Part shown: positions 1-63,351 of the stretch, in pieces
Position numbering within the stretch: position 1 is the stretch's first letter
How the letters are laid out: the number at the start of each line of letters is the position of its first letter
From: a virus
Reading direction: 5' to 3' (one strand)
Length of the DNA: 63,351 nucleotides
Virus record (IMG/VR): IMGVR_UViG_3300045988_110668
Program-made: the position numbers and the translations under genes
The notes under the pieces: model-generated
The model's input: the letters and a program-made list of their open reading frames with translations, nothing else
Database searches by the model: none
Told to the model about the DNA's origin: nothing

Positions 1-119
1 CTTTTTTTTCCAAGTATTTTTTGTCAATAGCCAGCAATTCGTTTTTAAGTATTTCTTCATAATTAGCCCTTAATTTATTTTCTTCTTCTGAATTACCTTT
101 GATGAAAGCTATATTTTCC
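1..119. repeat. Terminal direct repeat: assembly overlap of a circular or circularly permuted 63,232-bp genome
   Basis: Bases 1-119 are identical to 63233-63351. The tape-measure ORF stays in frame across the implied junction. Confidence 0.95.
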
Positions 120-2086
120 TCATACTTCTTTTGTGCCGTTGCTCTTTCTTTTTCATATTCGTCATCTATAAGGGAAATGCGGGTATCGGAAAGGCGTTTA
201 GCGATATCTTCTTGGTATTTGGCTTGTTCATCAGCTGATTTTTTACCTTCACTTTCTGTTTTTCCTAAGGGGGTTAATAAATCGTCTATATTTAGTTTAT
301 TTTCAAGTTTAATAGTTTGCCTCTCATTTTCTCTCAATTTATTTTGCATTTCAGATATTTTTTCATCTAAATCAGCAGCTTCTTTCCCTAGATCATAAAT
401 ATCTCTAGCTGCATTAGTTGCAGCAGCTGGACCTTTAGTCAATCTTCTTTCTGCATCCCGTATTTTATTATTCAAAACACTACGTTCGTAAAATAAGTTG
501 TTTAATTGGTCTTCATATTCCAACTGTTCTTTAGATCTTTCTACTAGCTTATCCTGTATAGCTCTTGCTTGTGCAGTTTTCAAGATTTGCCCAGCTAATC
601 TGTTATAGGAATCAGCAGCCTTACCGGCTAAAAAATCTTCATTGCTTATATTCTCGAAATATTCAGGGAATTTCCTCTGCAACTCATCAACAGCTGCATT
701 TCTTTCTTGCATTGAACGTGATGTATCTTGGGTTGCTTTATATAATAATTCTAGTTCTTTTCTCTCTTTGATAGAAGAAGATCTTCCTTCTTTTATCGCA
801 TCTACCCACATTCTTTCAGCAGAAACAATATCATCTATTGCCCCCTTACCTTTAAATAAGCTTGCTACCCAATCCATTATATCTTTTCCATATACAGAAA
901 GCAAAGTAATACCTACTACCAACGCTGTTTGCCAACTAAGAATAGATTTTGTAAGCTGCTTCCATACAGGAATACCTTTTTGTCCGGCTTCCTGCATTGC
1001 TTGATACTCTATTCTTGCTTTTTTCAGTTCATCGGCAAGCATCGGCAAGTTGTTGGATATTGCAAGGAAGAAAGTATTCCACCCGACAGCCAAAGAGGGT
1101 AATTCACGTGCGACTTGCTGAACCGACATATTTAATCCATTCCAATGAGACGCATAATTACCTACATTTCTTTGGTAGTTACCCATTTGAGCATCCATAG
1201 ACTTTAACTCATTCTTTAAAGTCTGTATTTGCTGTAAGGTCTTTTGCCCTTCAACTCCCAAAAACGAATCTTTAGGCATATTTTTCAGCCTTTTTTCAAG
1301 AGCTAATACCGCAGCATTCATTTCATTATAGCTGCTAGCAGTTGAAATAATAACCGCCGAATGATTCCGGATTAAATTGGAATATTGCTTGTTTTGCTCC
1401 GATAACTCTGTTTGTCTTTGCTTTAACAGGGCTGATTTATTGAGATATTCAGTAATTCCAATAGTCCCATTCTTATATTCCTTATCCAAAGACTTTAATT
1501 CATCGTTAAGCTCTTTTATTCGAATTTTATTTTGAATCGTATCTGCTGTTAATTTAGTTACATGGCTATCATAGGTTAATATGTTATCAACTATTTCTGT
1601 GTATTTTGCCTCTGTAGTTGAAATAGCCTGATTCAGTTGATTTGCCGATTGCGCATAAGATTGATTAGCTTGTGCGGCTGAATTTTGTGCACTGGAGGTA
1701 CTTTGAAATTTAGAAGAAAGCGCATCAAGAGAACCTGAAAGCTTATTTATGGTTTTAGTCAGATCATCAAATTGCTTAGGCAATGTATTTAACGTCAGCA
1801 ATTTTGTTATCTTGTTTCCATAGTCTCCAAGTAGTTTATTCTGTCTTTCCTGAATAGACGCCAACTTGTTTTGGGTAGTAATCAGGTTGTTTAACGCATT
1901 ATTATACGCATTGGATTTATCGGAAAGTTCTTGATAATTTTTAGGACTAATTTTCATCCCATTTGCTAATAGCCCTATGAATTTCTTATAGGCAGCATAG
2001 TTTTCATTGAATTCTGTTTTTAGGTTCTCTAATTGATTGAAAACGCTTTCATCTACTACATCAGTAATTTTTAATTCATTAGCCAT
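1..2086 (-). CDS. Tail tape measure protein, N-terminal ~695 codons (the ORF leaves the window at base 1 and resumes at 63232)
   Basis: ATG at 2086 (MANELKITDVVDESVFNQLENLK...). My own translation stays open down to base 1. The frame matches ORF 61902..63269 through the 119-bp overlap. The product is long, coiled-coil and Q/N/K/E-rich, with a hydrophobic segment ELPSLAVGWNTFFLAISNNLPML. It is absent from the ORF track only because no stop lies inside the window. The joined product is ~1138 aa. Confidence 0.8.
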   Translation of the reverse strand, partial: MANELKITDVVDESVFNQLENLKTEFNENYAAYKKFIGLLANGMKISPKNYQELSDKSNAYNNALNNLITTQNKLASIQERQNKLLGDYGNKITKLLTLNTLPKQFDDLTKTINKLSGSLDALSSKFQSTSSAQNSAAQANQSYAQSANQLNQAISTTEAKYTEIVDNILTYDSHVTKLTADTIQNKIRIKELNDELKSLDKEYKNGTIGITEYLNKSALLKQRQTELSEQNKQYSNLIRNHSAVIISTASSYNEMNAAVLALEKRLKNMPKDSFLGVEGQKTLQQIQTLKNELKSMDAQMGNYQRNVGNYASHWNGLNMSVQQVARELPSLAVGWNTFFLAISNNLPMLADELKKARIEYQAMQEAGQKGIPVWKQLTKSILSWQTALVVGITLLSVYGKDIMDWVASLFKGKGAIDDIVSAERMWVDAIKEGRSSSIKERKELELLYKATQDTSRSMQERNAAVDELQRKFPEYFENISNEDFLAGKAADSYNRLAGQILKTAQARAIQDKLVERSKEQLEYEDQLNNLFYERSVLNNKIRDAERRLTKGPAAATNAARDIYDLGKEAADLDEKISEMQNKLRENERQTIKLENKLNIDDLLTPLGKTESEGKKSADEQAKYQEDIAKRLSDTRISLIDDEYEKERATAQKKYEENIAFIKGNSEEENKLRANYEEILKNELLAIDKKYLEKK

Positions 2087-2104
2087 ATAACGTGCGAATT
2101 AAGT

Positions 2105-2139
2105 ACCATGCCACTTGACATAGTTTCCGCACAAATATA
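2105..2139 (-). promoter_or_regulatory. -7 box TATATTTG plus a conserved start-site-proximal hairpin (loop TCAAGTGG), upstream of the tape measure gene
   Basis: The minus strand reads TATATTTG (2139-2132), then ACTATG-TCAAGTGG-CATGGT (2124-2105). The same motif occurs at 18217-18249 and 59186-59215. Confidence 0.55.
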
Positions 2140-2195
2140 GAAATATTTTGGGAGTTTTACAAGCTATTTAGAATGAATAAATATAAGGAGGGATA

Positions 2196-2222
2196 GCAAA
2201 AGAAAAGCGGAGGTTAGTCCGC
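2196..2222 (-). terminator. Rho-independent terminator after ORF 2225..2713
   Basis: Minus strand: GCGGA-CTAACC-TCCGC followed by TTTTCTTTTG, starting 3 nt after the stop codon. Confidence 0.65.
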
Positions 2223-2224
2223 TT

Positions 2225-2713
2225 CTATTTTGATTCCATATCCATTATGACATCTTTTATGGCTTTTACATATTCTAAATGAATACTTCTTGATATCAAA
2301 TGGATATAAATATGTCTGTCTGCCTTAATCTCAATAGGTGTGTTTATTATATCGGTAATTCCATTTGACAACATATATTTATCAAACATTCTTGAGAACA
2401 AATTGCTTCTGAATTTTTGTGGAGTTACTCCTTTATCCCTTCTTAAAATGTCGTGTATGTCATCACAGTAGAAATATAATATCAAGTTCTCATTATCATT
2501 GAAAATTTCACCTATAACATTTGATATTTTTAGAAGTACTCCAATATCAGTGGGATTATCACCTTTTACTCTCTCAAGTGTGACATCTGCAATTTCAATA
2601 CTATCTCCAAATATTTCCCGCACCTCACACGGGATTATATCCAAATTAAATGGAGATAATATTATCCGATACTCATCTTCTGATTTAGAATTGATAGAAA
2701 CGGAAATATCCAT
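2225..2713 (-). CDS. Hypothetical protein (162 aa), accessory
   Basis: Track ORF with its own promoter and terminator context. No motif recognised. Confidence 0.6.
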   Translation of the reverse strand: MDISVSINSKSEDEYRIILSPFNLDIIPCEVREIFGDSIEIADVTLERVKGDNPTDIGVLLKISNVIGEIFNDNENLILYFYCDDIHDILRRDKGVTPQKFRSNLFSRMFDKYMLSNGITDIINTPIEIKADRHIYIHLISRSIHLEYVKAIKDVIMDMESK

Positions 2714-2723
2714 TCAGGGAAGA

Positions 2724-2876
2724 TTATACGTTGATTTTAATGGTACAGTTCTTTTTATTGCGTAATTTCTCCTGTTGAGACATTTTTCTATCTCTCAACT
2801 TATTTACAAAGTCCAATAGTGCTTTTGAGGGATTTTCTATAACAAATACCTCTTGTGTGTAAGATGAGGGTTTCAT
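2724..2876 (-). CDS. Small hypothetical protein (50 aa)
   Basis: My translation: MKPSSYTQEVFVIENPSKALLDFVNKLRDRKMSQQEKLRNKKNCTIKINV. It stops 10 nt before the ATG of 2713 and sits downstream of the -7 box at 2964-2971. It is below the track's length cutoff. Confidence 0.4.
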   Translation of the reverse strand: MKPSSYTQEVFVIENPSKALLDFVNKLRDRKMSQQEKLRNKKNCTIKINV

Positions 2877-2963
2877 ATTCAATTCTCCTTTGTTTTTTAT
2901 AAAATAACAGTACTACTGCTATCTTTGTTCGTAACGTATCAAAGATACATTGCTTTGATGTCG

Positions 2964-2971
2964 CAAATATA
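2964..2971 (-). promoter_or_regulatory. Bacteroidetes-type -7 box (TATATTTG)
   Basis: Reverse complement of CAAATATA. It lies ~90 nt upstream of the small ORF start at 2876. Confidence 0.5.
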
Positions 2972-2986
2972 AATAATACAAATCAA

Positions 2987-3002
2987 GATTGATTGATTGA
3001 TT
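2987..3002. repeat. (GATT)4 / (CAAT)4 tetranucleotide tract
   Basis: gattgattgattgatt, lying just upstream of the -7 box on the minus strand. Confidence 0.9.
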
Positions 3003-3052
3003 GAACAATTAACTATATCTGTTATTGGTTTTTAACGGTTTTAACTTTTTAG

Positions 3053-3083
3053 AAACAAAAACCGCCCTTCGCAATAGGGGCGG
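3053..3083 (-). terminator. Rho-independent terminator after ORF 3091..3354
   Basis: Minus strand: CCGCCC-N10-GGGCGG followed by TTTTTGTTT. Confidence 0.7.
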
Positions 3084-3090
3084 GAATGAG

Positions 3091-3354
3091 TTACAATGTT
3101 GACTCCGAGAAATCTAGTTCGTACACGATCTTTTCACTCTCGTCCCTACTGAATACTCCCACACAGATAAGTTCAGGGAATCCGGGACCTGGTATTGTAG
3201 AAAAAATTACGGATATTGCATCTCCCTCGGCAATATCCAGCGTTTTCACTAGCTTTTCGGCTTCTTGCTCACATAAATTTGCAAGTTTCTCCATGCTGTC
3301 CGTGTTCTTGCCACAGCTGACGGATAATCTGGAGGCGTAATTGGATGTTTTCAT
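3091..3354 (-). CDS. Hypothetical protein (87 aa)
   Basis: Track ORF followed by a terminator. The mirror-image + strand ORF 3086..3340 looks like a shadow. Confidence 0.55.
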   Translation of the reverse strand: MKTSNYASRLSVSCGKNTDSMEKLANLCEQEAEKLVKTLDIAEGDAISVIFSTIPGPGFPELICVGVFSRDESEKIVYELDFSESTL

Positions 3355-3374
3355 GATTATATTTTATTTGAGGG

Positions 3375-4259
3375 TTAGGATTCAGAGTTAAGCAGAGAGC
3401 CTGTCGCCTTATTCAATACCAGATGATATTTCTTTTTCTCTCCTGCCTTAGTGGTTGCTTCAACGTCTACTATTACGTTGTCTCCTTCCAATGAATATGA
3501 GGTCTTGTCTACTCTTATTTCTTCATCGGTAAATGTAGTCTGCCAGACAAAAGATTCTAAGTATCTATATTCTGATATATCTACACAATTTACAGTATTG
3601 CCTGCTATATAAACCATATTCTTTACAGATAAAGCTATATAGTTCTTCTGCTCTATATAGGCAATAAATTTCTCTGTATGCATAAACCCAGTTAGATTTT
3701 TCCATATAATATTTAAATCTTTATCTAATACAGAGATAAAATATGCACTAGTTCTTATTGTGGAATATATCACAATATATTCTCCATACCATTCTGCTAT
3801 TTTTTCGGGGTAAAAGCGCAAGGATGGACTTTGAGAATCATATATGTCTAAATATTCTTTTTTTACTATTTTACCTTCTCTTACTTTTAACATAAATTTA
3901 TGAGGATGAGCAACCTGAGCGCCATATAAACTGACCAATATATAGAGATGATCATTCTTATTTAAAGCACTTAAAATGAAACATCCATTAACTGGGTATT
4001 CTTTAGTTTCTCCAAACCCTAAGTCCTCAATATACCCTTCCGCCTTATCCTTGATAGTAAAAGCCTTGTTGCCTGATTCGTCAATAGCCTCTATATAATA
4101 ATCTCCTTCAAAAATATAAGATTGTAGTTTAATATCACCTACTTGAACCGTACTATTGATACTATATTTTGGAGGTTCCGGTTCATCTATTACATCTTCA
4201 CTAGAACTACAGCCTGCTAATAGCAATATTGCTACTAAAGGGAATAAAATTTTCTTCAT
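3375..4259 (-). CDS. Lipoprotein (294 aa)
   Basis: Signal peptide plus lipobox: MKKILFPLVAILLLAGC|SSSED. Confidence 0.8.
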   Translation of the reverse strand: MKKILFPLVAILLLAGCSSSEDVIDEPEPPKYSINSTVQVGDIKLQSYIFEGDYYIEAIDESGNKAFTIKDKAEGYIEDLGFGETKEYPVNGCFILSALNKNDHLYILVSLYGAQVAHPHKFMLKVREGKIVKKEYLDIYDSQSPSLRFYPEKIAEWYGEYIVIYSTIRTSAYFISVLDKDLNIIWKNLTGFMHTEKFIAYIEQKNYIALSVKNMVYIAGNTVNCVDISEYRYLESFVWQTTFTDEEIRVDKTSYSLEGDNVIVDVEATTKAGEKKKYHLVLNKATGSLLNSES

Positions 4260-4279
4260 GTTGTGTGTACTTTATGTGT

Positions 4280-5146
4280 TTATTTAATAAGTTCTCCTGT
4301 CTCCTTGTCAAATTCAAAATTTAAGACCTCTTTTTCTTCCGTTATATACGTGATATTTATAGTAACAAGAATGGTATTATTCTGGGAATAGGAAGACTCC
4401 CAACTATTTATGACAAACTCATTATTATTAATATCACACATGTATTGCCAAATATAATGGGAAGAGTTGCGAATATCATACCAACTGATCCTCAAAGGAT
4501 TTTTAGCATGAATTCCCTCCCCTCCACTTACATTTATTACATGATACAAATCTAAAACTTTGCCATAATGAGTATGTTTGCTTATAAGATTTAATTCATT
4601 ATCATACACATGTCCTTCTGAAGCGGTTGCTTCTGGATATGCGGAATAGTTTTCAGATACATGTATACTATTATCAAACCAAAATGCCATATCCGTAGGC
4701 AAGTAAGAACTAGTATTCAATGTTACTGCATGAACCTTGCCATTCTCGTAAGAATATAACTTTCTAATTCCCCAAAAACTCAAAATATCAGATTGGTCTC
4801 TTAAATCTGCTAATAGATAATATGTATTTTCATATTGAAGAATATCAAAAATTTTAATATACGAAGCGATAACATCTTTTTTATTTCCATATCCCAAATC
4901 TATATCCAACTTAGTCCCTTTTCCTATTTCTTCGGACACTTCAAAAAGGAATTCATTATCTTTACTAACCTTTATGGTGTAATTTTCTTCATTAAAATCA
5001 ATATTACAGCTAAAACCATTAACTAAAAATGCATTATTATCACAGGATTCCGTGTTTTCCTCATTATTTTTCTCTGGAACAGGATCGCTTTCTTCGCTGC
5101 ATCCAATAAGAAACAGCAAGGCAAATATTAGAAATGCTTTATTCAT
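4280..5146 (-). CDS. Lipoprotein (288 aa), architecture similar to 3375..4259
   Basis: Signal peptide plus lipobox: MNKAFLIFALLFLIGC|SEESD. Confidence 0.8.
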   Translation of the reverse strand: MNKAFLIFALLFLIGCSEESDPVPEKNNEENTESCDNNAFLVNGFSCNIDFNEENYTIKVSKDNEFLFEVSEEIGKGTKLDIDLGYGNKKDVIASYIKIFDILQYENTYYLLADLRDQSDILSFWGIRKLYSYENGKVHAVTLNTSSYLPTDMAFWFDNSIHVSENYSAYPEATASEGHVYDNELNLISKHTHYGKVLDLYHVINVSGGEGIHAKNPLRISWYDIRNSSHYIWQYMCDINNNEFVINSWESSYSQNNTILVTINITYITEEKEVLNFEFDKETGELIK

Positions 5147-5277
5147 ATTTTGTGTGTATTATGGTTGTACAAAAGCAAAATAAATGACAACTGTTCATAA
5201 ATGCAAGGAAATCAACATATATCTTTACTTTGAAGGTAAAAAAGTTGTTTTTCCTTGCTTTTTTCAAAAATAGTTTG

Positions 5278-5460
5278 TATGTTTGCGGCGTTCAACATAT
5301 TTAAATCGACTGTGCAGGCGGAGCTTGCATTCTTATGCAGGCATTTTTTATGCTTGTATTTAAAATATTGAGGTATATTGTACCCCCGTGTGGAACTATA
5401 ATGGAACCACAGCATAGTCGATATGTGTTGAACAGCGGGAAAGGCAATATACCTTTTTTA
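5278..5460 (+). promoter_or_regulatory. Promoter plus structured leader with interleaved P1 helix and intrinsic terminator (leader copy 1)
   Basis: Elements in order: TATGTTTG 5278-5285; P1 strands 5290-5311 / 5416-5433; box GCAGGCATTTTTTATGCTTGTA 5337-5358; terminator stem 5372-5380 / 5445-5453; T6. Confidence 0.7.
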
Positions 5461-5517
5461 TTTATTGTTATGTTCAACAATATCGACAATCATCATCAAA
5501 CAAATAATAGTAGTTTG

Positions 5518-6258
5518 ATGGCGACGTTAATCCACGACACGGATAGAATGAGTTCGCTTGAAATAGCTGAACTTACAGGCAAAAGACATGATGCTATCTT
5601 GCGAGACATCAGGAACTTACTAAAACAAGGAGTATCACACCACAATTTTGTGGAGACATCCTACAAGCAACCACAGCCAAGAGGAGGATATAAAGAACTC
5701 CCCTGCTTCGAACTCACCAAGAAAGGATGCCTGATCCTCGCCTCCGGCTACGACGCAGTACTCCGTGAGAAGATTATTGATCGCTGGGAACAACTCGAAC
5801 TAGAGAAGCGCAAACCTCAAACTCCCCAAACCTACCTCGAAGCCCTGAAAGCCCTCGTATCATCGGAAGAGGAAAAGCAACGGCTGGCACAGGAGAAGAA
5901 GCAACTAGAACAGCAAAACGCCAAACTCCAGCCAAAAGCAGCCTTTGCCGACGCAGCCTTCGCCACCGACGACAAGGTAGACATAGGAATGTCCGCCAAG
6001 ATCCTAAAGCTCGGATTCGGGCGAAATACCCTATTCGACAAGCTAAGGAAAGCGGGCGTATTCTTCGCCAACCGCAACGAACCCAAACAGAGGTTTATTG
6101 ATGCCGGATACTTCGAGATGAAGGAGAAATTCATCGAGCGAAACAATCATCCGGGATTTGTCGTAACCAAAGTGCTAGTTACCCAAAAGGGATTGGCTTA
6201 TCTGAACCACCTGTTTGGAGGAAAACCTTCTGACGGAAAGCTAGCCAAGATAGTATAA
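5518..6258 (+). CDS. Antirepressor-type protein (Rha-like N-terminus plus KilAC/ANT-like C-terminus)
   Basis: Start chosen at MATLIHDTDRMSSLEIAELTGKRHDAILRDIRNL (Rha-like). C-terminus reads KAAFADAAF...DIGMSAKILKLG...LFDKLRKAGV...GYFE (KilAC-like). The upstream 61 codons of the track ORF overlap the leader RNA. Confidence 0.75.
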   Translation: MATLIHDTDRMSSLEIAELTGKRHDAILRDIRNLLKQGVSHHNFVETSYKQPQPRGGYKELPCFELTKKGCLILASGYDAVLREKIIDRWEQLELEKRKPQTPQTYLEALKALVSSEEEKQRLAQEKKQLEQQNAKLQPKAAFADAAFATDDKVDIGMSAKILKLGFGRNTLFDKLRKAGVFFANRNEPKQRFIDAGYFEMKEKFIERNNHPGFVVTKVLVTQKGLAYLNHLFGGKPSDGKLAKIV

Positions 6259-6362
6259 CACACATCGCACATTTACAGCAGTCCGTTTCAATGCCGGACA
6301 GCCACAACTATATCGAAAAATTAAACGAATCACACGAATCACACTAATAAAAATATATCACT

Positions 6363-6518
6363 ATGGACTTATACGAAATTTTACTGCAAAGAATTGTATT
6401 ACTGACTGATGAATACTTGCAGTTAAAGGAAAGGGTTAAGGAGTTGGAGAACGAGACAAGAATAAAGAACTCAACGGCTCCAAGGATAATAAAGATGAGA
6501 ATAGAGAAAGCAAAATAA
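6363..6518 (+). CDS. Small coiled-coil protein (51 aa), paralog of 14348..14503
   Basis: MDLYEILLQRIVLLTDEYLQLKERVKELENETRIKNSTAPRIIKMRIEKAK compared with MDMYEVLLQRVITLTNEYLKLKERMSEMEKELNTKHLSSPRIIKMKIEKSK. Confidence 0.65.
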   Translation: MDLYEILLQRIVLLTDEYLQLKERVKELENETRIKNSTAPRIIKMRIEKAK

Positions 6519-6522
6519 GTTA

Positions 6523-6563
6523 GTGTCAGGGGCTTCGGCCGGCACATTAGTTGACGCCAATCA
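6523..6563 (+). repeat. Conserved motif GTGTCAGGGG..CCGGCACATTAGTTGACGCCAATCA (copy 1 of 3)
   Basis: Near-identical copies lie at 14305-14343 (-) and, rearranged, at 46138-46209 (-). Confidence 0.8.
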
Positions 6564-6567
6564 GCGG

Positions 6568-6601
6568 GAAAGGGTAGCTTAGGGCTGCCCTTTCTTTGAT
6601 T
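6568..6601 (+). terminator. Rho-independent terminator (convergent with the minus-strand gene ending at 6604)
   Basis: GAAAGGG-N13-CCCTTTC followed by TTTGATT. Confidence 0.6.
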
Positions 6602-6603
6602 AA

Positions 6604-7320
6604 TCACATTGCCAACAGATTGATGATACCCTGTCTGCCAATTCCGGTAATCTTTCTATGGTAGATAATATGACCGTTGTCAGCAACCTCTTGCTTTATA
6701 TCAAACCAACCAAGCGTAGAGTATTTGGTGTATGGAACCCACGTCTGATTAACTTTGTATTGTACGCCAAGTTCTTTTAAACGGTTATTGAGTTCAATTG
6801 CCGATTTAAGCCCTAGCTCTTTCGCAACCTCCGTACATGTATAGGTCTTATTGACATGAGTAAGCACAGCTACCTGTTTCTCCGCTTCAATGCGTGCCGA
6901 CCGTTCCTCTTTTAGCTTAGTGAGAAGTTCAATACCGAAATCCGGATTATTCAATATCTGGTCAATAATATTGTCGGTAGCATAGATGCCATGTTTGCGG
7001 ATTGAAGGTAGCACTTCACTAGTTATCCATTTACGAAACGGTTTTACCTTTTGAGAAGAACTTTGAAGGATTACATCGTAAAAACCTGATTCAGTAACAA
7101 AATTAGCTTTTGTATTTCCGATACTACCCTTTGTATAATTTAGGGCGTGTAAATCAAGCAATTGTACATCCTCGCTATCTAACCTACTCTTCACAGTTGT
7201 TGGATTTTGTAACTCCAGCACTTTGCAAATATCTGCCAAGCAGAATAATGGTTCTTCACTTGTTCCGGCTACACGCACTTCACCGAAAGCTTCATTTTTG
7301 AAAATCTGAATATCATTCAT
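6604..7320 (-). CDS. Bro-N plus KilAC-type antirepressor
   Basis: Start at MNDIQIFKNEAFGEVRVAGTSEEPLFCLADICKVLEL (Bro-N). The 31 upstream track codons overlap a leader terminator. Confidence 0.75.
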   Translation of the reverse strand: MNDIQIFKNEAFGEVRVAGTSEEPLFCLADICKVLELQNPTTVKSRLDSEDVQLLDLHALNYTKGSIGNTKANFVTESGFYDVILQSSSQKVKPFRKWITSEVLPSIRKHGIYATDNIIDQILNNPDFGIELLTKLKEERSARIEAEKQVAVLTHVNKTYTCTEVAKELGLKSAIELNNRLKELGVQYKVNQTWVPYTKYSTLGWFDIKQEVADNGHIIYHRKITGIGRQGIINLLAM

Positions 7321-7358
7321 ACAATTTTCGTAGTGTGCCCTTTCACACACAGGAATAT

Positions 7359-7475
7359 AAAAAAACAGCACCGAACGCTTGAGGATCTTTCGGCACTGTT
7401 TATATATTCCCAACTCTATGGAAATACTTAATATCTTATATGCGCTTCCCCAAGCTGTATCGCACTACAAATATA
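7359..7475 (-). promoter_or_regulatory. Promoter (TATATTTG, 7475-7468) plus a leader containing an intrinsic terminator
   Basis: Minus strand: ACAGTGCCGAA-N13-TTCGGTGCTGT (two G-U pairs) followed by T7, ~40 nt upstream of the ATG at 7320. Confidence 0.6.
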
Positions 7476-7613
7476 GCAAGTTTTTATTATTTGGCAAACA
7501 ATTATTTTATTTTTCTCTCGACGGTGTTTTATTGTTCTATTTTTCCTAAACTTTTTGTATAACCCCCGTGATTTTTCTAACAATGCACACCAAATATTAT
7601 TCTATTCTTCGTA

Positions 7614-7799
7614 TTACGGATATATGTATTCGACGAAAACACCCTTGTATTCTTCTCCCTCTTTTGCATACCAAATACTGCCATCCTCTTTTTTGAATAG
7701 AACATACACTGATTTCTCCATTTTAGCCGCCTTCTTTGCGATTTCCCGCATTTTCTCTTCAGAAGCAAGCCTCTTATTGCCTTGACACCAACAACTCAT
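7614..7799 (-). CDS. Hypothetical protein (61 aa)
   Basis: Track ORF; ATGA overlap with the upstream gene. Confidence 0.45.
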   Translation of the reverse strand: MSCWCQGNKRLASEEKMREIAKKAAKMEKSVYVLFKKEDGSIWYAKEGEEYKGVFVEYIYP

Positions 7800-8326
7800 A
7801 ATACGCCAAATTTTGAAAAGTAATTCTTAAGCGCCGGGTTAAGTACATATTTGAGGAAGTATTCACGGGACTTCACTCCTACTCCCAATATGGCACTCCC
7901 ATACTTCCTTTCTATATCCGGGCCTATGTCGCTTCCTCTTGTTTCTATCTTCAATCCCTTTGAGGACGAAGAGACACGTATAGAATCATAGAATTCGCCT
8001 GTTATAATGAGGTTGGGAGTATAAATATCTCTAGCCGGATAGCCCTGGAAAGAGGGAGTAGGTTTTGTTATTCTCTTCTTCATCTTAGCGTACCCCTTTG
8101 CATTGTTCTTCCACTTCCCGGCTTCATCAGTAGCAAACCAAGGGTCATTCAAGTAAGTCGGTCGCAATGGTTTATCATTCCCATTTACACCTGAATACAA
8201 CTGCTCTGTCACAAATTCCCTAACAAGAGATTTGTTCGAATCCATGGTATTTTGAATCTCTCCTTCAAACCCATTAACAAAAGCTGTCACATTATCCAAT
8301 GCTTCTTTTATTGTAGCCATATTCAA
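7796..8326 (-). CDS. Hypothetical structural-module protein (176 aa)
   Basis: Track ORF in the slot between the tail tube and the tape measure. Confidence 0.6.
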   Translation of the reverse strand: MNMATIKEALDNVTAFVNGFEGEIQNTMDSNKSLVREFVTEQLYSGVNGNDKPLRPTYLNDPWFATDEAGKWKNNAKGYAKMKKRITKPTPSFQGYPARDIYTPNLIITGEFYDSIRVSSSSKGLKIETRGSDIGPDIERKYGSAILGVGVKSREYFLKYVLNPALKNYFSKFGVL

Positions 8327-8385
8327 TTGATAAATAATAGAAAAAGGGAAGGCTACAGCCCTCCCTCCTCTGAAAAATAACCACT

Positions 8386-8574
8386 TTAAATAATACTCTC
8401 TGAAGGAGATCTGACACCTACAATTCTATCATAGATATCAGAGAGAATACTTTCCTTTTCATTTTCAGTCCGACCAGAAAAAAGGACTTTATGTTTAGCA
8501 ATAAACTCTTTTTTCTTCATTTTCCGCACTTCTTCGTCTACGAAATTGATACCTTCGACTTTCATGCCTTCCAT
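8386..8574 (-). CDS. Hypothetical protein (62 aa)
   Basis: Track ORF overlapping the stop of 8562..9410. Confidence 0.5.
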   Translation of the reverse strand: MEGMKVEGINFVDEEVRKMKKKEFIAKHKVLFSGRTENEKESILSDIYDRIVGVRSPSESII

Positions 8575-9410
8575 TGTTCAATACCGACAACACCATTCTC
8601 TTGTAGAACCTTCGGAGACTTCAAGGAAGGAGTACCGGTTGCTGTGATAACCAAATTTCCATTCTCAAATTTAACAGCGGACACCTCACCATCAAAACAA
8701 GTTGTTGCACCTTCAGCCAGTACCGCACCAAAGAAAGAAGTGATATCCAGATTTCCAAAGTGCTCTTTCAATTTATAATTGTTCTCTCCGGTATCCAGTT
8801 TTACAAGTTCAACATATACAAGGCCTTTCAAGGCTTCCACTACATCGAACTTATATACACGGTAATCAGCATTTTTCACATACTTCTCATAGTCCTTGAA
8901 CATTGTGCCTACCGTTAAATTAGCCTCGGTACCGGACGAATCCCAATCTTGGCCACCCGGATATATACCAGCAAGAGGAATACCGGCTAAAATATCAGTC
9001 CCGTCATTCATCCCATAAACAACATTGTTTTCATCCACGAAATAGGCATCAAAAGCCACTCCTTTAGCAGCCATGATATTTGCCTTTAAACTGGCGTCAT
9101 ATTCATCGACAGTCCACACATCATCTTTTGCTGAATACGAAGTGATTTTATTTGGACCGTAACCGACAGCGTTTTTATTCGCTTCACCGCCAGAAGGTGC
9201 GTATTCAATAATGGTTTTAATCGGAAAGATTCGATTTGGTCTATCATCGTGACAAGCAGCCTCCAGTAATTCAGCAGTCGCATTTGCCGGTAGCTTATAA
9301 CCATGCATAGTCAATATAATAGCCTTTACCTTTCCGGGATCAAGCAAACATTTTGAGGAACCGGTATTAAACTGAGCTATACCAGCACATTCTCTAAGTT
9401 CTATCGCCAT
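8562..9410 (-). CDS. Putative major tail (tube) protein
   Basis: 282-aa beta-rich ORF after the connector genes and before the tape-measure region. The call is based on position only. Confidence 0.45.
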   Translation of the reverse strand: MAIELRECAGIAQFNTGSSKCLLDPGKVKAIILTMHGYKLPANATAELLEAACHDDRPNRIFPIKTIIEYAPSGGEANKNAVGYGPNKITSYSAKDDVWTVDEYDASLKANIMAAKGVAFDAYFVDENNVVYGMNDGTDILAGIPLAGIYPGGQDWDSSGTEANLTVGTMFKDYEKYVKNADYRVYKFDVVEALKGLVYVELVKLDTGENNYKLKEHFGNLDITSFFGAVLAEGATTCFDGEVSAVKFENGNLVITATGTPSLKSPKVLQENGVVGIEQWKA

Positions 9411-9912
9411 AACATTTATTATTTTTGATTTTTATATTCAAATTCTTTATCTCAATAGCATCAATGAAATCTCTAAATGGTTTTCCGTCAGCTTCCACGC
9501 CTTTTCTGCCATATCGGTAGTTTTCCGTATACAAATGGGGAACTATACCGCTATATTCATTAATCAGGTCAGGAGAGGATAATATGCTACGAATAAATGC
9601 ATCATACACTGGCCGAAGCACTCTTTGAAAAGAAACCTTCTCTCTTTCCTCGTTAGTATACCCTTTTTGAGTATCAATCATAATAAGAAATTCAAGAGTT
9701 GCACCGAAAGTTTTGGATGTACGATCTTCGATATATGGTGAATACAGACATATTATAGGGAATTTTAAGCAACTTGTTTTCTGAGACTCACTCCATTCTG
9801 TCAATTGACCTGCAATGTATTCCCAATCCCCAAACATGTAAGATACGTTATTACCGTATATCTTAGCAGTATCTGCAACAACATCTCTAAATATGTCATT
9901 AATTGATTTCAT
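9394..9912 (-). CDS. Putative head-tail joining / tail terminator protein
   Basis: Synteny between the capsid and tail tube genes. Confidence 0.4.
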   Translation of the reverse strand: MKSINDIFRDVVADTAKIYGNNVSYMFGDWEYIAGQLTEWSESQKTSCLKFPIICLYSPYIEDRTSKTFGATLEFLIMIDTQKGYTNEEREKVSFQRVLRPVYDAFIRSILSSPDLINEYSGIVPHLYTENYRYGRKGVEADGKPFRDFIDAIEIKNLNIKIKNNKCYGDRT

Positions 9913-10406
9913 ATTCCCATTCCATTAATACATTCAAGCATAGTGCAGTTGAAAGAAAAACCTTCATATTCCTTATCTGATTCAAGAAAGTCATACAGGT
10001 CCTTATTCATCTGTACCATATCGTTCCAGGCAGAAACCAAAAGAATATTAGGATTAGCCTTCTCATCGCCAGAAGCATATACAGTTCCTACCGGAGTCTG
10101 TTTTATGCCACATCTTCTTACATAATGAAAATATACATAATTAGCCACCGGACTATATCCCCGAAAAGAAAGTTTATCCTTCAATTTTTCCCATTTATCG
10201 ACCTCATCTTCTTTTGATGAAAGATATTCAATAAATTTACGGCTCATACTTTCCCCTAAAACAAGTCGGAGATATTCTCTTTCATACAAATCAATATATG
10301 ATTGCAAATTATCTCTTTCCGCTATTCTGGTTGGTGAATCATTATCTATATCCCAGATAATGCCAATATTTAGAATCCCCGTAAAGTATGAACCGTCAAT
10401 AATCAT
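9909..10406 (-). CDS. Putative head-tail connector protein
   Basis: Synteny; ATGA overlap with the next gene. Confidence 0.4.
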   Translation of the reverse strand: MIIDGSYFTGILNIGIIWDIDNDSPTRIAERDNLQSYIDLYEREYLRLVLGESMSRKFIEYLSSKEDEVDKWEKLKDKLSFRGYSPVANYVYFHYVRRCGIKQTPVGTVYASGDEKANPNILLVSAWNDMVQMNKDLYDFLESDKEYEGFSFNCTMLECINGMGI

Positions 10407-10409
10407 GAA

Positions 10410-10625
10410 TTAGTCTTTTTTACGTTTTGTGAAAAGTTTTTCGCATCCTAAAGCCTTGGCATCATTAACCAATTCGCTAGTCGCTTCAATTTTACCTTCT
10501 GCATAAAACTTGCTGGCAAGAGGCATACCTACCATAACTTCCTCTCCACTTTTATACATTGTACCATCTTTGATAAACGTTACCTTGTAGCGTTTTGTCA
10601 AATTCATATTATATTCTCTTCCCAT
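10410..10625 (-). CDS. Hypothetical protein (71 aa) just downstream of the capsid gene
   Basis: Track ORF. Confidence 0.5.
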   Translation of the reverse strand: MGREYNMNLTKRYKVTFIKDGTMYKSGEEVMVGMPLASKFYAEGKIEATSELVNDAKALGCEKLFTKRKKD

Positions 10626-10632
10626 ACTTTAA

Positions 10633-11985
10633 TCAAATTGATTTGGTAATACCTTCAATAACTGTATTGAATTTGTCCTTAACAAATGCTGTCTTATATT
10701 GCGACTTGATGTAACACATCAGCCTTTTTTCAGCAAGCACCGTTACAATATTCTTTCTGAAATCATCGTTTTCCCAACCTAGAGAAATTGAAAGAGCCCA
10801 TAAGTCACGAATATTCAAATAAGAGAAATCTCCCATGATAAAGTCCCCCTGTGCTACTGCGGTAGTAGTTTCAACTCTTAATCCCTGAATCAACTCATCG
10901 TTGTATCGGAATGGGCGTAAGTACTGTCCGTTAGCATCTTTCGTTAATTGCATTGAAGCATAATCCAAAGGATTCATCAACACCAAGTTTGGACGATAAG
11001 CCATTTCACTAGTCGAGACGATTTGAGAATAAGCAGCAACAAGAGCGTCAAACATATTAGCCTTATCAATATAGAAGTTTGTCAAAGAGAAAGCCGGCAT
11101 ATCTGCGGCCACACCTTTGATTTCTCCAGACGATCCTGTACCTTCCAAAATTCCCTGTTCTTCCTTTATACCAAGCTTATTGACCATTTCCGTTTGTACC
11201 TCATTCACAAAGCTTGGAAAATCAGAAAGAGTTTCCTCTGTGAATTTAGCAGCAATAGCGACCTTGGCTGCCGTAACGGTCTTTTCTGCTAAAGTTGCAT
11301 CCATTAACGGTTTTAATCCGCCTTCGGAAACCCAAGCTGCATCACCATCTTTACTAACATATTCTGCATAAATAAGCGACCTGCTGTTAGTCCCAGAAAC
11401 ACTTGCATAATTACGAATTACAGTTTGAGATCTTGGATTTACAGATAAATTGGGATCGATCTCAACACCATAATGAGGGGCCAAAGAACCAGACGATATA
11501 ACCGCAGCATCCTTTGTATTTACTACCAGATTCAACTCTAACTTATTGCCCGGAGATGCTTTGCATGCAGACTTCAAATCAACTGTAGAACAACCATTTT
11601 GGTTTTCGGTAATATAAGCTTTTAACTGTTCCCGAAGTTGATCTTCAATAGACTTTAATTTATATGTCCCTCCTTTTGTCTTTTCGGTGGCCGCCTTAAT
11701 GCGTACAATTGTTTCTTCAAAAGATTTTAAGCGTTCATTGATAGATTCACTATCTGCAAATCCTTTTACTTCTTTCTTCAACTCCTCAATAGATTTTGTT
11801 GCATCTTCGATTGATTCCTTCATGGACTTAGAATCAATTTCATCTTTCATAAACTGATCAAAGAGAGCTTCCATATAGCCGTCAAGCCCTTTGGAAAACA
11901 CATCGAAAACCTTAGATTCATCTTCGGACAATCCTTTTGTATCAAGAAAGTCTTTAAACTCAATCTTTTTCACTTCTTTTCCCAT
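10633..11985 (-). CDS. Major capsid protein (HK97-like, with a coiled-coil N-terminal region)
   Basis: 450-aa ORF immediately after the prohead protease, with an E/K-rich coiled coil at the N-terminus. The call rests on synteny and size. Confidence 0.7.
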   Translation of the reverse strand: MGKEVKKIEFKDFLDTKGLSEDESKVFDVFSKGLDGYMEALFDQFMKDEIDSKSMKESIEDATKSIEELKKEVKGFADSESINERLKSFEETIVRIKAATEKTKGGTYKLKSIEDQLREQLKAYITENQNGCSTVDLKSACKASPGNKLELNLVVNTKDAAVISSGSLAPHYGVEIDPNLSVNPRSQTVIRNYASVSGTNSRSLIYAEYVSKDGDAAWVSEGGLKPLMDATLAEKTVTAAKVAIAAKFTEETLSDFPSFVNEVQTEMVNKLGIKEEQGILEGTGSSGEIKGVAADMPAFSLTNFYIDKANMFDALVAAYSQIVSTSEMAYRPNLVLMNPLDYASMQLTKDANGQYLRPFRYNDELIQGLRVETTTAVAQGDFIMGDFSYLNIRDLWALSISLGWENDDFRKNIVTVLAEKRLMCYIKSQYKTAFVKDKFNTVIEGITKSI

Positions 11986-11987
11986 AC

Positions 11988-12740
11988 TTACTTTAATTTT
12001 AAATTTTTGAACATCGATTTCACCTTATTGCCATGCATGTCGGCTTCCTTTTCTTCAAGTGAAGATTCTTTCCGATTCTCCGGCTTGAAAGATGCAAGTG
12101 ACATTGCTTTTGATATAATTCTTTGTATCTTCTGTTGCTTGGATGCGGACATTCCTGAACACATTTCAGATATTTCGAAATTTAATTCTTCATAAGCTTT
12201 TTCAGTATCTTCTATAGATTTTAACCCCAAATATTCAGTTTTCCCATTGCAACCGATAGAGACTACTGATATCTCATAAAGCTTTACCTCTTTCACAATG
12301 AAAGCGTCTTTTTCCGCATCGTATTCGCAATTTTCCCACACATATTGATAACCTATAGAGAACTGGTTTAAAGTTCCAGATTCGAGCTGTTTTATTGCCT
12401 GTTCTCCTCTCAGTACTTCATCTATTATTGCTTCAAAATAAAGCCCCTTTTCATCTTCGTTCAATACTGTAATCCGACCTATAGGTTCATTCATGTTATG
12501 CATCCACAACATGATTATCTTGTCATTTGCAGAACTCTCTGGACCTCGATCTTGGATACTCTTCGAGAAACAACCCTTAACCAATATATCTCCGGCTTTA
12601 TCTTTATTCCCAAAGACCGCAGCATAACCGCTAATAGTACGGCTTTCGTTGTCGTAATTTACTTCTTTAGCATAAATGGAGAATGTCTTATACTGCATCC
12701 CCATTCTTCCGCTATATTTATTAGTTTTATCCATTTTCAA
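11988..12740 (-). CDS. Prohead protease (HK97 / S78-like)
   Basis: 250-aa ORF between the portal and capsid genes. N-terminal region ISGYAAVFGNKDKAGDILVKGCFSKSI resembles prohead proteases. Confidence 0.65.
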   Translation of the reverse strand: MKMDKTNKYSGRMGMQYKTFSIYAKEVNYDNESRTISGYAAVFGNKDKAGDILVKGCFSKSIQDRGPESSANDKIIMLWMHNMNEPIGRITVLNEDEKGLYFEAIIDEVLRGEQAIKQLESGTLNQFSIGYQYVWENCEYDAEKDAFIVKEVKLYEISVVSIGCNGKTEYLGLKSIEDTEKAYEELNFEISEMCSGMSASKQQKIQRIISKAMSLASFKPENRKESSLEEKEADMHGNKVKSMFKNLKLK

Positions 12741-14040
12741 TAGAGTTATTAGTTTTTAATTCACCTTTTGGATTATCAGGATCAATATCTATAAACTTTG
12801 CTAGCTCATTTCTGGATTCATCAAGAGTTATTTGACCTTTTTCAACTAACTGAATTAAAGAAGAAGCCATTTTCTGAAATGCAGAAGAAGATGATGATTT
12901 ATCCTTTTGAAGGCAGTCTACATGGGTATAATCCAGCTTTATAAAAACACCCTTAGGGCAAATAGCGTCCGTTAAAGCTTCTGCAACTTTTTCAGAATCA
13001 GGAATAATAAGACCTTGATAAGCTGATTTTTCAGCTATGCTTTTATTGTCATATTTAGATTCATCAAATAAGCTATAATCAACTCCTACCGCATTGCATA
13101 TCTTTCTGCTACATCGTTCATCCTCTTCATGAAGTTTAAGCTGGGAGGAATCATAATTCAAAGGAATCCAACCAAGTTTTATCTTTGATGTCAGAATTGG
13201 GAATTTATTGAGAATGCCATATTTTTCTTTTAGTTTAGATTCCAATATTTCTTTTTCCTCTGGTGTCATAACTTGATTACCCATCTTATCGGTATAATCA
13301 GAATAAATAATACCTTTGGGACCGCCATTTACAATTAATTGATAACTGGCTGTCATCGCTGCAATCCAGTTATTAACCGGCATAGAAAGGGAGTCTGTAA
13401 CAGAAGAGAATTCTATGTCTCGATTGGAACCATTAACATTTGCAGAACTATCGTAAATTACAAAGTAGTCTTCGTCTGATAATTCTTCCCGCAAACCATC
13501 CCACTCCAAGTATACGCTAGAAACAATATCCTTTATATCATACTGGCGAAATAGTTTCCCAGAAGAAACCATGTGAAATATCTGTGCAGGTATGATATAC
13601 ATTGCGAGTGGCAATGATTTTTTTGCTGCTCTTACAGTGAAAATGGGACAATATCCGAAAAGTTTAAGAGACATCTCAATCTCTTTTAAAAAACCAACCC
13701 TTGTTTGAAGTGGATTAGGACGTGACAACAACTCTCTAATGTCGTTATATCCCTCTTTTTCATTACCTTCCTTATCTGTGACATATATTTTCCCATTCGC
13801 AAAAAGAGAACCTATTTTATTTACAACAGTAGAAAACGGGGTACATACAAGAAGAGAATCTGCTTTATCCCTATCCAATGTTAGATCATAATCATTTTTA
13901 ATTTTACCAGATGGCGAGAAGAAATTGGAAAGATACCAGAAATTCCCATTAGAATCCTTTTCAATAGCCTTTACTGTCTCTCTCATGGAGGGAACAGATA
14001 TATTAATCCTTTTTTGAAACCAATTTCCTAATTTAGACAT
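12727..14040 (-). CDS. Portal protein
   Basis: ~437-aa ORF upstream of the protease. Start chosen at MSKLGNWFQKRI (ATG 14040). Confidence 0.65.
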   Translation of the reverse strand: MSKLGNWFQKRINISVPSMRETVKAIEKDSNGNFWYLSNFFSPSGKIKNDYDLTLDRDKADSLLVCTPFSTVVNKIGSLFANGKIYVTDKEGNEKEGYNDIRELLSRPNPLQTRVGFLKEIEMSLKLFGYCPIFTVRAAKKSLPLAMYIIPAQIFHMVSSGKLFRQYDIKDIVSSVYLEWDGLREELSDEDYFVIYDSSANVNGSNRDIEFSSVTDSLSMPVNNWIAAMTASYQLIVNGGPKGIIYSDYTDKMGNQVMTPEEKEILESKLKEKYGILNKFPILTSKIKLGWIPLNYDSSQLKLHEEDERCSRKICNAVGVDYSLFDESKYDNKSIAEKSAYQGLIIPDSEKVAEALTDAICPKGVFIKLDYTHVDCLQKDKSSSSSAFQKMASSLIQLVEKGQITLDESRNELAKFIDIDPDNPKGELKTNNSIENG

Positions 14041-14267
14041 AAAAAGAATGATTATCTGATTTGAGATAACCATTCCCTACGAAATGAAGAGGTCTTTACG
14101 GACAAAAACACTAACGAAAAAATCCGATAGCATAAAAACGTATAGGTTCCGTGCGTCTTCACACGAAGGGATTGGTAATCCTCACCGCAAATATATATAT
14201 TATTTCTATTTAGTCCAAATAAAAATAGATAATTATTTTATGATGAAATAGACATGTTTATATAAAC

Positions 14268-14292
14268 AGAAAAAGCAGCTTTAAAAGCTACT
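14268..14292 (-). terminator. Rho-independent terminator ending antirepressor cassette 2
   Basis: Minus strand: AGTAGCTTT-T-AAAGCTGCT followed by TTTTTC. Confidence 0.6.
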
Positions 14293-14304
14293 CTTTCTTT
14301 TCGA

Positions 14305-14343
14305 TGGCGTCAACTAATGTGCCGGAACCGATACCCCTGACAC
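14305..14343 (-). repeat. Conserved motif GTGTCAGGGG..CCGGCACATTAGTTGACGCCA (copy 2 of 3)
   Basis: Matches 6523-6563. Confidence 0.8.
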
Positions 14344-14347
14344 TGGT

Positions 14348-14503
14348 TTATTTCGATTTTTCAATCTTCATTTTTATTATCCTAGGAGAAGATAAATGCT
14401 TCGTGTTCAACTCCTTTTCCATTTCAGACATTCTTTCTTTCAGTTTTAGATACTCGTTTGTCAAAGTAATAACTCTTTGTAGCAAGACTTCGTACATATC
14501 CAT
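14348..14503 (-). CDS. Small coiled-coil protein (51 aa), paralog of 6363..6518
   Basis: Internal Met of track ORF 14348..14617. It is preceded by the same GAATCACAC x2 spacer as its paralog. Confidence 0.65.
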   Translation of the reverse strand: MDMYEVLLQRVITLTNEYLKLKERMSEMEKELNTKHLSSPRIIKMKIEKSK

Positions 14504-14617
14504 AGCGACATATTTTATGGTGTGATTCGTGTGATTATTCGATATAATTGTGTGTACTCCCTGTGTATTGATAAATAGTACACAGGGATGATGAAAATGT
14601 GCTGTCAGCTTATACAA

Positions 14618-15448
14618 TCAAGACAATTTTGCAAGTTGGAACCCTAATAGCCCCAATAGTTCTATAAATTTATCCTCATACCATAAAGGTTGAGTGCTTT
14701 TAGGATTGTTGGGATTGACTTGATTTTCACCGTACAAAAGACCTGATTCAGTTATGGATTTGAAAGGCTTGTCTTTACCATGTGACGATTTTCTTTTCAT
14801 CTCACATAAGAATCCCTTTTGAATTGCTCTTTGATTAAACGCTTGTGCACTGATAGATAATCCTTTTTCTTTGAGCAATTCAGTGGCGGACTTTACTATC
14901 CCTTTGCTTGGGGTATAATCGGGTGTAGGTAATCCGAGAGGAGTGGCTACTTTCCCAAGCAATGAAAGTTTAGAAGAATCATTAAGATTAAGCAGTTCAC
15001 TTACACCCTTTACCCATTCAAGACCAACACGGACTTTTGTTGTTAAGGATGGCTCACGCTTAGATTTGTTCTGGTCTTCGATTGTTTTCTGGGCAGTGTG
15101 GTGGAATACTTGTCTGTACACCTCAAACACAGGTCTTACTTTGCGGGCGATGAAGAACTCCATACAAGAAACGGTTAGGTAGTAGTTCACTTTGTTGTTA
15201 CCTCCCCAACTTGCTTCATCTTGCTTGCCATTTTGGGCAAGCGTTTTGTAATCAACTCCTTCAATGAATTGCTCGTTTGATGTCAAAGCTCTAACAGCCT
15301 TTCCCTTTTCAGAATAGACCAACGGCCACACTTCATCAAGGTTAATTGGGAACTCGTTATCAGATTGGGATAACTTTAATACAACGTTGAAGTACGCTTT
15401 GATTTCGCTTTCGCTACTTTCCTTTGATAGAATAATTTCTTTTGCCAT
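14618..15448 (-). CDS. Antirepressor-like DNA-binding protein (276 aa)
   Basis: It occupies the same cassette position as the Rha/KilAC gene. The N-terminus FPINLDEVWPLVYSEKGKAVRAL..FIEGVDY resembles phage antirepressor N-domains; this family call is from memory only. Confidence 0.5.
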   Translation of the reverse strand: MAKEIILSKESSESEIKAYFNVVLKLSQSDNEFPINLDEVWPLVYSEKGKAVRALTSNEQFIEGVDYKTLAQNGKQDEASWGGNNKVNYYLTVSCMEFFIARKVRPVFEVYRQVFHHTAQKTIEDQNKSKREPSLTTKVRVGLEWVKGVSELLNLNDSSKLSLLGKVATPLGLPTPDYTPSKGIVKSATELLKEKGLSISAQAFNQRAIQKGFLCEMKRKSSHGKDKPFKSITESGLLYGENQVNPNNPKSTQPLWYEDKFIELLGLLGFQLAKLS

Positions 15449-15469
15449 TTTTGTAACGTTTTATGGCAT

Positions 15470-15660
15470 TGCAGAAAAAAAGACGGTCTGCAATTAACCC
15501 GTCGTTACACATACCTTAGTGGCAGTTGGGAAGCTGTTAACTTTCCTCACAGGTTTGCAGACCGTTGTATTATATATACAGCGTACTTACAAGCATAAAA
15601 AATGCCTGCTATTAGCAGACAACCGTCTGCCACTAAATATGTGTAACGCTGCAAATATAC
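15470..15660 (-). promoter_or_regulatory. Promoter plus structured leader (leader copy 2)
   Basis: Elements: TATATTTG 15659-15652; P1 strands 15647-15627 / 15525-15504 (20 bp); identical 22-nt box 15609-15588; terminator stem 15565-15555 / 15493-15483 (11 bp); T-run. Confidence 0.7.
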
Positions 15661-15812
15661 GCCATTTTTCTATAACGCCAAAGTTTTACATAAAAATTTT
15701 ATCTGATTATTATTGAATGAACATTGCTGAAATGTTCTATTTTTAATATAATTATAAAATCGGTCAGAAAAACACCGAGGGTAATACAAAAAACAATGTC
15801 CTATTTTTAAGA

Positions 15813-17693
15813 TTATATCATTTTTAAAGATTTTACACGAGCACATACACAAGATAGCACATACATACTTTCAAAACTGTTAATGCCGTCATAATCAGAC
15901 ATATTAGCTATTAATGCACTAAATGAATCATCCAATTCTGGAAAACAGATTGTTTTAATAATCGATTTATAAGATTCAATCATGGTTTTCTTGTCTGCTG
16001 TTTCTTCTCTTACCCACAAATTATGATCAACACGCCTTCTATAATCGTCTGCATAATGTTTCATCTCAACAGGTATCTCCATTTGTGCATTCCCGTCTAT
16101 TTTATTAATAAGCTGGTCAACAGGTATTAACGAATCGGAGAACAAGCAATCAATCATGAATATCTTTCCGTCAACAGCACAATAAGAAACCATTATAAAT
16201 AGCCCATTAATATTCGGGTGTATCTCAACAAATATATGGTTATTTTCTCCCATCTCTTCTTTCTTGTAGTACAGGACATCTATTTCACCTCTCATTTCCA
16301 CAGTTCCTGTAAGAGCATCGCAAGCATCATCATAAGAATTCTTTCCTTTCTTCCTATATGTTTTCAGTTGAGACGCAAACTCCGGCCACCTCCTTTCCCA
16401 ATCAGTAGGAAAATAAGTAAGATTTATCACCTCGGAAGATCTGGTAAAGATCCGAACCTCCTTATTTTTTGACTGATGAAACCAGCTTACTTGAGTCCTA
16501 GGATTACCAATTATCCGCATCTGTTTCTCTACATTCCTAGCAAATCCTCTTCCTCCATTATTGCTTTCCATATTCGCCTTGGATATTTGGTCTTTAGTAA
16601 GCATTTTAGCTGTTTCCGGCTCGGTAAATTCCATGTCCTTTTGTGTAAAAAGGACATCAAGAATAAAATTTCCTATCTCCGTATCAATATAATCAATAGA
16701 GCATAAATAATCACTCCCCGTATCTGCTGTATCTGTGTAATTCTTTCTTATTGCCCTATTTGTGATTGGTATAGTATCATAAGTTTTAAATTTACTATAC
16801 ATTAAGCCCTCCATAGGAGTAGGATTCTGCATATATTGAGTTTCAAAGACATAGCTGTTTACTTTTTGCATTCTATGCAGTTCTTCAAGTGTATGCTTAA
16901 ACTCCCATAAGGCTTTCTCTTCCCCATTTTCATAGACTATTACAGGAAGTGACAAAACAGTCCATTCTCCTGGCTCCGTTTCCATTAAATATCCGCAAAG
17001 GTCATGCTCATGAAGCCTTTGCATGATGATTATGATAGGGGTATTCCGTGAGTTTACACGGTTTCTTATTGTTGTTTCAAACCTTTGATTTACTTTTTCC
17101 CTAGGAGTGTCAGATATCGCATCTTCAGGCTTAACCGGATCGTCAATAATCAATGCACCTGCAAATTTAGAAGAAGGTTTTAATTCTTCTAATGCTTCGG
17201 ATAAATCGTTTTTATCATCGACAGCACCGGCTCCAAAACCTGTAACTTGCCCCCCAGCAGCCGTAGCGTACATGCCACCTCCTTCTGTTGTGTACCATTT
17301 CTTTTTTGCATCACTAGTTTTCTTTATGCCTACATAAGGAAATATACACTTGTATTCTTCCGACTTAACTATATCTCTTACTTCCTCCGAATTATCATTA
17401 GCAAGATCATCAGAATAAGACAAATGAAGAAATTTGGCAGATGGATTGATTGCAAGTCCATACGATATGAAATTCTTAACTACTAATTCCGTCTTGGAAT
17501 ACCTCGGAGCTATGTTTATAATCAGTTTCTTTATTTTTCCGTCAATCACATCATCAAGAGCCTGGCATATCTTTACGTGATGGTCGTTTACTACAAATTT
17601 ACGACCAAATCTTGCTTTAAAGAAATACCTCGTATAGTTCAATGTTCCTGACAAGCAAAATGCCCGTATGTAATCATATCCTTCCCCCATCAT
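15813..17693 (-). CDS. terL: Terminase large subunit
   Basis: 626-aa ORF overlapping the stop of the small-terminase gene. It has an ATPase-like N-terminal half (..LIINIAPRYSKTE.., ..ALIIDDPVKPED..) and a nuclease-sized C-terminal half. Confidence 0.8.
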   Translation of the reverse strand: MMGEGYDYIRAFCLSGTLNYTRYFFKARFGRKFVVNDHHVKICQALDDVIDGKIKKLIINIAPRYSKTELVVKNFISYGLAINPSAKFLHLSYSDDLANDNSEEVRDIVKSEEYKCIFPYVGIKKTSDAKKKWYTTEGGGMYATAAGGQVTGFGAGAVDDKNDLSEALEELKPSSKFAGALIIDDPVKPEDAISDTPREKVNQRFETTIRNRVNSRNTPIIIIMQRLHEHDLCGYLMETEPGEWTVLSLPVIVYENGEEKALWEFKHTLEELHRMQKVNSYVFETQYMQNPTPMEGLMYSKFKTYDTIPITNRAIRKNYTDTADTGSDYLCSIDYIDTEIGNFILDVLFTQKDMEFTEPETAKMLTKDQISKANMESNNGGRGFARNVEKQMRIIGNPRTQVSWFHQSKNKEVRIFTRSSEVINLTYFPTDWERRWPEFASQLKTYRKKGKNSYDDACDALTGTVEMRGEIDVLYYKKEEMGENNHIFVEIHPNINGLFIMVSYCAVDGKIFMIDCLFSDSLIPVDQLINKIDGNAQMEIPVEMKHYADDYRRRVDHNLWVREETADKKTMIESYKSIIKTICFPELDDSFSALIANMSDYDGINSFESMYVLSCVCARVKSLKMI

Positions 17694-18199
17694 AAGTCTT
17701 CTATTATTCGTTTGGCTTCCTCTTTACTCATAGGAGATACAATGTTTATATTCATATCTTGAGGAGAATCAAAGCCAAGCATTTTGCAAATGCGCTGGAT
17801 AGTCCATGTACGCCCATTTAGTTTTATTTCAATCCCATCCTTTCCTTGTTTCACGCTTTCGACCTGCATTGCCATTTCATTAGTCCAATCTTCGCTATCT
17901 TTGAAAATGACATTGCCGTTTTTTATGGTAAGGAAATTACGTATGTCAGCATACATAAAGCTTTTAAGCATATTTAATACCTCTTCTTTTGTAATGTCTG
18001 ATTTCCTCTTTAGTTCTTCTTGAAGCTCTTTTACCCTTACCAAAACCTTACCATTATCTAACAGAGCCGACGCTTTTGTCCATACCACTTTATCAGCCCA
18101 ATTTTCACTACTTGGATATGCACGCCTATAAGCCTCAGATGCATTCCCGCACTCAATATAGTAATTGCAAAATTTTTCCTGTTTTACTGATAACTTCAT
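17690..18199 (-). CDS. terS: Terminase small subunit
   Basis: MKLSVKQEKFCNYYIECGNASEAYRRAY is a typical small-terminase N-terminal HTH. Confidence 0.8.
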   Translation of the reverse strand: MKLSVKQEKFCNYYIECGNASEAYRRAYPSSENWADKVVWTKASALLDNGKVLVRVKELQEELKRKSDITKEEVLNMLKSFMYADIRNFLTIKNGNVIFKDSEDWTNEMAMQVESVKQGKDGIEIKLNGRTWTIQRICKMLGFDSPQDMNINIVSPMSKEEAKRIIEDL

Positions 18200-18216
18200 G
18201 TCTTTTCGTCTGATTA

Positions 18217-18249
18217 GCTACATGCCACTTGACATGTAGCACAAAGTTA
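18217..18249 (-). promoter_or_regulatory. -7 box TAACTTTG plus a perfect 8-bp hairpin GCTACATG-TCAAGTGG-CATGTAGC, upstream of terS
   Basis: Seen directly in the sequence. It shares its loop and core with 2105-2139 and 59186-59215. Confidence 0.6.
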
Positions 18250-18427
18250 GTAATTTCAGTTTATTATTTTACACTCTTCCCCCACATTTCCGCATTATAC
18301 AGGGCATAAGCATATAGCTTTATCTCTTCGCTGGTTTCCAGGAATTCCACTTTCATGGCTTCCTTCATACATTCCGCCAGTAGGTTGCTGTCTTCTTGGT
18401 TCATAATCATTTTAAAGGATCAATTAT

Positions 18428-18733
18428 TTATTCTCTGTCTTCTATTTTTCTTTTAAGATTACTGTATTCATCCTCAATATACTTGCTTATCTTGGCTGCA
18501 TCTTCGTAACGTTCAGACTCTATCAGTATTCTTTTTATCTCTTCAAGCTGATTGATGTATACGATGTCATTGCGGTCCGCTACATGCTGAATATAACTTT
18601 TGATGCCATTCAGCTTGTCCTCCATGCGTCTGTGCCATTTGCTTATCAAAATTACAACAATGGCAACGGTTGTGGCATTGAGGATGAATAACGCTATTTT
18701 AAGTATTAATTCTGCTATTTCGCTTATTGGCAT
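18428..18733 (-). CDS. Membrane-anchored hypothetical protein (101 aa)
   Basis: Track ORF with an N-terminal hydrophobic helix. Confidence 0.55.
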   Translation of the reverse strand: MPISEIAELILKIALFILNATTVAIVVILISKWHRRMEDKLNGIKSYIQHVADRNDIVYINQLEEIKRILIESERYEDAAKISKYIEDEYSNLKRKIEDRE

Positions 18734-18735
18734 GG

Positions 18736-19116
18736 CTATTCCTCCTCCACTAGTTTTAACGCTTCTTGTATTCCGACTTCCAATGCTTCTTCATAGGTGT
18801 CCCACTGACCGCCATCGTTAGGACCGTCAAATATTCCATCGGTTATATGAGTGCCATTGTCAGCTTTGCATATATCATAGCCATAACCGCAAGCGTTTCT
18901 AATGATGGAAATATGCAGGTTCTTGGTTTCACGTAGCCATTTTTGGGCAACGGGTTGAGTAGGTTGGGAACATAATTTTATTGGTAACCCGCTATTTGTT
19001 CTATTGGTACCATATTGTCTACTATCTTCAATATTAATAGCAATCATACATGGCTCATTAAAGACTTTCTCTCTCAGCATCTTTGCTGTCTCTAATGTTA
19101 CAAGTTCTTCGGTCAT
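18736..19116 (-). CDS. Hypothetical protein (126 aa)
   Basis: Track ORF, tightly packed with its neighbours. Confidence 0.55.
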   Translation of the reverse strand: MTEELVTLETAKMLREKVFNEPCMIAINIEDSRQYGTNRTNSGLPIKLCSQPTQPVAQKWLRETKNLHISIIRNACGYGYDICKADNGTHITDGIFDGPNDGGQWDTYEEALEVGIQEALKLVEEE

Positions 19117-19118
19117 AG

Positions 19119-19319
19119 TTATTCCTCCTTATTTAAATCTTCACAATGCAACTTATAAGCATAGGCAAACATCTTCAAAGTAATAGGTTCAAAGTGAAAG
19201 TCTGCCTGTTTACCTTCTACTACAACAGAAACGCATAAAATTCCATCACAAAAATCGAAATACGCCACAGCATCGTTATCTCCTTTGATAGAAAAGGTCT
19301 GTGTCTGTACGCTATCCAT
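19119..19319 (-). CDS. Hypothetical protein (66 aa)
   Basis: Track ORF. Confidence 0.5.
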   Translation of the reverse strand: MDSVQTQTFSIKGDNDAVAYFDFCDGILCVSVVVEGKQADFHFEPITLKMFAYAYKLHCEDLNKEE

Positions 19320-19743
19320 GATTCACCTCCTTCTCTTTAAAGTGTTCGATTAGCTCTTTTACGGTAGCCTTGTGACAATAAAGTGATTCTATCTGAGTTC
19401 CAACATGCCTTCCTCCGTTACGATCTGTAGATTGAAACCAAGTACCTTTAGGAATATAAACATATATTTCTACATCCATTATAAACCATTGATACTTGTC
19501 TGTATCATCCCTGAGTGAAGCGATAGCCAAGAAAAGTTCCTCGTTGGTTCCGCAATCAATAGAACGAGATAGTTCTTCCAAATACCCTAAAGGTCTATTT
19601 AAATAATATTCTCTATTTACAAATAGATAATTCCCTCTATCATCGTCTATACATTCAGGATGCAAATAATATCCCAACTCCTCCAACTTCTTCCGAAGCT
19701 CCGGTGTATTGCGTCTAATAAACGCTGCTGTTGTAAATCCCAT
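19312..19743 (-). CDS. Hypothetical protein (143 aa)
   Basis: Track ORF. Confidence 0.55.
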   Translation of the reverse strand: MGFTTAAFIRRNTPELRKKLEELGYYLHPECIDDDRGNYLFVNREYYLNRPLGYLEELSRSIDCGTNEELFLAIASLRDDTDKYQWFIMDVEIYVYIPKGTWFQSTDRNGGRHVGTQIESLYCHKATVKELIEHFKEKEVNHG

Positions 19744-19745
19744 AG

Positions 19746-20207
19746 TTATTTGTTTTTAAGTTCTTTCAATACCTTTTTCGCTATCTCATAGTAATTCAAC
19801 TGCCAATCAGAACAGATGTCGTCCGCTTCATCATCGTAATGATTGACATGTACGTATAAGTCCAATTCCTCCCTAAACTGTTCTCCGCATAATCCATCGT
19901 CATCACAATCATCATACATATTCAATTCATGGGCTACTTCTTTACATTCTTGATGTGTGATGAAGTCGCCCACTACTCCGTCATAGACATTTGTCTGACG
20001 GACATATTTTTGTCCTATCGCTATCTTTTCGCAACAAAACTCACATCCATGCTCTTTCCTGGCTGTTGGATAGGTTTCTCTTAATACTGTAGGCATAGTT
20101 AATCCTCCCATTCTTCGTCTTCGTATTGCATACAATATCCTAATAAGTTCAACTCTGGATCGTCCAATAAACATTCTGCTTGGTGTACACAATTCATGCA
20201 ACACCAT
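19746..20207 (-). CDS. Cys-rich hypothetical protein (the start may be the internal Met at 20096)
   Basis: Track ORF containing HGCEFCCEK...HQECKEV. Confidence 0.5.
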   Translation of the reverse strand: MVLHELCTPSRMFIGRSRVELIRILYAIRRRRMGGLTMPTVLRETYPTARKEHGCEFCCEKIAIGQKYVRQTNVYDGVVGDFITHQECKEVAHELNMYDDCDDDGLCGEQFREELDLYVHVNHYDDEADDICSDWQLNYYEIAKKVLKELKNK

Positions 20208-20241
20208 TCGTCTGATAATATACTCATTGTTATTCGTTTAA

Positions 20242-20499
20242 CTACTTTGTTACTATTGTTCTATCACTCCTTACTACTTTCATCTTAGGCTTCTTAAACT
20301 GTTTGTCGCACGATGTATAAGGAAGCCAATACGATCTATCTTCATATAAATATTGATCTATTGGAACAAGGTGAAACAATTCATTGTCAAAATCAACGCC
20401 AATCAGCATACACTCTATATCAACATCAGGATGCCTTTGGTGATAGATAATGATTTCGCTATGCCGATAAGAGTAATGAATAAATTGATTGCGAGTCAT
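20242..20499 (-). CDS. Hypothetical protein (85 aa)
   Basis: Track ORF. Confidence 0.5.
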   Translation of the reverse strand: MTRNQFIHYSYRHSEIIIYHQRHPDVDIECMLIGVDFDNELFHLVPIDQYLYEDRSYWLPYTSCDKQFKKPKMKVVRSDRTIVTK

Positions 20500-20546
20500 G
20501 ATTAAATCATTTTTTGTTTTTAATTGTTACCTTAGTTATTTCCATA

Positions 20547-20966
20547 TTAATCTCCTTTCTCTTTAATCCGTTCTAGTACATCTCTGTTGGCTTCGAGTAT
20601 TTCATCGAAAGACGGAATAGGCATCCAATAGATTACATCATCTCTATGATAACTCTCACTTGCAGCGCAGTCATACCAAAAGTGATATTCCATATCTTCG
20701 TTGTAATCTTCATCATAATGCGCTATTCTTATTGTTCCATCTACAAGCATTACTAATTTTTCGTTTGTATCTTCAGGCAACCGCTCTTTCGTGCTTATCC
20801 ACGGGGATTGCTTTGCGTGCCATTCTGCACCACATTGAAAATCTTCCATACAATCAGATTTCCGACTAACATAGTTATCTGGATCAACCTCCTTTAAAAC
20901 CTCTTTTCTAAACTTTGTTTTATTAGTAGCATAGTCGTATGCTGCTTCTTCTAATGTCTGTTTCAT
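20547..20966 (-). CDS. DUF551-like phage protein
   Basis: SPWISTKERLPED...VIYWMPIPSF pattern, recognised from memory. Confidence 0.5.
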   Translation of the reverse strand: MKQTLEEAAYDYATNKTKFRKEVLKEVDPDNYVSRKSDCMEDFQCGAEWHAKQSPWISTKERLPEDTNEKLVMLVDGTIRIAHYDEDYNEDMEYHFWYDCAASESYHRDDVIYWMPIPSFDEILEANRDVLERIKEKGD

Positions 20967-20967
20967 A

Positions 20968-21162
20968 TTACTCTGTTTTACGGTTTTCTCTTAATTTTTC
21001 TTCACTGACGGTAGTATTAGAAATTGTATTTGTATTATTGGGTTTGCAATACAAACACATTTGGGTAAAAGGTGAATATACCCTCCCACACTTCGGACAA
21101 ATCCAGCCCTGCTGTCCAAACAGTCCGTTATACGGATTGATTGCGCTTGATTCTTGTTTCAT
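20968..21162 (-). CDS. Small zinc-ribbon protein
   Basis: WICPKCGRVYSPFTQMCLYC. Start chosen at the internal ATG (MKQESSA). Confidence 0.5.
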   Translation of the reverse strand: MKQESSAINPYNGLFGQQGWICPKCGRVYSPFTQMCLYCKPNNTNTISNTTVSEEKLRENRKTE

Positions 21163-21379
21163 ATTATGGTTTATTAGATTAATATTTCTTCCCGTGCATT
21201 TTTTCACGGAGTTCGTTATACTTCATTTTCTGATTGCAACATGAGTCATTCCACCAGTTAATTCATGGCCTGTTATTGCCGTTAGATGCCCTAAATGCGG
21301 ATTAATTTCGCTTTTTGACGCTAACTTCCTTGACATTTAACCATTGTAGTACTCGCAATGGTTGCAATCTTTTGGACTG

Positions 21380-21411
21380 CCGTACAAGTTTAAAACAAGT
21401 ACGGCTTTTTT
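21380..21411 (+). terminator. Hairpin plus T-run oriented for the + strand
   Basis: CCGTAC-N13-GTACGG followed by CTTTTTT, in an otherwise minus-strand region. Confidence 0.35.
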
Positions 21412-21441
21412 CTATATTCTTCATTTCTATTTTTATTTTAA

Positions 21442-22206
21442 TTACACAAATAGCGATTGCTGGATACGTGATAACACAAATTTATTCGCATCAGCAAAGA
21501 ACTTTTTTTTAATCTCAAATCCGTATGCCCTGCGTCCCAACTGGGCAGCAGCTAATAAGGTAGAACCGCTTCCGGCACATGGATCAATAACGACATCACC
21601 TTTGTCGGTGAATATCTCTATCAGTCTACGAAGCAAAGGAACCGGCTTTTGCGTGCTATGAACCTTCGGAGTTTCATTGTCCAACACCCAATCAAAGCAA
21701 TTGAAGATCATCCGACCATCGTTGTTAAACTTTGGAAGTTTATCGCGGTAAAGCAACAATCCATATTCACAATTGCCGACTATCTTCATATTGGCTTTCA
21801 AGACTTGCGCTGAAAAGTTCTTTCTGAATACAAGATTGATGTAATTATTCAGCCCATATCTTTTACCCAGTTCAATATACCGGAACTGGTCTTCAAACTC
21901 GCAAAATATTATCATGCAAGGCGCCTTGCCTTTTTCCTTGGGTTCCTTTACAAGCATCTGGGAGCAGAAGTGCATAAACTCGGCAGGGCGAAAATCTTTA
22001 TCGGTATCAAAGAATTGTTTGCCGGCTAATTCGCTTTCCCCGTTCTTGTTATCTCCGTCCACATACCATGAAGGGTTAGAAGCATAAGCACTATTGCCTA
22101 AATTGTAAGGGACATCAGCTATAATTAACTGGGCTTTTGGGATTCCATAAGAACGGAAATTTTGGAAATGGTCATTGAATAACTTAGGTTTTATATTTTT
22201 ATCCAT
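21442..22206 (-). CDS. DNA methyltransferase (N6/N4 beta-class)
   Basis: IIADVPYNLG (DPPY-like motif IV) comes first, then C-terminal TQKPVPLLRRLIEIFTDKGDVVIDPCAGSGST (motif I). Confidence 0.8.
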   Translation of the reverse strand: MDKNIKPKLFNDHFQNFRSYGIPKAQLIIADVPYNLGNSAYASNPSWYVDGDNKNGESELAGKQFFDTDKDFRPAEFMHFCSQMLVKEPKEKGKAPCMIIFCEFEDQFRYIELGKRYGLNNYINLVFRKNFSAQVLKANMKIVGNCEYGLLLYRDKLPKFNNDGRMIFNCFDWVLDNETPKVHSTQKPVPLLRRLIEIFTDKGDVVIDPCAGSGSTLLAAAQLGRRAYGFEIKKKFFADANKFVLSRIQQSLFV

Positions 22207-22745
22207 TTTAATCCTCCTGATGTTTTACTCCTGCCATTTAATACTTGAGATATAGCCCCTTTACATAAACCTTTTGATTTTTCTGCTAATCTTACAGATT
22301 CAAAAACCTCGCCTGTGTTAACACATTTTACCATTGTATAAGAATGTCTCTTTTGATGTAATTCCCTATATGCATGTTTTAAATTATCACTTCGGCTACA
22401 CCACTCTAAATTATCAACATGGTTATTGCATTTATTACCATCTTTATGATTAACTTGTTCAAGGTTTAAAGGGTTATTTATAAAGGTTTTTGCAACAAGT
22501 CTATGAACTGTGAAAGCCTTAGTTTTATTCCCTATTCTTAGCCAAACGATACAATATCCATTATTTTGAATACCGTATTTAATAATTCTTCCTTTATGTA
22601 TACATGTATGTCCATTTTTACAATATCTTTTTCTATCAACAGATTTTATTCTACCAAAAGAAGATGCTTGGTATGAATAGTCTGTTTCAGGAATAATTTT
22701 CCAAACTTCTTGGAAATGGTCATTATATAGTTCTATATCTTTCAT
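22191..22745 (-). CDS. HNH homing-type endonuclease
   Basis: SFGRIKS..NGYCIV..VHRLVAKTFINNP..VNHKDGNKCNNHVDNLEWCSRSDN. Confidence 0.8.
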   Translation of the reverse strand: MKDIELYNDHFQEVWKIIPETDYSYQASSFGRIKSVDRKRYCKNGHTCIHKGRIIKYGIQNNGYCIVWLRIGNKTKAFTVHRLVAKTFINNPLNLEQVNHKDGNKCNNHVDNLEWCSRSDNLKHAYRELHQKRHSYTMVKCVNTGEVFESVRLAEKSKGLCKGAISQVLNGRSKTSGGLKWIKI

Positions 22746-22762
22746 TTCTATTCTGTTTTTAA

Positions 22763-23755
22763 TTATTTCTTTATTACAACTGCCATAGTACTAACAGCCG
22801 TTCCGCTTTCCTTGAACTCACCGGCTCCGATTTCAAAAACTTCTCCATGAACTTTTTCCAACCATTCCCGGAACTCAACACATTTCTTTTCAGACGCGAA
22901 TTTCCAATGCCGGCTGGTTATAACCGCAAGAATTCCACCTTCTTCCAAGCGTTCATACATAAGTCTTACATGGTCAATATCCTGATTACCGGAAAATGGA
23001 GGATTAGCAATAATCTTAGTGTAATGCCCTACACTATCTTTCGTAAAATCTTCATCAAGCAATATTACGTTATCAAGTGTATGAAGGAACTCCCTGTTTT
23101 CCGGCATCAGTTCATAGCATTCAACTGTTACTGACGGGCACGACCGATGAATCGCTTTTATCAGAGCACCACGTCCGGCACTTGGTTCAAGTACGGTATC
23201 TTTTTCGTGAATTCCACCGGCAAGCATTACCAACCAGTCTGCAATATCAGCAGGTGTTTCAAAGAACTGAAAATCTTTTTGCAAATCGCATCGCTTACCT
23301 TCTTTCAAGATGGAGAACACACGTTCCGGATTAAAAGGAAATGTGAATCCCTGTATCTTACCTCCCTGCCATGAGCCGCCAGCTTCTTCTATCCATTTTT
23401 TAGCTTCAGCATAGGATTTCTTATTGAATTGTACTTTCGGAAGTTTAAGAACACTATCCTCAAGAGTACAATGCTTCAGTATCTCTTCCACATTCCATTT
23501 CTTACCTTCATCAGCCTGGCTCTTCCTTTCATCAACCGGAGCGCCCGGCGCTAACAGTGAGGATATTTTCGTAATAACCATATTACTCGCATCCATAAAA
23601 GTATTAACACAGAAAAGCGCTTCCATAAGAAATTCAGTATCAACATATCCGGCAGCGTCATAAACATCTATGCCTTCAGTCATATCCGACAATTCATTGA
23701 GCTGGGTTACACTACCACGTAACGTTTTTATTAAAGTCTCTTTGTTGTTCATCAT
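22763..23755 (-). CDS. N6-adenine DNA methyltransferase (gamma-class order)
   Basis: VLEPSAGRGALI (motif I) then IIANPPFSG (motif IV), with a ~170-aa N-terminal extension. Confidence 0.75.
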   Translation of the reverse strand: MMNNKETLIKTLRGSVTQLNELSDMTEGIDVYDAAGYVDTEFLMEALFCVNTFMDASNMVITKISSLLAPGAPVDERKSQADEGKKWNVEEILKHCTLEDSVLKLPKVQFNKKSYAEAKKWIEEAGGSWQGGKIQGFTFPFNPERVFSILKEGKRCDLQKDFQFFETPADIADWLVMLAGGIHEKDTVLEPSAGRGALIKAIHRSCPSVTVECYELMPENREFLHTLDNVILLDEDFTKDSVGHYTKIIANPPFSGNQDIDHVRLMYERLEEGGILAVITSRHWKFASEKKCVEFREWLEKVHGEVFEIGAGEFKESGTAVSTMAVVIKK

Positions 23756-24818
23756 AACTTTTTTGTAAATAAATTCTTGTTGTATCTACACTACCATGAC
23801 CAAGAAGGTCTGCTAATTGAATTACATCTTTGGTTTTCTTCAGGAACATTTTAGCAAAGAAGTGCCGGAAGGCGTGAGCGTGCATTTTTTTCGAATCGAT
23901 ACCACAATGTTTACCCCATGCTTTTAGGTGTTGGGAAAAACCTCTCTGAGTCAACGGTCCGAATCTCCCAACAGCAAGAGTACCGGACTTGCCTGTCTCC
24001 TTTATATAGTCCTTCACTTCCCTCTGCAATTGCTTCTGGAAAAAGAAACGCCGATACTTGTTCCCTTTCCCTTTCAAAACAACTTCGCCGATCGCTATAT
24101 CCTCCCACGTGAATTGCTGAAACTCCGAGAGACGAGCTCCTGTAGTACCCAATACCTTAATAAAGAAATAGTAATCCTTGTTGTTTTTTGTTTTCAGATA
24201 CTCTAGTAACCGATTGTATTCATCTTCGGTAGGAACATTAGAAATATCTAGCCTACGTTTCATTTTAGGTCTCTTCAATTCTATCGGCTTTTTCATCCAT
24301 TTAGAGAACTTTTCCAAGGCAGTAATCCTTAAACGGATGGTTTGCGGAGACAATGTTTTTTCTTCTAATGTACGTATAAACCTCTTACAGTTTTCCATAT
24401 TTATATTGTTAGCGTATGCAAAATATTGCTTCAAGGATGTGTGATAAATATCCACTGTATGCGAAGAGTAATCATTGTTATCGGTTAGCCATATTATAAA
24501 ATCATTTAACAACTTTCTGTTCTTTTCCGAAATGGTGTCAAGTCTTTCTAAAGCTTTTACTTTCTTTTCTTGACGGTTATATCCGATTTTAAGGTGAAAC
24601 AATAAATCACAAATAGCTTCACTCATCAATGGATAACGTGCCCCAATATTGGCATTTTCACGCTTATAAGCCAGATAGCCACGACGATTGATTTCTTCGG
24701 CACTTTCAAGAAAATCAGTTACATATTTGATATATTTCCCAATAGTATCATAAGTTCTTCTTGTTGTATACAAGTAGCTAATATAATCAGTTAAGATTTT
24801 CTGCCTTTCATTATTCAT
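23712..24818 (-). CDS. Tyrosine recombinase (Xer/integrase family), second copy in this genome
   Basis: C-terminal HAHAFRHFFAKMFL...LLGHGSVDTTRIYL catalytic signature. Confidence 0.8.
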   Translation of the reverse strand: MNNERQKILTDYISYLYTTRRTYDTIGKYIKYVTDFLESAEEINRRGYLAYKRENANIGARYPLMSEAICDLLFHLKIGYNRQEKKVKALERLDTISEKNRKLLNDFIIWLTDNNDYSSHTVDIYHTSLKQYFAYANNINMENCKRFIRTLEEKTLSPQTIRLRITALEKFSKWMKKPIELKRPKMKRRLDISNVPTEDEYNRLLEYLKTKNNKDYYFFIKVLGTTGARLSEFQQFTWEDIAIGEVVLKGKGNKYRRFFFQKQLQREVKDYIKETGKSGTLAVGRFGPLTQRGFSQHLKAWGKHCGIDSKKMHAHAFRHFFAKMFLKKTKDVIQLADLLGHGSVDTTRIYLQKSYDEQQRDFNKNVTW

Positions 24819-25126
24819 GATTATTTATTTCTTTTTGATTTAATCTTAATAGGATTATTTTTGGTCCCTGTTCCAAAACTACTTAACGGAATCTTATGTA
24901 TCCGTAACCAGTATTTAAACCTTAGAATTTCATCTAATATAATTTTATTCATTTCATTATTGTTTTACTCTATTTGACTTCTACTTTAAACGGAAGAGGA
25001 TAACCGCCAATCAAACGATTGTAGACATCTTCCCAGCAGTACGGCATATTGGCATTATTTGCCAATTCCTTTGCTATCTCTTGTAATCTTTCTTTGCTCA
25101 TTACTATTCTGTTTTAAATTAAACTC

Positions 25127-26032
25127 CTATTCACAAAGTCCATGATAAAGACTCATACAGCTATACCCACCTTCTGGCTCAAACATATCATCCATACCGA
25201 CATCGTTACGGTTCACATACTCGAAAACTTCCTGTACTGTTGGATAAGTCCTATTTTTACAGAAACGATCAGGGATGTAACCGGGTGAGAAGAAAGACGA
25301 GCCTTTTGGAGTTTCTTCTTTCATCCTTTGCTCTGCATCTATCAAGCGGTTACGCCCGAACTCTTCTTGTGAAATGAGTTTGACTTCCTGCTTTCGGCAC
25401 ATAATACAAGGATAGCAACCAACACGGGAAAATCCACGAAAATACAAAGGATTTGGCTTTTGTCCGGCAGATAAGATATGATTTATTACTTCTTGTGCCG
25501 ACCACTGAAAAATCGGACGGGAAACGCTTGCATCATAGTGTTCACACCATTTAAGTACATCTTTTCTACGATAATCCTGCTTCCATACTTCAACAATCTT
25601 TCCTTTGCGATTCTTTTTAATGCGTTCGTAATACTCCCCAAAGTAATTGCATTCATAGGGAAGTTTAGCACGCTCTTCACTTTCCTTTGCCCGGATGCCT
25701 TGTATAATCACGCAAGGTTCAGTAAGTGAGAGAATGTAATCAATCATCGGTTTAATTTTCAATTCCGAAGTACAAAACCTTCTTTGGGAAGACGGGAACC
25801 GGGAGCGCTTGATAGACATATCTACAAAATCAGTATATTTCTTGCTTCTCAAAACTACTAATTTAACATCAAGCTGTTTGCACAGATCACTAATATGTTG
25901 ATAGGTTTCGGGATGCTCCCAACCAGTATCACAGAAAACAGCTTCTATTTTATCAGCTCCGTATTTATTGGTAGCCTGGATTAAACAGGCTTGCGAATCC
26001 TTACCACCGGAAAAACTTACTATTATTTTCAT
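25127..26032 (-). CDS. PAPS-reductase / PP-loop ATPase family protein
   Basis: N-terminal IIVSFSGGKDSQA PP-loop. Confidence 0.75.
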   Translation of the reverse strand: MKIIVSFSGGKDSQACLIQATNKYGADKIEAVFCDTGWEHPETYQHISDLCKQLDVKLVVLRSKKYTDFVDMSIKRSRFPSSQRRFCTSELKIKPMIDYILSLTEPCVIIQGIRAKESEERAKLPYECNYFGEYYERIKKNRKGKIVEVWKQDYRRKDVLKWCEHYDASVSRPIFQWSAQEVINHILSAGQKPNPLYFRGFSRVGCYPCIMCRKQEVKLISQEEFGRNRLIDAEQRMKEETPKGSSFFSPGYIPDRFCKNRTYPTVQEVFEYVNRNDVGMDDMFEPEGGYSCMSLYHGLCE

Positions 26033-26202
26033 TGCATATAGACTTTTTTATTTTCATCTTCAAAATATACTGTTTCATACTTATTGCGATTAAAAGCAAT
26101 AGGGAGGTTCTCTATCGGACAATATCCGAGAAACTCATACACTATTCCATTTTTGCGAATAGAGAATAGGTCACCTATTTTTAAATTCTTGATTTCGCTC
26201 AT
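26029..26202 (-). CDS. Small hypothetical protein (57 aa)
   Basis: My translation: MSEIKNLKIGDLFSIRKNGIVYEF... Its TGA overlaps the ATG of the PAPS-reductase gene. Confidence 0.4.
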   Translation of the reverse strand: MSEIKNLKIGDLFSIRKNGIVYEFLGYCPIENLPIAFNRNKYETVYFEDENKKVYMQ

Positions 26203-26213
26203 TTTTATATTTG

Positions 26214-26447
26214 TTATGTTTTAACTTCTTTGTATATTACATCAGGGTGATTCTCACAATATTTTATAATCTTTTCGTTTCCTTCCTGCCAACAAATAGG
26301 CACAGAGGCTAAACTTCTTACATTTTTTGCTAAATCGCAATCGTTGCAATTTTCTTTCCCCTTAACTTTGATTCGTTCATATTTCTTGCCATCTATAATT
26401 ATTTTACTCATTTCTATTCTTGTTATACGCAAATCCTTGATAATCAT
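26214..26447 (-). CDS. Small Cys-rich hypothetical protein (77 aa)
   Basis: Track ORF. Confidence 0.5.
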   Translation of the reverse strand: MIIKDLRITRIEMSKIIIDGKKYERIKVKGKENCNDCDLAKNVRSLASVPICWQEGNEKIIKYCENHPDVIYKEVKT

Positions 26448-26468
26448 TCAAGAACTTGCAAGGTTTAA

Positions 26469-27440
26469 TCAATTATCTAATTCTTCTATCGCTTTGAAAA
26501 TTTCAATAATCACATGCGGAACTATGGCGTTTCCATATCCTTTAATTGATTCCTGTCTCCATTTTGTGAAAGGAATGGTAAGGTTGTCCACATCAAAGGG
26601 AAGCCCATCATTTCCTCGACAAACAGGGGATTGAGTTGGGAAGTTTTCCCAGTTTGATCGGATATGTAATGATTCAGTTGGGATTTTCTGCTTGTACCGT
26701 CCTTTCTCTCCTTGCAGCATCCGTTGTGATGGCAACTCGCAGTAGGAGTAGGTAACAACCCCATCTTTGCTGCTAAAGCAATTGTTGGACGTTCCTTTGC
26801 ATTGGGTGAGCGGCTCTTGTTTATTCTTCCCGTTCCGGCATCTATCGAGGTCGGAGTGGGGAGCATCATTCCTGTGAGCAACAAACCACACTCTGTCTCT
26901 TCTGTGGGGCGCTCCGACGGCACAAGCCGGAATAAGCAACGGTTGGACGGAATATCCTTCTCGTTCAAGGTCTTTACAGATGGTTTCGACGACATACTCT
27001 TGTCGTAACAATACTCTTTTTCGGTTATCTTCTCCGAAAAGAGCGGTTTGGCTTCCCATTTCAGTCTCCTCACCGGACTGAACCATTGTGAGGATTCCAG
27101 CAACGTTTTCACCAATAACCCAAGTGGGTCGGATTTCGCGTATTGCTCGTAACATTTCTGGCCAGAGGTAACGGTTATCATCCGCTCCCTTTCTCTGACC
27201 TGCAAGGGAGAAAGGCTGGCAAGGAAATCCGCCTGTGAGGACATCGATTCTTCCTTTCCATTGACTAAAGTCTGTCTTTGTAATATCTTCATAATGTTCT
27301 GAATCAGGAAACCAATATTTTAGTATCTCGTTGCAAAAAGAGTTTATCTCACAGTGAAAGGCATTTTTCCAGCCCATCCATGACGCTGCAACGCTAGGGG
27401 CATCAAAGCCGCTAAATAAAGAACCGTGAGTTTTATTCAT
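26469..27440 (-). CDS. dcm: DNA (cytosine-5) methyltransferase
   Basis: Motifs in order: SLFSGFD (I-like), GGFPCQPFS (IV), ENV (VI), APHRRDRVW (VIII), GNAIVP (X). Confidence 0.85.
   Translation of the reverse strand: MNKTHGSLFSGFDAPSVAASWMGWKNAFHCEINSFCNEILKYWFPDSEHYEDITKTDFSQWKGRIDVLTGGFPCQPFSLAGQRKGADDNRYLWPEMLRAIREIRPTWVIGENVAGILTMVQSGEETEMGSQTALFGEDNRKRVLLRQEYVVETICKDLEREGYSVQPLLIPACAVGAPHRRDRVWFVAHRNDAPHSDLDRCRNGKNKQEPLTQCKGTSNNCFSSKDGVVTYSYCELPSQRMLQGEKGRYKQKIPTESLHIRSNWENFPTQSPVCRGNDGLPFDVDNLTIPFTKWRQESIKGYGNAIVPHVIIEIFKAIEELDN
26522..27292 (-). other. 256-codon ORF in the +1 frame, fully nested in dcm (candidate overprinted gene or frameshift isoform)
   Basis: Track ORF. It is 2.4 times longer than any other same-strand nested ORF in the window. 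Its product carries LPTPT x2 and LNPLFVEEMMGFPLMWT. Confidence 0.4.
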
Positions 27441-27561
27441 ATCATTCGTTGTTTAATTAATCACACCCATTAAGTAGTCTGATATTGCGTAGACTACCAG
27501 ATAAAATAAGATGTTAACTCCTAGGAGAAGGAGGATGTTTAGGAGTATTCTCATTGTTTGA

Positions 27562-28284
27562 TTACATTTTAGCAATATAAGGAATTCCAACACGAATAGA
27601 AGCTCTTTTAATAGCATCCTTATCTCCGCTTTCCACAAGCTTTTTCTCTTGTTCAAGGTATTCGACATAAGATATACTATTGTTATCACGTTCTTCAACT
27701 TCTTTTTGACGCTGTAAACGATATTGTTCACGTTCATGCCGATCAATTCCTTTTCTCCTTTCCGATATATATTCAAGCATAGCACTTGTTATCTTCATAG
27801 GATCAATAGCTCCGTAAAACCTCCCATATTTGCCAGATTTAAAACGAGCTATGAAAAAACATATTTCAGCGGCATTGATATAATAATACTCCGAAAGAAA
27901 TATTGCAGCCAATTCCTCAAGTTGAGTTTTGGCTATCTTTGTAGATACCTCTGCAAAATCATTCAACGTTCCAAATTGAATTTTAAGCCACTCTAAAGGA
28001 GTTTCATCCCCATAAGTAGAAGCCAAAAGCCCCAAACTTGGTATTTCAAGATTTAAAGCTAAATCTGCGTGTGTAGCATTACATCTGACAATTTTAAATT
28101 GCAAATCCGGGTTATAATCAAGAATGAATTGTGCCGGATCAGGGTATTTGTCCAATAATGCCCTCTGCTTCAAGCTCCTTTCTCTTTTTTGCGGCAGCTT
28201 CTCGGACGGTTGTAGCGACTGCAAGAACTGAATCACGTTTTCGCTGCTCGCTATCTTGTTGATTTTTACTAATCCTTGTTCCAT
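27562..28284 (-). CDS. Hypothetical replication-module protein (240 aa)
   Basis: Track ORF. The first in-frame ATG gives a 146-nt overlap with the upstream gene. Confidence 0.55.
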   Translation of the reverse strand: MEQGLVKINKIASSENVIQFLQSLQPSEKLPQKRERSLKQRALLDKYPDPAQFILDYNPDLQFKIVRCNATHADLALNLEIPSLGLLASTYGDETPLEWLKIQFGTLNDFAEVSTKIAKTQLEELAAIFLSEYYYINAAEICFFIARFKSGKYGRFYGAIDPMKITSAMLEYISERRKGIDRHEREQYRLQRQKEVEERDNNSISYVEYLEQEKKLVESGDKDAIKRASIRVGIPYIAKM

Positions 28285-29065
28285 TGTAGTTACCTTCTAA
28301 AATTTTAGTATAATTGGCCTGTTTGAATATCCAATCAAAGTCACACTTCCAGTTGCGATCATTTCCGCCAAGCAAGAAAGAACTTTGAAGAACAAGATTA
28401 AACACAGTCCTTACACTTTCCTTACTATATTGGGCTATGCGTGCCTTAACAGCTTTCTTACGTGTTTCAGTCATTGATTTTATAGCAGGAAGCTTATCTT
28501 TAAACAACTCATTGTACCAATTCATCAAGCCGTTATAATCAATATTTCCCGAAACAGAATGGAAAGAAAGCTCGCCTTTCTTTTCTTCTCCGTTAGGAGA
28601 AGTTTCTTTATTATCTTCCTTTTCCATTTCCATTTCCTCCGCGGTGTTCACGTCGTCATGACATAGTGTTGACGTGGTGTTCACGTCGTCATTTTTTAAA
28701 GCCCTACTAATCAATTCATTAACCAAAGATTTATCTTTACTGATGTATGATTTATCGTATCTCTTATCAATGATCTGATGGCTACGAAATGTGCGGATAA
28801 TGTAATAGCTTTCTTCTTTGTGAATAATAGGTATTAGCATCCGGGCATCTACTAAGGCATCTATCCATTTTTTTATTTCAGATACTCGTAAATTTTCATC
28901 ATAAGGAAAAATCTGTGATTTAAGAAGTGCGGCATTGCTTTTAATTACACCAAAATCATCTGCGAAATTCCAACACCCAATAAAGAAAAGTCGACATGGA
29001 ATAGGTAATTTCCCTATTTTTTCATCTTCCCAAAATTCGGGTTTAACTGTTCGTATGCGGGCCAT
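28139..29065 (-). CDS. Putative replication initiation / organiser protein
   Basis: N-terminal MARIRTVKPEFWEDEKIGKL...RLFFIGCWNFADDFGV is a pattern I associate with phage replication-region proteins. This is from memory only. Confidence 0.4.
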   Translation of the reverse strand: MARIRTVKPEFWEDEKIGKLPIPCRLFFIGCWNFADDFGVIKSNAALLKSQIFPYDENLRVSEIKKWIDALVDARMLIPIIHKEESYYIIRTFRSHQIIDKRYDKSYISKDKSLVNELISRALKNDDVNTTSTLCHDDVNTAEEMEMEKEDNKETSPNGEEKKGELSFHSVSGNIDYNGLMNWYNELFKDKLPAIKSMTETRKKAVKARIAQYSKESVRTVFNLVLQSSFLLGGNDRNWKCDFDWIFKQANYTKILEGNYNGTRISKNQQDSEQRKRDSVLAVATTVREAAAKKRKELEAEGIIGQIP

Positions 29066-29133
29066 GCTTATTATATAAATGTTTATCCATAATTAAAAGT
29101 TATTTAGGGTTACCGACAAGTAACCCTGTTGAT

Positions 29134-29904
29134 TTATGCGGCATCTTTCCCTAGAAACTTATTCACAAAATAGATTTGTCCTTTTCCCGTAACCTTCGTT
29201 GTAGTAGTAACTAACACCGTCCCATCTGGCTTGGTTATTGTTGTTTGTTTTATTTCAAACAATCCTAATTCCATAGATTTTTGTGTAGGTTGATTATAAT
29301 ATTGTCCTTTCTGACAGAGATAGCCATTATCACGCAGCCATGAGAACAAGCGATTTTGACCGATATTCACACCGTTCTGCTGTAGTATCTTCGCTAATTC
29401 AGCGATCAAACAAGAACGTTGGGAAGTCGAGACCGCATCGGCAAAAAGAACTTTAGGAGCGTCCTGTTGAATTTTACTTTCTACTTCGATAAGGCGCTGC
29501 TCTTTTCGTTTCAGTGTTTCTTGTGCTACAATCAACGCACGTGCCATAATTTCTTCGGGAGTATCATTTTGCTGGGTTGTAATATAGCCGCCATGTTTGC
29601 GGATAGATGGAAGAACTTCGCCACATACCCAATCTTGGAAAGGTTCGGCTTGTGGTTTATCCGAACGCATGATTACTTTATATAGATTCTTTTCTGTTAC
29701 AAAATTCATCTGCTGTGCTCTACCCATTGAATCTATGACCCCAAACCGAATGGGGGCATCCTTTATTCTTGATTGTACGGCGTCTACTCTTAACTCAAGC
29801 ACTTTACACACATCTGCCAAGCAGAATAATGGTTCTTCATTCTCATTCATCGCAATTCTTACCTCTCCGAATTGCTCATTCTGAAAGATTTTAATTTTAT
29901 TCAT
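29134..29904 (-). CDS. Bro-N plus KilAC-type antirepressor
   Basis: IFQNEQFGEVRIAMNENEEPLFCLADVCKVLEL (Bro-N) with a C-terminal LFADAVSTSQRSCLIAELAKIL..GYL (KilAC-like) region. Confidence 0.75.
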   Translation of the reverse strand: MNKIKIFQNEQFGEVRIAMNENEEPLFCLADVCKVLELRVDAVQSRIKDAPIRFGVIDSMGRAQQMNFVTEKNLYKVIMRSDKPQAEPFQDWVCGEVLPSIRKHGGYITTQQNDTPEEIMARALIVAQETLKRKEQRLIEVESKIQQDAPKVLFADAVSTSQRSCLIAELAKILQQNGVNIGQNRLFSWLRDNGYLCQKGQYYNQPTQKSMELGLFEIKQTTITKPDGTVLVTTTTKVTGKGQIYFVNKFLGKDAA

Positions 29905-29975
29905 AATATATTGATTTAAATTTTAGACAATAGCGATACAGGCGGAAGTATCTCATTCTGCCATTTAGTTAGAAT

Positions 29976-30212
29976 TTAAATATTTGATAACAGAAACTTT
30001 AAACAATCCTTGTGTGGATCGCCTGAATGATGACTAAAATGGTAATCCTGGAATTGCTGGAATAATCCTTGCGAGAGTATGAAGGCATAAGCTTCATTCT
30101 TGCAATTTTTTTCGATTAGGAACTTTTCATAAGATACAGTTTTCGCACTGCTGGGCGCAAAGTTGGGGTTACTATTATTCGCCTTAACTCTGATTTCGTT
30201 GGTTCTTGGCAT
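29976..30212 (-). CDS. Hypothetical protein (78 aa), first gene after leader copy 3
   Basis: Track ORF. Confidence 0.5.
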   Translation of the reverse strand: MPRTNEIRVKANNSNPNFAPSSAKTVSYEKFLIEKNCKNEAYAFILSQGLFQQFQDYHFSHHSGDPHKDCLKFLLSNI

Positions 30213-30231
30213 TGAACGAAATTTGAGTTGT

Positions 30232-30413
30232 TAAAAACAAGAAAGGCTATCGCCTCCCGTTCCGCCAAGAACCGACACCGTTAGAGATAACGAGCATCCA
30301 ATGGGATTTGATAGCCTTATATCTTTGCAATATTACGCTTACAAACGAACATAAAAATATGCACGTTAATCTCTTTCAGAAGTCTTGTTCTTGGCGTGAA
30401 CACCGCAAAGATA
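30232..30413 (-). promoter_or_regulatory. Promoter plus structured leader (leader copy 3)
   Basis: Elements: TATCTTTG 30413-30406; P1 strands 30401-30387 / 30272-30259 (14 bp); box-like hairpin 30364-30340; terminator stem 30318-30310 / 30251-30243 (9 bp); TTTCTTGTTTTT. Confidence 0.65.
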
Positions 30414-30444
30414 CACTCAAATTTCAAAATACCAAATGAAAATC

Positions 30445-30852
30445 TTATTTTTCTGCTAAGTAACCATTCACAACCTCTATAAACTCCTCCAAAGACCGGC
30501 AGACAACATACTTCGCTCCTATACTATCAAATTCCTTTTGATAGGCTTTTTGGTGATCGCTTTGTCTTCCTGTCTTAGTCTTTAATTCAATTCCCATAAA
30601 AGGATAATACTTGTTAGGGATCAACAGAAGTAAGTCAGGGAAACCGGCACGTACTCCCATCTGTTTAAACTTTGCAGCTTCGATAGCATTCCGTTTACCG
30701 CCATTAGGAGAATGATGCAACCTTAGCCTATATTGAGGATATTCCAAATCGAACCAGCAAACACAAGCTCTTTGCAAATCATCCTCTTCATGTTTTGGCT
30801 TCTTGCGGATATTCTTACCGCAGTACTGGGCTTTCATTTCTTCGAATGTCAT
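30445..30852 (-). CDS. VRR-NUC domain nuclease
   Basis: ..HHSPNGGKRN..GVRAGFPDLLLLIP..MGIELKTKTGRQSDHQK.. Confidence 0.75.
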   Translation of the reverse strand: MTFEEMKAQYCGKNIRKKPKHEEDDLQRACVCWFDLEYPQYRLRLHHSPNGGKRNAIEAAKFKQMGVRAGFPDLLLLIPNKYYPFMGIELKTKTGRQSDHQKAYQKEFDSIGAKYVVCRSLEEFIEVVNGYLAEK

Positions 30853-30853
30853 A

Positions 30854-31003
30854 TCAACCTTTCTCCTTACTCCTTTGGAGTTTCTTTCTAGTTTTACGAA
30901 TCATATCTTCATCTCTCAAATTATATCCCCTAATGAGGATTTCTGACGTTTTCAAGCACCGGACTATCGTCTGGTATTCTTGTTTGGTGATTGTTATTTT
31001 CAT
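30854..31003 (-). CDS. Small hypothetical protein (49 aa)
   Basis: My translation: MKITITKQEYQTIVRCLKTSEILIRGYNLRDEDMIRKTRKKLQRSKEKG. Its stop abuts the VRR-NUC ATG, and its ATG lies 2 nt after the tRNA-like element. Confidence 0.4.
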   Translation of the reverse strand: MKITITKQEYQTIVRCLKTSEILIRGYNLRDEDMIRKTRKKLQRSKEKG

Positions 31004-31004
31004 G

Positions 31005-31193
31005 TGGGACAAGCAGGAGTCGAACCTGCACAAGTATCGTCTGCTTTCTCGTTTTCGTCCGTAGATTGGTTATCCTACGATTTTTAAACTACTCAACCAG
31101 TTACTAACAGCACCGGTCTTGATGACATCCATTCTTATGTACACTTAGAATTTCCGTTCATTTAGTCTTAGCGCCCTATGACCATTTTGTCCC
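31005..31193 (-). ncRNA. tRNA-like RNA (acceptor stem plus canonical T-arm, ~157-nt non-tRNA interior)
   Basis: 5' GGGACAA pairs perfectly with 3' TTGTCCC. T-arm is GCAGG-TTCGACT-CCTGC. A -7-like box TAGCTTTG lies at 31248-31241. Confidence 0.5.
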
Positions 31194-31245
31194 ATGTTCG
31201 CCCGCCAATCTTCACAGACAGGCTGGGGTAAAAAGGTTAACAAAG

Positions 31246-31440
31246 CTATCTTAACAGCTCACTCTTGCGGATTATAGCTCTACCAGTGACGATAGTATTC
31301 TCCGTATTGTGAGATAATGTACTTTGCTTAATTCCTATCTGATCCTCGGACAAATGGCGAAATATGCCCGTTACCGAACTGAAATAATAGTTCCGCTTTT
31401 CGAAGATCAGGTAGACATGGATTACTTTAGTTCTACGCAT
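31246..31440 (-). CDS. Hypothetical protein (64 aa)
   Basis: Track ORF. Confidence 0.4.
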   Translation of the reverse strand: MRRTKVIHVYLIFEKRNYYFSSVTGIFRHLSEDQIGIKQSTLSHNTENTIVTGRAIIRKSELLR

Positions 31441-31496
31441 TTCGCATAACTTTTATTTCAAAACTTCCAAATAGCAGTTATTTGGAATAACACTTC

Positions 31497-31871
31497 CTAA
31501 TATCCCGTTTTATTTAATCTCATAGCTTCCTTCTCGTAACTCAACAAAGTGCGTAAGGCGTCTAATTGATGCGTACAAGCAGCATTAAGCCGGTCAAGCC
31601 TGTCCACCAAATACGATTCATCCTCCGCTATGCTGTCAAGCAAGGCATTTTGCACCTTTGCCGACAAACACTGCTCTTTTGCTATTGCGATGATAGTATT
31701 ACTTATCTCTGTGGATTTCTTCTTTCTGAGTAGCTTCTTTGCATCCGCAAGCATTTCACCGGATCGGTTCAGGTATACCATTATGACTGATATCCTTTCC
31801 TGTATCTCTACCGGATTATTTGAACAGGTAATGTTCAGGTAATCGTTTATTTCGCTAATTTCTTTTTCCAT
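31497..31871 (-). CDS. Hypothetical protein (124 aa)
   Basis: Track ORF. Confidence 0.55.
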   Translation of the reverse strand: MEKEISEINDYLNITCSNNPVEIQERISVIMVYLNRSGEMLADAKKLLRKKKSTEISNTIIAIAKEQCLSAKVQNALLDSIAEDESYLVDRLDRLNAACTHQLDALRTLLSYEKEAMRLNKTGY

Positions 31872-32539
31872 AAGCTACCTACCATTTTTTCAATTATTTC
31901 ATTAGCCTTCAGAATTCGCTTCTCAAATTCAGCGATAACAGATTCATCCCTTGTTATCTCTACTATATGAATATTATGCTTCAAGAATGGACAGAAAACA
32001 ACAAAATCAGCCTTTTCTAAACCCGTACAAGCCATTTCCGCTTGAACCTGGTAGAAGTACTTAGAGTTTACTGATTTAAGTGTGTCGTTATCCTTAACCT
32101 CCGCCATGTATTCCATGAACGTCTTAGGCAATGGACATTTAATCTCAACCACTTTCCTTGTACTACAAATGGTTGATATGCGGTCTGGTGAAGCAGAAAA
32201 ATAAGGTATTGTAGGGTGAGTAATGCTTTCGCATTCTTCCAGTTCGCATCTAGTAGCAAGTTGATACCGTTCCGCAGCAAAATCTTCATTGTCGTGTCCC
32301 CAATCAATAAATTTATTGCCGACACTTACCTGTTCCTGGTATATTTCAAACAGAAAATCATCCTTGATATATTTAGGAAGGAGATTTCTTTCCGCTGCAA
32401 CTTCATAGATATAGGAGAGGGCTGTCTTTCCAAACATCTCCCCTTTTTTCTTTCCGCTTGTCATAAGGTCACCTATCCGGCTTCCCGTGAAATTTCCCAA
32501 TCGGGCAACTAGCCAATCCTTTGACCCCTGCTCTATCAT
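31847..32539 (-). CDS. YqaJ-like (lambda-Exo-type) recombination exonuclease
   Basis: MIEQGSKDWLVARLGNFTGSRIGDLM N-terminal signature; paired with an upstream annealing-protein gene. Confidence 0.75.
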   Translation of the reverse strand: MIEQGSKDWLVARLGNFTGSRIGDLMTSGKKKGEMFGKTALSYIYEVAAERNLLPKYIKDDFLFEIYQEQVSVGNKFIDWGHDNEDFAAERYQLATRCELEECESITHPTIPYFSASPDRISTICSTRKVVEIKCPLPKTFMEYMAEVKDNDTLKSVNSKYFYQVQAEMACTGLEKADFVVFCPFLKHNIHIVEITRDESVIAEFEKRILKANEIIEKMVGSLWKKKLAK

Positions 32540-33390
32540 TGTTCAGTTTGATTAAAAATTTCACCAGTAGTTTCGTCTACGGATGTAGATATAGCCTTTT
32601 TCATCGCATCTTTCTTTGCTTCTTTGCTTTCACGTATCGGTTTCATTAATTCATCAACTGTAGTATCTTCGTCTTTCAGAGCCTGGATCGTTCCCATTAG
32701 CATTGAAATTTCATCAGCACCGATTTGATTTGCCGTTTGCTTTCCGCACATCTTTACAACTTCTTCTTCGGTTATGCCATAGTTGTTTTTGAAATTATTC
32801 AGCACCCCTGTTCTTACTTTCAAAAGTTTGTCATGGTCGGACAAATCACCGGTTATAAATTTTTGTGCTGCGTAGTACACTCTATCTGTTATAGCTTTAG
32901 GAATAACGGCAAATACGGCATTACGATAAGCAATTGAGTTTGCAGCGTTACCCGTAACTGTAATCATGTCGTCAGAAAATCGCTGTCCGTTTTTACCAAT
33001 GATACTACGTCTAACTTCAAATGCAGAAGCAACATTAGTTTCTAGATCCCAGCATGTCCCACGGCTGATGACTTGCTTGTCTGTTATTTGCACAACTTTT
33101 GCCTCTGTACGCATATTACCCCAATTAGAGACAATTATTTTAGCTAGATGAACGGACGGGCCGGTGATAGGTTTTCCGCCACGGGGAAGGGCGTAACTAC
33201 ATGATTGAGCTGTTTCTTGATTCATAGTAGCCATTACAACCGAGTTGTCTATACTGCGTCTTATATCTCGTGGATAACGTTTAGCTGTTGCTACTTGTGA
33301 ATCAACATTTGCTCTTTCTACGGCATCAACTTGTACGATTTGTACATCTTGCTCTTCAACGGGAAGCACTTCATAGTTTTCTAAATTCAT
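32536..33390 (-). CDS. Single-strand annealing protein (RecT-like)
   Basis: Position immediately upstream of the YqaJ exonuclease gene, plus size. The family call is tentative. Confidence 0.5.
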   Translation of the reverse strand: MNLENYEVLPVEEQDVQIVQVDAVERANVDSQVATAKRYPRDIRRSIDNSVVMATMNQETAQSCSYALPRGGKPITGPSVHLAKIIVSNWGNMRTEAKVVQITDKQVISRGTCWDLETNVASAFEVRRSIIGKNGQRFSDDMITVTGNAANSIAYRNAVFAVIPKAITDRVYYAAQKFITGDLSDHDKLLKVRTGVLNNFKNNYGITEEEVVKMCGKQTANQIGADEISMLMGTIQALKDEDTTVDELMKPIRESKEAKKDAMKKAISTSVDETTGEIFNQTEQ

Positions 33391-33456
33391 ATCTTATATT
33401 ATTTAAAGTGGTTTAAATTGCTCCCGGAGTGCCGATCAAAGCAAACCGGGATTAAG

Positions 33457-34122
33457 TTAAGATAGTTTGCGGATAATCTCACCGCCATACGAGTTTTTAG
33501 TCAGTTCTATAAACTCATATACAGTAAACCTATCATTGTCTACATCTATACCTTTGTCCTTACAAAAAGCTTCTCTTCCAGCCTTGCAACTCTCAGTGAG
33601 TACATGATGCCATATAAACAAGTCTTTAGCAGAATACTTTCTAGAAAAGTCAGAAAAATGCTCTTTAAACTTAAGAATCCTTTCCTCTTCTGTACTATCA
33701 TCATAAAGCTTTTCTCGCAAAGATTCAAATGCCTCATGTAGAGTATTACCATGAGAAATTTGATTGTTCTCTTTTGCTATAAAACAGGGAGTAAGAGATA
33801 AATCAGACTGAAGGATAAAACCTTTTGCGATATTACCCTTTACATTTGTGATAATAGTAGGTATATTATCTACTACATAAATAGAATTCCCATTTATGGA
33901 TTTTATGCCATAGCCATAGCCAGAGCCAGAGCCAGAGCCAGAGCCATCGCCATCGCCAGAGCCATAGCCAGAGCCATAGCCATCGCCAGAGTCATAGCCA
34001 GAGCCAGAGCCATCGCCATAGCCATAGCCAGAGCCAGAGCCATAGCCATAGCCAGAGCCATAGCCATAGCCAGAGCCAATACTTAGAAACTGCTTTATTC
34101 TATCTTCCATTACCTTGCCCAT
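33457..34122 (-). CDS. Protein with a ~60-aa (G/S/D)-Y low-complexity N-terminus and a globular C-terminal domain
   Basis: GSGYGYGSGYGYGSGSGYGYGDGSGSGYDSGDGYGSGYGSGDGDGSGSGSGSGYGYG. Confidence 0.7.
   Translation of the reverse strand: MGKVMEDRIKQFLSIGSGYGYGSGYGYGSGSGYGYGDGSGSGYDSGDGYGSGYGSGDGDGSGSGSGSGYGYGIKSINGNSIYVVDNIPTIITNVKGNIAKGFILQSDLSLTPCFIAKENNQISHGNTLHEAFESLREKLYDDSTEEERILKFKEHFSDFSRKYSAKDLFIWHHVLTESCKAGREAFCKDKGIDVDNDRFTVYEFIELTKNSYGGEIIRKLS
33907..34077. repeat. Degenerate hexanucleotide tandem repeat (GCCAKM)n, ~28 units
   Basis: gccatagccagagccagagcc...; it encodes the Gly-Ser/Tyr/Asp tract. Confidence 0.9.
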
Positions 34123-34391
34123 ACCGGTACACTTTCAATAGATTTTACAGCTTCATCCGAACACGGGATAATTTCAATCACATCCAGGATCTCTATCTCT
34201 GGAACCGTAACTGTGAATTTGCATTCATGTGGGTTAGTTGTACCATTAACTGCTAATTGAGATATACTAGCAGCACCATCCCAATACCACAATCTACGAC
34301 AATTTGCGAGCTTAACCTCACTACCATTTCTTTCTACTAACTCTCCGAAAAATACACCGGAACGATCTCCTCTTACAATTACTTTTTTCAT
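34110..34391 (-). CDS. Hypothetical protein (93 aa)
   Basis: Track ORF. Confidence 0.55.
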   Translation of the reverse strand: MKKVIVRGDRSGVFFGELVERNGSEVKLANCRRLWYWDGAASISQLAVNGTTNPHECKFTVTVPEIEILDVIEIIPCSDEAVKSIESVPVWAR

Positions 34392-34619
34392 AACTATATA
34401 TATTATTAAAGTGGTTAATCGAAAATAAAGCGTCTATTTTCACAAACCGACGCTTTCGAAAATTTTAATATACAAAAAAGATTGTTCCTAGATACCGAAC
34501 CAACGGACACTAGGATAGTATAGAACATGTAAAACTCAAATACAGGGACTCGCACCCTACGACATCCTGGGGTGTCGGCATTGGGTTAATTAATAAATGA
34601 ATGGAATATAATTTTATAG

Positions 34620-34928
34620 CTATTTTACATTGATATACTTATTTAAATCAATCGTAGCCAAAGCTTGTTTAATCTCCAATCTGGAATAGCATACAGGAGA
34701 ATTTTTACCTATCCCTTTTCTTTTGCCTTTTATTAATCCTTCTGATTCCATTTTGTTTATATATGAAGGATCGATACCAAGAACCTTGAACCATCTAACC
34801 AACTCTCTTGTGCTTATATTATCTTTCGTTGGTTCATAAACTTTAATAGCCTTCATGTACCCAACTTGAACCATATCAGCCATAATGTTTTTTAATTGAT
34901 ATAAATCTAGCTCTAGCTTTGTTTTCAT
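34620..34928 (-). CDS. Putative small DNA-binding (excisionase/HTH-like) protein
   Basis: Track ORF. ..STRELVRWFKVLGIDPSYINKMESEGLIKGKRKG.. looks HTH-like. Confidence 0.4.
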   Translation of the reverse strand: MKTKLELDLYQLKNIMADMVQVGYMKAIKVYEPTKDNISTRELVRWFKVLGIDPSYINKMESEGLIKGKRKGIGKNSPVCYSRLEIKQALATIDLNKYINVK

Positions 34929-34959
34929 AGCTATTGTGTATTACTACATGAATTATAAA

Positions 34960-35193
34960 TTAGTAGTTTCTTACTACATCAATATATCCAGCTTTCCGGT
35001 TTGTTAGCACTGAATATAGTGATTGGTCTTTTTCAGTTATTCTATCTATTTTAGCCAATCTATTTAAGTCAGATACACATCTACGAAGTTGTATAACTAA
35101 TGTATCACTAAAATTGTAACGAATTGAGTCTTCTTTTTTTCTCAATTTCTTTTTTATTTCTGCTCTTTCTTTAATTTCTTTTCTTCCTGCCAT
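34960..35193 (-). CDS. Hypothetical basic protein (77 aa)
   Basis: Track ORF. Confidence 0.5.
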   Translation of the reverse strand: MAGRKEIKERAEIKKKLRKKEDSIRYNFSDTLVIQLRRCVSDLNRLAKIDRITEKDQSLYSVLTNRKAGYIDVVRNY

Positions 35194-35221
35194 AACTATT
35201 AAAATTTAAATTATTGACTTG

Positions 35222-35293
35222 TGGACGTAACTGGATTCGAACCAGTAATAAACCAACTGGGCAGGTAATCTCATGCACTGCCACTTTACGCCC
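35222..35293 (-). ncRNA. tRNA-like RNA, 72 nt (acceptor plus T-arm, no cloverleaf)
   Basis: 5' GGGCGTA pairs with 3' TACGTCC (one G-U). T-arm is ACTGG-TTCGAAT-CCAGT. Internal hairpin GGCAG-N13-CTGCC. Confidence 0.5.
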
Positions 35294-35382
35294 GTTTGCC
35301 TGTATCACGTCAGATACAGGACTTAATCGAAACACGAATTTTCACACATAAAACAGCTATTCTCCCGAACCGCATACCTATA

Positions 35383-35544
35383 TCACTTTTCTCTCTTTAG
35401 TCTCTTTTGGTGCTTTTCCATGTATATGGAACATAATGCAAATACAGCAAACGAAAGCCAAAATACAATATTCATTTCGTTTGCAAGCAATACTGTTAAT
35501 GCAAACGATATTGCCCAAATTCCTAATAGTGGAGTACGTTTCAT
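35383..35544 (-). CDS. Small two-helix membrane peptide (53 aa)
   Basis: My translation: MKRTPLLGIWAISFALTVLLANEMNIVFWLSFAVFALCSIYMEKHQKRLKREK. Confidence 0.4.
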   Translation of the reverse strand: MKRTPLLGIWAISFALTVLLANEMNIVFWLSFAVFALCSIYMEKHQKRLKREK

Positions 35545-35569
35545 AATATTAATTATTTGATTATTATTG

Positions 35570-35651
35570 TGGACGGAACCGGAGTCGAACCGGTCTCACG
35601 GAATATTGGTGCACCTCACCGCAGTTTCAGCCATGATATACACATCCGCCC
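35570..35651 (-). ncRNA. tRNA-like RNA, 82 nt (acceptor plus T-arm, no cloverleaf)
   Basis: 5' GGGCGGA pairs with 3' TCCGTCC (one G-U). T-arm is ACCGG-TTCGACT-CCGGT. Contains an internal palindrome GGTGCACC. Confidence 0.5.
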
Positions 35652-36078
35652 GATTAATTAAAAAAGTGCACTATCTTCACAGACCGTACACTATACAACA
35701 CACAAACACAAAATAAAACACTACATAAAAGTGCCCTACCCGATTCTCACTACCGGATGTCAGTTTCAAACTGTCAGTAGGGCTATATTACAATCAGCGT
35801 ACGGACGCCTATTCCCGTTTTCTTACTGATAAAGACGATGTTTTTCAGACTGATTTTTTCGATATATTACTTACTCACGTTGCTTCCTTCCGCTCATATC
35901 ATCGCTGGTTGGCTATTACGCTATACTCCGCCTCGGCTATAATGCTTATTAGCGCAGGCTACTTTAACGTGCCCTGAACACGGCTTCATTTTTGAGGGTT
36001 AAGCCTCCCATCCCGAATTAGGATTCATCGGTTTACCGTTATGCTCTGAAAGCGTTTCGCTCGCTTCTTCCGTAGGTT
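35652..36078 (-). ncRNA. ORF-free, relatively GC-rich segment with many local helices (candidate structured ncRNA; the alternative is an origin region)
   Basis: No ORF of 60 aa or more in any frame from 35194 to 36078. Helices include GCCCTAC/GTAGGGC (35733-39 / 35777-83) enclosing CAGTT/AACTG. Confidence 0.3.
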
Positions 36079-36264
36079 CTAACCTAACAGAGATTCGTAA
36101 AATTTTATACTTTCCAAAAAGGAATCTATAATTTCACTTTTAGTTTTATTACTTTTCGCCAATTTCCTAACAGTGGATTCATCATAAGTTTCTAAGTCTT
36201 TCACATATTTACGAAGAAAGACTAATTGATTATTTATATATTCTATATCCATAATTACCTCCAA
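36079..36264 (-). CDS. Hypothetical protein (61 aa)
   Basis: Track ORF. Confidence 0.5.
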   Translation of the reverse strand: MEVIMDIEYINNQLVFLRKYVKDLETYDESTVRKLAKSNKTKSEIIDSFLESIKFYESLLG

Positions 36265-36533
36265 GAACTATCACGATTTATATAATCAGCATGATTCCCG
36301 GTAAAGAACGCTTTCAATACATTACCTTCTTTTTTAGGAAACTCCGGCTTATATGACTTCTTTTCCTCTTCAATCTCTCTATATTCTTTTTGTTGTCTCT
36401 TTGCCAAGAACCAATCCTGTTTCAATGCTTCACTCAAAGAAATACGACGATACGCTTTCAAGATGTGAGCGTGTTTCATTATCTCACTGTTATTGAAATT
36501 TCCGGTTTCTGTCAAAAATGTAAATGCGTTCAT
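36255..36533 (-). CDS. Hypothetical early protein (92 aa)
   Basis: Track ORF; the first gene leftward of the operator region. Confidence 0.55.
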   Translation of the reverse strand: MNAFTFLTETGNFNNSEIMKHAHILKAYRRISLSEALKQDWFLAKRQQKEYREIEEEKKSYKPEFPKKEGNVLKAFFTGNHADYINRDSSWR

Positions 36534-36610
36534 CTTGATCTCTTTTTAGTTATTACTATTGTTTCTATCAAATTTTATCCTTTTATTTGTATTGGATTGA
36601 TTTGGTATTG

Positions 36611-36666
36611 CAAATATACTATAAGAAATTATACTATCAAAATATATACTATAAATAATTATAGTA
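36611..36666. promoter_or_regulatory. Operator array: TATACTATMA x3 at 15-bp spacing plus an inverted TTATAGTA, overlapping a -7 box
   Basis: Repeats at 36615-24, 36630-39 and 36645-54. The inverted copy is at 36659-66. CAAATATA lies at 36611-18. Confidence 0.6.
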
Positions 36667-36715
36667 AAAACATTATTTAACTATTAGAGCGGATTATACA
36701 TTATTATATAAAATC

Positions 36716-37039
36716 ATGGAATTGAAAGAATTTATAAAAGAGACAATATCAAGCATCGCAGATGCAGTATATGAACTTAATGAGGAGAAATCAGAAAATG
36801 GTCTTATCGTTAATCCATCAAAAATGAAATGGAAAGGAGAAACCAATGATTTATACGAAGATGGAAGAATTGTTAAAAATATAGAGTTCAACCTTAGCGT
36901 ACAAGCATCAGATAAAAATGGAACGGGAATAGGGCTTAAAATTAATATTGTAAATGCTGGAATTGGTAATGAAAAGACCAACTCCACCATAAGTACAATT
37001 AAGTTTTCTATTCCGGTTGCTTTCCCTCCACAGAAGTAA
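36716..37039 (+). CDS. trypco2-like small protein (107 aa)
   Basis: N-terminal helix LKEFIKETISSIADAV, then IEFNLSVQASDKNGTGIGLKINIVNAGIGNEKTNSTISTIKFSIPV. This pattern is recalled from trypsin-co-occurring domain 2 proteins. Confidence 0.5.
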   Translation: MELKEFIKETISSIADAVYELNEEKSENGLIVNPSKMKWKGETNDLYEDGRIVKNIEFNLSVQASDKNGTGIGLKINIVNAGIGNEKTNSTISTIKFSIPVAFPPQK

Positions 37040-37199
37040 CCCATTTATAGAAAACTTGAGCTAGTTCCAAAGGGGTGCTAATCCATTTTCCAGAGCAGCA
37101 TTGAGCTTCATAAACATAAACTGCGTATTTTAAACAATTCATTCTAATTTGTTCATCAGAATTACATGAATCGGGAGATAGGTTTAATTTTTCGTCCAT
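37008..37199 (-). CDS. Hypothetical protein (63 aa)
   Basis: Track ORF; its 3' end overlaps the convergent 36716..37039 by 32 nt. Confidence 0.45.
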   Translation of the reverse strand: MDEKLNLSPDSCNSDEQIRMNCLKYAVYVYEAQCCSGKWISTPLELAQVFYKWVTSVEGKQPE

Positions 37200-37344
37200 A
37201 GTTTTTGGGGCTAACTGTTATTAATTGGAAATAAAAATATCCGCAATAGGTTGCAGCTACTACGGATACCATATATTAAACCTCTTGTGAGGGAAGTTTA
37301 ACCACTTTGTCTCTGTAACATCTGCAACTTGTTACGATGCAAAG

Positions 37345-37365
37345 ATACTATAATAATTTATAGTA
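37345..37365. promoter_or_regulatory. Palindromic operator ATACTATAA-TAA-TTTATAGTA in the divergent region
   Basis: Same half-site as the 36611-36666 array. It lies next to the box TATCTTTG (reverse complement of 37340-37347). Confidence 0.55.
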
Positions 37366-37387
37366 CAAACAAACAGTTGATTTATTT

Positions 37388-37804
37388 ATGGAAAGAGATG
37401 AACGTTTTTTAGAAGTGATTAATGAACTTCAAATTACAGCTTATACGCTTGAAAAAGAAAATGGTATAAAAAATGCGCAAGCCAAAGTGTCTCATTACAA
37501 AAAAGGAGTAACCAAAAGTATATCTTCAGATATAATAGTTGGGCTTTGTGAGGCATATCCGCAAGTTAACGCTAATTACATTCTCACCGGCAACGGCCCC
37601 ATGTTCAAGGAAGAACAAGCCACTCAAAACATTAACGAACATTCACAAGTAATACAAATAGACAACACAAAACAGGTAAGACACATGCTGGATGTTATAA
37701 ATGAACAACAAAAAACGATAGAAAACCTAACAGAATATATCAAAAAGATAGAAGGAAACCCGAAAAGAAGTATAGAAAACAAGAAGGATGGTATGACCGC
37801 ATAA
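37388..37804 (+). CDS. CI-like repressor (HTH)
   Basis: ..FLEVINELQITAYTLEKENGIKNAQAKVSHYKKG.. is an XRE-type HTH. It is the only long + strand gene in the lysogeny region and is divergent from the early genes. Confidence 0.6.
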   Translation: MERDERFLEVINELQITAYTLEKENGIKNAQAKVSHYKKGVTKSISSDIIVGLCEAYPQVNANYILTGNGPMFKEEQATQNINEHSQVIQIDNTKQVRHMLDVINEQQKTIENLTEYIKKIEGNPKRSIENKKDGMTA

Positions 37805-37853
37805 ACAAATATAACATATCCTTTGTTCTCAAATGACCTAAATATCTAAAAAT

Positions 37854-38051
37854 ATGGATGACCCTTTGTTTAGAGAGTTTGAGAATGTACTATCTGTTAT
37901 GAAAAGGCAGAATGAAGTGATTAAGGAAGTTGTATTAAAAGAACCATTAGAAAAGATGAAATTGATTGTCTGTTCCGGGAAAAGAACGGATGATAGTTTT
38001 AACCTTAAATCTTTTAATAAAGACATACTTAAGAAAATGAGACAAATTTAA
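37854..38051 (+). CDS. Hypothetical protein (65 aa) co-oriented with the repressor
   Basis: Track ORF. Confidence 0.45.
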   Translation: MDDPLFREFENVLSVMKRQNEVIKEVVLKEPLEKMKLIVCSGKRTDDSFNLKSFNKDILKKMRQI

Positions 38052-38068
38052 TTGTCTATTTGCAAAGG

Positions 38069-38110
38069 AAGGCGTGACCTATCAAAAAGATCACGCCTTG
38101 TTTGTATATT
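38069..38110 (+). terminator. Terminator of the repressor operon
   Basis: AAGGCGTGA-N13-TCACGCCTT followed by GTTTGTATATT. Confidence 0.6.
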
Positions 38111-38133
38111 ATAAGCTATCTCATTTTAATAAA

Positions 38134-38235
38134 TTACAGTCTTTTTATCCATTTCTTCCCAGACGGAGTTTCGGTATAAATCCAAAAGGAAATGGTTATT
38201 ACCGTTATAAGTCCAAATCCATATAATGCTATCAT
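38134..38235 (-). CDS. Small hydrophobic peptide (33 aa), tandem paralog B
   Basis: MIALYGFGLITVITISFWIYTETPSGKKWIKRL. Confidence 0.4.
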   Translation of the reverse strand: MIALYGFGLITVITISFWIYTETPSGKKWIKRL

Positions 38236-38236
38236 A

Positions 38237-38341
38237 TCAAAGATCTTTCAGCCATTTCTTGCCACTTTTGGTATGTGACCAAATAACTAGCGCAGCCCCT
38301 ATGACACTAGTCATTAAGAAAATCATTGTTAATGCATCCAT
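38237..38341 (-). CDS. Small hydrophobic peptide (34 aa), tandem paralog A
   Basis: MDALTMIFLMTSVIGAALVIWSHTKSGKKWLKDL. Confidence 0.4.
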   Translation of the reverse strand: MDALTMIFLMTSVIGAALVIWSHTKSGKKWLKDL

Positions 38342-38348
38342 ATTACTT

Positions 38349-38591
38349 TCATTTTAAAATTCTATTAGCAAAATTGGCAAAAATGTAAGTAGAAAAAATT
38401 CCCAATACAATTGTAGTCCAATTTATTTCATTTGAAGCATTAGTAAACAAGGGAGTTATACCACCCAACACAAGGGCGGCAAACACAAGTTTAGATAAAT
38501 CGAAGAAGTAACTAGCAAGCTTTTCCCGCCTAGTCTTATCTTTGTCCTTAACCTCCTTCTTTGCTTCTTGCATTTTGCTAAAATTGCCCAT
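38349..38591 (-). CDS. Two-TM small membrane protein (80 aa)
   Basis: Track ORF. Confidence 0.55.
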   Translation of the reverse strand: MGNFSKMQEAKKEVKDKDKTRREKLASYFFDLSKLVFAALVLGGITPLFTNASNEINWTTIVLGIFSTYIFANFANRILK

Positions 38592-38646
38592 ATTCTAACT
38601 ATTGACAACGCAAATGTACAAAAATAGTTTGATTATTCAAATTAAA

Positions 38647-39981
38647 TTAATACACGTTATTATTAAACACATAATCAATAACTTTGGAATTAGCCTCATT
38701 TATAGAACTAAAATCCTTCTTGATATAAATTTCAGTTACCCTCATGGATTCGTCAACATGATTTAAGGCGGAATGGACTACATACTTGTCTATTTTAAGA
38801 TCATTAGCCGCAATAGTAGCCCATGAATGGCGGGCAGCATAAAATTCCAAATCTTCTATGATGTCACCGTTCTTTTTTGACTTATTTATATCGTTAATGC
38901 TCTTCTCAATCTCCTTAAGGCCCTTATTGATAGCTTTATTAAAGTTCTTATAATCGGCATACATTTGATAGAATCTGAACACTCTTTTCCCTGTATGATC
39001 TTTGTATTTCTCCAGCAGATCGGAAATAAACGGGGGTACATCTACATGAATTTCCGCGTTATCTCTACGTCTAGTTCTTGTTTTCTCTCTGAAATACTGA
39101 ATCGTATTATTGCTTATCTTATCACAGCTATATAAGTCAGCAGAATTCATTCCTATCAGACAGAAAGACAAGATAAATACATCTTTTGCAAGATTATATC
39201 TGCAATTTTGCTCTACATTTTTCCTGGCGTTATGCCGCATTATGTAGGGTAAATCATAAATTGCTTTTATTGTTTGCGGTGATAATGCCCTTTTTCTTGT
39301 AGTCTCTTCTTTGGGAACCTTAAACTTCATGAATGGAGACCAAGGTATTAGTATTACTCCTTTCTCTTCATCGTTATATTTTAATTTAGCCTCCTTATGC
39401 AAATGCCGAATACATGCGGTATAGTTAGATAACATTCTATTGGTTGTGATACGCTTCCCTTTTTTTATAGCTTCTAAATTGGATTTCTCCTTTTTTTCTA
39501 TCAGAAACTTCGAATAATTAACCAGCATTGAATAGGTTATTTCAGAAATAGATATAATATCTCTTTTCATAAAGTTGATTAATGACTGAAGCATGCCTTT
39601 GTAATTAGAAGCAGTTCCATTTTTACCTTGTTTTTCAAGATTGTTTATATAGTCCTTTGCAAAAGATACAAAATCAATATCTTTCTTTTTGTCTTCTTCC
39701 TTTTGGTTCAAATAATCGACCAATTCATCTATTGACATATTATCTATAGTAAGAGCGATCTTGCTACATTTATTACGATAATAATTGATAATCTCATTGC
39801 ACTGATCTATCTTTTCCTGATTTTTTATCTTGAAATTCTTGACCGTCAAATCTTCTTGGTTTACATATATAGAGGTTGGCAACCTTCGAACAACCCTGTT
39901 ATGAGTTATCCGAATTTTTACATTCCAGGTCTTATCTTTTCTTTTTTGGTGCTTTTGCACTTCTGCTTTAAATGTAGCCAT
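38647..39981 (-). CDS. int: Tyrosine integrase (Bacteroidetes phage/CTn type)
   Basis: Start at MATFKAEVQKHQKRKDKTWNVKIRITHNR. C-terminal ARHSWATIAAN...HSALNH...TEIYI. Confidence 0.85.
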   Translation of the reverse strand: MATFKAEVQKHQKRKDKTWNVKIRITHNRVVRRLPTSIYVNQEDLTVKNFKIKNQEKIDQCNEIINYYRNKCSKIALTIDNMSIDELVDYLNQKEEDKKKDIDFVSFAKDYINNLEKQGKNGTASNYKGMLQSLINFMKRDIISISEITYSMLVNYSKFLIEKKEKSNLEAIKKGKRITTNRMLSNYTACIRHLHKEAKLKYNDEEKGVILIPWSPFMKFKVPKEETTRKRALSPQTIKAIYDLPYIMRHNARKNVEQNCRYNLAKDVFILSFCLIGMNSADLYSCDKISNNTIQYFREKTRTRRRDNAEIHVDVPPFISDLLEKYKDHTGKRVFRFYQMYADYKNFNKAINKGLKEIEKSINDINKSKKNGDIIEDLEFYAARHSWATIAANDLKIDKYVVHSALNHVDESMRVTEIYIKKDFSSINEANSKVIDYVFNNNVY

Positions 39982-40015
39982 AATTTCATATGTATTTTTT
40001 ATGCTTTTCTTTTTC

Positions 40016-40033
40016 GAGCAACAATAGAGCAAC
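40016..40033 (+). repeat. 18-bp direct repeat GAGCAACAATAGAGCAAC (putative integrase arm site, copy 1)
   Basis: Identical to 40282-40299. Confidence 0.85.
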
Positions 40034-40170
40034 AATTTCAAGCAAAAGTAGCGTTTTAAATCAAAAGTAACAAAATAAAAGGGCTATAAATCATTTTAGA
40101 CTTATAACCCTATTTATTTATAATCATCTGAAAATCAACACAAACAACTAATAATCAGACCTTATTTTTG

Positions 40171-40220
40171 TGGAGCGGTAAGCGAGACTCGAACTCGTGA
40201 CCCTTAGCTTGGGAAGCTAA
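40171..40220 (-). other. 3' half of a tRNA-Gly(CCC)-like gene: putative attP core
   Basis: Minus strand: TTAGC-TTCCCAA-GCTAA (anticodon arm, CCC), GGGTC, T-arm ACGAG-TTCGAGT-CTCGC, TTACCGC-T-CCA. There is no 5' half upstream. Confidence 0.65.
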
Positions 40221-40281
40221 CCAATAAAACAATATAATAATATGTACAACAAATACTTACAACAACACATTACAACAAAAA

Positions 40282-40299
40282 GAGCAACAATAGAGCAAC
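40282..40299 (+). repeat. 18-bp direct repeat (putative arm site, copy 2)
   Basis: Identical to 40016-40033. Confidence 0.85.
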
Positions 40300-40396
40300 T
40301 TTATCCAAATTAGAAACTTTCCTCTTTTTATTCAGGTAAATATAAGAAATATTTTATAGAATAGAAACAAAGTCGGATATAATCAAAAAAGGCAGC

Positions 40397-40648
40397 TCAT
40401 TCGGCTGCTTTTCCTATCTTCTCCTTAAACAATCTCAACTGATCTATACTAGGATGAAAAGTAGGATTCTCCCAGTTCCTAGAGATAACCGAAATCATTG
40501 AATCCAGAAACTTCCCGCAGTCGAGAATCTTCGCACATTTATCCAATTGGAACTCTCCGGAAGGATATTTCTTGCTGTCAAGAACATCCTTAGCCCATGT
40601 CAGTAACTCATTCACCGAGTCGTGGTTGTATTTATTTTCCTCCGCCAT
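40397..40648 (-). CDS. Hypothetical protein (83 aa)
   Basis: Start moved to MAEENKYNHDS because a TACCTTTG -7 box lies inside the longer track ORF. Confidence 0.5.
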   Translation of the reverse strand: MAEENKYNHDSVNELLTWAKDVLDSKKYPSGEFQLDKCAKILDCGKFLDSMISVISRNWENPTFHPSIDQLRLFKEKIGKAAE

Positions 40649-40786
40649 AATAACTTTGTTTTCGGCAAAGGTATAAAAAATCCCGGCATATCTAATACAC
40701 CGGGAGGATTCCATTTTAAAGAGGCAGTTATAAATGGAAGGAGCTATTCACCAAACATATAATCCTCAAAGTACAAGAGATTCCTT

Positions 40787-41233
40787 TTATTGAGGATCAT
40801 GTACGCCATATATTTTGGCTGGGAGAGTAAAAGAAGGGAGTCCTGTGCGGACAATCATATTTTGAATATACTCTCTAAAATAAGGCCAGATAAATACTGA
40901 TAAACTTATCTCTTTAAAAACATCAAAGAAATCTTTTGTTATTGTGACCTCTTTTAATTTACTATATCTGACTTTAAACTCTCCAGATATAGTAAATAGT
41001 TTCTCCGCATTTTCTTGCTCGCCAATTATACCTTCAAGCTTAAAGGAAGCTATAAAACAAGCATTACTTTCAGATTCAGAAAACGAGTATTTATCTTTAA
41101 AATTTAAATTGATAGAGCCTCCTTCTGATACACACTCAAACACCTTAACATTTCCATCCGAAAGAAATATATTATCTAATTTTATGGAAGTTAATATTGA
41201 AGAATATTCTTCTGGGGTAATTTTATTTTTCAT
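40787..41233 (-). CDS. SecB-like chaperone
   Basis: C-terminal IWPYFREYIQNMIVRTGLPSFTLP parallels E. coli SecB [26 protein letters not shown]. Confidence 0.7.
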   Translation of the reverse strand: MKNKITPEEYSSILTSIKLDNIFLSDGNVKVFECVSEGGSINLNFKDKYSFSESESNACFIASFKLEGIIGEQENAEKLFTISGEFKVRYSKLKEVTITKDFFDVFKEISLSVFIWPYFREYIQNMIVRTGLPSFTLPAKIYGVHDPQ

Positions 41234-41235
41234 AT

Positions 41236-41784
41236 TTATATAACTGATTTAAATTCGGTATGTTCATAAAAACGAGATTGAGTAGCATTACAAAACAAGG
41301 TATTTGTTTTGTAATTAATTGAATTAAGGTTCCTTAAAATCATATCATTTTGGGCAGTAATCTTTTCATCAATCTCATCTATTTTTCTTTCACATTTCAA
41401 TGAAACATCATGTTGTCCAATTCCGTATGCTAATAATTGATTAACATAAGAATTGAGGGAAACACCATTCATTTTAGCTTGTTGTATCAACGAAGAATGA
41501 ACCCATGAGGATGTTCTAACTGAAAATGTACCACTTGAATTTTGCTCCTCATTTACAACTTCAGGGATAGGCTCTCCTTTTTCATACAACATTTCTATAA
41601 AAGCATCTTTTTCTTCAATAAAACTATTTAAAGCAGATACTTTATCTTCTCCTATCCCATGACAAGCATTTAAACCAAGCTCATTGCAGTATGCAACATA
41701 CCACTTTTCGCCATCAAGTTCTTCTTTTTTAATAATAACATTGTACTCCAATGATTTGTAGTACTGTAAATCTTTTCGTGACAT
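41236..41784 (-). CDS. hicB: HicB-family antitoxin with a ~60-aa C-terminal extension
   Basis: YNVIIKKEELDGEKWYVAYCNELGLNACHGIGEDKVSALNSF..GEPIPE, then SGTFSVRTSSWVHSSLIQQAKMNGVSLNSYVNQLL (RHH-like), then extra residues. Confidence 0.75.
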   Translation of the reverse strand: MSRKDLQYYKSLEYNVIIKKEELDGEKWYVAYCNELGLNACHGIGEDKVSALNSFIEEKDAFIEMLYEKGEPIPEVVNEEQNSSGTFSVRTSSWVHSSLIQQAKMNGVSLNSYVNQLLAYGIGQHDVSLKCERKIDEIDEKITAQNDMILRNLNSINYKTNTLFCNATQSRFYEHTEFKSVI

Positions 41785-41804
41785 AATTGTATTGGGTTAG
41801 TGAG

Positions 41805-42128
41805 TTATTGCTTTTTCTTTATCCTTATTATTTCAATTAACACTGGATAAAGATACTGTTTAAAATTAGTCCTCTTTATTAGGACTTCATTGCCACCTTT
41901 ATGGACAACGTGTACTCCAAAATATTTGCCAGGTGTTGGGGCTAAAGGGTGATAAAATCTTTCCATAGAACCACGTGGGCTATCTTGTAATTTTGATCCA
42001 AGAAATTCCGCAATCTTAACCACATGATTAAAAGGCAGATCCACCACAGGCGCACTATAAAGATTTTCTAGTTCTTTTTCCGCATCCTCAATAGTGGTAT
42101 CATTCGTTATTTTAAACTTAAATTTCAT
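41805..42128 (-). CDS. hicA: HicA-like toxin (divergent; GSM instead of GSH)
   Basis: ..PRGSMERFYHP..GVHVVHKGGNEVLIKRTNFKQYL... Position is immediately upstream of hicB. Confidence 0.55.
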   Translation of the reverse strand: MKFKFKITNDTTIEDAEKELENLYSAPVVDLPFNHVVKIAEFLGSKLQDSPRGSMERFYHPLAPTPGKYFGVHVVHKGGNEVLIKRTNFKQYLYPVLIEIIRIKKKQ

Positions 42129-42465
42129 ATAAAACCGAATTTTGGTTGCAAATATAATACCAATATTCCAATTTATAACAGAAAAAAGATAAAAAAGTTC
42201 TTTTTCTTACTCTATTTATACTTATATTCTTTTATAAATATATATAAGAATCCCCGACTACATAGCCAGGGACAAACACAAAGATATAACCCTTGCAATA
42301 ATAGCAAGAGGAATAAGCCAGTATAGCCACTTTTCTAGGCGTTCCATAGCATTACTAGCAGAAGCCGGCAGAAATCCGAGTGGTATCGGTCGTCTGCTTG
42401 TGAAATCAAATCATCTATGTAGTCTTTTTCTCTCATTTTCGCCTGTATTTCTGACAAAATGCCCC

Positions 42466-42891
42466 TTAATATCTTCGGCATAAGTTCTTCCTGCAATGTT
42501 CACACAAGAAGTTCTTCGCTATTGGAAACATCTTCTGACCTACCTCACCGGAAAGATATTGGGCTTCCTCCCCGTAAGGATCAATATTGAATACCTGTGA
42601 GATATGCCGGCACAAGTGCCCTTTTTCGTGGTCCCATGAGTTTTGAAACTCTCCCGGGGAAGAAGTGAGAGCAATTACCATCACAGTCTCACGGTCCTCA
42701 AAGTTCGAATAAGTAAGACCGGTATTGAGAACCCCGGAAGAGAGGTTTCTGTATGCCTGTTTGAAATCCTCTCCTCTACAACCGATACGGTGAAGTGCGC
42801 ATAGAATATCACTGGTCCAGTAAGTCGTTACGGCATAGTACACCTTAACTATCCAATCATATTTCGGTATGTAGAAATCTTGAACTATCAT
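42466..42891 (-). CDS. Small HExxH protein (putative zinc metallopeptidase)
   Basis: WDHEKGHLCRH motif; last gene of the 7-gene cassette. Confidence 0.5.
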   Translation of the reverse strand: MIVQDFYIPKYDWIVKVYYAVTTYWTSDILCALHRIGCRGEDFKQAYRNLSSGVLNTGLTYSNFEDRETVMVIALTSSPGEFQNSWDHEKGHLCRHISQVFNIDPYGEEAQYLSGEVGQKMFPIAKNFLCEHCRKNLCRRY

Positions 42892-42893
42892 AA

Positions 42894-43373
42894 TCAGAGC
42901 ATATCATCCCACATTATAGGTGTGCCACTTCCGATACAATCCGCATAGAAACGGGTAAAAGGAAGACCGTCATACCCGTCAGGATCATCTATGTAATCCT
43001 TCAAGAATAATGCCAAATGGGATTCATCTATAATGGAACTCTTATAATAATCAGCTTTCGCCATATTAGCTACATATACGCAATCATACCCAGCATCTTT
43101 CTCCAGTTTAATTCCGTACTTTTTCAGAAGCTCTTCTACTTCCTCCTTTTTGATCGAAACGAGTTTTTCCTTCTGCTTGGTAGCCTTGTTCTCAACTTCC
43201 ATTTTAGAAACAGCCCATTCACACATCTTCTTAGAGAAGTGCCAACCGTATAACGACAGATAATTTTTCATTGCCGGAGGCATCTTGTCATACGTATCTA
43301 GTCTTTGTCCCATAATTAATTGCTTTTTAGGATAAGAGGGGATTTCTCCCCTCATACGATTAATAGAACTCAC
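42894..43373 (-). CDS. Hypothetical protein (159 aa)
   Basis: Track ORF. Confidence 0.6.
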   Translation of the reverse strand: MSSINRMRGEIPSYPKKQLIMGQRLDTYDKMPPAMKNYLSLYGWHFSKKMCEWAVSKMEVENKATKQKEKLVSIKKEEVEELLKKYGIKLEKDAGYDCVYVANMAKADYYKSSIIDESHLALFLKDYIDDPDGYDGLPFTRFYADCIGSGTPIMWDDML

Positions 43374-43641
43374 CGTTTGAGCGTCTGCGTCTGCGCTCTC
43401 CCATATCTCCGTATATAGGGGATTCCGGGAAATAGCCTGGCATACGACGTTCGTTCATACCGTCACTATCGTAACGTCCATTCTCACGGAATCCCATTCC
43501 ACCGCCACGCATTTCACTCATGGCCTTTTCATAACCATGACGGCAACCTTCACGATAGGCTTCTTCAACCTCGTTTCTTCCTCTCATTCCGAAATCACGA
43601 TCATATCCATCGTGTTCTTCTCTTATCGTCCACATTCCCAT
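43360..43641 (-). CDS. R/G/M/E/D-rich low-complexity protein (93 aa)
   Basis: Track ORF; 14-nt overlap with the next gene. Confidence 0.55.
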   Translation of the reverse strand: MGMWTIREEHDGYDRDFGMRGRNEVEEAYREGCRHGYEKAMSEMRGGGMGFRENGRYDSDGMNERRMPGYFPESPIYGDMGERRRRRSNGEFY

Positions 43642-43643
43642 AA

Positions 43644-44201
43644 TTATTTCTTTGTTTTGGATGTTTCAATTACTCCGAGCTGTTCCATTAACTTCTGATT
43701 CTGTACAATGAGGTCAGCCATATTTCTGCTCATCTCCTGCATGTTCTTATCCATATTGGACATTTGCCCTTTCAATGCGGATATTTCCTGCTCCTGCTGT
43801 TGCTTGGCTGCAAATTCAGGGTTAAGCATGGCAAGCATCTGGTCACATACCCCAAGAAAGTTCTGATGATATTCCACGCTTTTTAGAACATCCTCACTCT
43901 TCTGTTTCATAGTAAGGACCTCGGTATTCATCTCGTCTCTTGACCCTGTAATCAGCATTCCTGTTTTAACATCATCAGCAATATTGGCATTAGCCGGTAT
44001 CTCTTGCAAATTGACATTCTGTCCGTTTATATTCACGACAAAATCAATAACCTGGACAGGCTGTGGATAAGGCATGTTGGGAACAGTCTTATATATAGTT
44101 TTTATAGGGCTTACATTAACGACCTGCCCACATTCCAAACTTGGATTTGCACCTCTGTGAAGAAGATATAACGTACTGTTTACTCGTAAGTTCTGAAACA
44201 T
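43644..44201 (-). CDS. Hypothetical protein with a Q/M-rich C-terminal coiled coil (185 aa)
   Basis: Track ORF. Confidence 0.6.
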   Translation of the reverse strand: MFQNLRVNSTLYLLHRGANPSLECGQVVNVSPIKTIYKTVPNMPYPQPVQVIDFVVNINGQNVNLQEIPANANIADDVKTGMLITGSRDEMNTEVLTMKQKSEDVLKSVEYHQNFLGVCDQMLAMLNPEFAAKQQQEQEISALKGQMSNMDKNMQEMSRNMADLIVQNQKLMEQLGVIETSKTKK

Positions 44202-44270
44202 GATTGTTTAATTTTAAAGGAGTGTGGCTATTTCCATTTTGGAAAATACCACAAAACTCCATGTTAATTA

Positions 44271-44687
44271 TTACTTGCTCCGTAAAGAAGCGGTTTCTAC
44301 TGTAGGAGCCGGAACCGTTGTCGGTCTGTATCCGCCATTAACAAGATACAATTCGTTGGTGTACTTGTTGTAATGAATCTCATAGATGCCGGTTCCAGCC
44401 AAGTTTGCAACAGTTACAGGCTCATTGTTATAAGCCATCAACGGTCTTGTGTCCCCGTTAGTCCCTATCAGTATCGGGAGTGTTGCAGTCGTACCAGCAG
44501 GGATCGCCTGACGAAGATTGACATAGAACCCTCCGACATAGTCCCTGTTGCGGAACGCATGGTTAGGAAGCTCCAAAGTCACATTTTCAGTACCGACAGT
44601 TACAGCCACCGTAGGAAGAGTATTGAAATTCGCTCTTCCTATTGACGGAAACGAGAACGGAAATCCTGTAAAAAAGTTAGGCCACAT
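44271..44687 (-). CDS. Beta-rich hypothetical protein (138 aa)
   Basis: Start at ATG 44687, preceded by AGGAGG. The longer track ORF begins with TTG. Confidence 0.55.
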   Translation of the reverse strand: MWPNFFTGFPFSFPSIGRANFNTLPTVAVTVGTENVTLELPNHAFRNRDYVGGFYVNLRQAIPAGTTATLPILIGTNGDTRPLMAYNNEPVTVANLAGTGIYEIHYNKYTNELYLVNGGYRPTTVPAPTVETASLRSK

Positions 44688-44710
44688 AATTACCTCCTTT
44701 CTTACCAGAA

Positions 44711-45676
44711 TCAACCCCAGTAGTTATTACAACCGCATCCGCTACGTCCGTATGCTGAGTCACCAACATAAGCACCGAAAGCAGCCGCACGGTAAGTATC
44801 CATGTTTACACCAACAATGTTAGGGTATTGAACTGGAACTGTGTTAGGTAACTTGCATTTGATTCCATCAACATCGCTTTGCAATGCTTGCAATCCTGCT
44901 GCAAGGGGAGCAATCTGTTGACCTACCGCATTCAGGATTGTAGCATTCTGATTACGTTGGGAGATTTCAGCCGTAAGAGTTGCCTTTTCCGCAGTAAGAG
45001 ATGCAATCTTATCCTGTAATGCCTGATTCTGAATTGCATCAAGTTTGGCAAGGATAGCATTCGTGTTGGCAGTAGCACCGTCACGTAATGACAATGCGTT
45101 TTGGTTTGCAGTATTAACCAATGTATTGGTCTGGTTGCACATTGCAAGCTGACTCTCATATCCTTGTGTGGTTACAAGCTGTTTCATATCGCAGCAACAG
45201 CTACAGATTTGAGATGTCAGAGCGTTGTTACCCTGCATAATTGCGGTAAGGATACTGTTGGTATTCTGTCCCATTTGGTTGCCAAGACCACAGATTGCCT
45301 GGGATACAGAGTTAATACCGGCAAGGATTTGATCGGAAGAAGTGTTCACGGCTTGTGCCAGTGATGCAATATCGACACCGTTTCGGTTAAGTGTCTGCAT
45401 GATCATCTCTCTTCCTTCGTTCGCTCCTTGATTGTTATTTCCGCCAAAGCCGAAATTGCCATTTCCAAAAATAGCCGCAATCACAATAAGCGCAATGATG
45501 TCTTGAAAACCACCATTGTTACCAAAGAAACCACCGTTACCATTGCCGCCTCCAAGCAGCCCCATCAAGTATCCGGTATCAATTCCTCTGTTTTGCAAAG
45601 ACGGAAGAATAGAAGCAAGCAGACCGTTGCCTGAAGCCGCTCCACCGTCTTGGTTAAAAACATACGTTCTTTCCAT
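44711..45676 (-). CDS. Gly/Asn-rich membrane-anchored coiled-coil protein with Cys clusters (321 aa)
   Basis: GGGNGNGGFFGNNGGFQDIIALIVIAAIFGNGNFGFGGNN, ..ICSCCCD.., C-terminal GCGCNNYWG. Confidence 0.6.
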   Translation of the reverse strand: MERTYVFNQDGGAASGNGLLASILPSLQNRGIDTGYLMGLLGGGNGNGGFFGNNGGFQDIIALIVIAAIFGNGNFGFGGNNNQGANEGREMIMQTLNRNGVDIASLAQAVNTSSDQILAGINSVSQAICGLGNQMGQNTNSILTAIMQGNNALTSQICSCCCDMKQLVTTQGYESQLAMCNQTNTLVNTANQNALSLRDGATANTNAILAKLDAIQNQALQDKIASLTAEKATLTAEISQRNQNATILNAVGQQIAPLAAGLQALQSDVDGIKCKLPNTVPVQYPNIVGVNMDTYRAAAFGAYVGDSAYGRSGCGCNNYWG

Positions 45677-45747
45677 AGAGATTTATACTTTTTTATTACG
45701 GTCAATATCAACCGCATCACAAAAGTATATAATAGAAACTGCGTAAA

Positions 45748-46044
45748 TCAGAGCTCATTTTCAAGCGATTTACGAATATTTTGCAAATATATTGCAATCA
45801 TTTTATTTGTTGTTTTTCGACTCTCAAAAGTAGATATCAGGTAACGTACACTGGCTGATGTTTTGTGAAGCAAAGTGGCGATCTGTTCAGGGTACAGACC
45901 GAATTCAGTAAGGAAGAACACTACAATGGAGCGGGCATCAACAACTTCAGTCACTTTACTTGATGAAAGGATTAATTCTGTGGAAACTTCAGTTTCTTTT
46001 CCTACAAGGTTCAATATTTCGGCAAAAATCTCTGACTTACACAT
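45748..46044 (-). CDS. DnaA-domain-IV-like HTH protein (putative regulator)
   Basis: ..SSSKVTEVVDARSIVVFFLTEFGLYPEQIATLLHKTSASVRYLI.. Confidence 0.55.
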   Translation of the reverse strand: MCKSEIFAEILNLVGKETEVSTELILSSSKVTEVVDARSIVVFFLTEFGLYPEQIATLLHKTSASVRYLISTFESRKTTNKMIAIYLQNIRKSLENEL

Positions 46045-46137
46045 GGTAATTAATTTTTTTGTTGTACTTTTGCCCTTGCCAATCAGTACATACACCAAAA
46101 GAACAAAAGCATACTTCGGAATGTTAAGGATATTATA

Positions 46138-46209
46138 CCCCCTGACACAACCGATGTATGCTTTGGTGTATTAAAGTATTGATTGGCGTCAACTTTAATG
46201 TGTCGGGGG
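46138..46209 (-). repeat. Third, rearranged copy of the CACATTA(A)AGTTGACGCCAATCA / GTGTCAGGGG motif pair
   Basis: Minus strand: CCCCCGACACATTAAAGTTGACGCCAATCA-N31-GTGTCAGGGGG. Confidence 0.7.
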
Positions 46210-46414
46210 TTCTTTTTACTCTACCCCCAAAAGAGCTACATTTGTTATGATAACCGGCCTTCTACTTACCGGATAAACTTAGTGCTTAGTATTAATTAAT
46301 GTATCATTTTAGCCTCCTTTCTTTTAAAACATTTTTCCATTGGAAATTGTTATGTAAGTAAAACTTAAACTTTTCATACCGGAAACGGTCTGTGAAGATA
46401 GTAGTTCCGGTAAT

Positions 46415-46885
46415 TTACCACATAAACAAGTTATAACTAACTCCGGCACCGAAGTACCAACCTCCCGGATAACTATATCCTGCCTGCAAGCCCAATCCCC
46501 AGCGTTTCTTCTTCTGTAAAGGTGAAAGAGTAATAATTTCCTTGTCTCTGTACACCTCCATAAAATCAAGGCTGGGATTATATCCACTGACTACCGCCCG
46601 GTAATCATCGGTCTTATACTCCTTGCTTGTTATCGGTATCAGTGCCGGAATAGAATCTCCTTCTACGATTCTGTCAGTCGTTGTATCTATCAGAATAGGT
46701 AGATATACCGTATCGGTACGTTTCATATTTTCTTTTACCGGCTTAGGGATTGTGTCTCTTACTGTGTCCCGGATATGTACGGTATCTCCCTTAATATAAA
46801 CCGATGACGGCTCGTGCGGATTACAACGCATCCACACGAGAACACCTATAAGCAGGCAGACTAATATCCAAGGGAGGGACTTCAT
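46415..46885 (-). CDS. Membrane protein with an N-terminal TM helix and an aromatic C-terminus (possible lysis accessory)
   Basis: MKSLPWILVCLLIGVLVWMRC... ...WGLGLQAGYSYPGGWYFGAGVSYNLFMW. ATGA overlap with the upstream gene. Confidence 0.5.
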   Translation of the reverse strand: MKSLPWILVCLLIGVLVWMRCNPHEPSSVYIKGDTVHIRDTVRDTIPKPVKENMKRTDTVYLPILIDTTTDRIVEGDSIPALIPITSKEYKTDDYRAVVSGYNPSLDFMEVYRDKEIITLSPLQKKKRWGLGLQAGYSYPGGWYFGAGVSYNLFMW

Positions 46886-47151
46886 AGGATCTCCTTGCTC
46901 GTCCAAGCCGGACTAGACAACAATACATTTAAATCCTCGCCCTCATAGGTAGGATAAGGGAAAGACAACTCTTCCGTTCCGTCATCAGCAATAGTCCTAA
47001 TCATCTTATGAGGAAATAACGCAGCATAGTGCTGGCATTTCATCAAGGTTTCACTCTCATTTACACTCTTGCGAGGAACAAGGTTACGCTTGTTTATCTC
47101 ATCCTGAGGGACCTCTTGCAAGTCAATTGTTGGGAATACAGTGTATTTCAT
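46882..47151 (-). CDS. Hypothetical protein (89 aa)
   Basis: Track ORF. Confidence 0.5.
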   Translation of the reverse strand: MKYTVFPTIDLQEVPQDEINKRNLVPRKSVNESETLMKCQHYAALFPHKMIRTIADDGTEELSFPYPTYEGEDLNVLLSSPAWTSKEIL

Positions 47152-47182
47152 AAACTTTACTATTGAATTACTATCAGACTAA

Positions 47183-48997
47183 TTATACTTGCTCCCAAGT
47201 AACACTCCCATCCTCGTTGAAGATAATTCTCTTACCTGCTATCTCAACTACTGTATGAGAAGATGAACCTATTATGATCTGATTACTATCGGATGTTTTA
47301 ACATTGTACCCTATGGCAATAGAATTTTCTATCACTGCCGGAGTGCTCTTAGAATGCAGTTTAGCTAAATGTCCTATACAGATATTATTCTTACCGTCGA
47401 CATCATAATTGTTCATTGCATCCATTCCTATAGCAACATTTCCTTCACCTTCTATATACAATGCAGCATTAGCCCCGACAGCGACACATTTAGTGTTATT
47501 ACGCACACCTGCAGATGCCCCGACAGCAACACATTTTGATTTAGCAAAATGTGCAGAACCACCACTTAATGTTCTATGCCCTATAGCTACGTTATCGACG
47601 AAATCATTGCTATTTGTCTGCCCTAACGCATTTGTCCCAATTGCGACATTGCGTTCTCCTTGCCCTCTAACCTCTCCCAATGCAGCCTTACCTATTGCTA
47701 CATTATCCTCTCCTTTTGGTATATACCACGCCGCATCAGAACCTATTGCTATATTTCTATCTCCCTCAATTAGGCGCGTTAGGGGGAATGTTCCTATACC
47801 GATATTCCTTGCTCCATATTTTAAGGAACTTAACGATCTCTGACCTATTGCAATGTTGCGGGATCCATTCTGGTTCTTTGCAAGGGCATCGGTTGCACCT
47901 ATTGCAATGTTCCACCAGCCTGTAATGTTATCTGTCATTGTGCCTCCTTCAACATTTTCGTAGTGCTTATTACTATCAGAATCAAGTTCTACCTCTATTG
48001 ATGCCTCATCCTCAGAAACAATTTTACGAAGTTCCACTCCATACACACTTCCATCATATGCTGATGATGCGGTAATTTTAAGACTACCACCGTCCGATAT
48101 CATACCAACATAGAATTTACCTAACGTTCCATTATAGATATCACATAATCCCCCCTCACCGATACTAACACAAACATCCTTTTCGTATGTGCCGACTTTA
48201 GAATAATTGAATATTGCTACATATTTTTCACCCTCAATAGTAGCATGATCAAAAATAAGAGTATCTGTATTGCCTATAGCATGCGTATAAACCCCTTCTG
48301 TGTATTGCCAGTTATCTCCATTGCCAACAATTGAACTGATAAGGTTATCGCCAAGATATAATTTTTTACTTACTTTTCTACGAATGCAAGTTTTAATATC
48401 TTCGGATTGAATATCTTCGTCAAGAGTCACAAGCCCATCTAGTCCAACTCTGAGAAATTTCCCTGCGTTGTTTATTCCTTGCTGTTTATCAACCTTGCCA
48501 TTTATTAATCCAAATTCTGATTTGTATTCAATATTGGTAGGTTCATAGCTTACTCCAGATGAATTAGCGCAATAGACATATAGGTAATTACAATCAGAAG
48601 GTAATACTATCTCAAATGGAAAGTAGTGAGTCTCAATGCTTGTATATCCGTCACAAGCATTAACAATTGAACCGGATACGAAATCGCAATCTTTTACAGG
48701 CAACACGGAGGCTCCATGAGCCGTATCTATCGGTGTAATCATCAGATTTCTTCCTGCCACAACAGGGATAACCTTGTGCTTTGTCAATCCATAATTTCCA
48801 TTAGTTCTGAAAACTAAATCACTACTTGTAATTAATCCACTCCGATAATCATACAAATTCAAGTCGATTGCTTGGGCTTCAATACCAGTAATTTTATCTA
48901 CCTTTGAAAATATTTCCTCAAAGTTCCCATCTATCCCTTGCGCAATGACTCCCCACTTTTGTTCGGAGTCCTTTGCTATGTCAAATATCTTTTCCAT
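47183..48997 (-). CDS. Tail fibre with YadA-head-like N(I/V)AIG repeats
   Basis: At least 12 repeats of ..RNIAIG../..NVAIG../..CVAVGA.. in the C-terminal half. Confidence 0.7.
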   Translation of the reverse strand: MEKIFDIAKDSEQKWGVIAQGIDGNFEEIFSKVDKITGIEAQAIDLNLYDYRSGLITSSDLVFRTNGNYGLTKHKVIPVVAGRNLMITPIDTAHGASVLPVKDCDFVSGSIVNACDGYTSIETHYFPFEIVLPSDCNYLYVYCANSSGVSYEPTNIEYKSEFGLINGKVDKQQGINNAGKFLRVGLDGLVTLDEDIQSEDIKTCIRRKVSKKLYLGDNLISSIVGNGDNWQYTEGVYTHAIGNTDTLIFDHATIEGEKYVAIFNYSKVGTYEKDVCVSIGEGGLCDIYNGTLGKFYVGMISDGGSLKITASSAYDGSVYGVELRKIVSEDEASIEVELDSDSNKHYENVEGGTMTDNITGWWNIAIGATDALAKNQNGSRNIAIGQRSLSSLKYGARNIGIGTFPLTRLIEGDRNIAIGSDAAWYIPKGEDNVAIGKAALGEVRGQGERNVAIGTNALGQTNSNDFVDNVAIGHRTLSGGSAHFAKSKCVAVGASAGVRNNTKCVAVGANAALYIEGEGNVAIGMDAMNNYDVDGKNNICIGHLAKLHSKSTPAVIENSIAIGYNVKTSDSNQIIIGSSSHTVVEIAGKRIIFNEDGSVTWEQV

Positions 48998-49000
48998 AAC

Positions 49001-51457
49001 TTATTCGTTTTTAATTAATGTTTCATTTGAAATTAAAGTCTCGTTGTCTAACATTGTCAAGTAGCTGGAGATAACTATGTTGATCTTCTGTGGAGACTTG
49101 GTGATCTTTCCGGTTACTTCATAGATACCGTTGTCTCCAGATATGGATATGTCGCTAATGGCGTTAGATGATATACCGACCAGCTTATCAGAGGAATTTG
49201 ACAATGTTATGGTGATAGTGACCGTACTACCCTCAGCAACGTATTCCCCCGGATTAACCGAGTAGGATATCGACGAATAAGGGATGTTGCTCTTCACTAT
49301 TGGTCTAAACTCCACCATGCCCGGATACAGAGTGCCTAGTTTGTGCTTCTTTAGCTGGCGCTCGATTAAGAATTTACTCATAGAGTAATGAAAAAGCATA
49401 AAGGAATACAGCGCTAAAGCGGAATAACCGTTATTGATACCATACCTAGCGATTGTTAATCCTGTGCCTAAACTAGTAGAAGAACCTTTATTAATAACTG
49501 TATCTTTATACTGATATGTTGACTGATAACAAATCTCTCTTTCCTTATTGATAGATATAGCAGTATTAGCTAGATAGGAATAGGTAGATTCATTTGCGTT
49601 AACGCTTCTATGTTCTACTAAGAAGGGAGTATTAGCATTTTCACCAGCAGCATCACTTGTAGCTGTAAACTGAGGAGTACTTACTATTGGATATGCTCTA
49701 TCAATAACCACAGTGTAATCCTTCAATCCCAAGTCACCTACAAACTGACCATAGTCATCTACTCCGTCAAAGCAAAGAGCACCTGCGAAGTCGGGAATTT
49801 GCTCAATAACTAATCCTGTCCAATCTAAGCTAGTGTCATTAACTTTAAACCCGTGACCATTACTACTCGCTCCTGAGGGCGGTAATGTATGTATTCCGTC
49901 CTTATCTAATCGAAAGTTTTTTAATGAACCATTGTCGTAATACCCATAGTCTACATAACCATTAGAATTAATACCAGATACTTTTATCTTAAAACTAGGT
50001 AATTCAGTTACATACCACATTAACCAAGTTCTTTTTAAACTACCATTAACGGTAAAACTATAACTATTATAGCTTATTTTAGATTCGGCATCTTTTGACC
50101 AAATACCAAAATTAGTAACATATTTACCAATCCCACTTCCCGGATTCCAACCAATATTGAACAACTGCAAGTCTCGGCTATTACCACTATAATCAATCAA
50201 CTTATCGCCAAACTGTGTATGATTATCATTAGTAAGACCTTGCTTCTTGACATCATAGTAAATATCAGGTTTAACATACTTGTCCAAGTTGAAGTAGGCG
50301 ATTACTTGATTAATTTCGTCAGTGGTCAATACTCGTTTGGCGATGAAAGTCCAGTACCAGGCAACAGAGGAAGTGTACCATATCCCTTGATTATTAAATC
50401 CTTCAACAGAAAAATAATCTAATCCCGTAGACTCTAACAAACTGTTAGCTATATAATCATTTTTATCTCCCAGTATGGTGTTTACATTAGATATCTGACC
50501 GTTTCTTATATCGGTTGAAGTATAGCCGTATATTCCAGTTTTCCCGGGTTTCCCTTTTTCTATCTTAGATTCCAAATAAGAAGTAGGGGTAAATAACCAG
50601 TTATTTCTATTAACAGGATCGGATGTATCACTAATTTGACACATCATGGACACCACCGTTAACTCATTGCTTCCGCCCAGCATCTCGGATACAGGATTCT
50701 GACTGACAATCATGTCGTCGACTCCGTCAGTAACAAAGGCGCCTTCATATTCTGGAAGAACTTCAATAGTTATATCACAATCGAATTCTGTAACTTCCTC
50801 TGATATAGGACTAATAAACATTCCTATCCAAACATTAGTAGTTGAATCTAATAATGCGTCTGTTGGAACAAACGATTTAGCTAATTTATGAGTACCATTA
50901 CTTAAAAATATTGATGTTTCCCTTGTTGCATCTTTCGTAGCTAAATATTTGTAAACAAATTTACTATTTCCTTCAAGACCTTTAACAGTAACTCTAAAAG
51001 CGGGTATTTCTTTTATATTAGTTAGCACTCCATTTTCTTTCACATAACTATATAACAGACCTCTATTTGCAAGTCTGACATGAGTTATATGAATCGTAGT
51101 ACTAGTAGTATCAGAAGTATAATTTGCTGTACCTGAAAGATGTTCCCAAGTCTTATTATCACCGAACACTACTGGATAACCATTACAACCTGACATACCC
51201 TCATACGCAGCATTAAGTATCTCAAAATCACCTCCCCTGCCAGGAAGTTTGTTCTTGATGATATTGCGGTCGGGATCAGTATTGCTCTTGCCGTCAGCTA
51301 TCCATACACCTGCCAAGGAAGACAATACATCGGGAGAGATGTAGGGACGGTCGGTAACGGAAGAAGCTCCCGGAACTCCCAACTTAATCGCATTGAAGCG
51401 GATAGGATCAAGCCCTATCGCATCAAGCCTAATCGGATTTAATCCTATCGCTCCCAT
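49001..51457 (-). CDS. Large tail / receptor-binding protein (818 aa)
   Basis: Size and position among the fibre genes. Confidence 0.55.
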   Translation of the reverse strand: MGAIGLNPIRLDAIGLDPIRFNAIKLGVPGASSVTDRPYISPDVLSSLAGVWIADGKSNTDPDRNIIKNKLPGRGGDFEILNAAYEGMSGCNGYPVVFGDNKTWEHLSGTANYTSDTTSTTIHITHVRLANRGLLYSYVKENGVLTNIKEIPAFRVTVKGLEGNSKFVYKYLATKDATRETSIFLSNGTHKLAKSFVPTDALLDSTTNVWIGMFISPISEEVTEFDCDITIEVLPEYEGAFVTDGVDDMIVSQNPVSEMLGGSNELTVVSMMCQISDTSDPVNRNNWLFTPTSYLESKIEKGKPGKTGIYGYTSTDIRNGQISNVNTILGDKNDYIANSLLESTGLDYFSVEGFNNQGIWYTSSVAWYWTFIAKRVLTTDEINQVIAYFNLDKYVKPDIYYDVKKQGLTNDNHTQFGDKLIDYSGNSRDLQLFNIGWNPGSGIGKYVTNFGIWSKDAESKISYNSYSFTVNGSLKRTWLMWYVTELPSFKIKVSGINSNGYVDYGYYDNGSLKNFRLDKDGIHTLPPSGASSNGHGFKVNDTSLDWTGLVIEQIPDFAGALCFDGVDDYGQFVGDLGLKDYTVVIDRAYPIVSTPQFTATSDAAGENANTPFLVEHRSVNANESTYSYLANTAISINKEREICYQSTYQYKDTVINKGSSTSLGTGLTIARYGINNGYSALALYSFMLFHYSMSKFLIERQLKKHKLGTLYPGMVEFRPIVKSNIPYSSISYSVNPGEYVAEGSTVTITITLSNSSDKLVGISSNAISDISISGDNGIYEVTGKITKSPQKINIVISSYLTMLDNETLISNETLIKNE

Positions 51458-51738
51458 TACTCTTCTGATTCAAAATATTGAGCCTTGACCGGCTGCGTCT
51501 CACATTCAATCTTGATGTATTGTCCGGGGATTATTCCGACAATCGGACGGGCGAACTTCTTATCGTAATTTCTGCTCTCTACAACAGAGAAATTTTCTCC
51601 GTCATAGCTTATATACACCCAAAGCTTACCTCCTTTTTCAAATGTGATCTGCAATCCTATTTCTGCCGAATTTACTTGTACAGTATCACTTATATAATTA
51701 CGTTCGTCTTTAGCAAAGGTTATATCTGTTAATGCCAT
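51457..51738 (-). CDS. Hypothetical protein (93 aa)
   Basis: Track ORF. Confidence 0.5.
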   Translation of the reverse strand: MALTDITFAKDERNYISDTVQVNSAEIGLQITFEKGGKLWVYISYDGENFSVVESRNYDKKFARPIVGIIPGQYIKIECETQPVKAQYFESEE

Positions 51739-51755
51739 GATTGTTCCTCCTATTA

Positions 51756-52274
51756 TTATGATTCAAATTTGATATCGTTAATTCTATTCAACCACCCTCG
51801 TTTGAACTTGTTGTTTGCAGGACGTTTCCGGCAGATGTCCTCTATAAAATCAAAACGAGCAATCTTGATCCGATCAAATAACTCGCGTGGATTCTTAGAA
51901 TTAACTGCCGAAATGGTTTTTGGTCCGACAATACCGTCAGGAATTACGCCGACCAATTCCTGCGGGATCTTGATACCATGAATACCAGAGGCCCACACCC
52001 AATCAACGAGAATATTAGCAACTGATTGAGATTTTATCTCGTCAGCCTTCCAACGGTCCCAATACATTGTTTTCATGATCTCTGTCCATTCCTCCTTAGA
52101 GAGATTCTTCAACCTTTCTATTGTTGGTTTTGGATAGCCTTTTTTCTTGCAATAAGCCTCATAGGTGGAGATTGTTACTCCCATATTGGTAGCTCCTCCT
52201 AAATCATCAGGATCATTTACGAAACCACCTTCCCATTTTAAGATGAACGGTGCCAATTCTTTTACATCTGCCAT
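51756..52274 (-). CDS. Endolysin (GH108 N-terminal domain plus peptidoglycan-binding domain)
   Basis: [24 protein letters not shown] signature. Confidence 0.85.
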
Positions 52275-52286
52275 ATTTCTTTCCTC

Positions 52287-52565
52287 CTATAATATCAATG
52301 TTAATACTCCCAACGCCAGACCCACGCAATCACAGATGATGTCTTTAATTGAGAACTCTGTTTTCTTACAATACTTATCGTATATCTCCTTCAAGATGAA
52401 GATTGCTATGGTTATAATGATTGCTTCCCATAGTGGCACAATTCCAAAAAACTTTGATAGCCATATTATCAAGTTCTGGCACACTATAATGTGAGCCATG
52501 CCGTCTAATCCTATCTTGGATAGAGATTTACTGATTAATGTCTCGATTCTATTTACCCAATTCAT
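52287..52565 (-). CDS. Small membrane protein (holin/antiholin candidate)
   Basis: Two or three hydrophobic helices, adjacent to the endolysin gene. Confidence 0.5.
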   Translation of the reverse strand: MNWVNRIETLISKSLSKIGLDGMAHIIVCQNLIIWLSKFFGIVPLWEAIIITIAIFILKEIYDKYCKKTEFSIKDIICDCVGLALGVLTLIL

Positions 52566-53028
52566 CCACTTCCTCCTTTTCTATAATTTCCTTCACATCC
52601 TCCTTATCAACCTTAAACACCTTCTTACCAAACACACCCAAAGCCCCGATAAGATTGATGTTAATCCCCTTTGGCTTCAGTATATTCCCAACGATTGAGC
52701 ATCCCTCTATAAAGCATACCAATAAGCAGGAGTACACATCAATAGGATATTCATTATGACTCGCTACGCTAATCATACAGACCATGCATACGAAAGCAAA
52801 GTAAGTGACCATTTTTCCCATGGTCGCACGAATTGCGCGAGAGAATCTTACTTTATCACCCATTAGCATGCTTTTCCTTACTCCGAACAGGAGATCACAG
52901 AGAATTACCGCACACGTAACAATCAGCCATGGAATCATATTTTGCAATGATTCGGCAACAAACGCTCCGGCTATTGCGGCGAAACTGCCAGTAGTGGTAT
53001 GGATTATCGCTTCTTTCATATTAGACAA
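52549..53028 (-). CDS. Holin-family membrane protein
   Basis: Multi-TM. ..WLIVTCAVILCDLLFGVRKS..SRAIRATMGKMVTYF.. resembles the holin family 4 pattern. Confidence 0.6.
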   Translation of the reverse strand: MSNMKEAIIHTTTGSFAAIAGAFVAESLQNMIPWLIVTCAVILCDLLFGVRKSMLMGDKVRFSRAIRATMGKMVTYFAFVCMVCMISVASHNEYPIDVYSCLLVCFIEGCSIVGNILKPKGININLIGALGVFGKKVFKVDKEDVKEIIEKEEVDELGK

Positions 53029-53516
53029 GTCAGATAAACGGTTAACAACGAAATTACCTCTATCCAGAACATAGGTTTCCTTTTGACAAGAGTCGCAATG
53101 AAGTTACCCGTCCAGTTCTCACTTATCGCAATAGCCAGATATGCAATAAATCCCACCCATAGAAAAAGCCAATACCAGGCATTACAACCTACCCATATTT
53201 GGGAGAAGATTAAAGACATGGCGGCACCGATACAATGTGATACCTTCTGGCTTCCTTTAAAGTTGGGAGACACACCCAACACTCCCATTCCGACAACAGA
53301 AAGGAATACAAGAAACTGGCTGTTCTCGGAACTGGCTTCCAATGCAGCCGGAAGAAGCAATGCACCGGAACCGACCATGCAAAGAGTAAACCAGAACTTA
53401 TGCGTCAGGGCGTAGTAGGTATCACTGATTGAATAAGGGATTTCTTTACCCTTCTTTATCATCGCGAAGACATACCCGGCGATGAGGATGAATGACATTA
53501 ATACTAGTAAAATCAT
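53016..53516 (-). CDS. Polytopic membrane protein (166 aa)
   Basis: About 5 hydrophobic helices. Confidence 0.55.
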   Translation of the reverse strand: MILLVLMSFILIAGYVFAMIKKGKEIPYSISDTYYALTHKFWFTLCMVGSGALLLPAALEASSENSQFLVFLSVVGMGVLGVSPNFKGSQKVSHCIGAAMSLIFSQIWVGCNAWYWLFLWVGFIAYLAIAISENWTGNFIATLVKRKPMFWIEVISLLTVYLTCLI

Positions 53517-53536
53517 AGGTTTATCTGTTTTTTAAG

Positions 53537-53800
53537 TTATTGATTTACTTTTGAAAGAGCTTCGTTGACAGCCATTCGATCAATTACACGAGTAAATAGC
53601 TGTGTATACTTTTTTAGAGATTCCGCTTGTTCAGGCGATATATCAACTTCTCCTTCCCGGTGTATATCTTGTGCAAGATTAAATTCTCCAAGATCACCTG
53701 TAGTCTGAAAAATCGCATTTCCAAATGTTTTAGATACATCGATGGTACTCTTATTCCCTTCGAGATCCACTAGTTCAATTTTTCTAAAATCTATTTTCAT
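53537..53800 (-). CDS. Hypothetical protein (87 aa)
   Basis: Track ORF. Confidence 0.5.
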   Translation of the reverse strand: MKIDFRKIELVDLEGNKSTIDVSKTFGNAIFQTTGDLGEFNLAQDIHREGEVDISPEQAESLKKYTQLFTRVIDRMAVNEALSKVNQ

Positions 53801-53808
53801 TGTTACAA

Positions 53809-56800
53809 TTATTTAATAAACAGGTTATTAACGTAATATGGTGGGGAAGTCTTAGCAATATCAGCTGTCACAAATGTTACGAACTTCCAAGGTTCAATAG
53901 TATAAGTTAGAGAACTAGGCTGATTATATACCACTCTTTTAGGATAATCAGAGCTATTAACAACCGTCACTTTCTTGAATGTTGCAGAATCGCAAATACG
54001 CAAAACATAATTTCCATTTCCTTCCATAACAATGCAATCTATAGGTTGTCCCGATTGAGGATATCTATCTACATTATTATCTGATCCATAACCATAGATG
54101 TGAACATAAAAATTCCAATCATTATTGGCAAAAACTTTAATTGTAGTCATTACTCTATGCCCGAACTCCCCTCTGCACCACAAGTCAGATGTGTAAAATC
54201 TCCATGAGCGACCTTCCTCAGAATTGTACCCTTGTTGGTATAAATCCCCAGAAATCCAAGTTTTTGAAAAATCAATATTAAACGAAGAGGAAACATTATC
54301 TCCAGAGCCTTCTGTATTAAAAGAAATCTTGCCTTGCATCTTGCCTGCATTATCAATAGCTTGTAATTCTTTGAAAGTACCCGTTGCCCCTTTTAATTTT
54401 GTCACTTCAAGAGTATCAACGTTAATAAACTCCGTCTTTATCTTCCCGGCTTCTATGAAAGTCTTTCCGCCTACGGTCATTCCCCCACTTTCAGGAAGAG
54501 ATATTTTTCCGTCAGCAGTTAACTCAACACCTGTCTGATTATGCTTGATGGAGCCTTCAGTCATTAACCAACCCTCTGTCTTCTCCAGATTACCCACAAA
54601 TATCCCCGAAGTACCGAGGACATCAATAGTTGCGTTCTGCGCCAAAAGGACGTTGGTAGCTACGTTCACAAATTCACTGAATTCTTCCCACTTCGTTGAA
54701 TCGAAAGAAGAAGTAGATGTATGAGTAATCTTACAGAGTTTGTTCTGGCCGTTATAGATTACAGTATCTATAAATGCATCATTATGATAATACTCTGTAT
54801 TTGCTGCCCATACTCCACGCGGGCGGAGCATTGCACCGGGTAATCCAGTCTTTCCTTGGCTTCCAGTAATACAAACCGGATCGCTTTCCCATGTAGAATT
54901 GTCCGTATAAGTGACCTTGGTCTTAGACCATAAGTATTTGCCGTTTTGCCACGTGGGAGAAGTGCTAGACCAAGAACCACCAACTAAGGAACTGGAAGAA
55001 GTCGAAAGGTAGTATAAGACATCAACAGCACTTATCCCTACGCCATCGTTCCCGCTAGGCCCCTTTCCGCCTGTCACACATACGGGGTTAGTTTCCGTAT
55101 AAGAATTGTCTGTATAAGTTATAATGGAACGTGTCCAGATATATTTACCGTCCTTCCATGCCGGAACAGTAGTAGACCATGAACCACCCGTAGTGGTACT
55201 ATATGATGTAGATAGGTAGTATTGCTCGGAAACACTCTTAACGCCAATTCCCGTAGCCCCCTTACCACCCGTCACACATATCGGATCGGTTGTCGTTGAT
55301 GCGCTATCTGTATATGTTATTACTGACCTAGTCCAAATATATTTCCCATTTTCCCATGTCGGAGGTGTTGTACTCCAAGAGCCACCAACCAAGGAATTAG
55401 AAGAAGTAGATAGATAATATTCTTCGACAATGCTTGATACTCCCCTACCATTATCTCCAGTACTGCCTTTACCTCCGGTGATACAAGCCGGATTGGTTTC
55501 AATAGACGAACCGTCTGTATAGACCACTTTGGTTTTACTCCAAATGTATTTCCCATCTACCCAAGTTGGTGAGTTCGTAGACCATGAACCACCGGAAAGG
55601 GAGGTTGAAGAACTGGAAAGATAATAAAGAACATCAACGCTCTGTACACCTTTACCGTCTTTTCCTGCTTCGCCCTTGATTTTAGACCAAGTATAATCGG
55701 CAAACACATTGCTATCTGCCTGTACAAAATCTACATATACACCCATGTATACACCGGGAGTCTCACCATTATTAGCGGTGAAGGTTTTCCCGTCATCAGA
55801 GTATTTGATGTGAAGGTAGCTGGTCTTCCCATTTTCTCCATTTGTACCAGGTATGCCATCACCTCCTTCAAATTTAGCCCATGTATACTTAGAAGGATCG
55901 CTGCTACTTGCTTGAACAAAGTCAACATAAGTACCAATATATTTATTGGGAGTATCAGTCATTTGAGAAGCCGTAGGATTCTGGACGGGAGAATACTTGA
56001 TATGAAAATATGAAGTTTTTCCGTCAGCACCATCTTTCCCGGGTATTCCGTCCTTTCCGGGCGCTCCTTGTGAGCCTGTATCCCCTTTAGATATAGATTT
56101 CAACCAGTCCGTAGAAGAATCTGACGGTTCCTGCGTAGTCGTGGACTCAATGCAAATCCATGTACTGCCGTTATGAGTCACTTCATCGTAGTACCAGTAT
56201 GTGTCGGATTTCCATTTACCCTTGAATACCGGAATGGGAGCCTCAGTCACACCGTCACTGGATATCTGCCTGATAGTTCCGGTCATATAGACTCTATTGA
56301 GATATGCGCTATGACCGGACATATCAATGCCAAACAGCTTCAGGTTAGATAAGTCGCCTAACTGCATGGCTATCATGTCCTTCGTTATTTCCCAGTTATT
56401 AACACCCTTAAGGAAGCGGATGTAATTCTGTGTAGAGTAACATGACTTTTGGCGCTCAGCGTTAGTGAAATTACCGTATGCGACAAAATGCATCGCCTTA
56501 CAAGGATTGAAAGTATATCCACTACGGAGGACGTATTTAAAAGAAGAGTTATCTATCTTTTCTGTAATCCGAAAATACGCAGTTTGGAAACCGGTATCGT
56601 TATTGAATACTCCCTTACAGATATCATCAACCTCTACTTGTGATACCTCCCCGGGTTCCAGCTTTAAATGAACGGTCTTGTTCGCTGCATCCACTGATTC
56701 AATGATACCACCGCCGGGAGCATTCCATTCTTCACCGGATACAATAGACACACGGTTATACCGCAACTCCGGTACTTCCAAGAAATCACGCAGCCGCAAG

Positions 56801-57276
56801 GACTTTGCGTCAATATGGCCTTCGGGAGTAATCAGCCAGCCTAGGAGATTCTGCACGTAGTCTTTTGATGATATTTCCTTTGAGAAAGTTGCGTCTTCGG
56901 CTATCAATTTCTGAATAACAGCCTTGATCTTAACATTAATACCGGCAAGGAAAGTTATCAACCCTCTAGCTTCATCATCCTCTATCTTGCTAAGATATTT
57001 GTTCCCGGATTCTTCTTCCGTAATAATTGGAGATAATCGATAATGCTTTCTACCGTCTTCTTCAGATATAGTATCATCCTTCACCAGTTTATACACGCCT
57101 TCGCCTATTTCGACAGAAATAATCTGACCGGCATACGGGAAATACTCTTCCGCGTCCGTATTACGGGCATACGATGTCGCATCCTCCAATGTCTTGAAGG
57201 TTTCAGTGGAATCAATAGGTCTTCCCGTTGTTCTTTTATATTGTAATGCAAAACTACTTCCGTTTATCTTCACCAT
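53809..57276 (-). CDS. Tail fibre with collagen-like G-X-Y stretches and tandem ~65-aa repeats
   Basis: Start at MVKINGSSF, 5 nt after the upstream stop. GDTGSQGAPGKDGIPGKDGADGK, then four repeats of ..YYLS.S...L.GGSWS...P.W..GKY.W......YTD. Confidence 0.8.
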   Translation of the reverse strand: MVKINGSSFALQYKRTTGRPIDSTETFKTLEDATSYARNTDAEEYFPYAGQIISVEIGEGVYKLVKDDTISEEDGRKHYRLSPIITEEESGNKYLSKIEDDEARGLITFLAGINVKIKAVIQKLIAEDATFSKEISSKDYVQNLLGWLITPEGHIDAKSLRLRDFLEVPELRYNRVSIVSGEEWNAPGGGIIESVDAANKTVHLKLEPGEVSQVEVDDICKGVFNNDTGFQTAYFRITEKIDNSSFKYVLRSGYTFNPCKAMHFVAYGNFTNAERQKSCYSTQNYIRFLKGVNNWEITKDMIAMQLGDLSNLKLFGIDMSGHSAYLNRVYMTGTIRQISSDGVTEAPIPVFKGKWKSDTYWYYDEVTHNGSTWICIESTTTQEPSDSSTDWLKSISKGDTGSQGAPGKDGIPGKDGADGKTSYFHIKYSPVQNPTASQMTDTPNKYIGTYVDFVQASSSDPSKYTWAKFEGGDGIPGTNGENGKTSYLHIKYSDDGKTFTANNGETPGVYMGVYVDFVQADSNVFADYTWSKIKGEAGKDGKGVQSVDVLYYLSSSSTSLSGGSWSTNSPTWVDGKYIWSKTKVVYTDGSSIETNPACITGGKGSTGDNGRGVSSIVEEYYLSTSSNSLVGGSWSTTPPTWENGKYIWTRSVITYTDSASTTTDPICVTGGKGATGIGVKSVSEQYYLSTSYSTTTGGSWSTTVPAWKDGKYIWTRSIITYTDNSYTETNPVCVTGGKGPSGNDGVGISAVDVLYYLSTSSSSLVGGSWSSTSPTWQNGKYLWSKTKVTYTDNSTWESDPVCITGSQGKTGLPGAMLRPRGVWAANTEYYHNDAFIDTVIYNGQNKLCKITHTSTSSFDSTKWEEFSEFVNVATNVLLAQNATIDVLGTSGIFVGNLEKTEGWLMTEGSIKHNQTGVELTADGKISLPESGGMTVGGKTFIEAGKIKTEFINVDTLEVTKLKGATGTFKELQAIDNAGKMQGKISFNTEGSGDNVSSSFNIDFSKTWISGDLYQQGYNSEEGRSWRFYTSDLWCRGEFGHRVMTTIKVFANNDWNFYVHIYGYGSDNNVDRYPQSGQPIDCIVMEGNGNYVLRICDSATFKKVTVVNSSDYPKRVVYNQPSSLTYTIEPWKFVTFVTADIAKTSPPYYVNNLFIK

Positions 57277-57280
57277 AATC

Positions 57281-58261
57281 TTATGCAGTTTTAAAAGTGA
57301 AAGTATCAGGGTCATTCAATCCGGGTGTCTGAATAACCCACATCTTATAACTAATAGCGGCACTTCCATTGGCTCCTTCTACGGAAATATCCACCGGACC
57401 GGTAGTAATACCCGTATCTTCTATGAAGTTACCCGGGTAAGCTGTCAATGTCAATTCCTTGATCACATCTGCTGGAATACACACAGCAATCGTTTTCCAT
57501 TTATCTACAGAGAACTTATATGTGCCTGGGCCGCTATAAAGTCCACTTGTTCCTAATGCACGTACTTCAGCAGAAGTGGTGGGAACAGAAGAACATATAC
57601 CGGCAAACCATTTACGGCGGACATTTACACTGATCTTATCAGTCAAGGTTGCTTCCGGAGTTTTCCCATCTTCACTTGCAGAATATACCACCGTAGCCGT
57701 ATATGTTTCGTTTTTTACATATTGCCCTTCTAATATTCTGGTTGCCGTCTGTATGCCATTGGATTCAGGAGAAAATTCCATAACATTTTCTTCATCTCCG
57801 TCATAATACGCCTTTACGATCGCTCCCTGACTACCTTTATTGGAGGTATAAGTTATCATCCCTTTGCTTGTGCCATACTCTACGTCGTTAGGAGTTGAGA
57901 GACGGGAAACCAAGGAAGCGCTATTGACGCCACTAAATATTGCAATAAATATTTCTTCGTAAGACATTCCCTTTTGAAGAATCTTTCCCGGCTTTACATA
58001 CCCTACCTGGGGAGAAGATACCTTAATATCCTGACTTAACGAGGCCCCCCCTCCTATTTCCTTTACGTTTCCCTTATCTGTTCGAACTACAATTCGCGGA
58101 GATGAATCTTCATCATGTATATATATCTCACCTCTATTTAACCCTTCCAAAGAACGATCTTCTGCCGGATCAACAGGTGCGGCAGGAGGATATACAGGTG
58201 TCCCTTTCTCATCCACCTCATTTCCATGCCATAATATTTTAGATATATTCTTTTTCATCAT
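57281..58261 (-). CDS. Tail / baseplate-associated protein (326 aa)
   Basis: Synteny. Confidence 0.5.
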   Translation of the reverse strand: MMKKNISKILWHGNEVDEKGTPVYPPAAPVDPAEDRSLEGLNRGEIYIHDEDSSPRIVVRTDKGNVKEIGGGASLSQDIKVSSPQVGYVKPGKILQKGMSYEEIFIAIFSGVNSASLVSRLSTPNDVEYGTSKGMITYTSNKGSQGAIVKAYYDGDEENVMEFSPESNGIQTATRILEGQYVKNETYTATVVYSASEDGKTPEATLTDKISVNVRRKWFAGICSSVPTTSAEVRALGTSGLYSGPGTYKFSVDKWKTIAVCIPADVIKELTLTAYPGNFIEDTGITTGPVDISVEGANGSAAISYKMWVIQTPGLNDPDTFTFKTA

Positions 58262-59157
58262 ACCTCTATTTTGTTAGTATTAACAAAAGCAACTTTCGTT
58301 TCGTCATACTGAAGCATCTCACCATTCCTAGGATTGTCAACATTAAATCCGACAAGATTAATAGCGGAAGATTTTCCGGGTACTCCTCCAACTCCAGAGA
58401 TTTCATTTTCCAATGGTTCCAAGATAATAGACACGGAAAACATCTGTCCGTCTTCCGATACTGGAGACATCTCAGGAGTAGAGTTTCCTGAACGTACATA
58501 TCCTTTTCCGTTAATTCTGAAGTCAGACACACATAAGATTTTATTGATAAACTGCGCGAACCAATAGGGGATACCGGATGCATTTCCGCATGTCAAGGAA
58601 AAGGCATCATAAGGAATAGAGTACAATTCTATTATCTCTTGCTTCTGGTTTCTAAATTGCTCATTTTCTATCTTAGGCGAAAATCCTCCCGGTTTAAAAC
58701 CGGCTTCCAGCCTGAAATTAAATACCTGTTGTGCATCATCGATCCAGAAAATGTTATCAAACGGAGAATTATTATCCTTATGAGAGTAAGAAATAAGAGA
58801 TGTTTCTTCAAGCATCAGGCTATCAGAGCAAACGGCAAAAGGCTCGCTTAAGACATAGAAATCTCCGGATGCATCCACAACTTCTATTTTGTAAACCGAA
58901 TCCGATAACCCGGTTATATTAGAATAGTACATCTTAGTACTATCATTGACTTCATATTCTAATAGGCTGATACTACTTTGAGTCCCGACTATCAAATTTC
59001 TAAGATATGCCCTTACAGTATGGGAAGAATCATTTGAAAAGATTTGAATCAGAACGTTATCATTAGTATGAAAACGTTGAATATAGTCTATGTCCTGTTG
59101 GAATTTATTCTTTATAGGATTAAAGAACAATGGACAGATGTCTCCTATTTTAATCAT
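58258..59157 (-). CDS. Tail / baseplate-associated protein (299 aa)
   Basis: Synteny; it has its own promoter/hairpin motif upstream. Confidence 0.5.
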   Translation of the reverse strand: MIKIGDICPLFFNPIKNKFQQDIDYIQRFHTNDNVLIQIFSNDSSHTVRAYLRNLIVGTQSSISLLEYEVNDSTKMYYSNITGLSDSVYKIEVVDASGDFYVLSEPFAVCSDSLMLEETSLISYSHKDNNSPFDNIFWIDDAQQVFNFRLEAGFKPGGFSPKIENEQFRNQKQEIIELYSIPYDAFSLTCGNASGIPYWFAQFINKILCVSDFRINGKGYVRSGNSTPEMSPVSEDGQMFSVSIILEPLENEISGVGGVPGKSSAINLVGFNVDNPRNGEMLQYDETKVAFVNTNKIEV

Positions 59158-59185
59158 ACGGTCTTTTCGTTCTTAAGTGGGTAAC

Positions 59186-59215
59186 AGTGCCACATGACAC
59201 TTCACTGCAAATATA
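59186..59215 (-). promoter_or_regulatory. -7 box TATATTTG plus hairpin AGTG-TCATGTGG-CACT
   Basis: Third copy of the late-operon motif. Confidence 0.55.
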
Positions 59216-59298
59216 CCAATAATCTCAAAAATAGCAAAAGATTTTCCTTTTTATTGCATATAAGCAACAGAAGGCACTTTAACAATCCTCTTATTGTT

Positions 59299-61284
59299 CT
59301 AACTCTTCACTTCTTTTACGATCAGCGTATATGTAGCGGCCTTCTCCTTTGCGACATTCAATGACATCTGCTTTATATACCCGGTTATTATTTTACCTTT
59401 ATTGCTAAATGACACCAAACCGGTTAAATCGCTGGGAGTAGACATATCGCTAGTTTTCACCTCTACCTCCGATACTGTAAACAAACGTCCAGATGTCGGG
59501 AAATCGTCGGTCTCTTTCACACCATTGATAGCAACATCACTATTTCCGTCAGAAGATGTAAACTTAAGCATTCCAGTACAAGATCCTATATATTTTTTGT
59601 TCGCCTCCAGCATAAAACGTGGCGAATATTGAAAATTAAACATAGTCTCAGGACTTAGCAACCCGGAAAACTGAGAAGGTGTATATGCCCTATACAATTT
59701 GAGATTCACCCCGTCTTGATCGCAACTTACAAAGAATACATCATTATCACTGTCGTTATCCGTAGTATCCTCGCCTCTTTTCTGAACCAGAAACTCTATT
59801 CCGTAGGCATCTGCCCTATACGGACTTATCAGAGACAAGGTATTGTCCCGCAAGTTAAGCCCGGTAGAAAATTCATTGGTAAACCGGAACTCATCACGGC
59901 CGTTAACACTGTCATAATCTTCTTTGTCATAACCAACCTTTACAGAAGAATATATTAAAGAGTCATTCACGGAGAACTCATAATCGTTTATTTCTGTACC
60001 TAAATCTTTAACTACCGTTGAAGTGAACAGTTTATCACGATGCATGAAGGTCACAGTATTTTCATTTATAACAGGTACATAACCAAACTCAGCCTCCATC
60101 CAATCGCAGAATTTTTTATAAGAAGTATATAGTTTTGCATTCGGAAGGCCACGGGCACTTTCCGCCGCCATGATATAGGAAGTAGAAAGCCTATCCATGC
60201 TCATACGGGGATCATAATCATCAATAAGTCCGGAATACGTTTCGGTACTATCGGTCATGCTATCCAGCAATTTTCCAAGAACTGTAATAGGCGAGATTAC
60301 ATCTATGTTTACAGTGTTAATTCTAGACATAAAGCTTATTCCCAATGAAAAGTTAGGGAAAACTACGTCAACTACATTTTTGGTAAAAGAACCTTCTGAG
60401 ATAGGAGCTCCGAAAGTCAACTCCATCATGAAATAGGTCTTTTGTCCTTTTATCAAATCAATTGGTATAATTTCATTGATATATTTGTAAAATCCGTCAC
60501 TATAATGCGACCACACGTCTTCGATAGCCCCACCAGAGTCTTTCTTGAATATCCGGAGCTTGATATTCTTAACTATTCCCTCATATATGTGTACATAATA
60601 GTCTGTTGTGAAATTAAAATCAATATGCACATCCGCCAAAGCTTCGGCAAAAGGTACCCCTTCCTCCAAACTACTTTCGGTAAATTGGGCGTCGCTAAAA
60701 ATTATAGGGGAATCCAAAGAAGGAAGTTCGCTATTGCTCAATTTATATATAGGGATTGTATATGCATAAGTTCCACCGAAAACCTTTGTTATATTAACAT
60801 ACTGAACACCGTCCGATTCATAAGTACTTCCTCCTAATACATATTTAGCCTCATATTGAAACTTCAAGCCATCATAATTCAAACTTCTGGTATAAAGATC
60901 GGCTACCGGATATTCATACAGAATATTCCTTTTTGCCTTGATGATAGCAGCGAGATTATCGTCAACCGCATTGATAGAGACAACCATACCGCCTTCCGAA
61001 TAAGTTCCAAAATCCAATGTGCAATGAAATATCTTATCCCAATTCCAGCTATTATTCCTTTTATAGAAAGCAATGCCGGCTTTAGAAGAAAGATAGTTTT
61101 TTGCAAACTCCTCCTTTAAAAGCTCGTAGGAGCGATTGACAAATTCGAATTTTGTACTAAACGACCGGATTACCCCGTCATAATTACTTCTCTTATAAGC
61201 CAATTCGAAATCATCCCAATTCTTAAGATCATCGGTCGCTTCATAAGATATTCCGTTTATTAATATCTGGCATCTGAAATACAT
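59299..61284 (-). CDS. Large tail-tip protein (661 aa)
   Basis: Second gene after the tape measure. Confidence 0.5.
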   Translation of the reverse strand: MYFRCQILINGISYEATDDLKNWDDFELAYKRSNYDGVIRSFSTKFEFVNRSYELLKEEFAKNYLSSKAGIAFYKRNNSWNWDKIFHCTLDFGTYSEGGMVVSINAVDDNLAAIIKAKRNILYEYPVADLYTRSLNYDGLKFQYEAKYVLGGSTYESDGVQYVNITKVFGGTYAYTIPIYKLSNSELPSLDSPIIFSDAQFTESSLEEGVPFAEALADVHIDFNFTTDYYVHIYEGIVKNIKLRIFKKDSGGAIEDVWSHYSDGFYKYINEIIPIDLIKGQKTYFMMELTFGAPISEGSFTKNVVDVVFPNFSLGISFMSRINTVNIDVISPITVLGKLLDSMTDSTETYSGLIDDYDPRMSMDRLSTSYIMAAESARGLPNAKLYTSYKKFCDWMEAEFGYVPVINENTVTFMHRDKLFTSTVVKDLGTEINDYEFSVNDSLIYSSVKVGYDKEDYDSVNGRDEFRFTNEFSTGLNLRDNTLSLISPYRADAYGIEFLVQKRGEDTTDNDSDNDVFFVSCDQDGVNLKLYRAYTPSQFSGLLSPETMFNFQYSPRFMLEANKKYIGSCTGMLKFTSSDGNSDVAINGVKETDDFPTSGRLFTVSEVEVKTSDMSTPSDLTGLVSFSNKGKIITGYIKQMSLNVAKEKAATYTLIVKEVKS

Positions 61285-61287
61285 AGG

Positions 61288-61905
61288 TTATTTATGTTTT
61301 ATCGATTTGCTCATAGACTTTACATCTTCACACATACGCTTTACCATGAAAGCATATTCCTTTGCACTAATCTCGTTCTTCCGGATTTGCATTCCAAAAT
61401 GAGACATAACCATCACTCTTTCTCTTGCAAAGTAGTTTTTATCCATTTTTGAGTTATTTTCAGGCTTTTCCTTAGCATTTATTCGTTCAAGCATATATTT
61501 ACTCATAGAAAGGATAGAATATACTTTCTTACGTATCTTTTCGTGTTCGGAGGGAAAATATGAAAATCCAAACTCTGAAAGAATATGTGCAGCATCCTCC
61601 CAATCCTTGTTTTTAATCATAATTTCAACTCCCTTCATACACTCAATTTTTATGTGAAGGTTGATTAAATTGTTTCTTTGGGACATTTCAGACAGAAAAG
61701 AGGATCCTCCGATTATCTCTACATATTCGGTAATGAGTTTCTCCGATTGTTCGGACAGTTCTTTTTCAGAATGTTCTCCTTCGATGATAAGCTTACTCTT
61801 ATCTCCTGTAAATACATCAATGAATGTATCTAGGGAAATTTTATCAAGATCGGTGTATAACATAGTTTTTACGTACTCCTTCACACGCTTATTAATTATA
61901 TTCAA
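61288..61905 (-). CDS. Hypothetical protein immediately downstream of the tape measure (205 aa)
   Basis: Its start overlaps the tape-measure stop by 4 nt. Confidence 0.5.
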   Translation of the reverse strand: MNIINKRVKEYVKTMLYTDLDKISLDTFIDVFTGDKSKLIIEGEHSEKELSEQSEKLITEYVEIIGGSSFLSEMSQRNNLINLHIKIECMKGVEIMIKNKDWEDAAHILSEFGFSYFPSEHEKIRKKVYSILSMSKYMLERINAKEKPENNSKMDKNYFARERVMVMSHFGMQIRKNEISAKEYAFMVKRMCEDVKSMSKSIKHK

Positions 61906-63351
61906 ATAATACCTGATAGATTACGATATTCGGAAGTTCGGGCCATTTTCCGCAATGTCTTGTTCAAGTTTGCCATACTTTGATTAGCCATATCCATTTT
62001 TCGTTCAAGGTTTTTATAATCATTCTTGACATTGACAATAACCGGTTCTCCATTATTGTTTCTCATTTGTCGATCAAGCATTAGAGCATCAGAATGTAAA
62101 GACATCTTGCGATAATCGACCAAATTAGGGATAACCTTCGCTCTTTTGGGGATATCTACCAAAGTGGGAACAGAAGGAGTAATATACGCACCATTATCAG
62201 TTTCAATAACCTCCTGCCTGCCTCCATCACCAACAATAGCCAATCCACCGGGATGATTATCAGTCCCCTTTGCGTATTTAGGTATCGGCTGCGAGGCAAT
62301 TATAGCTACTTGGGCGGCTCCCATAGCTCCGATTACAGCCGCAAGAATAGGACCGGCGAAAGGTCCGGCCTCTGCCAAAGCCTTCATTATAGCCTGAGAG
62401 GTAGCAATAGTCGTCTGAATAATAGAATTAGCCTTTTGCCACTTGGCCTGCTTTTGTTCCAAGTCAGCTTTTTGCTTTTCCAATTCCTTATTTTTATCTG
62501 CTGTTGCTTGCTCGGCAGCTCTTTTTCTAGCTTCTGCTTCCTCTGTAGAGATAACACCGGACTCCGCCAACTCCTCAATGCGTTCTATCTCTTCTTCTCC
62601 AGCTTCCTCGTTCTTTTCCTGTTGCTCTTCTATTTTCTCCATTTGTTGGTCGTACATTCCAACCATAATAGAAGTTAGCCCTTCTGATATTGCACTGATA
62701 CTAGCTAATAAATCTTCAATTTCTAGTTTACCATCACGGACAACTTTTGTAATTAGGCTCATTAACCCACTAAATAATGTGCCCAATCCATCTACTGCAT
62801 TATTGCTGACATATTCCAAATGCTGCAATGAAGCTTCCAACTCTGCCCAATACTTCTTTTCATCTTCTGTTTCTTCATCTCTGGCTTTCTTCTTAGCGTC
62901 ACGCACTTTATTAGCTAAATCTATTTCAGCTTTCGCTAGAGCCTCTTTTATTTTAAACTTTTCCTCATCAGACAGACCAGAAATCTCGATTTGTTCTTTG
63001 AGGAGATCAATCGCTCTTTGAGCTTCTTGAAGAGCGTATTTTTGAGTTATTTCAGCTTTGTTTTTCTCGTATTGTTCTTTAGAAATTTCTCCCTGTCTGT
63101 ATCGTTCTAATTCATCATCAATCTCTTTTTGCATATTTTGAGAATATGCAATAGCTAATGTTGCATATTCTTGTTGCTTTTCTTCCAATTGATACTTAAC
63201 AGAAGCCTCTATCTTCTTCCTTTCTTCTTCATCTTTTTTTTCCAAGTATTTTTTGTCAATAGCCAGCAATTCGTTTTTAAGTATTTCTTCATAATTAGCC
63301 CTTAATTTATTTTCTTCTTCTGAATTACCTTTGATGAAAGCTATATTTTCC
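61902..63351 (-). CDS. Tail tape measure protein, C-terminal part (continuation of 1..2086)
   Basis: Track ORF 61902..63269 (LAIDKKYLEKK...) continues upstream without a stop to the window end. It has a coiled-coil E/K-rich region, then a Gly/Ala-rich hydrophobic stretch (GPFAGPILAAVIGAMGAAQVAIIASQP). It lies upstream of the tail-tip genes. Confidence 0.8.
   Translation of the reverse strand, partial: ENIAFIKGNSEEENKLRANYEEILKNELLAIDKKYLEKKDEEERKKIEASVKYQLEEKQQEYATLAIAYSQNMQKEIDDELERYRQGEISKEQYEKNKAEITQKYALQEAQRAIDLLKEQIEISGLSDEEKFKIKEALAKAEIDLANKVRDAKKKARDEETEDEKKYWAELEASLQHLEYVSNNAVDGLGTLFSGLMSLITKVVRDGKLEIEDLLASISAISEGLTSIMVGMYDQQMEKIEEQQEKNEEAGEEEIERIEELAESGVISTEEAEARKRAAEQATADKNKELEKQKADLEQKQAKWQKANSIIQTTIATSQAIMKALAEAGPFAGPILAAVIGAMGAAQVAIIASQPIPKYAKGTDNHPGGLAIVGDGGRQEVIETDNGAYITPSVPTLVDIPKRAKVIPNLVDYRKMSLHSDALMLDRQMRNNNGEPVIVNVKNDYKNLERKMDMANQSMANLNKTLRKMARTSEYRNLSGII
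63233..63351. repeat. Second copy of the terminal direct repeat
   Basis: Identical to bases 1-119. Confidence 0.95.

Follow-up and report, generated by a model that had tools for sequence, protein, structure and literature searches.

Within a 63,351-nucleotide viral DNA sequence (IMG/VR record IMGVR_UViG_3300045988_110668; the whole stretch is called the window below), we analyzed an 82-nt tRNA-like RNA gene, E82, together with its surroundings (Table 1). The window belongs to a temperate siphovirus-like phage, as its genome or a prophage, and nearly all genes lie on the minus strand; its structural genes encode a large terminase, a portal protein, and major head and tail proteins. E82 has the integrase/regulator region on one side and the recombination module on the other, early in a leftward operon, ahead of genes for a YqaJ-type exonuclease, a VRR-NUC protein, the antirepressor, replication proteins, and methylases. 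In lambda-like phages, early accessory and host-takeover functions occupy such a genome position. No RNA-handling enzyme was found among the neighboring proteins. The only above-threshold Rfam match in the window, a DUF2693-FD RNA, is a separate element that precedes E82 on this strand by about 80 nt. E82 falls outside its 49-position model, and the literature search on this RNA returned a list mention only.

Read along the minus strand, E82 is GGGCGGAUGUGUAUAUCAUGGCUGAAACUGCGGUGAGGUGCACCAAUAUUCCGUGAGACCGGUUCGACUCCGGUUCCGUCCA. An earlier note, made from the sequence alone, had labeled it a tRNA-like element, and this label proved correct, with strong support from the covariation described below. 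The acceptor pairing proposed in that note holds, with six Watson-Crick pairs and a single wobble that falls at G3:U70. The T-arm and the discriminator A likewise lie where it had placed them on the minus strand, and the interior is 50 nt long, as it had counted.

TABLE 1 Positions of E82, its parts, and associated features in the window
Feature	Position	Strand	Remarks
E82, 82-nt tRNA-like RNA gene	35651..35570	minus	G1 at 35651; discriminator A73 at 35570
Acceptor stem, 5' strand GGGCGGA	35651-35645	minus	Pairs with 35577-35571
U8 equivalent	35644	minus	T; invariant in 23/23 relatives
D-arm-like hairpin	35641..35624	minus	Invariant GG (35632-35631) in loop; imperfect in this copy
Anticodon-arm equivalent	35623..35597	minus	Stem UGCGG (35623-35619)/CCGUG (35601-35597); loop UGAGGUGCACCAAUAUU (35618-35602)
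Self-complementary octamer GGTGCACC	35615-35608	minus	Within the 17-nt loop; kept in most variants
T-arm ACCGG-UUCGACU-CCGGU	35594-35578	minus	100% paired; double changes at 2/5 pairs
Acceptor stem, 3' strand TCCGTCC	35577-35571	minus	Followed by A73 (35570), then C (35569)
E82 leader	35692..35652	minus	Hairpin 35692-35665 with inner GUCU-GUGA-AGAU stem and GNRA tetraloop, then U-run and AAUUAAUC to G1
Trailer, 25 nt, AU-rich	35569..35545	minus	E82 to next start codon; CAAUAAUAAUCAAAUAAUUAAUCUU-AUG
53-codon ORF	35544..35383	minus	Two hydrophobic stretches; neighbor, not specifically tied to E82
DUF2693-FD RNA (Rfam RF02926)	35783..35733	minus	56.5 bits; gathering score 44.5
E72, second tRNA-like cassette, 72 nt	35293..35222	minus	G3:U70, A73; Rfam tRNA 25 bits against cutoff of 29
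E72 leader hairpin	35320-35299	minus	
E189, third tRNA-like cassette, 189 nt	31193..31005	minus	Large insert; G3:C70
E189 leader hairpin	31227-31201	minus	
Integrase	38647-40041		
KilAC/Bro antirepressor gene	29134-29904		Downstream of E82

E82 exceeds chance expectation and is missed by existing tools

The window was scanned under strict criteria (7/7 acceptor pairs, 5/5 T-stem pairs, and a TTCRANN loop). Three elements matched, namely E82, E72, and E189, all on the gene-sense minus strand, versus a mean of 0.02 matches in 200 first-order Markov resamples, only four of which contained any match. E82 is real, far beyond chance.

Standard annotation tools did not recognize it. With default settings, ARAGORN called neither a tRNA nor a tmRNA anywhere in the window; with introns allowed and with the tmRNA search (-m), it returned nothing for E82, and no tmRNA was called even at relaxed thresholds. 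Relaxed thresholds yielded for E82 only a "tRNA-???" whose anticodon has 2 nt and whose ends are shifted. The Rfam tRNA model (RF00005; cutoff, 29 bits) listed no match for E82 at E values up to 10, including in a 111-nt mini-search, and no Rfam family matched E82 at gathering scores. For the Rfam tmRNA models, scores were 10.7 bits (cutoff, 70) and 8.2 bits (cutoff, 47), weak echoes of the T-arm. BLAST searches with the region and with E82 itself against GenBank phages and PLSDB plasmids produced no match, and a search with a neighboring protein recovered distant phage relatives only. In openly accessible papers, no description of such elements was found. We also considered a tRNA interrupted by an intron and rejected it: a bacterial group I intron would need far more sequence than the insert offers, and ARAGORN -i was negative.

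Compensatory substitutions maintain the acceptor stem and T-arm

Relatives of E82 were gathered from 80 IMG/VR loci via the neighboring DUF6948 protein and, with an E82-core pattern, from more than 100 further viral loci and 12 genome loci. The genome loci belong to Bacteroides xylanisolvens XB1A, B. timonensis, B. congonensis, B. bouchesdurhonensis, B. muris, B. acidifaciens, and Parabacteroides and Tannerellaceae MAGs; only one new variant came from a wider pattern scan. For covariation analysis, we used the 23 distinct variants from viral loci, which are 80 to 83 nt long. Across these variants, the acceptor and T helices together were 98.9% paired and the acceptor stem alone 98.1%, with double changes at three of its seven pairs. 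Compensatory double changes were observed at 5 of the 12 pairs overall (4:69, 5:68, 7:66, 49:65, and 51:63), and sliding the register by one to three columns reduced pairing to 25 to 52%. These data show that compensatory substitutions preserve both the acceptor stem and the T-arm. Because G:U pairs become A:C mismatches on the opposite strand, it is the RNA of minus-strand polarity that is under constraint.

Several tRNA hallmarks did not vary at all. G3:U70, A73, G2:C71, and U8 were invariant in the 23 viral variants, as were the UUCGA of the T-loop and the GG of the D-like loop. Two distant genome-derived members (L202 and L208) carry G3:C70 instead, so G3:U70 is not absolutely required. 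Roughly 27 E82 variants, with a mean column identity of 92%, were found in at least five unrelated flank contexts and in several Bacteroides species, and, compared across species, E82 was far more conserved than the sequence on either side.

These observations bear on the possibility that E82 is a tRNA pseudogene in decay or a site acting at the DNA level (an att remnant or a protein-binding palindrome) without RNA function. In favor of this, both ARAGORN and the Rfam tRNA model reject E82, and it contains a perfect 8-bp palindrome. However, neither the compensatory changes that keep both helices nor the strand asymmetry of the G:U pairs fits a DNA site, and the same holds for conservation well above the flanks. 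The presence of three such elements in one genome argues against an att remnant, and related loci have, at another place, a tRNA-Arg(CCG) gene that is possibly the integration site. This explanation was already disfavored, and we assign it very little probability.

A proposed cloverleaf-like interior with an enlarged anticodon loop

The earlier note had described U8, the D-stem, and a 5-bp/7-nt anticodon arm as absent from the interior. The first two statements have to be withdrawn: a T occupies the U8 position, and a D-like hairpin exists. In the 80-nt relatives, this hairpin is a perfect 5-bp stem, GUUUC-GUGGCU-GAAAC, around the GG-containing loop, whereas in the window copy two extra nucleotides (A's/AU) break the stem. 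Among E82 relatives the D-like stem is 86% paired, without covariation. As for the anticodon arm, the canonical form is indeed missing, yet a stem of 4 to 5 bp stands at its position and closes a conserved loop of 17 nt. This stem, UGCGG/CCGUG, is 99% paired, and its changes are one-sided only (G:U to A:U and U:G to U:A). Because the stem at the anticodon position closes a 17-nt loop, E82 is unable to decode.

In other phages, this genomic slot is taken by a sister family beginning GGGTGGT, which is also 82 nt long and aligns along the length of E82. Its predicted cloverleaf is clean, with a canonical D arm, a 5-bp stem UCGUG/CACGA for which a compensatory variant (UUGUG/CACAA) was found, and at the matching place a 16-nt loop containing the palindrome UUGCGCAA followed by CCAAUUAU. 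The cloverleaf of this sister family supports a model in which E82 is a degenerate cloverleaf whose anticodon loop is enlarged. On the E82 alignment itself, three interior models fit about equally (94.6 to 96%), and single-sequence fold z-scores of E82 were weak. Cross-family covariation failed as a test of the interior; MAFFT lost the structural register between the two families.

Within E82, the columns of the 17-nt loop varied less than those of the stems. This low variation points to selection on the loop sequence but could partly stem from recent horizontal spread. The octamer that the earlier note had singled out is present in this loop and, counting G:U pairs, is self-complementary in 23 of 25 variants, the exceptions (L022 and L090) carrying G-to-A changes that break the self-complementarity. 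It may serve in dimerization, form an internal mini-hairpin, or bind a protein. Two occurrences of TGTGAAGAT elsewhere in the window (19137 and 61324) were dismissed as lying inside coding sequence, and enrichment of GTGCAC as a restriction-type site was unsupported (4 observed versus 7.3 expected).

E82 is exchanged as a precise unit behind a leader hairpin

The leaders of E82 and E189 share the inner GUCU-GUGA-AGAU stem with its GNRA tetraloop, and in relatives the E82 leader also precedes other tRNA-like cassettes. Stable hairpins ahead of the tRNA-like elements are general. Of the distinct 45-mers upstream of these elements, 76% folded at -10 kcal/mol or below, compared with 8.8% of random 45-mers and 3.9% of downstream ones, and the leader hairpin most often ended 4 nt 5' of G1. 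On the other side of E82, the 25-nt trailer is common to different cassettes in relatives and leads into three different ORFs. The membrane-peptide ORF of 53 codons that had been noted downstream is present, with its two hydrophobic stretches and a start 25 nt past the discriminator. It is a neighbor of E82, but a specific link between the two did not hold up, one trailer serving three ORFs.

What lies between leader and trailer is interchangeable. Among phages sharing at least 96% identity in the DUF6948 protein, the E82 slot is filled by E82, a member of the 82-nt GGGTGGT/GGATGGT family, or Leu-like scaffolds of 105 to 146 nt, all behind the same leader. The E189 slot holds six different elements placed exactly between ...CGAACAT and C-ATGAAAATAAC (ATG). 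These exact boundaries indicate that the exchanged unit is the mature tRNA-like RNA, from G1 to A73. Across unrelated flanks, the conserved unit likewise runs from G1 to A73, plus C74; this C, at 35569 in the window, is conserved in all unrelated flank contexts. E189 is followed by a C and then an ATG at 31003, and in the E82 copy of one relative (L116) the ATG also comes directly after A73-C74.

The contexts in which E82 occurs differ. In the commonest one (the B. xylanisolvens XB1A type, which accounts for most IMG/VR matches), it is the last gene of a five-gene tRNA-like array, which has an HTH regulator at one end and a Rad52-like/PD-(D/E)XK/SSB module at the other. The final four members of this array are 71, 98, 67, and 83 nt long, separated by spacers of 90 to 230 nt without a plausible ORF, and a 10-bp terminator stands 96 nt past E82. 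In the window, E82 lies 25 nt ahead of an ORF, without a terminator. In some other relatives, it sits beside genuine tRNA-Ser(GCU) or tRNA-Phe(GAA) genes with a similar kind of leader.

The main rival to our preferred interpretation (see Discussion) draws on this layout. It holds that E82 is pure cis punctuation, its fold being only a handle by which RNase P and RNase Z would split the early polycistronic transcript, and the excised RNA having no function. A recurring order of hairpin, 4 nt, tRNA-like element, AU-rich trailer, and ATG is what such a role would call for, as are replacement boundaries that coincide with exact mature tRNA ends and the ATG placed directly after A73-C74 of E189 and of the L116 copy. 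All families, moreover, share only the parts that RNase P and RNase Z need, there is a precedent in MALAT1/mascRNA (PMC4919922), and the arrangement in the window, with an ORF 25 nt on and no terminator, fits it equally well. Speaking against pure punctuation, however, are four successive tRNA-like genes without plausible ORFs between them and a terminator after E82, a 17-nt loop conserved above the stems, and the persistence of G3:U70 while neighboring pairs turn over. It is because of the ORF-free, terminator-bounded array, the greater conservation of loop than stem, and this persistence of G3:U70 that we take the excised RNA itself to matter. We regard pure cis punctuation as rather unlikely, though the weightiest of the alternatives, and we expect punctuation to be at least a side effect of E82.

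E82 belongs to a wider set of non-decoding tRNA look-alikes

The strict scan over all loci recovered about 25 sequence families of tRNA-shaped elements, 63 to 189 nt long, in Bacteroides prophages. All of them keep the acceptor stem and T-arm, and usually the D arm. The anticodon arm takes the form of a 5-bp stem with a tetraloop (in the 69-, 67-, and 71-nt families), a loop of 13 to 17 nt, or an insert of 40 to 100 nt, one of which itself holds T-arm-like and D-arm-like hairpins. Many family members were reported by ARAGORN as "tRNA-???" with an anticodon of 2 or 4 nt. Several look-alikes pass the Rfam tRNA model, including array neighbors of E82 in relatives, but never E82. E82 is the most widespread of the look-alikes, a ranking to be read with the fact that many loci came from an E82-derived pattern. 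That E82 is one member of a large cassette system had escaped the earlier note.

AlaRS charges minihelices bearing G3:U70. Across the 111 distinct elements, pair 3:70 was G:U in 42 and A:U in 37, whereas G:U at any other acceptor position occurred in at most 14; the discriminator was A in 82. The bacterial alanine identity set comprises A73, G2-C71, G3.U70, G4-C69, and G20 (PMC9976931). E82 has G3:U70, A73, and G2:C71 but carries C4:G69, and position 4:69 is C:G or U:A in its relatives. Some sister-family copies have A3:U70. Taken with G3:C70 in L202 and L208 and with C4:G69 in E82, these copies indicate that alanine charging is not essential to the family.

The alanine features could be read as the function itself. 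E82 would then be an alanine-accepting mimic of a translation component, charged by AlaRS and acting like the tRNA domain of tmRNA or as a sink; by competing for AlaRS, EF-Tu, or SmpB, or by entering stalled ribosomes, it would disturb host translation or ribosome rescue. The invariance of G3:U70, A73, and G2:C71 in 23 Bacteroides-phage variants agrees with this idea, as do the enrichment of G:U at 3:70 across families and the location of AlaRS identity in the acceptor stem (PMC9976931). Against it, members with G3:C70 or A3:U70 exist, many sister families have no G3:U70 at all, and E82 has no tmRNA-like message domain, the ARAGORN tmRNA search being negative and the Rfam scores about 10 bits versus cutoffs of 47 to 70. 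On this balance, a translation mimic seems improbable.

No complementary target of the loop was found in the window

The P1/P7 C4 and P4 CI RNAs are small, are cut by RNase P from early-operon transcripts, and vary between related phages. An antisense immunity RNA of this type would pair through its loop with an early transcript, control, for example, the antirepressor, and set immunity specificity. E82 has the early-operon location and the hypervariability among otherwise near-identical phages that this would imply, a KilAC/Bro antirepressor gene lies downstream, and the C4 precursor, work on which is cited in PMC4919922, is a known RNase P substrate. However, no complementary target beyond chance was detected in the window; the best duplex (-17.8 kcal/mol) was within the range of shuffled loops (-13.9 to -22.6 kcal/mol). 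The same E82 sequence also occurs beside unrelated neighboring sequence in other phages. C4 and CI RNAs act by antisense to sites in the same operon and are not cloverleaf mimics, and no such site was found for E82 in the window. We consider an antisense immunity RNA very improbable.

Discussion

E82 is a conserved, strand-specific tRNA-like fold with no presentable anticodon, and it is exchanged as a precise unit. We propose that it is a tRNA-scaffolded small RNA that is excised by tRNA-processing enzymes and whose loop likely acts in trans, excision at the same time cutting the early transcript. We hold this proposal at about an even chance of being right. The steps past folding (expression, processing, and charging) we infer from established tRNA biology. 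E82 would be transcribed within the early leftward transcript, downstream of the DUF2693-FD RNA and of the GNRA-capped leader hairpin, and would adopt an L shape like that of a tRNA. Host RNase P would cut at G1 and the tRNA 3'-end machinery at A73/C74, after which CCA would be completed. AlaRS probably charges the product, since it carries G3:U70, A73, and G2:C71. The tRNA body would be a scaffold for processing and stability, and the enlarged conserved loop the working part, binding a host or phage partner as a decoy or regulator. As a by-product of excision, the early transcript would be cut, such that a protective hairpin would terminate the upstream RNA and a short AU-rich leader would precede the next ORF.

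Comparison with known systems places E82 near several of them. Like canonical tRNAs, and tRNA-Ala in particular, it has a 7-bp acceptor stem with G3:U70, G2:C71, and A73, along with U8, a UUCGA T-loop, and GG in a D-like loop; unlike them, it has a loop of 17 nt rather than 7, a degenerate D stem, and a variable region of 2 nt. Phage tRNA genes (Ser-GCU and Phe-GAA) adjoin it in some relatives and have the leader design in common with it. With the tRNA-like domain of tmRNA, it shares an acceptor and T-arm module, a probable alanine identity, and the lack of an anticodon, but it is only 82 nt long and has no message-like domain or pseudoknots.

Viral RNAs that resemble tRNAs without decoding, and that are made with or like tRNAs, include the stable RNAs "species 1 and 2" that phage T4 encodes within its tRNA cluster and the vtRNAs/TMERs of the gammaherpesvirus MHV68. 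In MHV68, the tRNA-like part is a pol III promoter and an RNase Z handle for miRNAs. E82 is likened to the T4 and MHV68 RNAs by description, not by sequence. In mascRNA and menRNA (from MALAT1 and MEN-beta), a tRNA look-alike lies within a longer transcript, with a stabilizing structure just upstream, and is processed by RNase P and RNase Z (PMC4919922). E82 is similarly an embedded look-alike with an upstream hairpin, and both an upstream 3' end and a small RNA would be expected from it, on the strength of predicted processing. In contrast to mascRNA and menRNA, it is bacterial and phage borne, occurs in arrays and as swappable cassettes, and has a probable alanine identity.

tRNA mimics as such are already known, among them the tRNA-like domain of tmRNA, mascRNA, the P1 C4 RNA, and viral tRNA-like RNAs. 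The E82 family, the anticodon-less design across about 25 families, and the cassette and array organization in Bacteroides phages appear to be undescribed; in keeping with this, E82 has no Rfam family and no match in GenBank phages or PLSDB, and no description was found in openly accessible papers. Whether E82 acts in trans or serves as punctuation, standard tRNA finders and Rfam miss elements of its type. The array is carried by B. xylanisolvens XB1A (NC_021017.1), a host that is in culture and completely sequenced, which makes these ideas directly testable.

Phage tRNA genes are usually read as aids to codon usage or as replacements for tRNAs cut by immune nucleases. The look-alikes described here have lost the anticodon, have kept the features for tRNA processing and often those for alanine charging, and turn over like accessory or counter-defense cassettes in abundant Bacteroides prophages. 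More broadly, it is possible, although on balance we doubt it, that temperate phages of Bacteroides hold an arsenal of interchangeable, anticodon-less mimics, many with alanine identity, that are expressed early from hairpin-led cassettes and arrays. In these, a tetraloop, a palindromic loop of 16 to 17 nt, or a payload of 40 to 100 nt would stand in for the anticodon arm. They would act in trans as regulators or as decoys, their targets being, for instance, host immunity directed at tRNAs or host factors that bind tRNAs, and an arms race would drive their diversification through the exchange of cassettes. If E82 and its kin act in trans, they would constitute a new class of small phage RNAs with a tRNA as scaffold; if they are punctuation only, bacteria would have in them a counterpart to the tRNA punctuation of mitochondria and to 3'-end formation of the mascRNA type.

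Genomic context of the tRNA-like cassettes

The leader of E82, the 82-nt nondecoding tRNA-like RNA gene, was found directly downstream of a DUF2693-FD RNA motif, and in relatives the slot after this motif is the same regardless of which tRNA-like cassette occupies it. None of the ten scanned ORFs downstream of the motif matched Pfam DUF2693. Two other tRNA-like cassettes, E72 and E189, were located in the window; in relatives, 159-nt and other variants occupy the slot of the latter. The interior of E72 comprises a 13-nt loop on a 5-bp hairpin and a linker with a D-loop-like GUUGGUU.

Post hoc, we observed ACCAAU on the 3' side of enlarged loops in several unrelated cassettes. AAUUGGU/GUUGGU D-loop sequences in other cassettes and in class II tRNAs are complementary to it, also a post hoc observation.

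Features of the window and of related loci (L-numbers)
Feature	Location	Strand	Remarks
DUF2693-FD RNA (Rfam RF02926)	window 35733-35783	-	56.5 bits
E72	window 35222-35293	-	G3:U70
E189	window 31005-31193	-	G3:C70, large insert
A73-C74 of E189/ATG junction	window 31001-31005	-	ORF start codon ATG at 31003
ACCAAU sites	E82 loop; sister 82-nt family loop; E189 hairpin loop (31059-31068); 156-nt family		
~110-nt noncoding element	window 34480-34590; L204 4230-4330	-; -	conserved between both
Hairpin AAAGCGUC-GGUUUGUGAAAAUA-GACGCUUU with U-run	window 34427-34456	-	cassette-leader design
134-nt array member	L204 5375-5508	-	equivalents in L081, L197, L200, L201, L207
Integrase	window 38647-40041		low-GC stretch
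HicB-like protein	window 41236-41784		low-GC stretch
DUF6965	within window 36000-42000		low-GC stretch
Sole sizeable plus-strand ORF	window 37388-37804	+	low-GC stretch
Second tyrosine recombinase	window 23712-24818		
Canonical tRNA-Arg(CCG) gene	L040 222-295; L062 220-293		edge of related loci

GC content was 0.32 across window positions 36000-42000, versus about 0.38; the plus-strand ORF in this stretch had no match in Pfam. The second tyrosine recombinase adjoins two DNA methylases and a PAPS-reductase/QueC-like gene. The tRNA-Arg(CCG) gene at the edge of two related loci may be the site of prophage integration.

Noncoding elements and a composite array member

The ~110-nt element is common to the window phage and to a spacer of the tRNA-like array in the Bacteroides xylanisolvens XB1A prophage. 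Its hairpins carry compensatory changes between the two copies, and its core, UAUUUGAGUUUUA..UGUUCUAUAC, is invariant. The element had no match in Rfam; part of it looks like a terminator. The 34427-34456 hairpin matches the cassette leaders in design, with a GUGA tetraloop on an inner 4-bp stem. Because no tRNA-like element follows downstream, this hairpin may mark a vacant slot or act as an attenuator.

The 134-nt array member is built on the 71-nt GGTGATG scaffold, whose anticodon position carries an insert of 63 nt. Within the insert are T-arm-like and D-arm-like hairpins closed by GUGGUG/CACCAC. This member is in effect one tRNA-like fold nested inside another.

3' ends and downstream start codons

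At every tRNA and tRNA-like gene of these phages, across all loci, the position following the discriminator (C74) is C, and the next base is usually A or T. C74 is retained whatever the downstream sequence, which suggests that the CCA end is encoded in part or that this base is a determinant of 3' processing. For the ORF downstream of E189, the start codon lies immediately 3' of A73-C74, and an E82 copy in L116 has the same arrangement. Since the ATG directly abuts A73-C74, 3' processing of the E189 tRNA-like RNA would render the downstream mRNA leaderless or near-leaderless.

Follow-up and report, generated by a model that had tools for sequence, protein, structure and literature searches.

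A conserved, structured non-coding RNA locus with DUF2693-FD as its 3' domain in the early operon of a temperate Bacteroides phage

The DNA analysed here (the window) is the whole 63,351-nt stretch of IMG/VR virus record IMGVR_UViG_3300045988_110668, and corresponds to a temperate siphovirus-like phage of ~60 kb that carries terminase, portal, major head protein and tail genes. Its nearest terminases are those of Bacteroides fragilis phages, and a near-identical copy of the RNA described below, with the same gene order, is found in a 61.9-kb circular element ("plasmid") of the cultured B. thetaiotaomicron strain BFG-119 (NZ_CP103284.1); blastn with the locus gave no match among INPHARED phages. 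The RNA belongs to a minus-strand early operon, where it is placed between the immunity region and the delayed-early genes. The operon continues into genes for a RecE-like exonuclease, a VRR-NUC resolvase, an antirepressor, a DnaD/O-like initiator and methyltransferases.

Within this operon, positions 35194-36078 (885 nt) form the window's longest span without an ORF of at least 60 aa in the ORF list, as a preliminary description of the same DNA had stated; the gap at 1201-2224 in that list is longer, but it is filled by a 699-codon frame leaving the window's left edge. TAA, TAG and TGA all break every frame of the ORF-free stretch on both strands. The G+C enrichment that had been estimated by eye was borne out and is modest (0.424 in 35652-36078 and 0.449 in 35733-36046, versus 0.375 in the whole window and 0.27-0.36 in the immediate flanks). 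With an MFE z-score of -0.37, the 526-nt stretch is not separable from shuffles, and folding energy by itself does not single out the region. Since the neighbouring genes are all on the minus strand, the element must be read on that strand; the preliminary description had read its pairs on the plus strand, and the Rfam match presented below lies on the minus strand. The size then proposed, ~430 nt, is reduced to about 310 nt, the last ~70 nt of the interval being a U/G-rich spacer and a terminator-like hairpin. The features of the locus are the following:

40041-38647: integrase gene, beside a 3' fragment of a tRNA-Gly(CCC)-like gene
37388-37804, plus strand: repressor-like gene
36611..36641, minus strand: TTTG-N-TAnnTTTG, a promoter-like motif preceding the 92-aa ORF; no other such motif lies closer to the RNA on its upstream side
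36255..36533, minus strand: 92-aa ORF whose N-terminal ~40 aa resemble the DUF2693/WYL_2 N-terminus; candidate partner of the RNA
36079..36251, minus strand: 57-aa ORF starting with ATG, with GGAGG upstream, conserved in position and ending ...LLG*
36047..36078, minus strand: type-a leader, containing a weak hairpin (36067-36049)
36046-35733, minus strand: proposed whole RNA, ~310 nt (core A, M2 and DUF2693-FD)
36046-35860, minus strand: core A, a highly conserved structured domain of ~185 nt without Rfam match
35793..35830, minus strand: M2 hairpin, AUCAG...CUGAU around ACGG/CCGU
35789-35784, minus strand: junction motif AUAUAG, directly before DUF2693-FD
35783-35733, minus strand: DUF2693-FD (RF02926), a three-way junction forming the 3' domain
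35732-35693, minus strand: U/G-rich spacer between DUF2693-FD and the terminator-like hairpin
35692-35660, minus strand: terminator-like hairpin AGUGUAC-GG-UCU-GUGA-AGA-UA-GUGCACU, with a GNRA loop, followed by U6
35651-35570, minus strand: tRNA-shaped RNA #1, with a 7-bp acceptor stem, G3.U70, A73, a canonical T arm and an aberrant central arm
35383..35544, minus strand: conserved hydrophobic 53-aa ORF between the two tRNA-shaped RNAs
35320-35299, minus strand: hairpin CCUGUAUC/GAUACAGG, followed by CAAAC and then by tRNA-shaped RNA #2
35293-35222, minus strand: tRNA-shaped RNA #2, with G3.U70 and A73
29065-28139, minus strand: DnaD/O-like replication initiator gene, 7 kb from the RNA

DUF2693-FD, which is Rfam family RF02926 and comes from the motif set of Weinberg et al. 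2017, is the sole Rfam family found in the whole window (56.5 bits against a gathering score of 44.5, model positions 1-49 of 49, E 1.5e-10 for the whole window), and scores 57-78 bits among relatives. Its fold has two hairpins on a closing stem of 7 bp, and the bases that join them (UGAC..., ...AGCGAGAA...) are conserved. Aligned to the consensus structure, the window's copy has zero non-canonical pairs, and its MFE structure (-17.6 kcal/mol, z -2.6) reproduces the fold; the GCCCTAC/GTAGGGC pairing with its inner hairpin, already noticed by inspection, corresponds to the outer stem and first hairpin. A search of 34900-36400 at E<=10 with permissive filters detected none of the families named in the preliminary description (GOLLD, ROOL, HEARO, group I/II introns and tmRNA) and, beyond DUF2693-FD, nothing of note but a sub-threshold tRNA at 35293-35222. 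Likewise, the whole window yielded no GOLLD or ROOL match at gathering score. RNase P and riboswitches were also considered and rejected, with no Rfam match.

Relatives were retrieved with the 92-aa ORF as query (59 related IMG/VR loci), with DNA patterns taken from the ORF-free stretch (many more loci from IMG/VR and ENA/JGI gut metagenomes) and with an FD-motif pattern (63 further FD-bearing loci). The 5' domain, core A, is present in ~274 of the retrieved loci, derived from IMG/VR, ENA/JGI gut metagenomes, a Bacteroides MAG and strain BFG-119, and these reduce to 54 distinct versions. A second metagenome scan gained just three new variants, and scans built to leave out the common core-A types returned chance matches or none. 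The 54 versions represent only four or five independent types, and the covariation events are consequently few.

In phages where the neighbouring 57-aa gene fell to 62-68% nucleotide and 40-55% amino acid identity, core A retains 89-99% identity; conservation of such a degree, above that of the genes around it, usually signals a specific macromolecular partner or a catalytic fold. Its 5' border is sharp, with three unrelated upstream contexts meeting at one base: the leader a of the window and, in other relatives, either an unrelated leader (b) or, in the group designated B, a hairpin plus a tRNA-shaped RNA that stops 8 nt upstream of core A. The AGCG-TTT-CGCT hairpin of the preliminary description does exist, but is present in just one of the two alternative leaders. 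In group B, everything from the tRNA-like element through the junction is conserved together, as one block whose outer borders are sharp, conservation ending immediately past the junction element. Moreover, two fixed sites carry indels (13, 14 and 31 nt), each forming its own hairpin, which is the behaviour of expansion segments of a structured RNA and not of a gene; the 13- versus 14-nt indel that distinguishes otherwise near-identical group-B copies was counted in favour of a non-coding nature.

A 22-codon ATG frame (MKPCSGHVKVACANKHYSRGGV) with GGAGG upstream lies within core A and could be taken as a trace of a decayed or recoded protein-coding gene. However, the substitutions in this frame are mostly non-synonymous and covary with bases upstream of its ATG, the 13-, 14- and 31-nt indels fall inside it, and the region is conserved far above the real genes nearby. 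Coding, recoded stops included, was ruled out as a candidate by stops of all three kinds interrupting each frame, and this reading is very unlikely, its probability being close to negligible.

The model of core A has 37 base pairs, arranged in an H-type pseudoknot and eight other helices, with two sites for expansion hairpins, and includes the following elements:

36031-36028 / 36016-36013, minus strand: helix P2, CCGA/TCGG, essentially invariant and kept in 53 of the 54 versions
36009-36007 / 35998-35996, minus strand: S1 (GGG/CCC), forming the H-type pseudoknot with P3
36004-36001 / 35986-35983, minus strand: P3, with all four pairs altered on both sides and 100% paired
35983..36009, minus strand: the H-type pseudoknot, GGG-AG-GCUU-AA-CCC-UCAAAAAUG-AAGC
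35982-35979 / 35971-35968, minus strand: P4, essentially invariant
35954-35951 / 35932-35929, minus strand: P5, which with P6 closes the first expansion hairpin
35945-35944 / 35937-35936, minus strand: P6a, which with P5 closes the first expansion hairpin
35921-35918 / 35880-35877, minus strand: P7, in four types (GCGU/ACGU, GCGU/GCGU, ACUG/CAGU and UCUG/CAGA)
35913-35904 / 35893-35882, minus strand: P8a-c, a rod whose internal loops are conserved and whose tip is either the loop GAUGAUAUGA or the second expansion hairpin

In the curated alignment of the 54 versions, whose 3' domain was curated with an eye to the helices and anchored on their proposed strands, the 37 pairs are 94-99.8% paired, as opposed to 12-52% in slid controls, and compensatory (double) changes are found at 14 of them. 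In the alignment designated A1, 99.6% of the cells pair (27-51% in slid controls), five pairs are altered on both sides, and the observed covariation was reached by none of 500 shuffles; the covariance model R1 gives 121 bits on 36032-35943. The individual pairs of P3 vary as GC/AU/GU, CG/AU/UA/GU, UA/GC and UA/CG, and in S1 the G36009-C35996 pair becomes U-A in one version (L311). RNAalifold, applied to automatic and curated alignments, chose GAGG/CCUC-type local pairs, missed P3 and did not recover the model, which was therefore built by hand from covariation, and in a covariation scan of all columns against one another the correlation at the level of types masked any signal. The GAGG/CCTC pairing of the preliminary description is contradicted by the covariation, which backs the GCUU/AAGC plus GGG/CCC pseudoknot, whereas its CCGA/TCGG pairing was retained as P2. 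Two further hairpins, ATCCT/GGGAT and GCAA-CCGA-TTGC, were dropped when group-B sequences and constrained folds favoured P2 and P8.

The compensatory changes keep G-U pairs valid on the minus strand only, which argues for an RNA rather than a DNA element. A DNA-level function (for instance as replication origin, recombination site or protein-binding site) would suit a stretch that is ORF-free and conserved, that contains three loosely similar TAGCC-N-GCG words (35960-35905) and that coincides with a hot spot of mosaic exchange. Yet the repeats of the region are only two-copy and at chance level, with no iteron family or tandem array, the stretch is above average in GC and no AT-rich tract was found in it, the initiator gene is situated away at 29065-28139, and a curated RNA family lies inside the stretch. 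The replication origin that had been offered as the alternative is very unlikely, and a DNA-level element of any of these kinds is hardly credible. By contrast, the other proposal of the preliminary description, that of a structured non-coding RNA near tRNA-like elements in a temperate phage, is supported by strong covariation. It can be considered established that the interval is a conserved, structured, non-coding RNA locus with DUF2693-FD as its 3' domain, and the best explanation is that it constitutes the non-coding tail of a minus-strand transcript made early by the phage.

In every core-A type, core A is followed, in invariant order, by an element of several helices that a 7-8-bp stem closes (z -2.4 to -3.4 in all types), with AUAUA before and (C/A)AC after. 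This element is DUF2693-FD in the window and in type 2, and elsewhere belongs to at least four unrelated sequences of similar shape, none of them detected by Rfam. The linkers between core and junction can be as short as ~10 nt (...UAAGUCAACAUAUAU-CCCGCAC in L244), and in the BFG-119 version the connection is made via ...UAAGUCAACAUAUAU. M2 is optional, being missing from some relatives (L217/L244-type) and placed differently in others (downstream of DUF2693-FD in other phages); GCGT-ACGG-ACGC, as listed in the preliminary description, is not conserved, relatives retaining ACGG/CCGT. DUF2693-FD in turn occurs without core A in more than 60 loci, is sometimes duplicated in tandem, and also flanks other conserved non-coding cores that start with AUUGAUUAGYUCUUUGAC. 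The core-A covariance model found no copy, diverged ones included, in 66 FD-bearing or neighbour loci. An HNH endonuclease gene sits between M2 and DUF2693-FD in two relatives (L019/L031), ORFs too can be inserted between modules, and the AUAUA(G) motif repeats at module joints. The free assortment of modules and the position of the HNH gene were counted against the reading of the locus as one RNA. The fixed order of core and junction, taken together with the exchangeable parts and the insertions, points to a modular RNA with a fixed order of parts and not to a single monolithic fold.

The terminator-like hairpin starts 40 nt past DUF2693-FD (-12.7 kcal/mol, z -3.9, 0 of 200 shuffles), and its stem covaries in L061 and L044; it was not listed by a simple consensus terminator scan because of its internal loop. 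Its loop sequence is conserved, and the same GUCUGUGAAGAU hairpin recurs beside another tRNA-shaped RNA, at ~31225-31205, which suggests a role tied to those RNAs rather than termination. The preliminary description had the interval flanked by tRNA-like RNAs, and this holds for the downstream side, where the two tRNA-shaped RNAs lie 80 and 440 nt from the RNA, but not for the upstream side. The acceptor and T stems of the first covary in L088, and the hairpin preceding the second (-12.3 kcal/mol, z -4.2) covaries in L061. Both have intact acceptor and T arms and lack a normal anticodon arm. In Rfam the first matches only tRNA-Sec, with 16.7 bits against 47, and the second matches tRNA with 25 bits against a gathering score of 29. 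ARAGORN called no tRNA or tmRNA gene, neither of the tRNA-shaped RNAs included, and in relatives the equivalent RNAs are called 'tRNA-???' with 4- or 2-base anticodons. G3.U70 together with A73 constitutes the alanine identity set; these anticodon-less RNAs, many with the alanine identity pair, represent a second feature of the locus.

On the upstream side, a link with a protein family is suggested by synteny. In FD-only loci, the gene two ORFs upstream of DUF2693-FD is a clear match to PF10902 (WYL_2, formerly DUF2693, an Sm-like barrel; E 1.5e-17), which explains the name of the motif. The 92-aa ORF of the window has no Pfam hit. With hhalign, it matches WYL_2-bearing proteins with a probability of 64.5% (E 6e-5), in an N-terminal portion outside the Pfam WYL_2 domain, and the 103-aa ORF found upstream of group-B RNAs with 91.8% (E 7.5e-7); both ORFs share a helical N-terminal region with the WYL_2 proteins of FD loci. 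The 92-aa ORF resembles DUF2693 proteins weakly, and the synteny between the RNA and WYL_2-type genes is suggestive, though no proof of a ribonucleoprotein. PDB and PHROG searches with the associated proteins gave nothing informative.

TTTG-N-TAnnTTTG is the Bacteroides-type promoter consensus. As a consensus match only, it occurs 14 times in the window versus 3.4 expected, and on the minus strand it is found at 37373-37340, at 36641-36611 and next only at 30436, with none between 36611 and the RNA in the consensus scan. With such motifs only upstream, the RNA is probably co-transcribed with the 92-aa and 57-aa ORFs.

The most likely model, to which we attribute about an even chance, is that of a stable RNA released from the early transcript and acting by binding a protein. 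The RNA would be co-transcribed with the two small ORFs from the promoter-like site at 36641-36611 and excised from the early transcript, with the adjacent tRNA-shaped elements possibly serving as RNase P/Z cleavage handles and the 3' junction as an exonuclease-resistant cap. It would then accumulate stably and act in trans via protein binding, the partner being perhaps a conserved factor of the host or else the protein related to DUF2693/WYL_2 (Sm-like fold) whose gene is the second one upstream, presumably for host takeover or counter-defence in early infection.

Against this stands the possibility of a cis-acting early-operon RNA, comparable to lambda nut or HK022 put, that would mediate antitermination at 35692-35660: alone or with the small upstream protein, the RNA would modify RNA polymerase and allow read-through into the recombination and replication genes. 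As in those phages, the RNA follows the first small genes of the early operon and precedes a terminator-like hairpin located before the recombination and replication genes; it has the immunity region on one side and the delayed-early genes on the other, the gene directly upstream encodes a small conserved protein, and a strong hairpin with U6 is placed only 40 nt downstream. The extreme sequence conservation would also suit binding to a conserved host machine, and no Bacteroides-type promoter motif is present on the minus strand between 36611 and 30436, so that the downstream genes appear to depend on read-through, although the promoter scan is a consensus match only. However, group-B and BFG-119-type copies run straight into ORFs with no adjacent terminator-like hairpin, and the GUCUGUGAAGAU hairpin has its second occurrence by another tRNA-shaped RNA. 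The nut and put sites are much smaller and simpler, this RNA being several times larger, more elaborate and without sequence similarity to them. A cis-acting role is thus regarded as possible but rather unlikely. The same degree of doubt applies to an array of independent small RNAs (core A, M2, DUF2693-FD and the tRNA-shaped RNAs), each separately processed from a polycistronic precursor, like the stable RNAs of the T4 tRNA cluster, and each with its own role. Such an array would account for the free recombination of modules (DUF2693-FD alone, in tandem or flanking other cores, and M2 downstream of it elsewhere), for the lack of core A in the 66 loci scanned with the covariance model, for the ORFs and HNH gene between modules and for AUAUA(G) at their joints. 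It is less easily reconciled with the invariant order of core A and junction across core-A types, with linkers of only ~10 nt (L244), and with the group-B block, conserved as a unit with sharp borders from the tRNA-like element to the junction. A broader proposal, less probable again and no more than speculative, is that gut Bacteroides phages possess an RNA cassette system of interchangeable cores in shuffled standard parts, with core A as a ribozyme or decoy. The cargo may comprise core A and at least two other cores that start with AUUGAUUAGYUCUUUGAC, and the parts may be tRNA-shaped scaffolds recruiting RNase P/Z and possibly alanyl-tRNA synthetase, AUAUA joints, and FD-class three-way-junction caps. 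Core A, with its invariant junction bases and pseudoknot, may then be a ribozyme or a high-affinity decoy of a host defence or translation factor, and may work alongside the Sm-like WYL_2-family protein.

Among known RNAs, the preliminary description had favoured one comparable to GOLLD and ROOL, an idea that did not hold, since no Rfam relative of either was found at E<=10 and the RNA is ~310 nt long and modular, with the known DUF2693-FD as its 3' domain. GOLLD and ROOL are borne by phages or prophages, have complex pseudoknotted folds and often lie beside tRNA genes with which they are possibly co-transcribed (PMC5737381). The likeness resides in the temperate phage with an integrase, the pseudoknot and the adjoining tRNA-shaped RNAs. 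In contrast, GOLLD and ROOL have ~580-800 nt with several multistem junctions and pseudoknots, whereas one pseudoknot and one three-way junction are present here; their hosts are Firmicutes and others, instead of Bacteroides; and the present RNA is much more conserved in sequence and has exchangeable modules.

The T4 tRNA gene cluster encodes the stable RNAs species 1 and 2 and has an inserted homing-endonuclease gene. By analogy, the locus would resemble it in having non-tRNA stable RNAs co-transcribed and co-processed with tRNA or tRNA-like genes in an early or middle region, and the free-standing endonuclease gene of the T4 cluster has its counterpart in the HNH ORF of L019/L031. There is no homology between this RNA and the T4 ones, and the T4 neighbours are real decoding tRNAs, whereas the anticodon arms are abnormal here. 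With tmRNA, the RNA shares a pseudoknot beside a tRNA-shaped element that has G3.U70 and A73; that element is, however, self-contained and not built from the ends of the large RNA, and a tag reading frame is absent. A tmRNA was rejected, with 0 genes from ARAGORN and no match to Rfam tmRNA.

As for DUF2693-FD itself, the phage is here too one of Bacteroides, and in FD-only loci the motif lies downstream of a PF10902 gene, but the Rfam family comprises a 49-nt junction filed as a stand-alone sRNA, whereas the window's copy makes up the 3' domain of a larger RNA, and other core-A copies have similarly shaped junctions of unrelated sequence in its place. While DUF2693-FD was already known, Rfam 15 contains neither core A nor the variant junctions, nor the connection between FD-class junctions and larger modular RNAs. 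In the literature searched, DUF2693-FD or similar phage RNAs appeared only in the 2017 motif paper and in a WYL-domain paper, with no paper on core A, on the FD-junction linkage to larger RNAs or on the variant junctions. An orphan 49-nt motif since 2017 can now be viewed as the terminal domain of larger modular phage RNAs, and core A as a new pseudoknotted core under very strong constraint, common among Bacteroides phages of the human gut. The near-identical copy in the cultured B. thetaiotaomicron strain (NZ_CP103284.1) opens the RNA to direct tests, as it does the way the RNA is processed and the part it plays in infection or lysogeny.

Three RNAs of tRNA shape are encoded in the window, all with perfect acceptor and T arms and none with a normal anticodon arm:

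35651-35570, minus strand, tRNA-shaped RNA
35293-35222, minus strand, tRNA-shaped RNA
31193-31005, minus strand, tRNA-shaped RNA of 189 nt, including an insert of ~150 nt

Such molecules also occur in the loci fetched for comparison (L001-L350), where 113 distinct tRNA-shaped sequences devoid of a normal anticodon arm were found, ranging in length from 63 to 167 nt. The G3.U70 pair and A73, which together form the alanine identity set, are both present in 33 of the 113, and some relatives are reported by ARAGORN as "tRNA-???" with anticodons of 4 or 2 bases. The window has two copies of a hairpin whose loop carries the conserved sequence GUCUGUGAAGAU, each immediately 5' of a tRNA-shaped RNA:

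35692-35666, minus strand, GUCUGUGAAGAU-loop hairpin
~31225-31205, minus strand, GUCUGUGAAGAU-loop hairpin

Its repetition directly 5' of two such RNAs points less to a plain terminator than to a signal for processing or recognition.

In related phages, the slot of core A (the conserved pseudoknotted domain), between the leader or the DUF2693-FD RNA (FD) and the M2 hairpin module/FD, can be taken by further conserved non-coding cores of ~180-300 nt with the 5' start AUUGAUUAGYUCUUUGAC (L184, L161, L131, L175, L127, L185, L166 and L180), for which no Rfam match at gathering score was obtained in the loci scanned. In L019 and L031, an HNH homing-endonuclease-like ORF (MNGKTVNRKIHVLVADAFIG...HINGNKKDN...) interrupts the non-coding RNA locus between M2 and FD. 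A small hydrophobic ORF is kept among relatives and always lies inside the RNA island, either between tRNA-shaped RNAs or immediately 3' of the multi-helix junction element:

35544-35383, minus strand, 53-aa hydrophobic ORF (MKRTPLLGIWAISFALTVLLANEMNIVFWLSFAVFALCSIYMEKHQKRLKREK)

One relative, "plasmid unnamed1" of B. thetaiotaomicron BFG-119 (NZ_CP103284.1; 61.9 kb, circular; L244 is its segment 30981-37170), is a phage genome of the window's group, and its PLSDB gene table skips locus tag NXY23_RS24510 exactly at the position of the RNA and the tRNA-like element. In L195, a match to the Rfam RT-17 RNA (8990-9066, minus strand; scoring 41.5 bits where the gathering score is 40.4), ~2.7 kb away from the core-A copy of the same contig, hints at a nearby reverse-transcriptase element.

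A tRNA-like fragment adjoins the integrase gene (40041-38647):

~40225-40172, minus strand, 3' ~50 nt only of a tRNA-Gly(CCC)-like gene

This fragment, comprising the anticodon stem-loop, T arm and acceptor strand, probably serves as the attP core through which the phage integrates into the host tRNA gene; L260 carries a complete tRNA of host type whose 3' half is the same. Regarding transcription, matches to the promoter consensus of Bacteroides, TTTG-N17-23-TAnnTTTG, are about four times as frequent in the window as expected when consensus matches alone are counted on both strands (14 versus 3.4), the majority being located upstream of minus-strand genes.

Follow-up and report, generated by a model that had tools for sequence, protein, structure and literature searches.

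The window, by which is meant the whole 63,351-nucleotide stretch of viral DNA that was analysed (IMG/VR record IMGVR_UViG_3300045988_110668), carries three genes beside its integrase that had been proposed from the sequence alone to encode a HicA-like toxin, a HicB antitoxin and a SecB-like chaperone, and thus a tripartite toxin-antitoxin-chaperone (TAC) module. The genes are called geneT, geneA and geneC below, and the features of the region are these:

42250..42273, minus strand: terminator-like hairpin belonging to the phage operon upstream, at the left junction of the cassette insertion
40685..42248, minus strand, about 1.56 kb: the whole putative TAC cassette (moron), comprising candidate promoter, putative toxin, antitoxin and chaperone genes and its own terminator
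42149..42156, minus strand: candidate Bacteroides-type -7 box TATATTTG (consensus TAnnTTTG), inside the cassette, downstream of the terminator hairpin that follows the preceding gene
41805..42128, minus strand: geneT, an open reading frame for a putative toxin of 107 aa with a HicA-like alpha-beta-beta-beta-alpha core at residues ~33-106
41236..41784, minus strand: geneA, HicB-family antitoxin of 182 aa
41239..41412, minus strand: C-terminal tail of HicB (residues 125-182) with a degron-like end; a putative chaperone-addiction (ChAD) element, recognised from its conservation pattern
40787..41233, minus strand: geneC, SecB-like TAC chaperone of 148 aa, assigned by AF2 modelling and Foldseek
40671..40705, minus strand: intrinsic-terminator-like hairpin and T-run closing the cassette, TCCCGGTGTATTAGATATGCCGGGA TTTTTTATAC, after the geneC stop (40787) and before the DUF6965 start (40648)
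40397..40648, minus strand: DUF6965 gene, conserved as the right-hand border of a cargo hotspot (Pfam DUF6965, E 1.4e-15)
38647..40041, minus strand: tyrosine integrase, which marks the prophage end (Phage_int_SAM_5 4e-11, Arm-DNA-bind_5 1e-5, and a weak Phage_integrase match)

The three genes are co-directional and tightly spaced, as the original prediction described them, with gaps of 20 nt between geneT and geneA and 2 nt between geneA and geneC, and the peptides quoted for their products (RGSMERFYHP, VHKGGNEV and IWPYFREYIQNMIVRTGLPSFTLP) are all found. The co-directional toxin-antitoxin-chaperone order within one transcription unit, by which a TAC operon is recognised, is accompanied by a candidate promoter on the 5' side and a terminator-like hairpin on the 3' side. 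The integrase expected next to the module is its immediate downstream neighbour, and in integrated copies it is followed by host genes; no attP was located, and no tRNA gene was found within the window. A -7 box does precede geneT, at 42149-42156 rather than at 42155-42165 as first placed, beginning 28 nt and finishing 21 nt upstream of the toxin ATG. By itself this box says little about promoter activity, because TAnnTTTG is not rare, the window holding 88 occurrences against 74 +/- 8 expected from shuffles, a statistically unremarkable number. A scan with a sigma-70 model, which is irrelevant to Bacteroides, gave no excess over shuffles, and inverted repeats near the promoter (for instance 42226-42236/42241-42251, and TTGCAA over the -7 box) were considered as operators and set aside as AT-rich and unconvincing.

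The toxin-antitoxin-chaperone order is seen in all 21 of the 21 viral contigs long enough to show it, and the identical order occurs in genomes of Prolixibacteraceae, Lentimicrobiaceae and Desulfovibrionaceae. Because the arrangement recurs in viral contigs and in such distant genomes, the module is more than a chance juxtaposition. The cluster to which geneC belongs is present on about 975 contigs, B. thetaiotaomicron genomes included. Searches of deposited phage genomes (megablast of the locus, tblastn of the chaperone) returned no match, nor did a tblastn search of PLSDB plasmids with the toxin.

Antitoxin and chaperone

The second gene is a HicB, as had been claimed: geneA clears the Pfam threshold for HicB (PF05534) with an E of 1.7e-11 and 44.3 bits against a cutoff of 21, and all 26 of its 26 relatives match the same family. 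The match covers residues 78-118 of a protein that appears to consist of a putative N-terminal toxin-binding domain (1-75), a ribbon-helix-helix DNA-binding domain (about 85-124) and the C-terminal tail, while the HicB-like PHROG 497 spans residues 10-166 (E 5e-6). Weak matches to the N-domain family HicB_lk_antitox (PF15919) occur in 5 of the 26 relatives (best E 0.009), and comparison of geneA and its profile with PDB sequences produced only a marginal match, to Arc repressor.

Some 60 additional C-terminal residues had been attributed to this HicB and likened to a chaperone-addiction extension. The extension amounts to 58 residues beyond the ribbon-helix-helix domain, and the Pfam match ends before it, at residue 118. 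The ChADs described in the literature are C-terminal extensions that are variable yet retain conserved aromatic anchors, and those of M. tuberculosis HigA1 and of CmdA end in the ClpXP degrons VA, AA or LAA. The tail of geneA is the least conserved segment of the protein (1.88 bits versus 3.3-3.4 in the folded domains); within it Y158 is invariant (26/26), position 178 is always aromatic (26/26), and the protein ends in a dipeptide of small or aliphatic residues (AV, SA, VV, AI and others). At the level of sequence, the tail carries the features of a ChAD and the likeness holds. The element may not be fully disordered in the manner of classical ChADs, because a helix-like periodicity is discernible at residues ~131-156.

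For the third gene, a structure search had been named as the decisive test of its likeness to SecB. The AF2 model of geneC (pLDDT 88.3) consists of four long strands and a long C-terminal helix, and its top Foldseek match in the PDB is the M. tuberculosis TAC chaperone Rv1957 (5mtw, E 6e-8, TM 0.74/0.79), a SecB-like protein whose structure was solved bound to its ChAD peptide. The SecB structures 1fx3, 1qyn and 1ozb follow (SecB E 1e-6), the TM values over Rv1957 and SecB ranging from 0.6 to 0.79, so that the structural side of the prediction is borne out. The profile search gave a divided answer: Pfam SecB (PF02556) is matched by 20 of 22 relatives (best 2.3e-6), but the window protein alone reaches 12.8 bits (E 0.11) against a threshold of 26, and over its C-terminal helix only. 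Since it falls under that threshold, geneC is classed as a SecB-like chaperone of the TAC type, and assignment as a housekeeping SecB is rejected. PADLOC reports a weak match of geneC to PD-T4-9_C (CmdC; E 0.002). Membership in CmdTAC as a whole was considered and rejected, as geneT has no ADP-ribosyltransferase match in Pfam or PADLOC and the chaperone is the only component with a resemblance to its CmdTAC counterpart.

The putative toxin

The assignment of geneT as a HicA-like toxin survives in part: the place of the gene, the topology of the fold and a marginal match to a viral fold uphold it, and the Pfam, PDB and hhalign searches and the missing catalytic histidine do not. The same observations bear on an alternative in which the operon is a TAC but its toxin comes from a distinct small-protein family, with another active site (G53-S54, H60, H73 and H76) and possibly another target, that was recruited to HicB. 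Partner swapping among toxin-antitoxin systems is well documented (PMC10440598). Recruitment of such a distinct toxin is considered unlikely here.

The window protein has no Pfam match (HicA_toxin included) and no NCBIfam match. Despite the confidence of its AF2 model (pLDDT 90.9), Foldseek against the PDB found no HicA and nothing under E 0.19, and searches of PDB sequences with geneT and its profiles likewise found no HicA, only chance matches (e.g. centrin and DNA ligase). Alignment by hhalign of a 76-sequence geneT profile with HicA profiles covering two subfamilies (E. coli HicA, a 48-sequence alignment of E. coli-type HicA, a Bacteroides-phage HicA, and the combined alignment) was negative throughout (Prob < 3%). 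Replacement of the catalytic GSH by GSM, which had been noticed in the window protein, turns out to be a family trait: the histidine is missing in 72 of 76 relatives, and yet, besides G53 and S54, three other histidines (H60, H73 and H76) are 88-91% conserved. The model also has an N-terminal strand and helix, and a fourth strand, in addition to the HicA-like core. All of this would suit a toxin from a distinct family.

Other properties of the protein and its family point back to HicA. Directly upstream of hicB, geneT occupies the position typical of hicA. The predicted elements of its model, in which three to four strands are flanked by a helix and a second, long one (H33-42, E55-59, E69-76, E82-85 and H86-106), are compatible with HicA topology, and the top fold match in BFVD is a phage protein annotated as HicA, a marginal hit at E 0.014 (probability 0.99, TM 0.55/0.64). 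Relatives of geneT number 89 representatives (about 89 clusters at 50% identity), and 17 of 76 family members match HicA_toxin (PF07927) weakly and co-linearly at E <= 1, no other family being matched by more than two; the best of these scores is 20.7 bits (E 4.6e-4), below the gathering score of 27. A guess that the HicA matches would sit in the shorter family members was wrong, and other members carry them. The GSxxRFxHP motif is reminiscent of the strand that contains GSH in HicA, and histidine is kept at +1/+2 after the Gly-Ser in 4 of the 76 relatives, and the GSH motif itself in a Desulfovibrionaceae relative that stands in the toxin-antitoxin-chaperone arrangement. Taken with these resemblances, geneT is marginally HicA-like, which is not the same as a demonstrated member of the HicA family. 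RNase activity is not assured, because the canonical catalytic histidine is absent.

A tentative extension is that geneT may define an uncharacterised toxin family that uses a HicA-like scaffold with a catalytic mechanism or target different from those of canonical HicA mRNA interferases, and that would form, together with the SecB-like sensor, a phage-versus-phage exclusion system in human-gut Bacteroides. This suggestion is made because there is no above-threshold Pfam or NCBIfam match, the catalytic histidine is lost, and the N-terminal extension and the H60/H73/H76 constellation are present, and because every relative whose context was examined accompanies a HicB of the chaperone-addicted type and a SecB-like chaperone. 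On one contig, geneT is put out of frame by a 1-nt deletion, and full-length genes for the 182-aa HicB and the 148-aa chaperone are still called downstream of it, a possible natural knock-out of the toxin; frameshifted protein clusters number four.

Cassette boundaries and empty sites

The three genes lie on a promoter-genes-terminator unit inserted between genes that are otherwise adjacent, which is the arrangement that defines a moron, the promoter being a candidate recognised from its sequence. In two related phage loci with flanks ~99% identical to those of the window (L105 and L109), the segment corresponding to 44500..42241 is joined straight to that corresponding to 40684..38657, and the cassette is missing. 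The alignment at the empty site contains a single hairpin, and the two cassette ends share the micro-homology GGGGATT / CGGGATT. At the empty site the DUF6965 ATG directly follows the hairpin; the true start of the DUF6965 gene is 40648 and not 40714, and its Pfam match corresponds to residues 34-100 of the long ORF, its homologues being 80-88 aa in length. At 30.8%, the GC content of the cassette is lower than that of any other 1564-bp segment (mean 37.5%, sd 3%). The cassette sits just past the late/structural region of the phage.

Presence or absence of the cassette differs among near-identical phages: it is missing in 46 related phage loci with sufficient sequence, 98-99%-identical ones among them. 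Conversely, it is 93-98% identical between phages whose flanks are only 69-85% identical, and it moves between phage backgrounds. Other occupants of the same hotspot, as surveyed with PADLOC and Pfam scans, are limited to an HTH/P63C gene, a canonical HicA and, further off, one PDC-S59 candidate; the HicA, in related locus L135, is a 63-aa protein with 70.9 bits to Pfam HicA_toxin (E 9e-20). The TAC module forms a discrete moron that is exchanged horizontally and occupies a cargo hotspot, a conclusion that goes beyond what the original prediction contained.

These data also weigh on the possibility that there is no toxin system at all, the SecB-like protein being a folding or assembly chaperone for the phage, the HicB-like protein a transcriptional regulator and geneT an accessory factor of the phage life cycle. 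Phages do encode dedicated chaperones, the location directly after the late region would be apt for one, and the identity of the toxin is putative. A role as a phage assembly chaperone is rejected, however, because the cassette is dispensable. The three genes are always found together, the nearest structural relative of the chaperone is a SecB dedicated to a toxin-antitoxin pair, and one homologous chromosomal module lies outside prophages, next to a type I restriction-modification (R-M) system; the frameshift described above is confined to geneT, the HicB and chaperone genes after it still being called at full length. A locus devoid of toxin function is thus very improbable.

The same distribution bears on what a TAC would do for its carrier. 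That the module chiefly serves addiction or stabilisation of the prophage, by post-segregational killing upon its loss or excision, and not defence against other phages, would agree with its place beside the integrase at the prophage end, both in the window and in integrated copies, and with a labile antitoxin bearing a degron-like C-terminus, which post-segregational killing requires. The sibling phages of 99% identity do without the module, however, the site is a variable cargo hotspot of the kind typical of defence and moron loci, the chromosomal homologue stands beside the R-M system, and the TACs tested so far act in abortive infection. A chiefly addictive role is accordingly held to be quite unlikely, with the proviso that addiction and defence are not mutually exclusive.

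Known TAC systems and a proposed mechanism

The preferred reading, to which a probability of about 0.72 is given, is that the region is a TAC operon that a temperate Bacteroides phage carries as a moron, and that it acts by a TAC mechanism drawn from analogy. The overall call of a tripartite TAC beside the integrase of a temperate phage of Bacteroides is in this sense supported. HicAB-SecB TACs and prophage-borne TAC defence have both been published already; the toxin of this locus is unannotated and very divergent.

The closest likeness in architecture is to Mmet-TAC (HicAB and SecB^TA) of Methylomonas methanica MC09, whose standing as a genuine TAC was shown in E. coli (Bordes et al. 2016, PMC5105189) and which also combines a hicA-type toxin, a hicB with a C-terminal ChAD and a SecB-like chaperone. 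The ends encoded by its translated primers (PMC5105189) hint at close similarity. The Mmet-TAC toxin begins MSAKLRI, which recalls the pattern M-x-K-[FL]-K-I at the N-termini of geneT family members; its HicB has ...YAGYAQG as the last residues of the core ahead of the ChAD, where ...LAYGIGQ stands here, and the protein ends ...QYA. It differs in residing on a gammaproteobacterial chromosome rather than a Bacteroides phage moron, and in a ChAD of 42 aa (126 bp) as opposed to 58 aa.

HigBA1-SecB^TA of M. tuberculosis (Rv1955-1957), the paradigm TAC, supplies the best structural match of geneC, although the two chaperones share just 16-18% sequence identity. In its ChAD the aromatic residue Y114 is essential and the C-terminus is a Val-Ala ClpXP degron, features paralleled here by the invariant Y158 and the aliphatic C-terminus. 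This system is a chromosomal stress-responsive locus, and it pairs a toxin of the HigB/RelE fold with an HTH HigA antitoxin, whereas a HicA-like protein and a HicB with a ribbon-helix-helix domain are found here. The E. coli systems HigBAC (NT1F31), MqsRAC and CmdTAC / PD-T4-9 are prophage-borne or defence-island TACs in which the SecB-like chaperone is the sensor, titrated by the major capsid or tail protein of the phage such that the antitoxin is lost and infection aborted (Vassallo 2022/2024; Mets 2024 preprint). Their toxins are a RelE-type HigB, MqsR and an ADP-ribosyltransferase, none is associated with HicB, and all come from Enterobacteria. Canonical HicAB pairs (E. coli, 6hpb; the hicA of L135) share with the locus a small toxin gene directly upstream of hicB and the DNA-binding domain family of HicB. 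Canonical HicA, at 58-65 aa, carries the catalytic motif G[SD]H and passes Pfam, unlike the 107-aa geneT product, which fails Pfam, lacks that histidine and has an N-terminal extension; canonical HicB has no 58-aa tail, and the canonical operons have no chaperone gene.

By analogy with Mtb-HigBAC, Mmet-HicAB-SecB, E. coli HigBAC/MqsRAC and CmdTAC, the cassette probably kills its host upon infection by a rival phage. In the lysogen, toxin, HicB and chaperone would all be produced from an operon that HicB may autoregulate through its ribbon-helix-helix domain, and the HicB N-domain would bind and block the toxin. The HicB tail, with its Y158 and F/Y178 anchors and its aliphatic C-terminus, would make HicB liable to aggregate or be proteolysed unless it is wound onto the tetrameric SecB-like chaperone. 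A flood of unfolded structural protein from a superinfecting phage would titrate the chaperone, and HicB would then be lost, probably through a ClpXP-type protease. The released toxin, whose most likely activity is that of an RNase on mRNA, would shut down translation and so abort the infection. Prophage stabilisation by post-segregational killing is a possible secondary effect.

TAC systems form an emerging class of sensors against phages, their SecB-like chaperone serving to read out the surge of unfolded structural protein that comes from the virus. To our knowledge, mechanistic work on TACs has so far been confined to Proteobacteria and Mycobacterium, and the locus would extend the class by a widespread example in prophages of gut Bacteroides. 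Sharp cassette boundaries and naturally isogenic phages with the empty site constitute a natural experiment for phage-versus-phage exclusion in the gut, and annotation pipelines gain a means of recognising three proteins that for the most part carry the label "hypothetical". A toxin without the HicA catalytic histidine could, moreover, reveal how the HicA scaffold tolerates the loss of its active site or re-invents it.

Layout of the three-gene block

The locus is well supported as a real toxin-antitoxin-chaperone (TAC) system. Three co-directional, tightly spaced genes had been predicted here, and three minus-strand ORFs were found at 40787-42128, with every peptide quoted in the original prediction recovered in the predicted proteins. 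The features of the locus and its flanks, in window coordinates, are:

42310-42290 and 42273-42250, two terminator-like hairpins in the upstream non-coding stretch
42149-42156, minus strand, candidate -7 box TATATTTG, ending 21 nt ahead of the toxin gene ATG
41805-42128, minus strand, putative HicA-like toxin gene, ORF of 107 aa
41236-41784, minus strand, HicB-family antitoxin gene, ORF of 182 aa
40787-41233, minus strand, SecB-like chaperone gene, ORF of 148 aa
40705-40671, hairpin and T-run downstream of the chaperone gene
after this hairpin and T-run, DUF6965 gene
38647-40041, beyond the DUF6965 gene, tyrosine integrase, co-directional with the cassette

Gaps of 20 nt and 2 nt separate toxin from antitoxin and antitoxin from chaperone, respectively, and 337 nt of non-coding DNA lie upstream of the block. 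The -7 box claimed at 42155-42165 is present, slightly off that position, and is a candidate only, because this AT-rich window contains many TAnnTTTG motifs (88 vs 74 +/- 8 in shuffles). The DUF6965 ORF as mechanically listed (40397-40714, 105 aa, ATG at 40714) is over-extended, since its homologues are 80-88 aa long, the Pfam match begins at residue 34 of the listed ORF, and an ATG at 40648 stands straight after the terminator in sites that lack the module; the hairpin at 40705-40681 is therefore intergenic, outside any gene. The TTG start of the integrase ORF is probably over-extended too, MATFKAEV at residue 21 resembling the real start. Neither an attP nor a tRNA was found in the window.

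The chaperone, the antitoxin and the putative toxin

The chaperone alone scores 12.8 bits against Pfam SecB, under threshold; the same profile is matched by 20 of 22 relatives (best E 2.3e-6), and two relatives at 35% identity carry precomputed SecB domains. The best PDB fold match of its AF2 model (pLDDT 88.3; four long strands and a long helix) is Rv1957 (E 6e-8, TM 0.74/0.79), the TAC chaperone of M. tuberculosis, whose crystal structure includes the peptide of its chaperone-addiction element (ChAD), and the next matches are SecB of H. influenzae and E. coli. Because the relatives match SecB and the model matches Rv1957 and SecB, the SecB-like assignment predicted for this gene stands after profile and structure searches alike. 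PADLOC returned a weak match (E 0.002) to PD-T4-9_C, which is CmdC of CmdTAC.

The antitoxin passes Pfam HicB (44.3 bits vs a cutoff of 21, residues 78-118), as do 26/26 aligned relatives, and PHROG 497 "HicB-like" spans residues 10-166. Its N-terminal domain is weakly recognised, with HicB_lk_antitox matching 5 of 26 relatives, and a PDB sequence search gave no matches. Past the ribbon-helix-helix domain lies a tail, residues 125-182, which is the least conserved segment of the protein (1.88 bits per column vs 3.3-3.4 in the two folded domains), yet in which Y158 shows no variation (26/26), position 178 always has an aromatic residue (26/26), and the C-terminus nearly always consists of two small or aliphatic residues (AV, SA, VV, AI, AS, VA, AA). 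In published ChADs, which are variable C-terminal extensions, conserved aromatic residues fit into pockets on the SecB-like tetramer; those of Mtb HigA1 and CmdA terminate in ClpXP degrons (VA, AA or LAA). Judged by its sequence, the tail fits this description, as had been proposed for the extended HicB, with the caveat of a helix-like periodicity at residues ~131-156.

The HicA label of the first gene held in part. No HicA_toxin match was found in Pfam or NCBIfam, PDB sequence searches gave no match, a PDB fold search gave none (best E 0.19), and hhalign of the toxin family against two canonical HicA subfamilies was negative. On the other side, an exhaustive HMMER search defined a family of 89 representative proteins of ~100-120 aa, in which 17 of 76 members have weak HicA_toxin matches and every other profile family has at most two; these matches are co-linear (for instance, protein residues 35-83 on profile positions 2-42), and the best scores 20.7 bits, under the gathering score of 27. 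The confident AF2 model (pLDDT 90.9), with an N-terminal helix followed by a helix, strands and a long helix, has a predicted topology compatible with the alpha-beta-beta-beta-alpha core of HicA, and the closest fold in BFVD is that of a phage protein with a HicA annotation (E 0.014, prob 0.99, TM 0.55/0.64). The GSH motif had been read as altered, and so it is across the family: G53 (76/76), S54 (72/76), H60 (68/76), H73 (69/76) and H76 (67/76) are conserved, and a His directly after Gly-Ser, the place of the catalytic His in canonical HicA, occurs in only 4 of 76 relatives. SGSH is present in a Desulfovibrionaceae relative, as is the three-gene arrangement. Position, topology and marginal similarity thus make the protein HicA-like, and at most a putative member of the HicA family.

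One related locus (L251:2494-2840, aligned to window 41790-42135) lacks a single base near codon 30 of the toxin gene, which cuts the toxin short; the remainder of the gene is ~98% identical, and both genes downstream of it, for the 182-aa HicB and the 148-aa chaperone, are called full length. Four distinct frameshifted protein clusters (P0054-P0057) suggest repeated inactivation of the toxin, as expected for a gene harmful when unchecked; assembly error could also account for them.

A moron in a cargo hotspot

Beyond the original prediction, the module is a discrete, horizontally exchanged moron. Five of 80 phage loci with the upstream DUF7841 gene carry it, and 46 loci whose sequence continues for 2.6 kb or more downstream lack it, 98-99%-identical siblings included. 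L105 and L109 show the empty site: sequence matching window 44500..42241 runs straight into sequence matching 40684..38657, with one terminator hairpin and, after it, the ATG of DUF6965. At this hairpin the window carries an insert of ~1.56 kb (about 42248-40685), which brings a hairpin of its own, and both junctions are marked by GGGGATT / CGGGATT micro-homology. The cassette is foreign in composition, its GC of 30.8% being lower than in any other stretch of equal size across the 63 kb (mean 37.5%, sd 3%), and is 93-98% identical across phages and prophages whose flanks share only ~69-85% identity or have another arrangement.

Between the late-operon terminator and the DUF6965 gene (window 40685-42248) lies a hypervariable cargo hotspot, with no cargo in L105 and L109; the loci considered were L105, L106, L109, L119, L133, L135, L140 and L157.

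Conserved left flank of the hotspot (window coordinates) and cargo of related loci
42894-43373, DUF7841 protein (E 8e-32)
42466-42891, 141-aa protein without a family
L135, canonical 63-aa HicA (Pfam 70.9 bits) and 134-aa partner
L140, HTH_3+P63C protein, 364 aa
L157, 426-aa protein, no family
L106 and L119, small genes including HTH_3 (MqsA-like, weak)

IMG/VR has 394 confirmed sites for a relative of the DUF7841 protein, which makes this phage lineage a very common one in gut viromes. About 3 kb past the hotspot in a related phage, L163 (9712-11010, minus strand), a 432-aa protein matches the PADLOC candidate defence family PDC-S59 (E 6e-71).

The toxin-antitoxin-chaperone order is found in several independent settings: in 21/21 IMG/VR contigs with the toxin gene and enough length (three further ones, cut by contig ends, are outside this count), in further contigs, both metagenomic and from NCBI, of which two have it at a prophage end beside an integrase, and in Lentimicrobiaceae, Prolixibacteraceae and Desulfovibrionaceae genomes; at 35-48% identity, the module adjoins a type I restriction-modification system. 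A near-identical module (chaperone 99%) is present on ~975 contigs, B. thetaiotaomicron among them, where it lies at the end of integrated prophages and is followed by an integrase or DUF6965 gene and then host genes. The same cassette stands in integrated Bacteroides prophages (L097-L100, L005/L006) beside different integrases, 242-416 aa as called and convergent with it. One of these, L097, has ~3 kb upstream of the TAC (2075-2704) a 60-aa gene with a weak HicA_toxin match and then a 133-aa gene, and thus carries two HicA-type modules. The module was not found in deposited phage genomes, nor the toxin in PLSDB plasmids.

More distant SecB-like relatives are partnered by HicB and other small upstream proteins, or by an HTH antitoxin, which fits the known modularity of TACs. 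In L093:947-2224 (Thermoanaerobaculia), listed with L090, L092 and L094 among these loci, an HTH (HTH_3/HTH_26) protein lies upstream of the SecB-like gene, preceded by a 148-aa ORF. In Eisenbacteria and Acidobacteriaceae, HicB and the SecB-like gene follow different ~105-aa proteins, which match neither the toxin profile nor Pfam HicA.

Known TACs and a proposed mechanism

This kind of system is already known, with descriptions of HicAB-SecB TACs dating from 2012-2016 and those of TAC defence by prophages from 2022-2024. Compared with known TACs, the present one belongs to another host clade, its moron status is cleanly delimited, and its toxin fails HicA family criteria, without the catalytic His. 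A full-text literature search found no paper tying SecB-like chaperones to Bacteroides prophages, bar a general review.

We infer that a lysogen would make all three proteins, with HicB blocking the toxin and repressing the operon, and with the HicB tail a source of instability unless the SecB-like tetramer holds the antitoxin. A nascent capsid or tail protein of a superinfecting phage would then compete for the chaperone, HicB would be degraded, and the toxin would arrest translation, thereby aborting the infection; stabilisation of the prophage is a possible side effect.

The HicAB and SecB-like TAC of Methylomonas methanica MC09 (Mmet-TAC) has been validated (Bordes et al. 2016, PMC5105189). 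When the cloning primers in that paper are translated, the toxin begins MSAKLRI, and HicB has ...YAGYAQG ahead of the ChAD and ...QYA as its end. The former resembles the M-x-K-[FL]-K-I N-termini of the toxin family described here, and the latter the ...LAYGIGQ and aromatic-plus-Ala features of the antitoxin, hinting that the two modules may represent orthologous families. If the Mmet toxin resembles this family as the primers suggest, toxicity of the family may already have experimental support.
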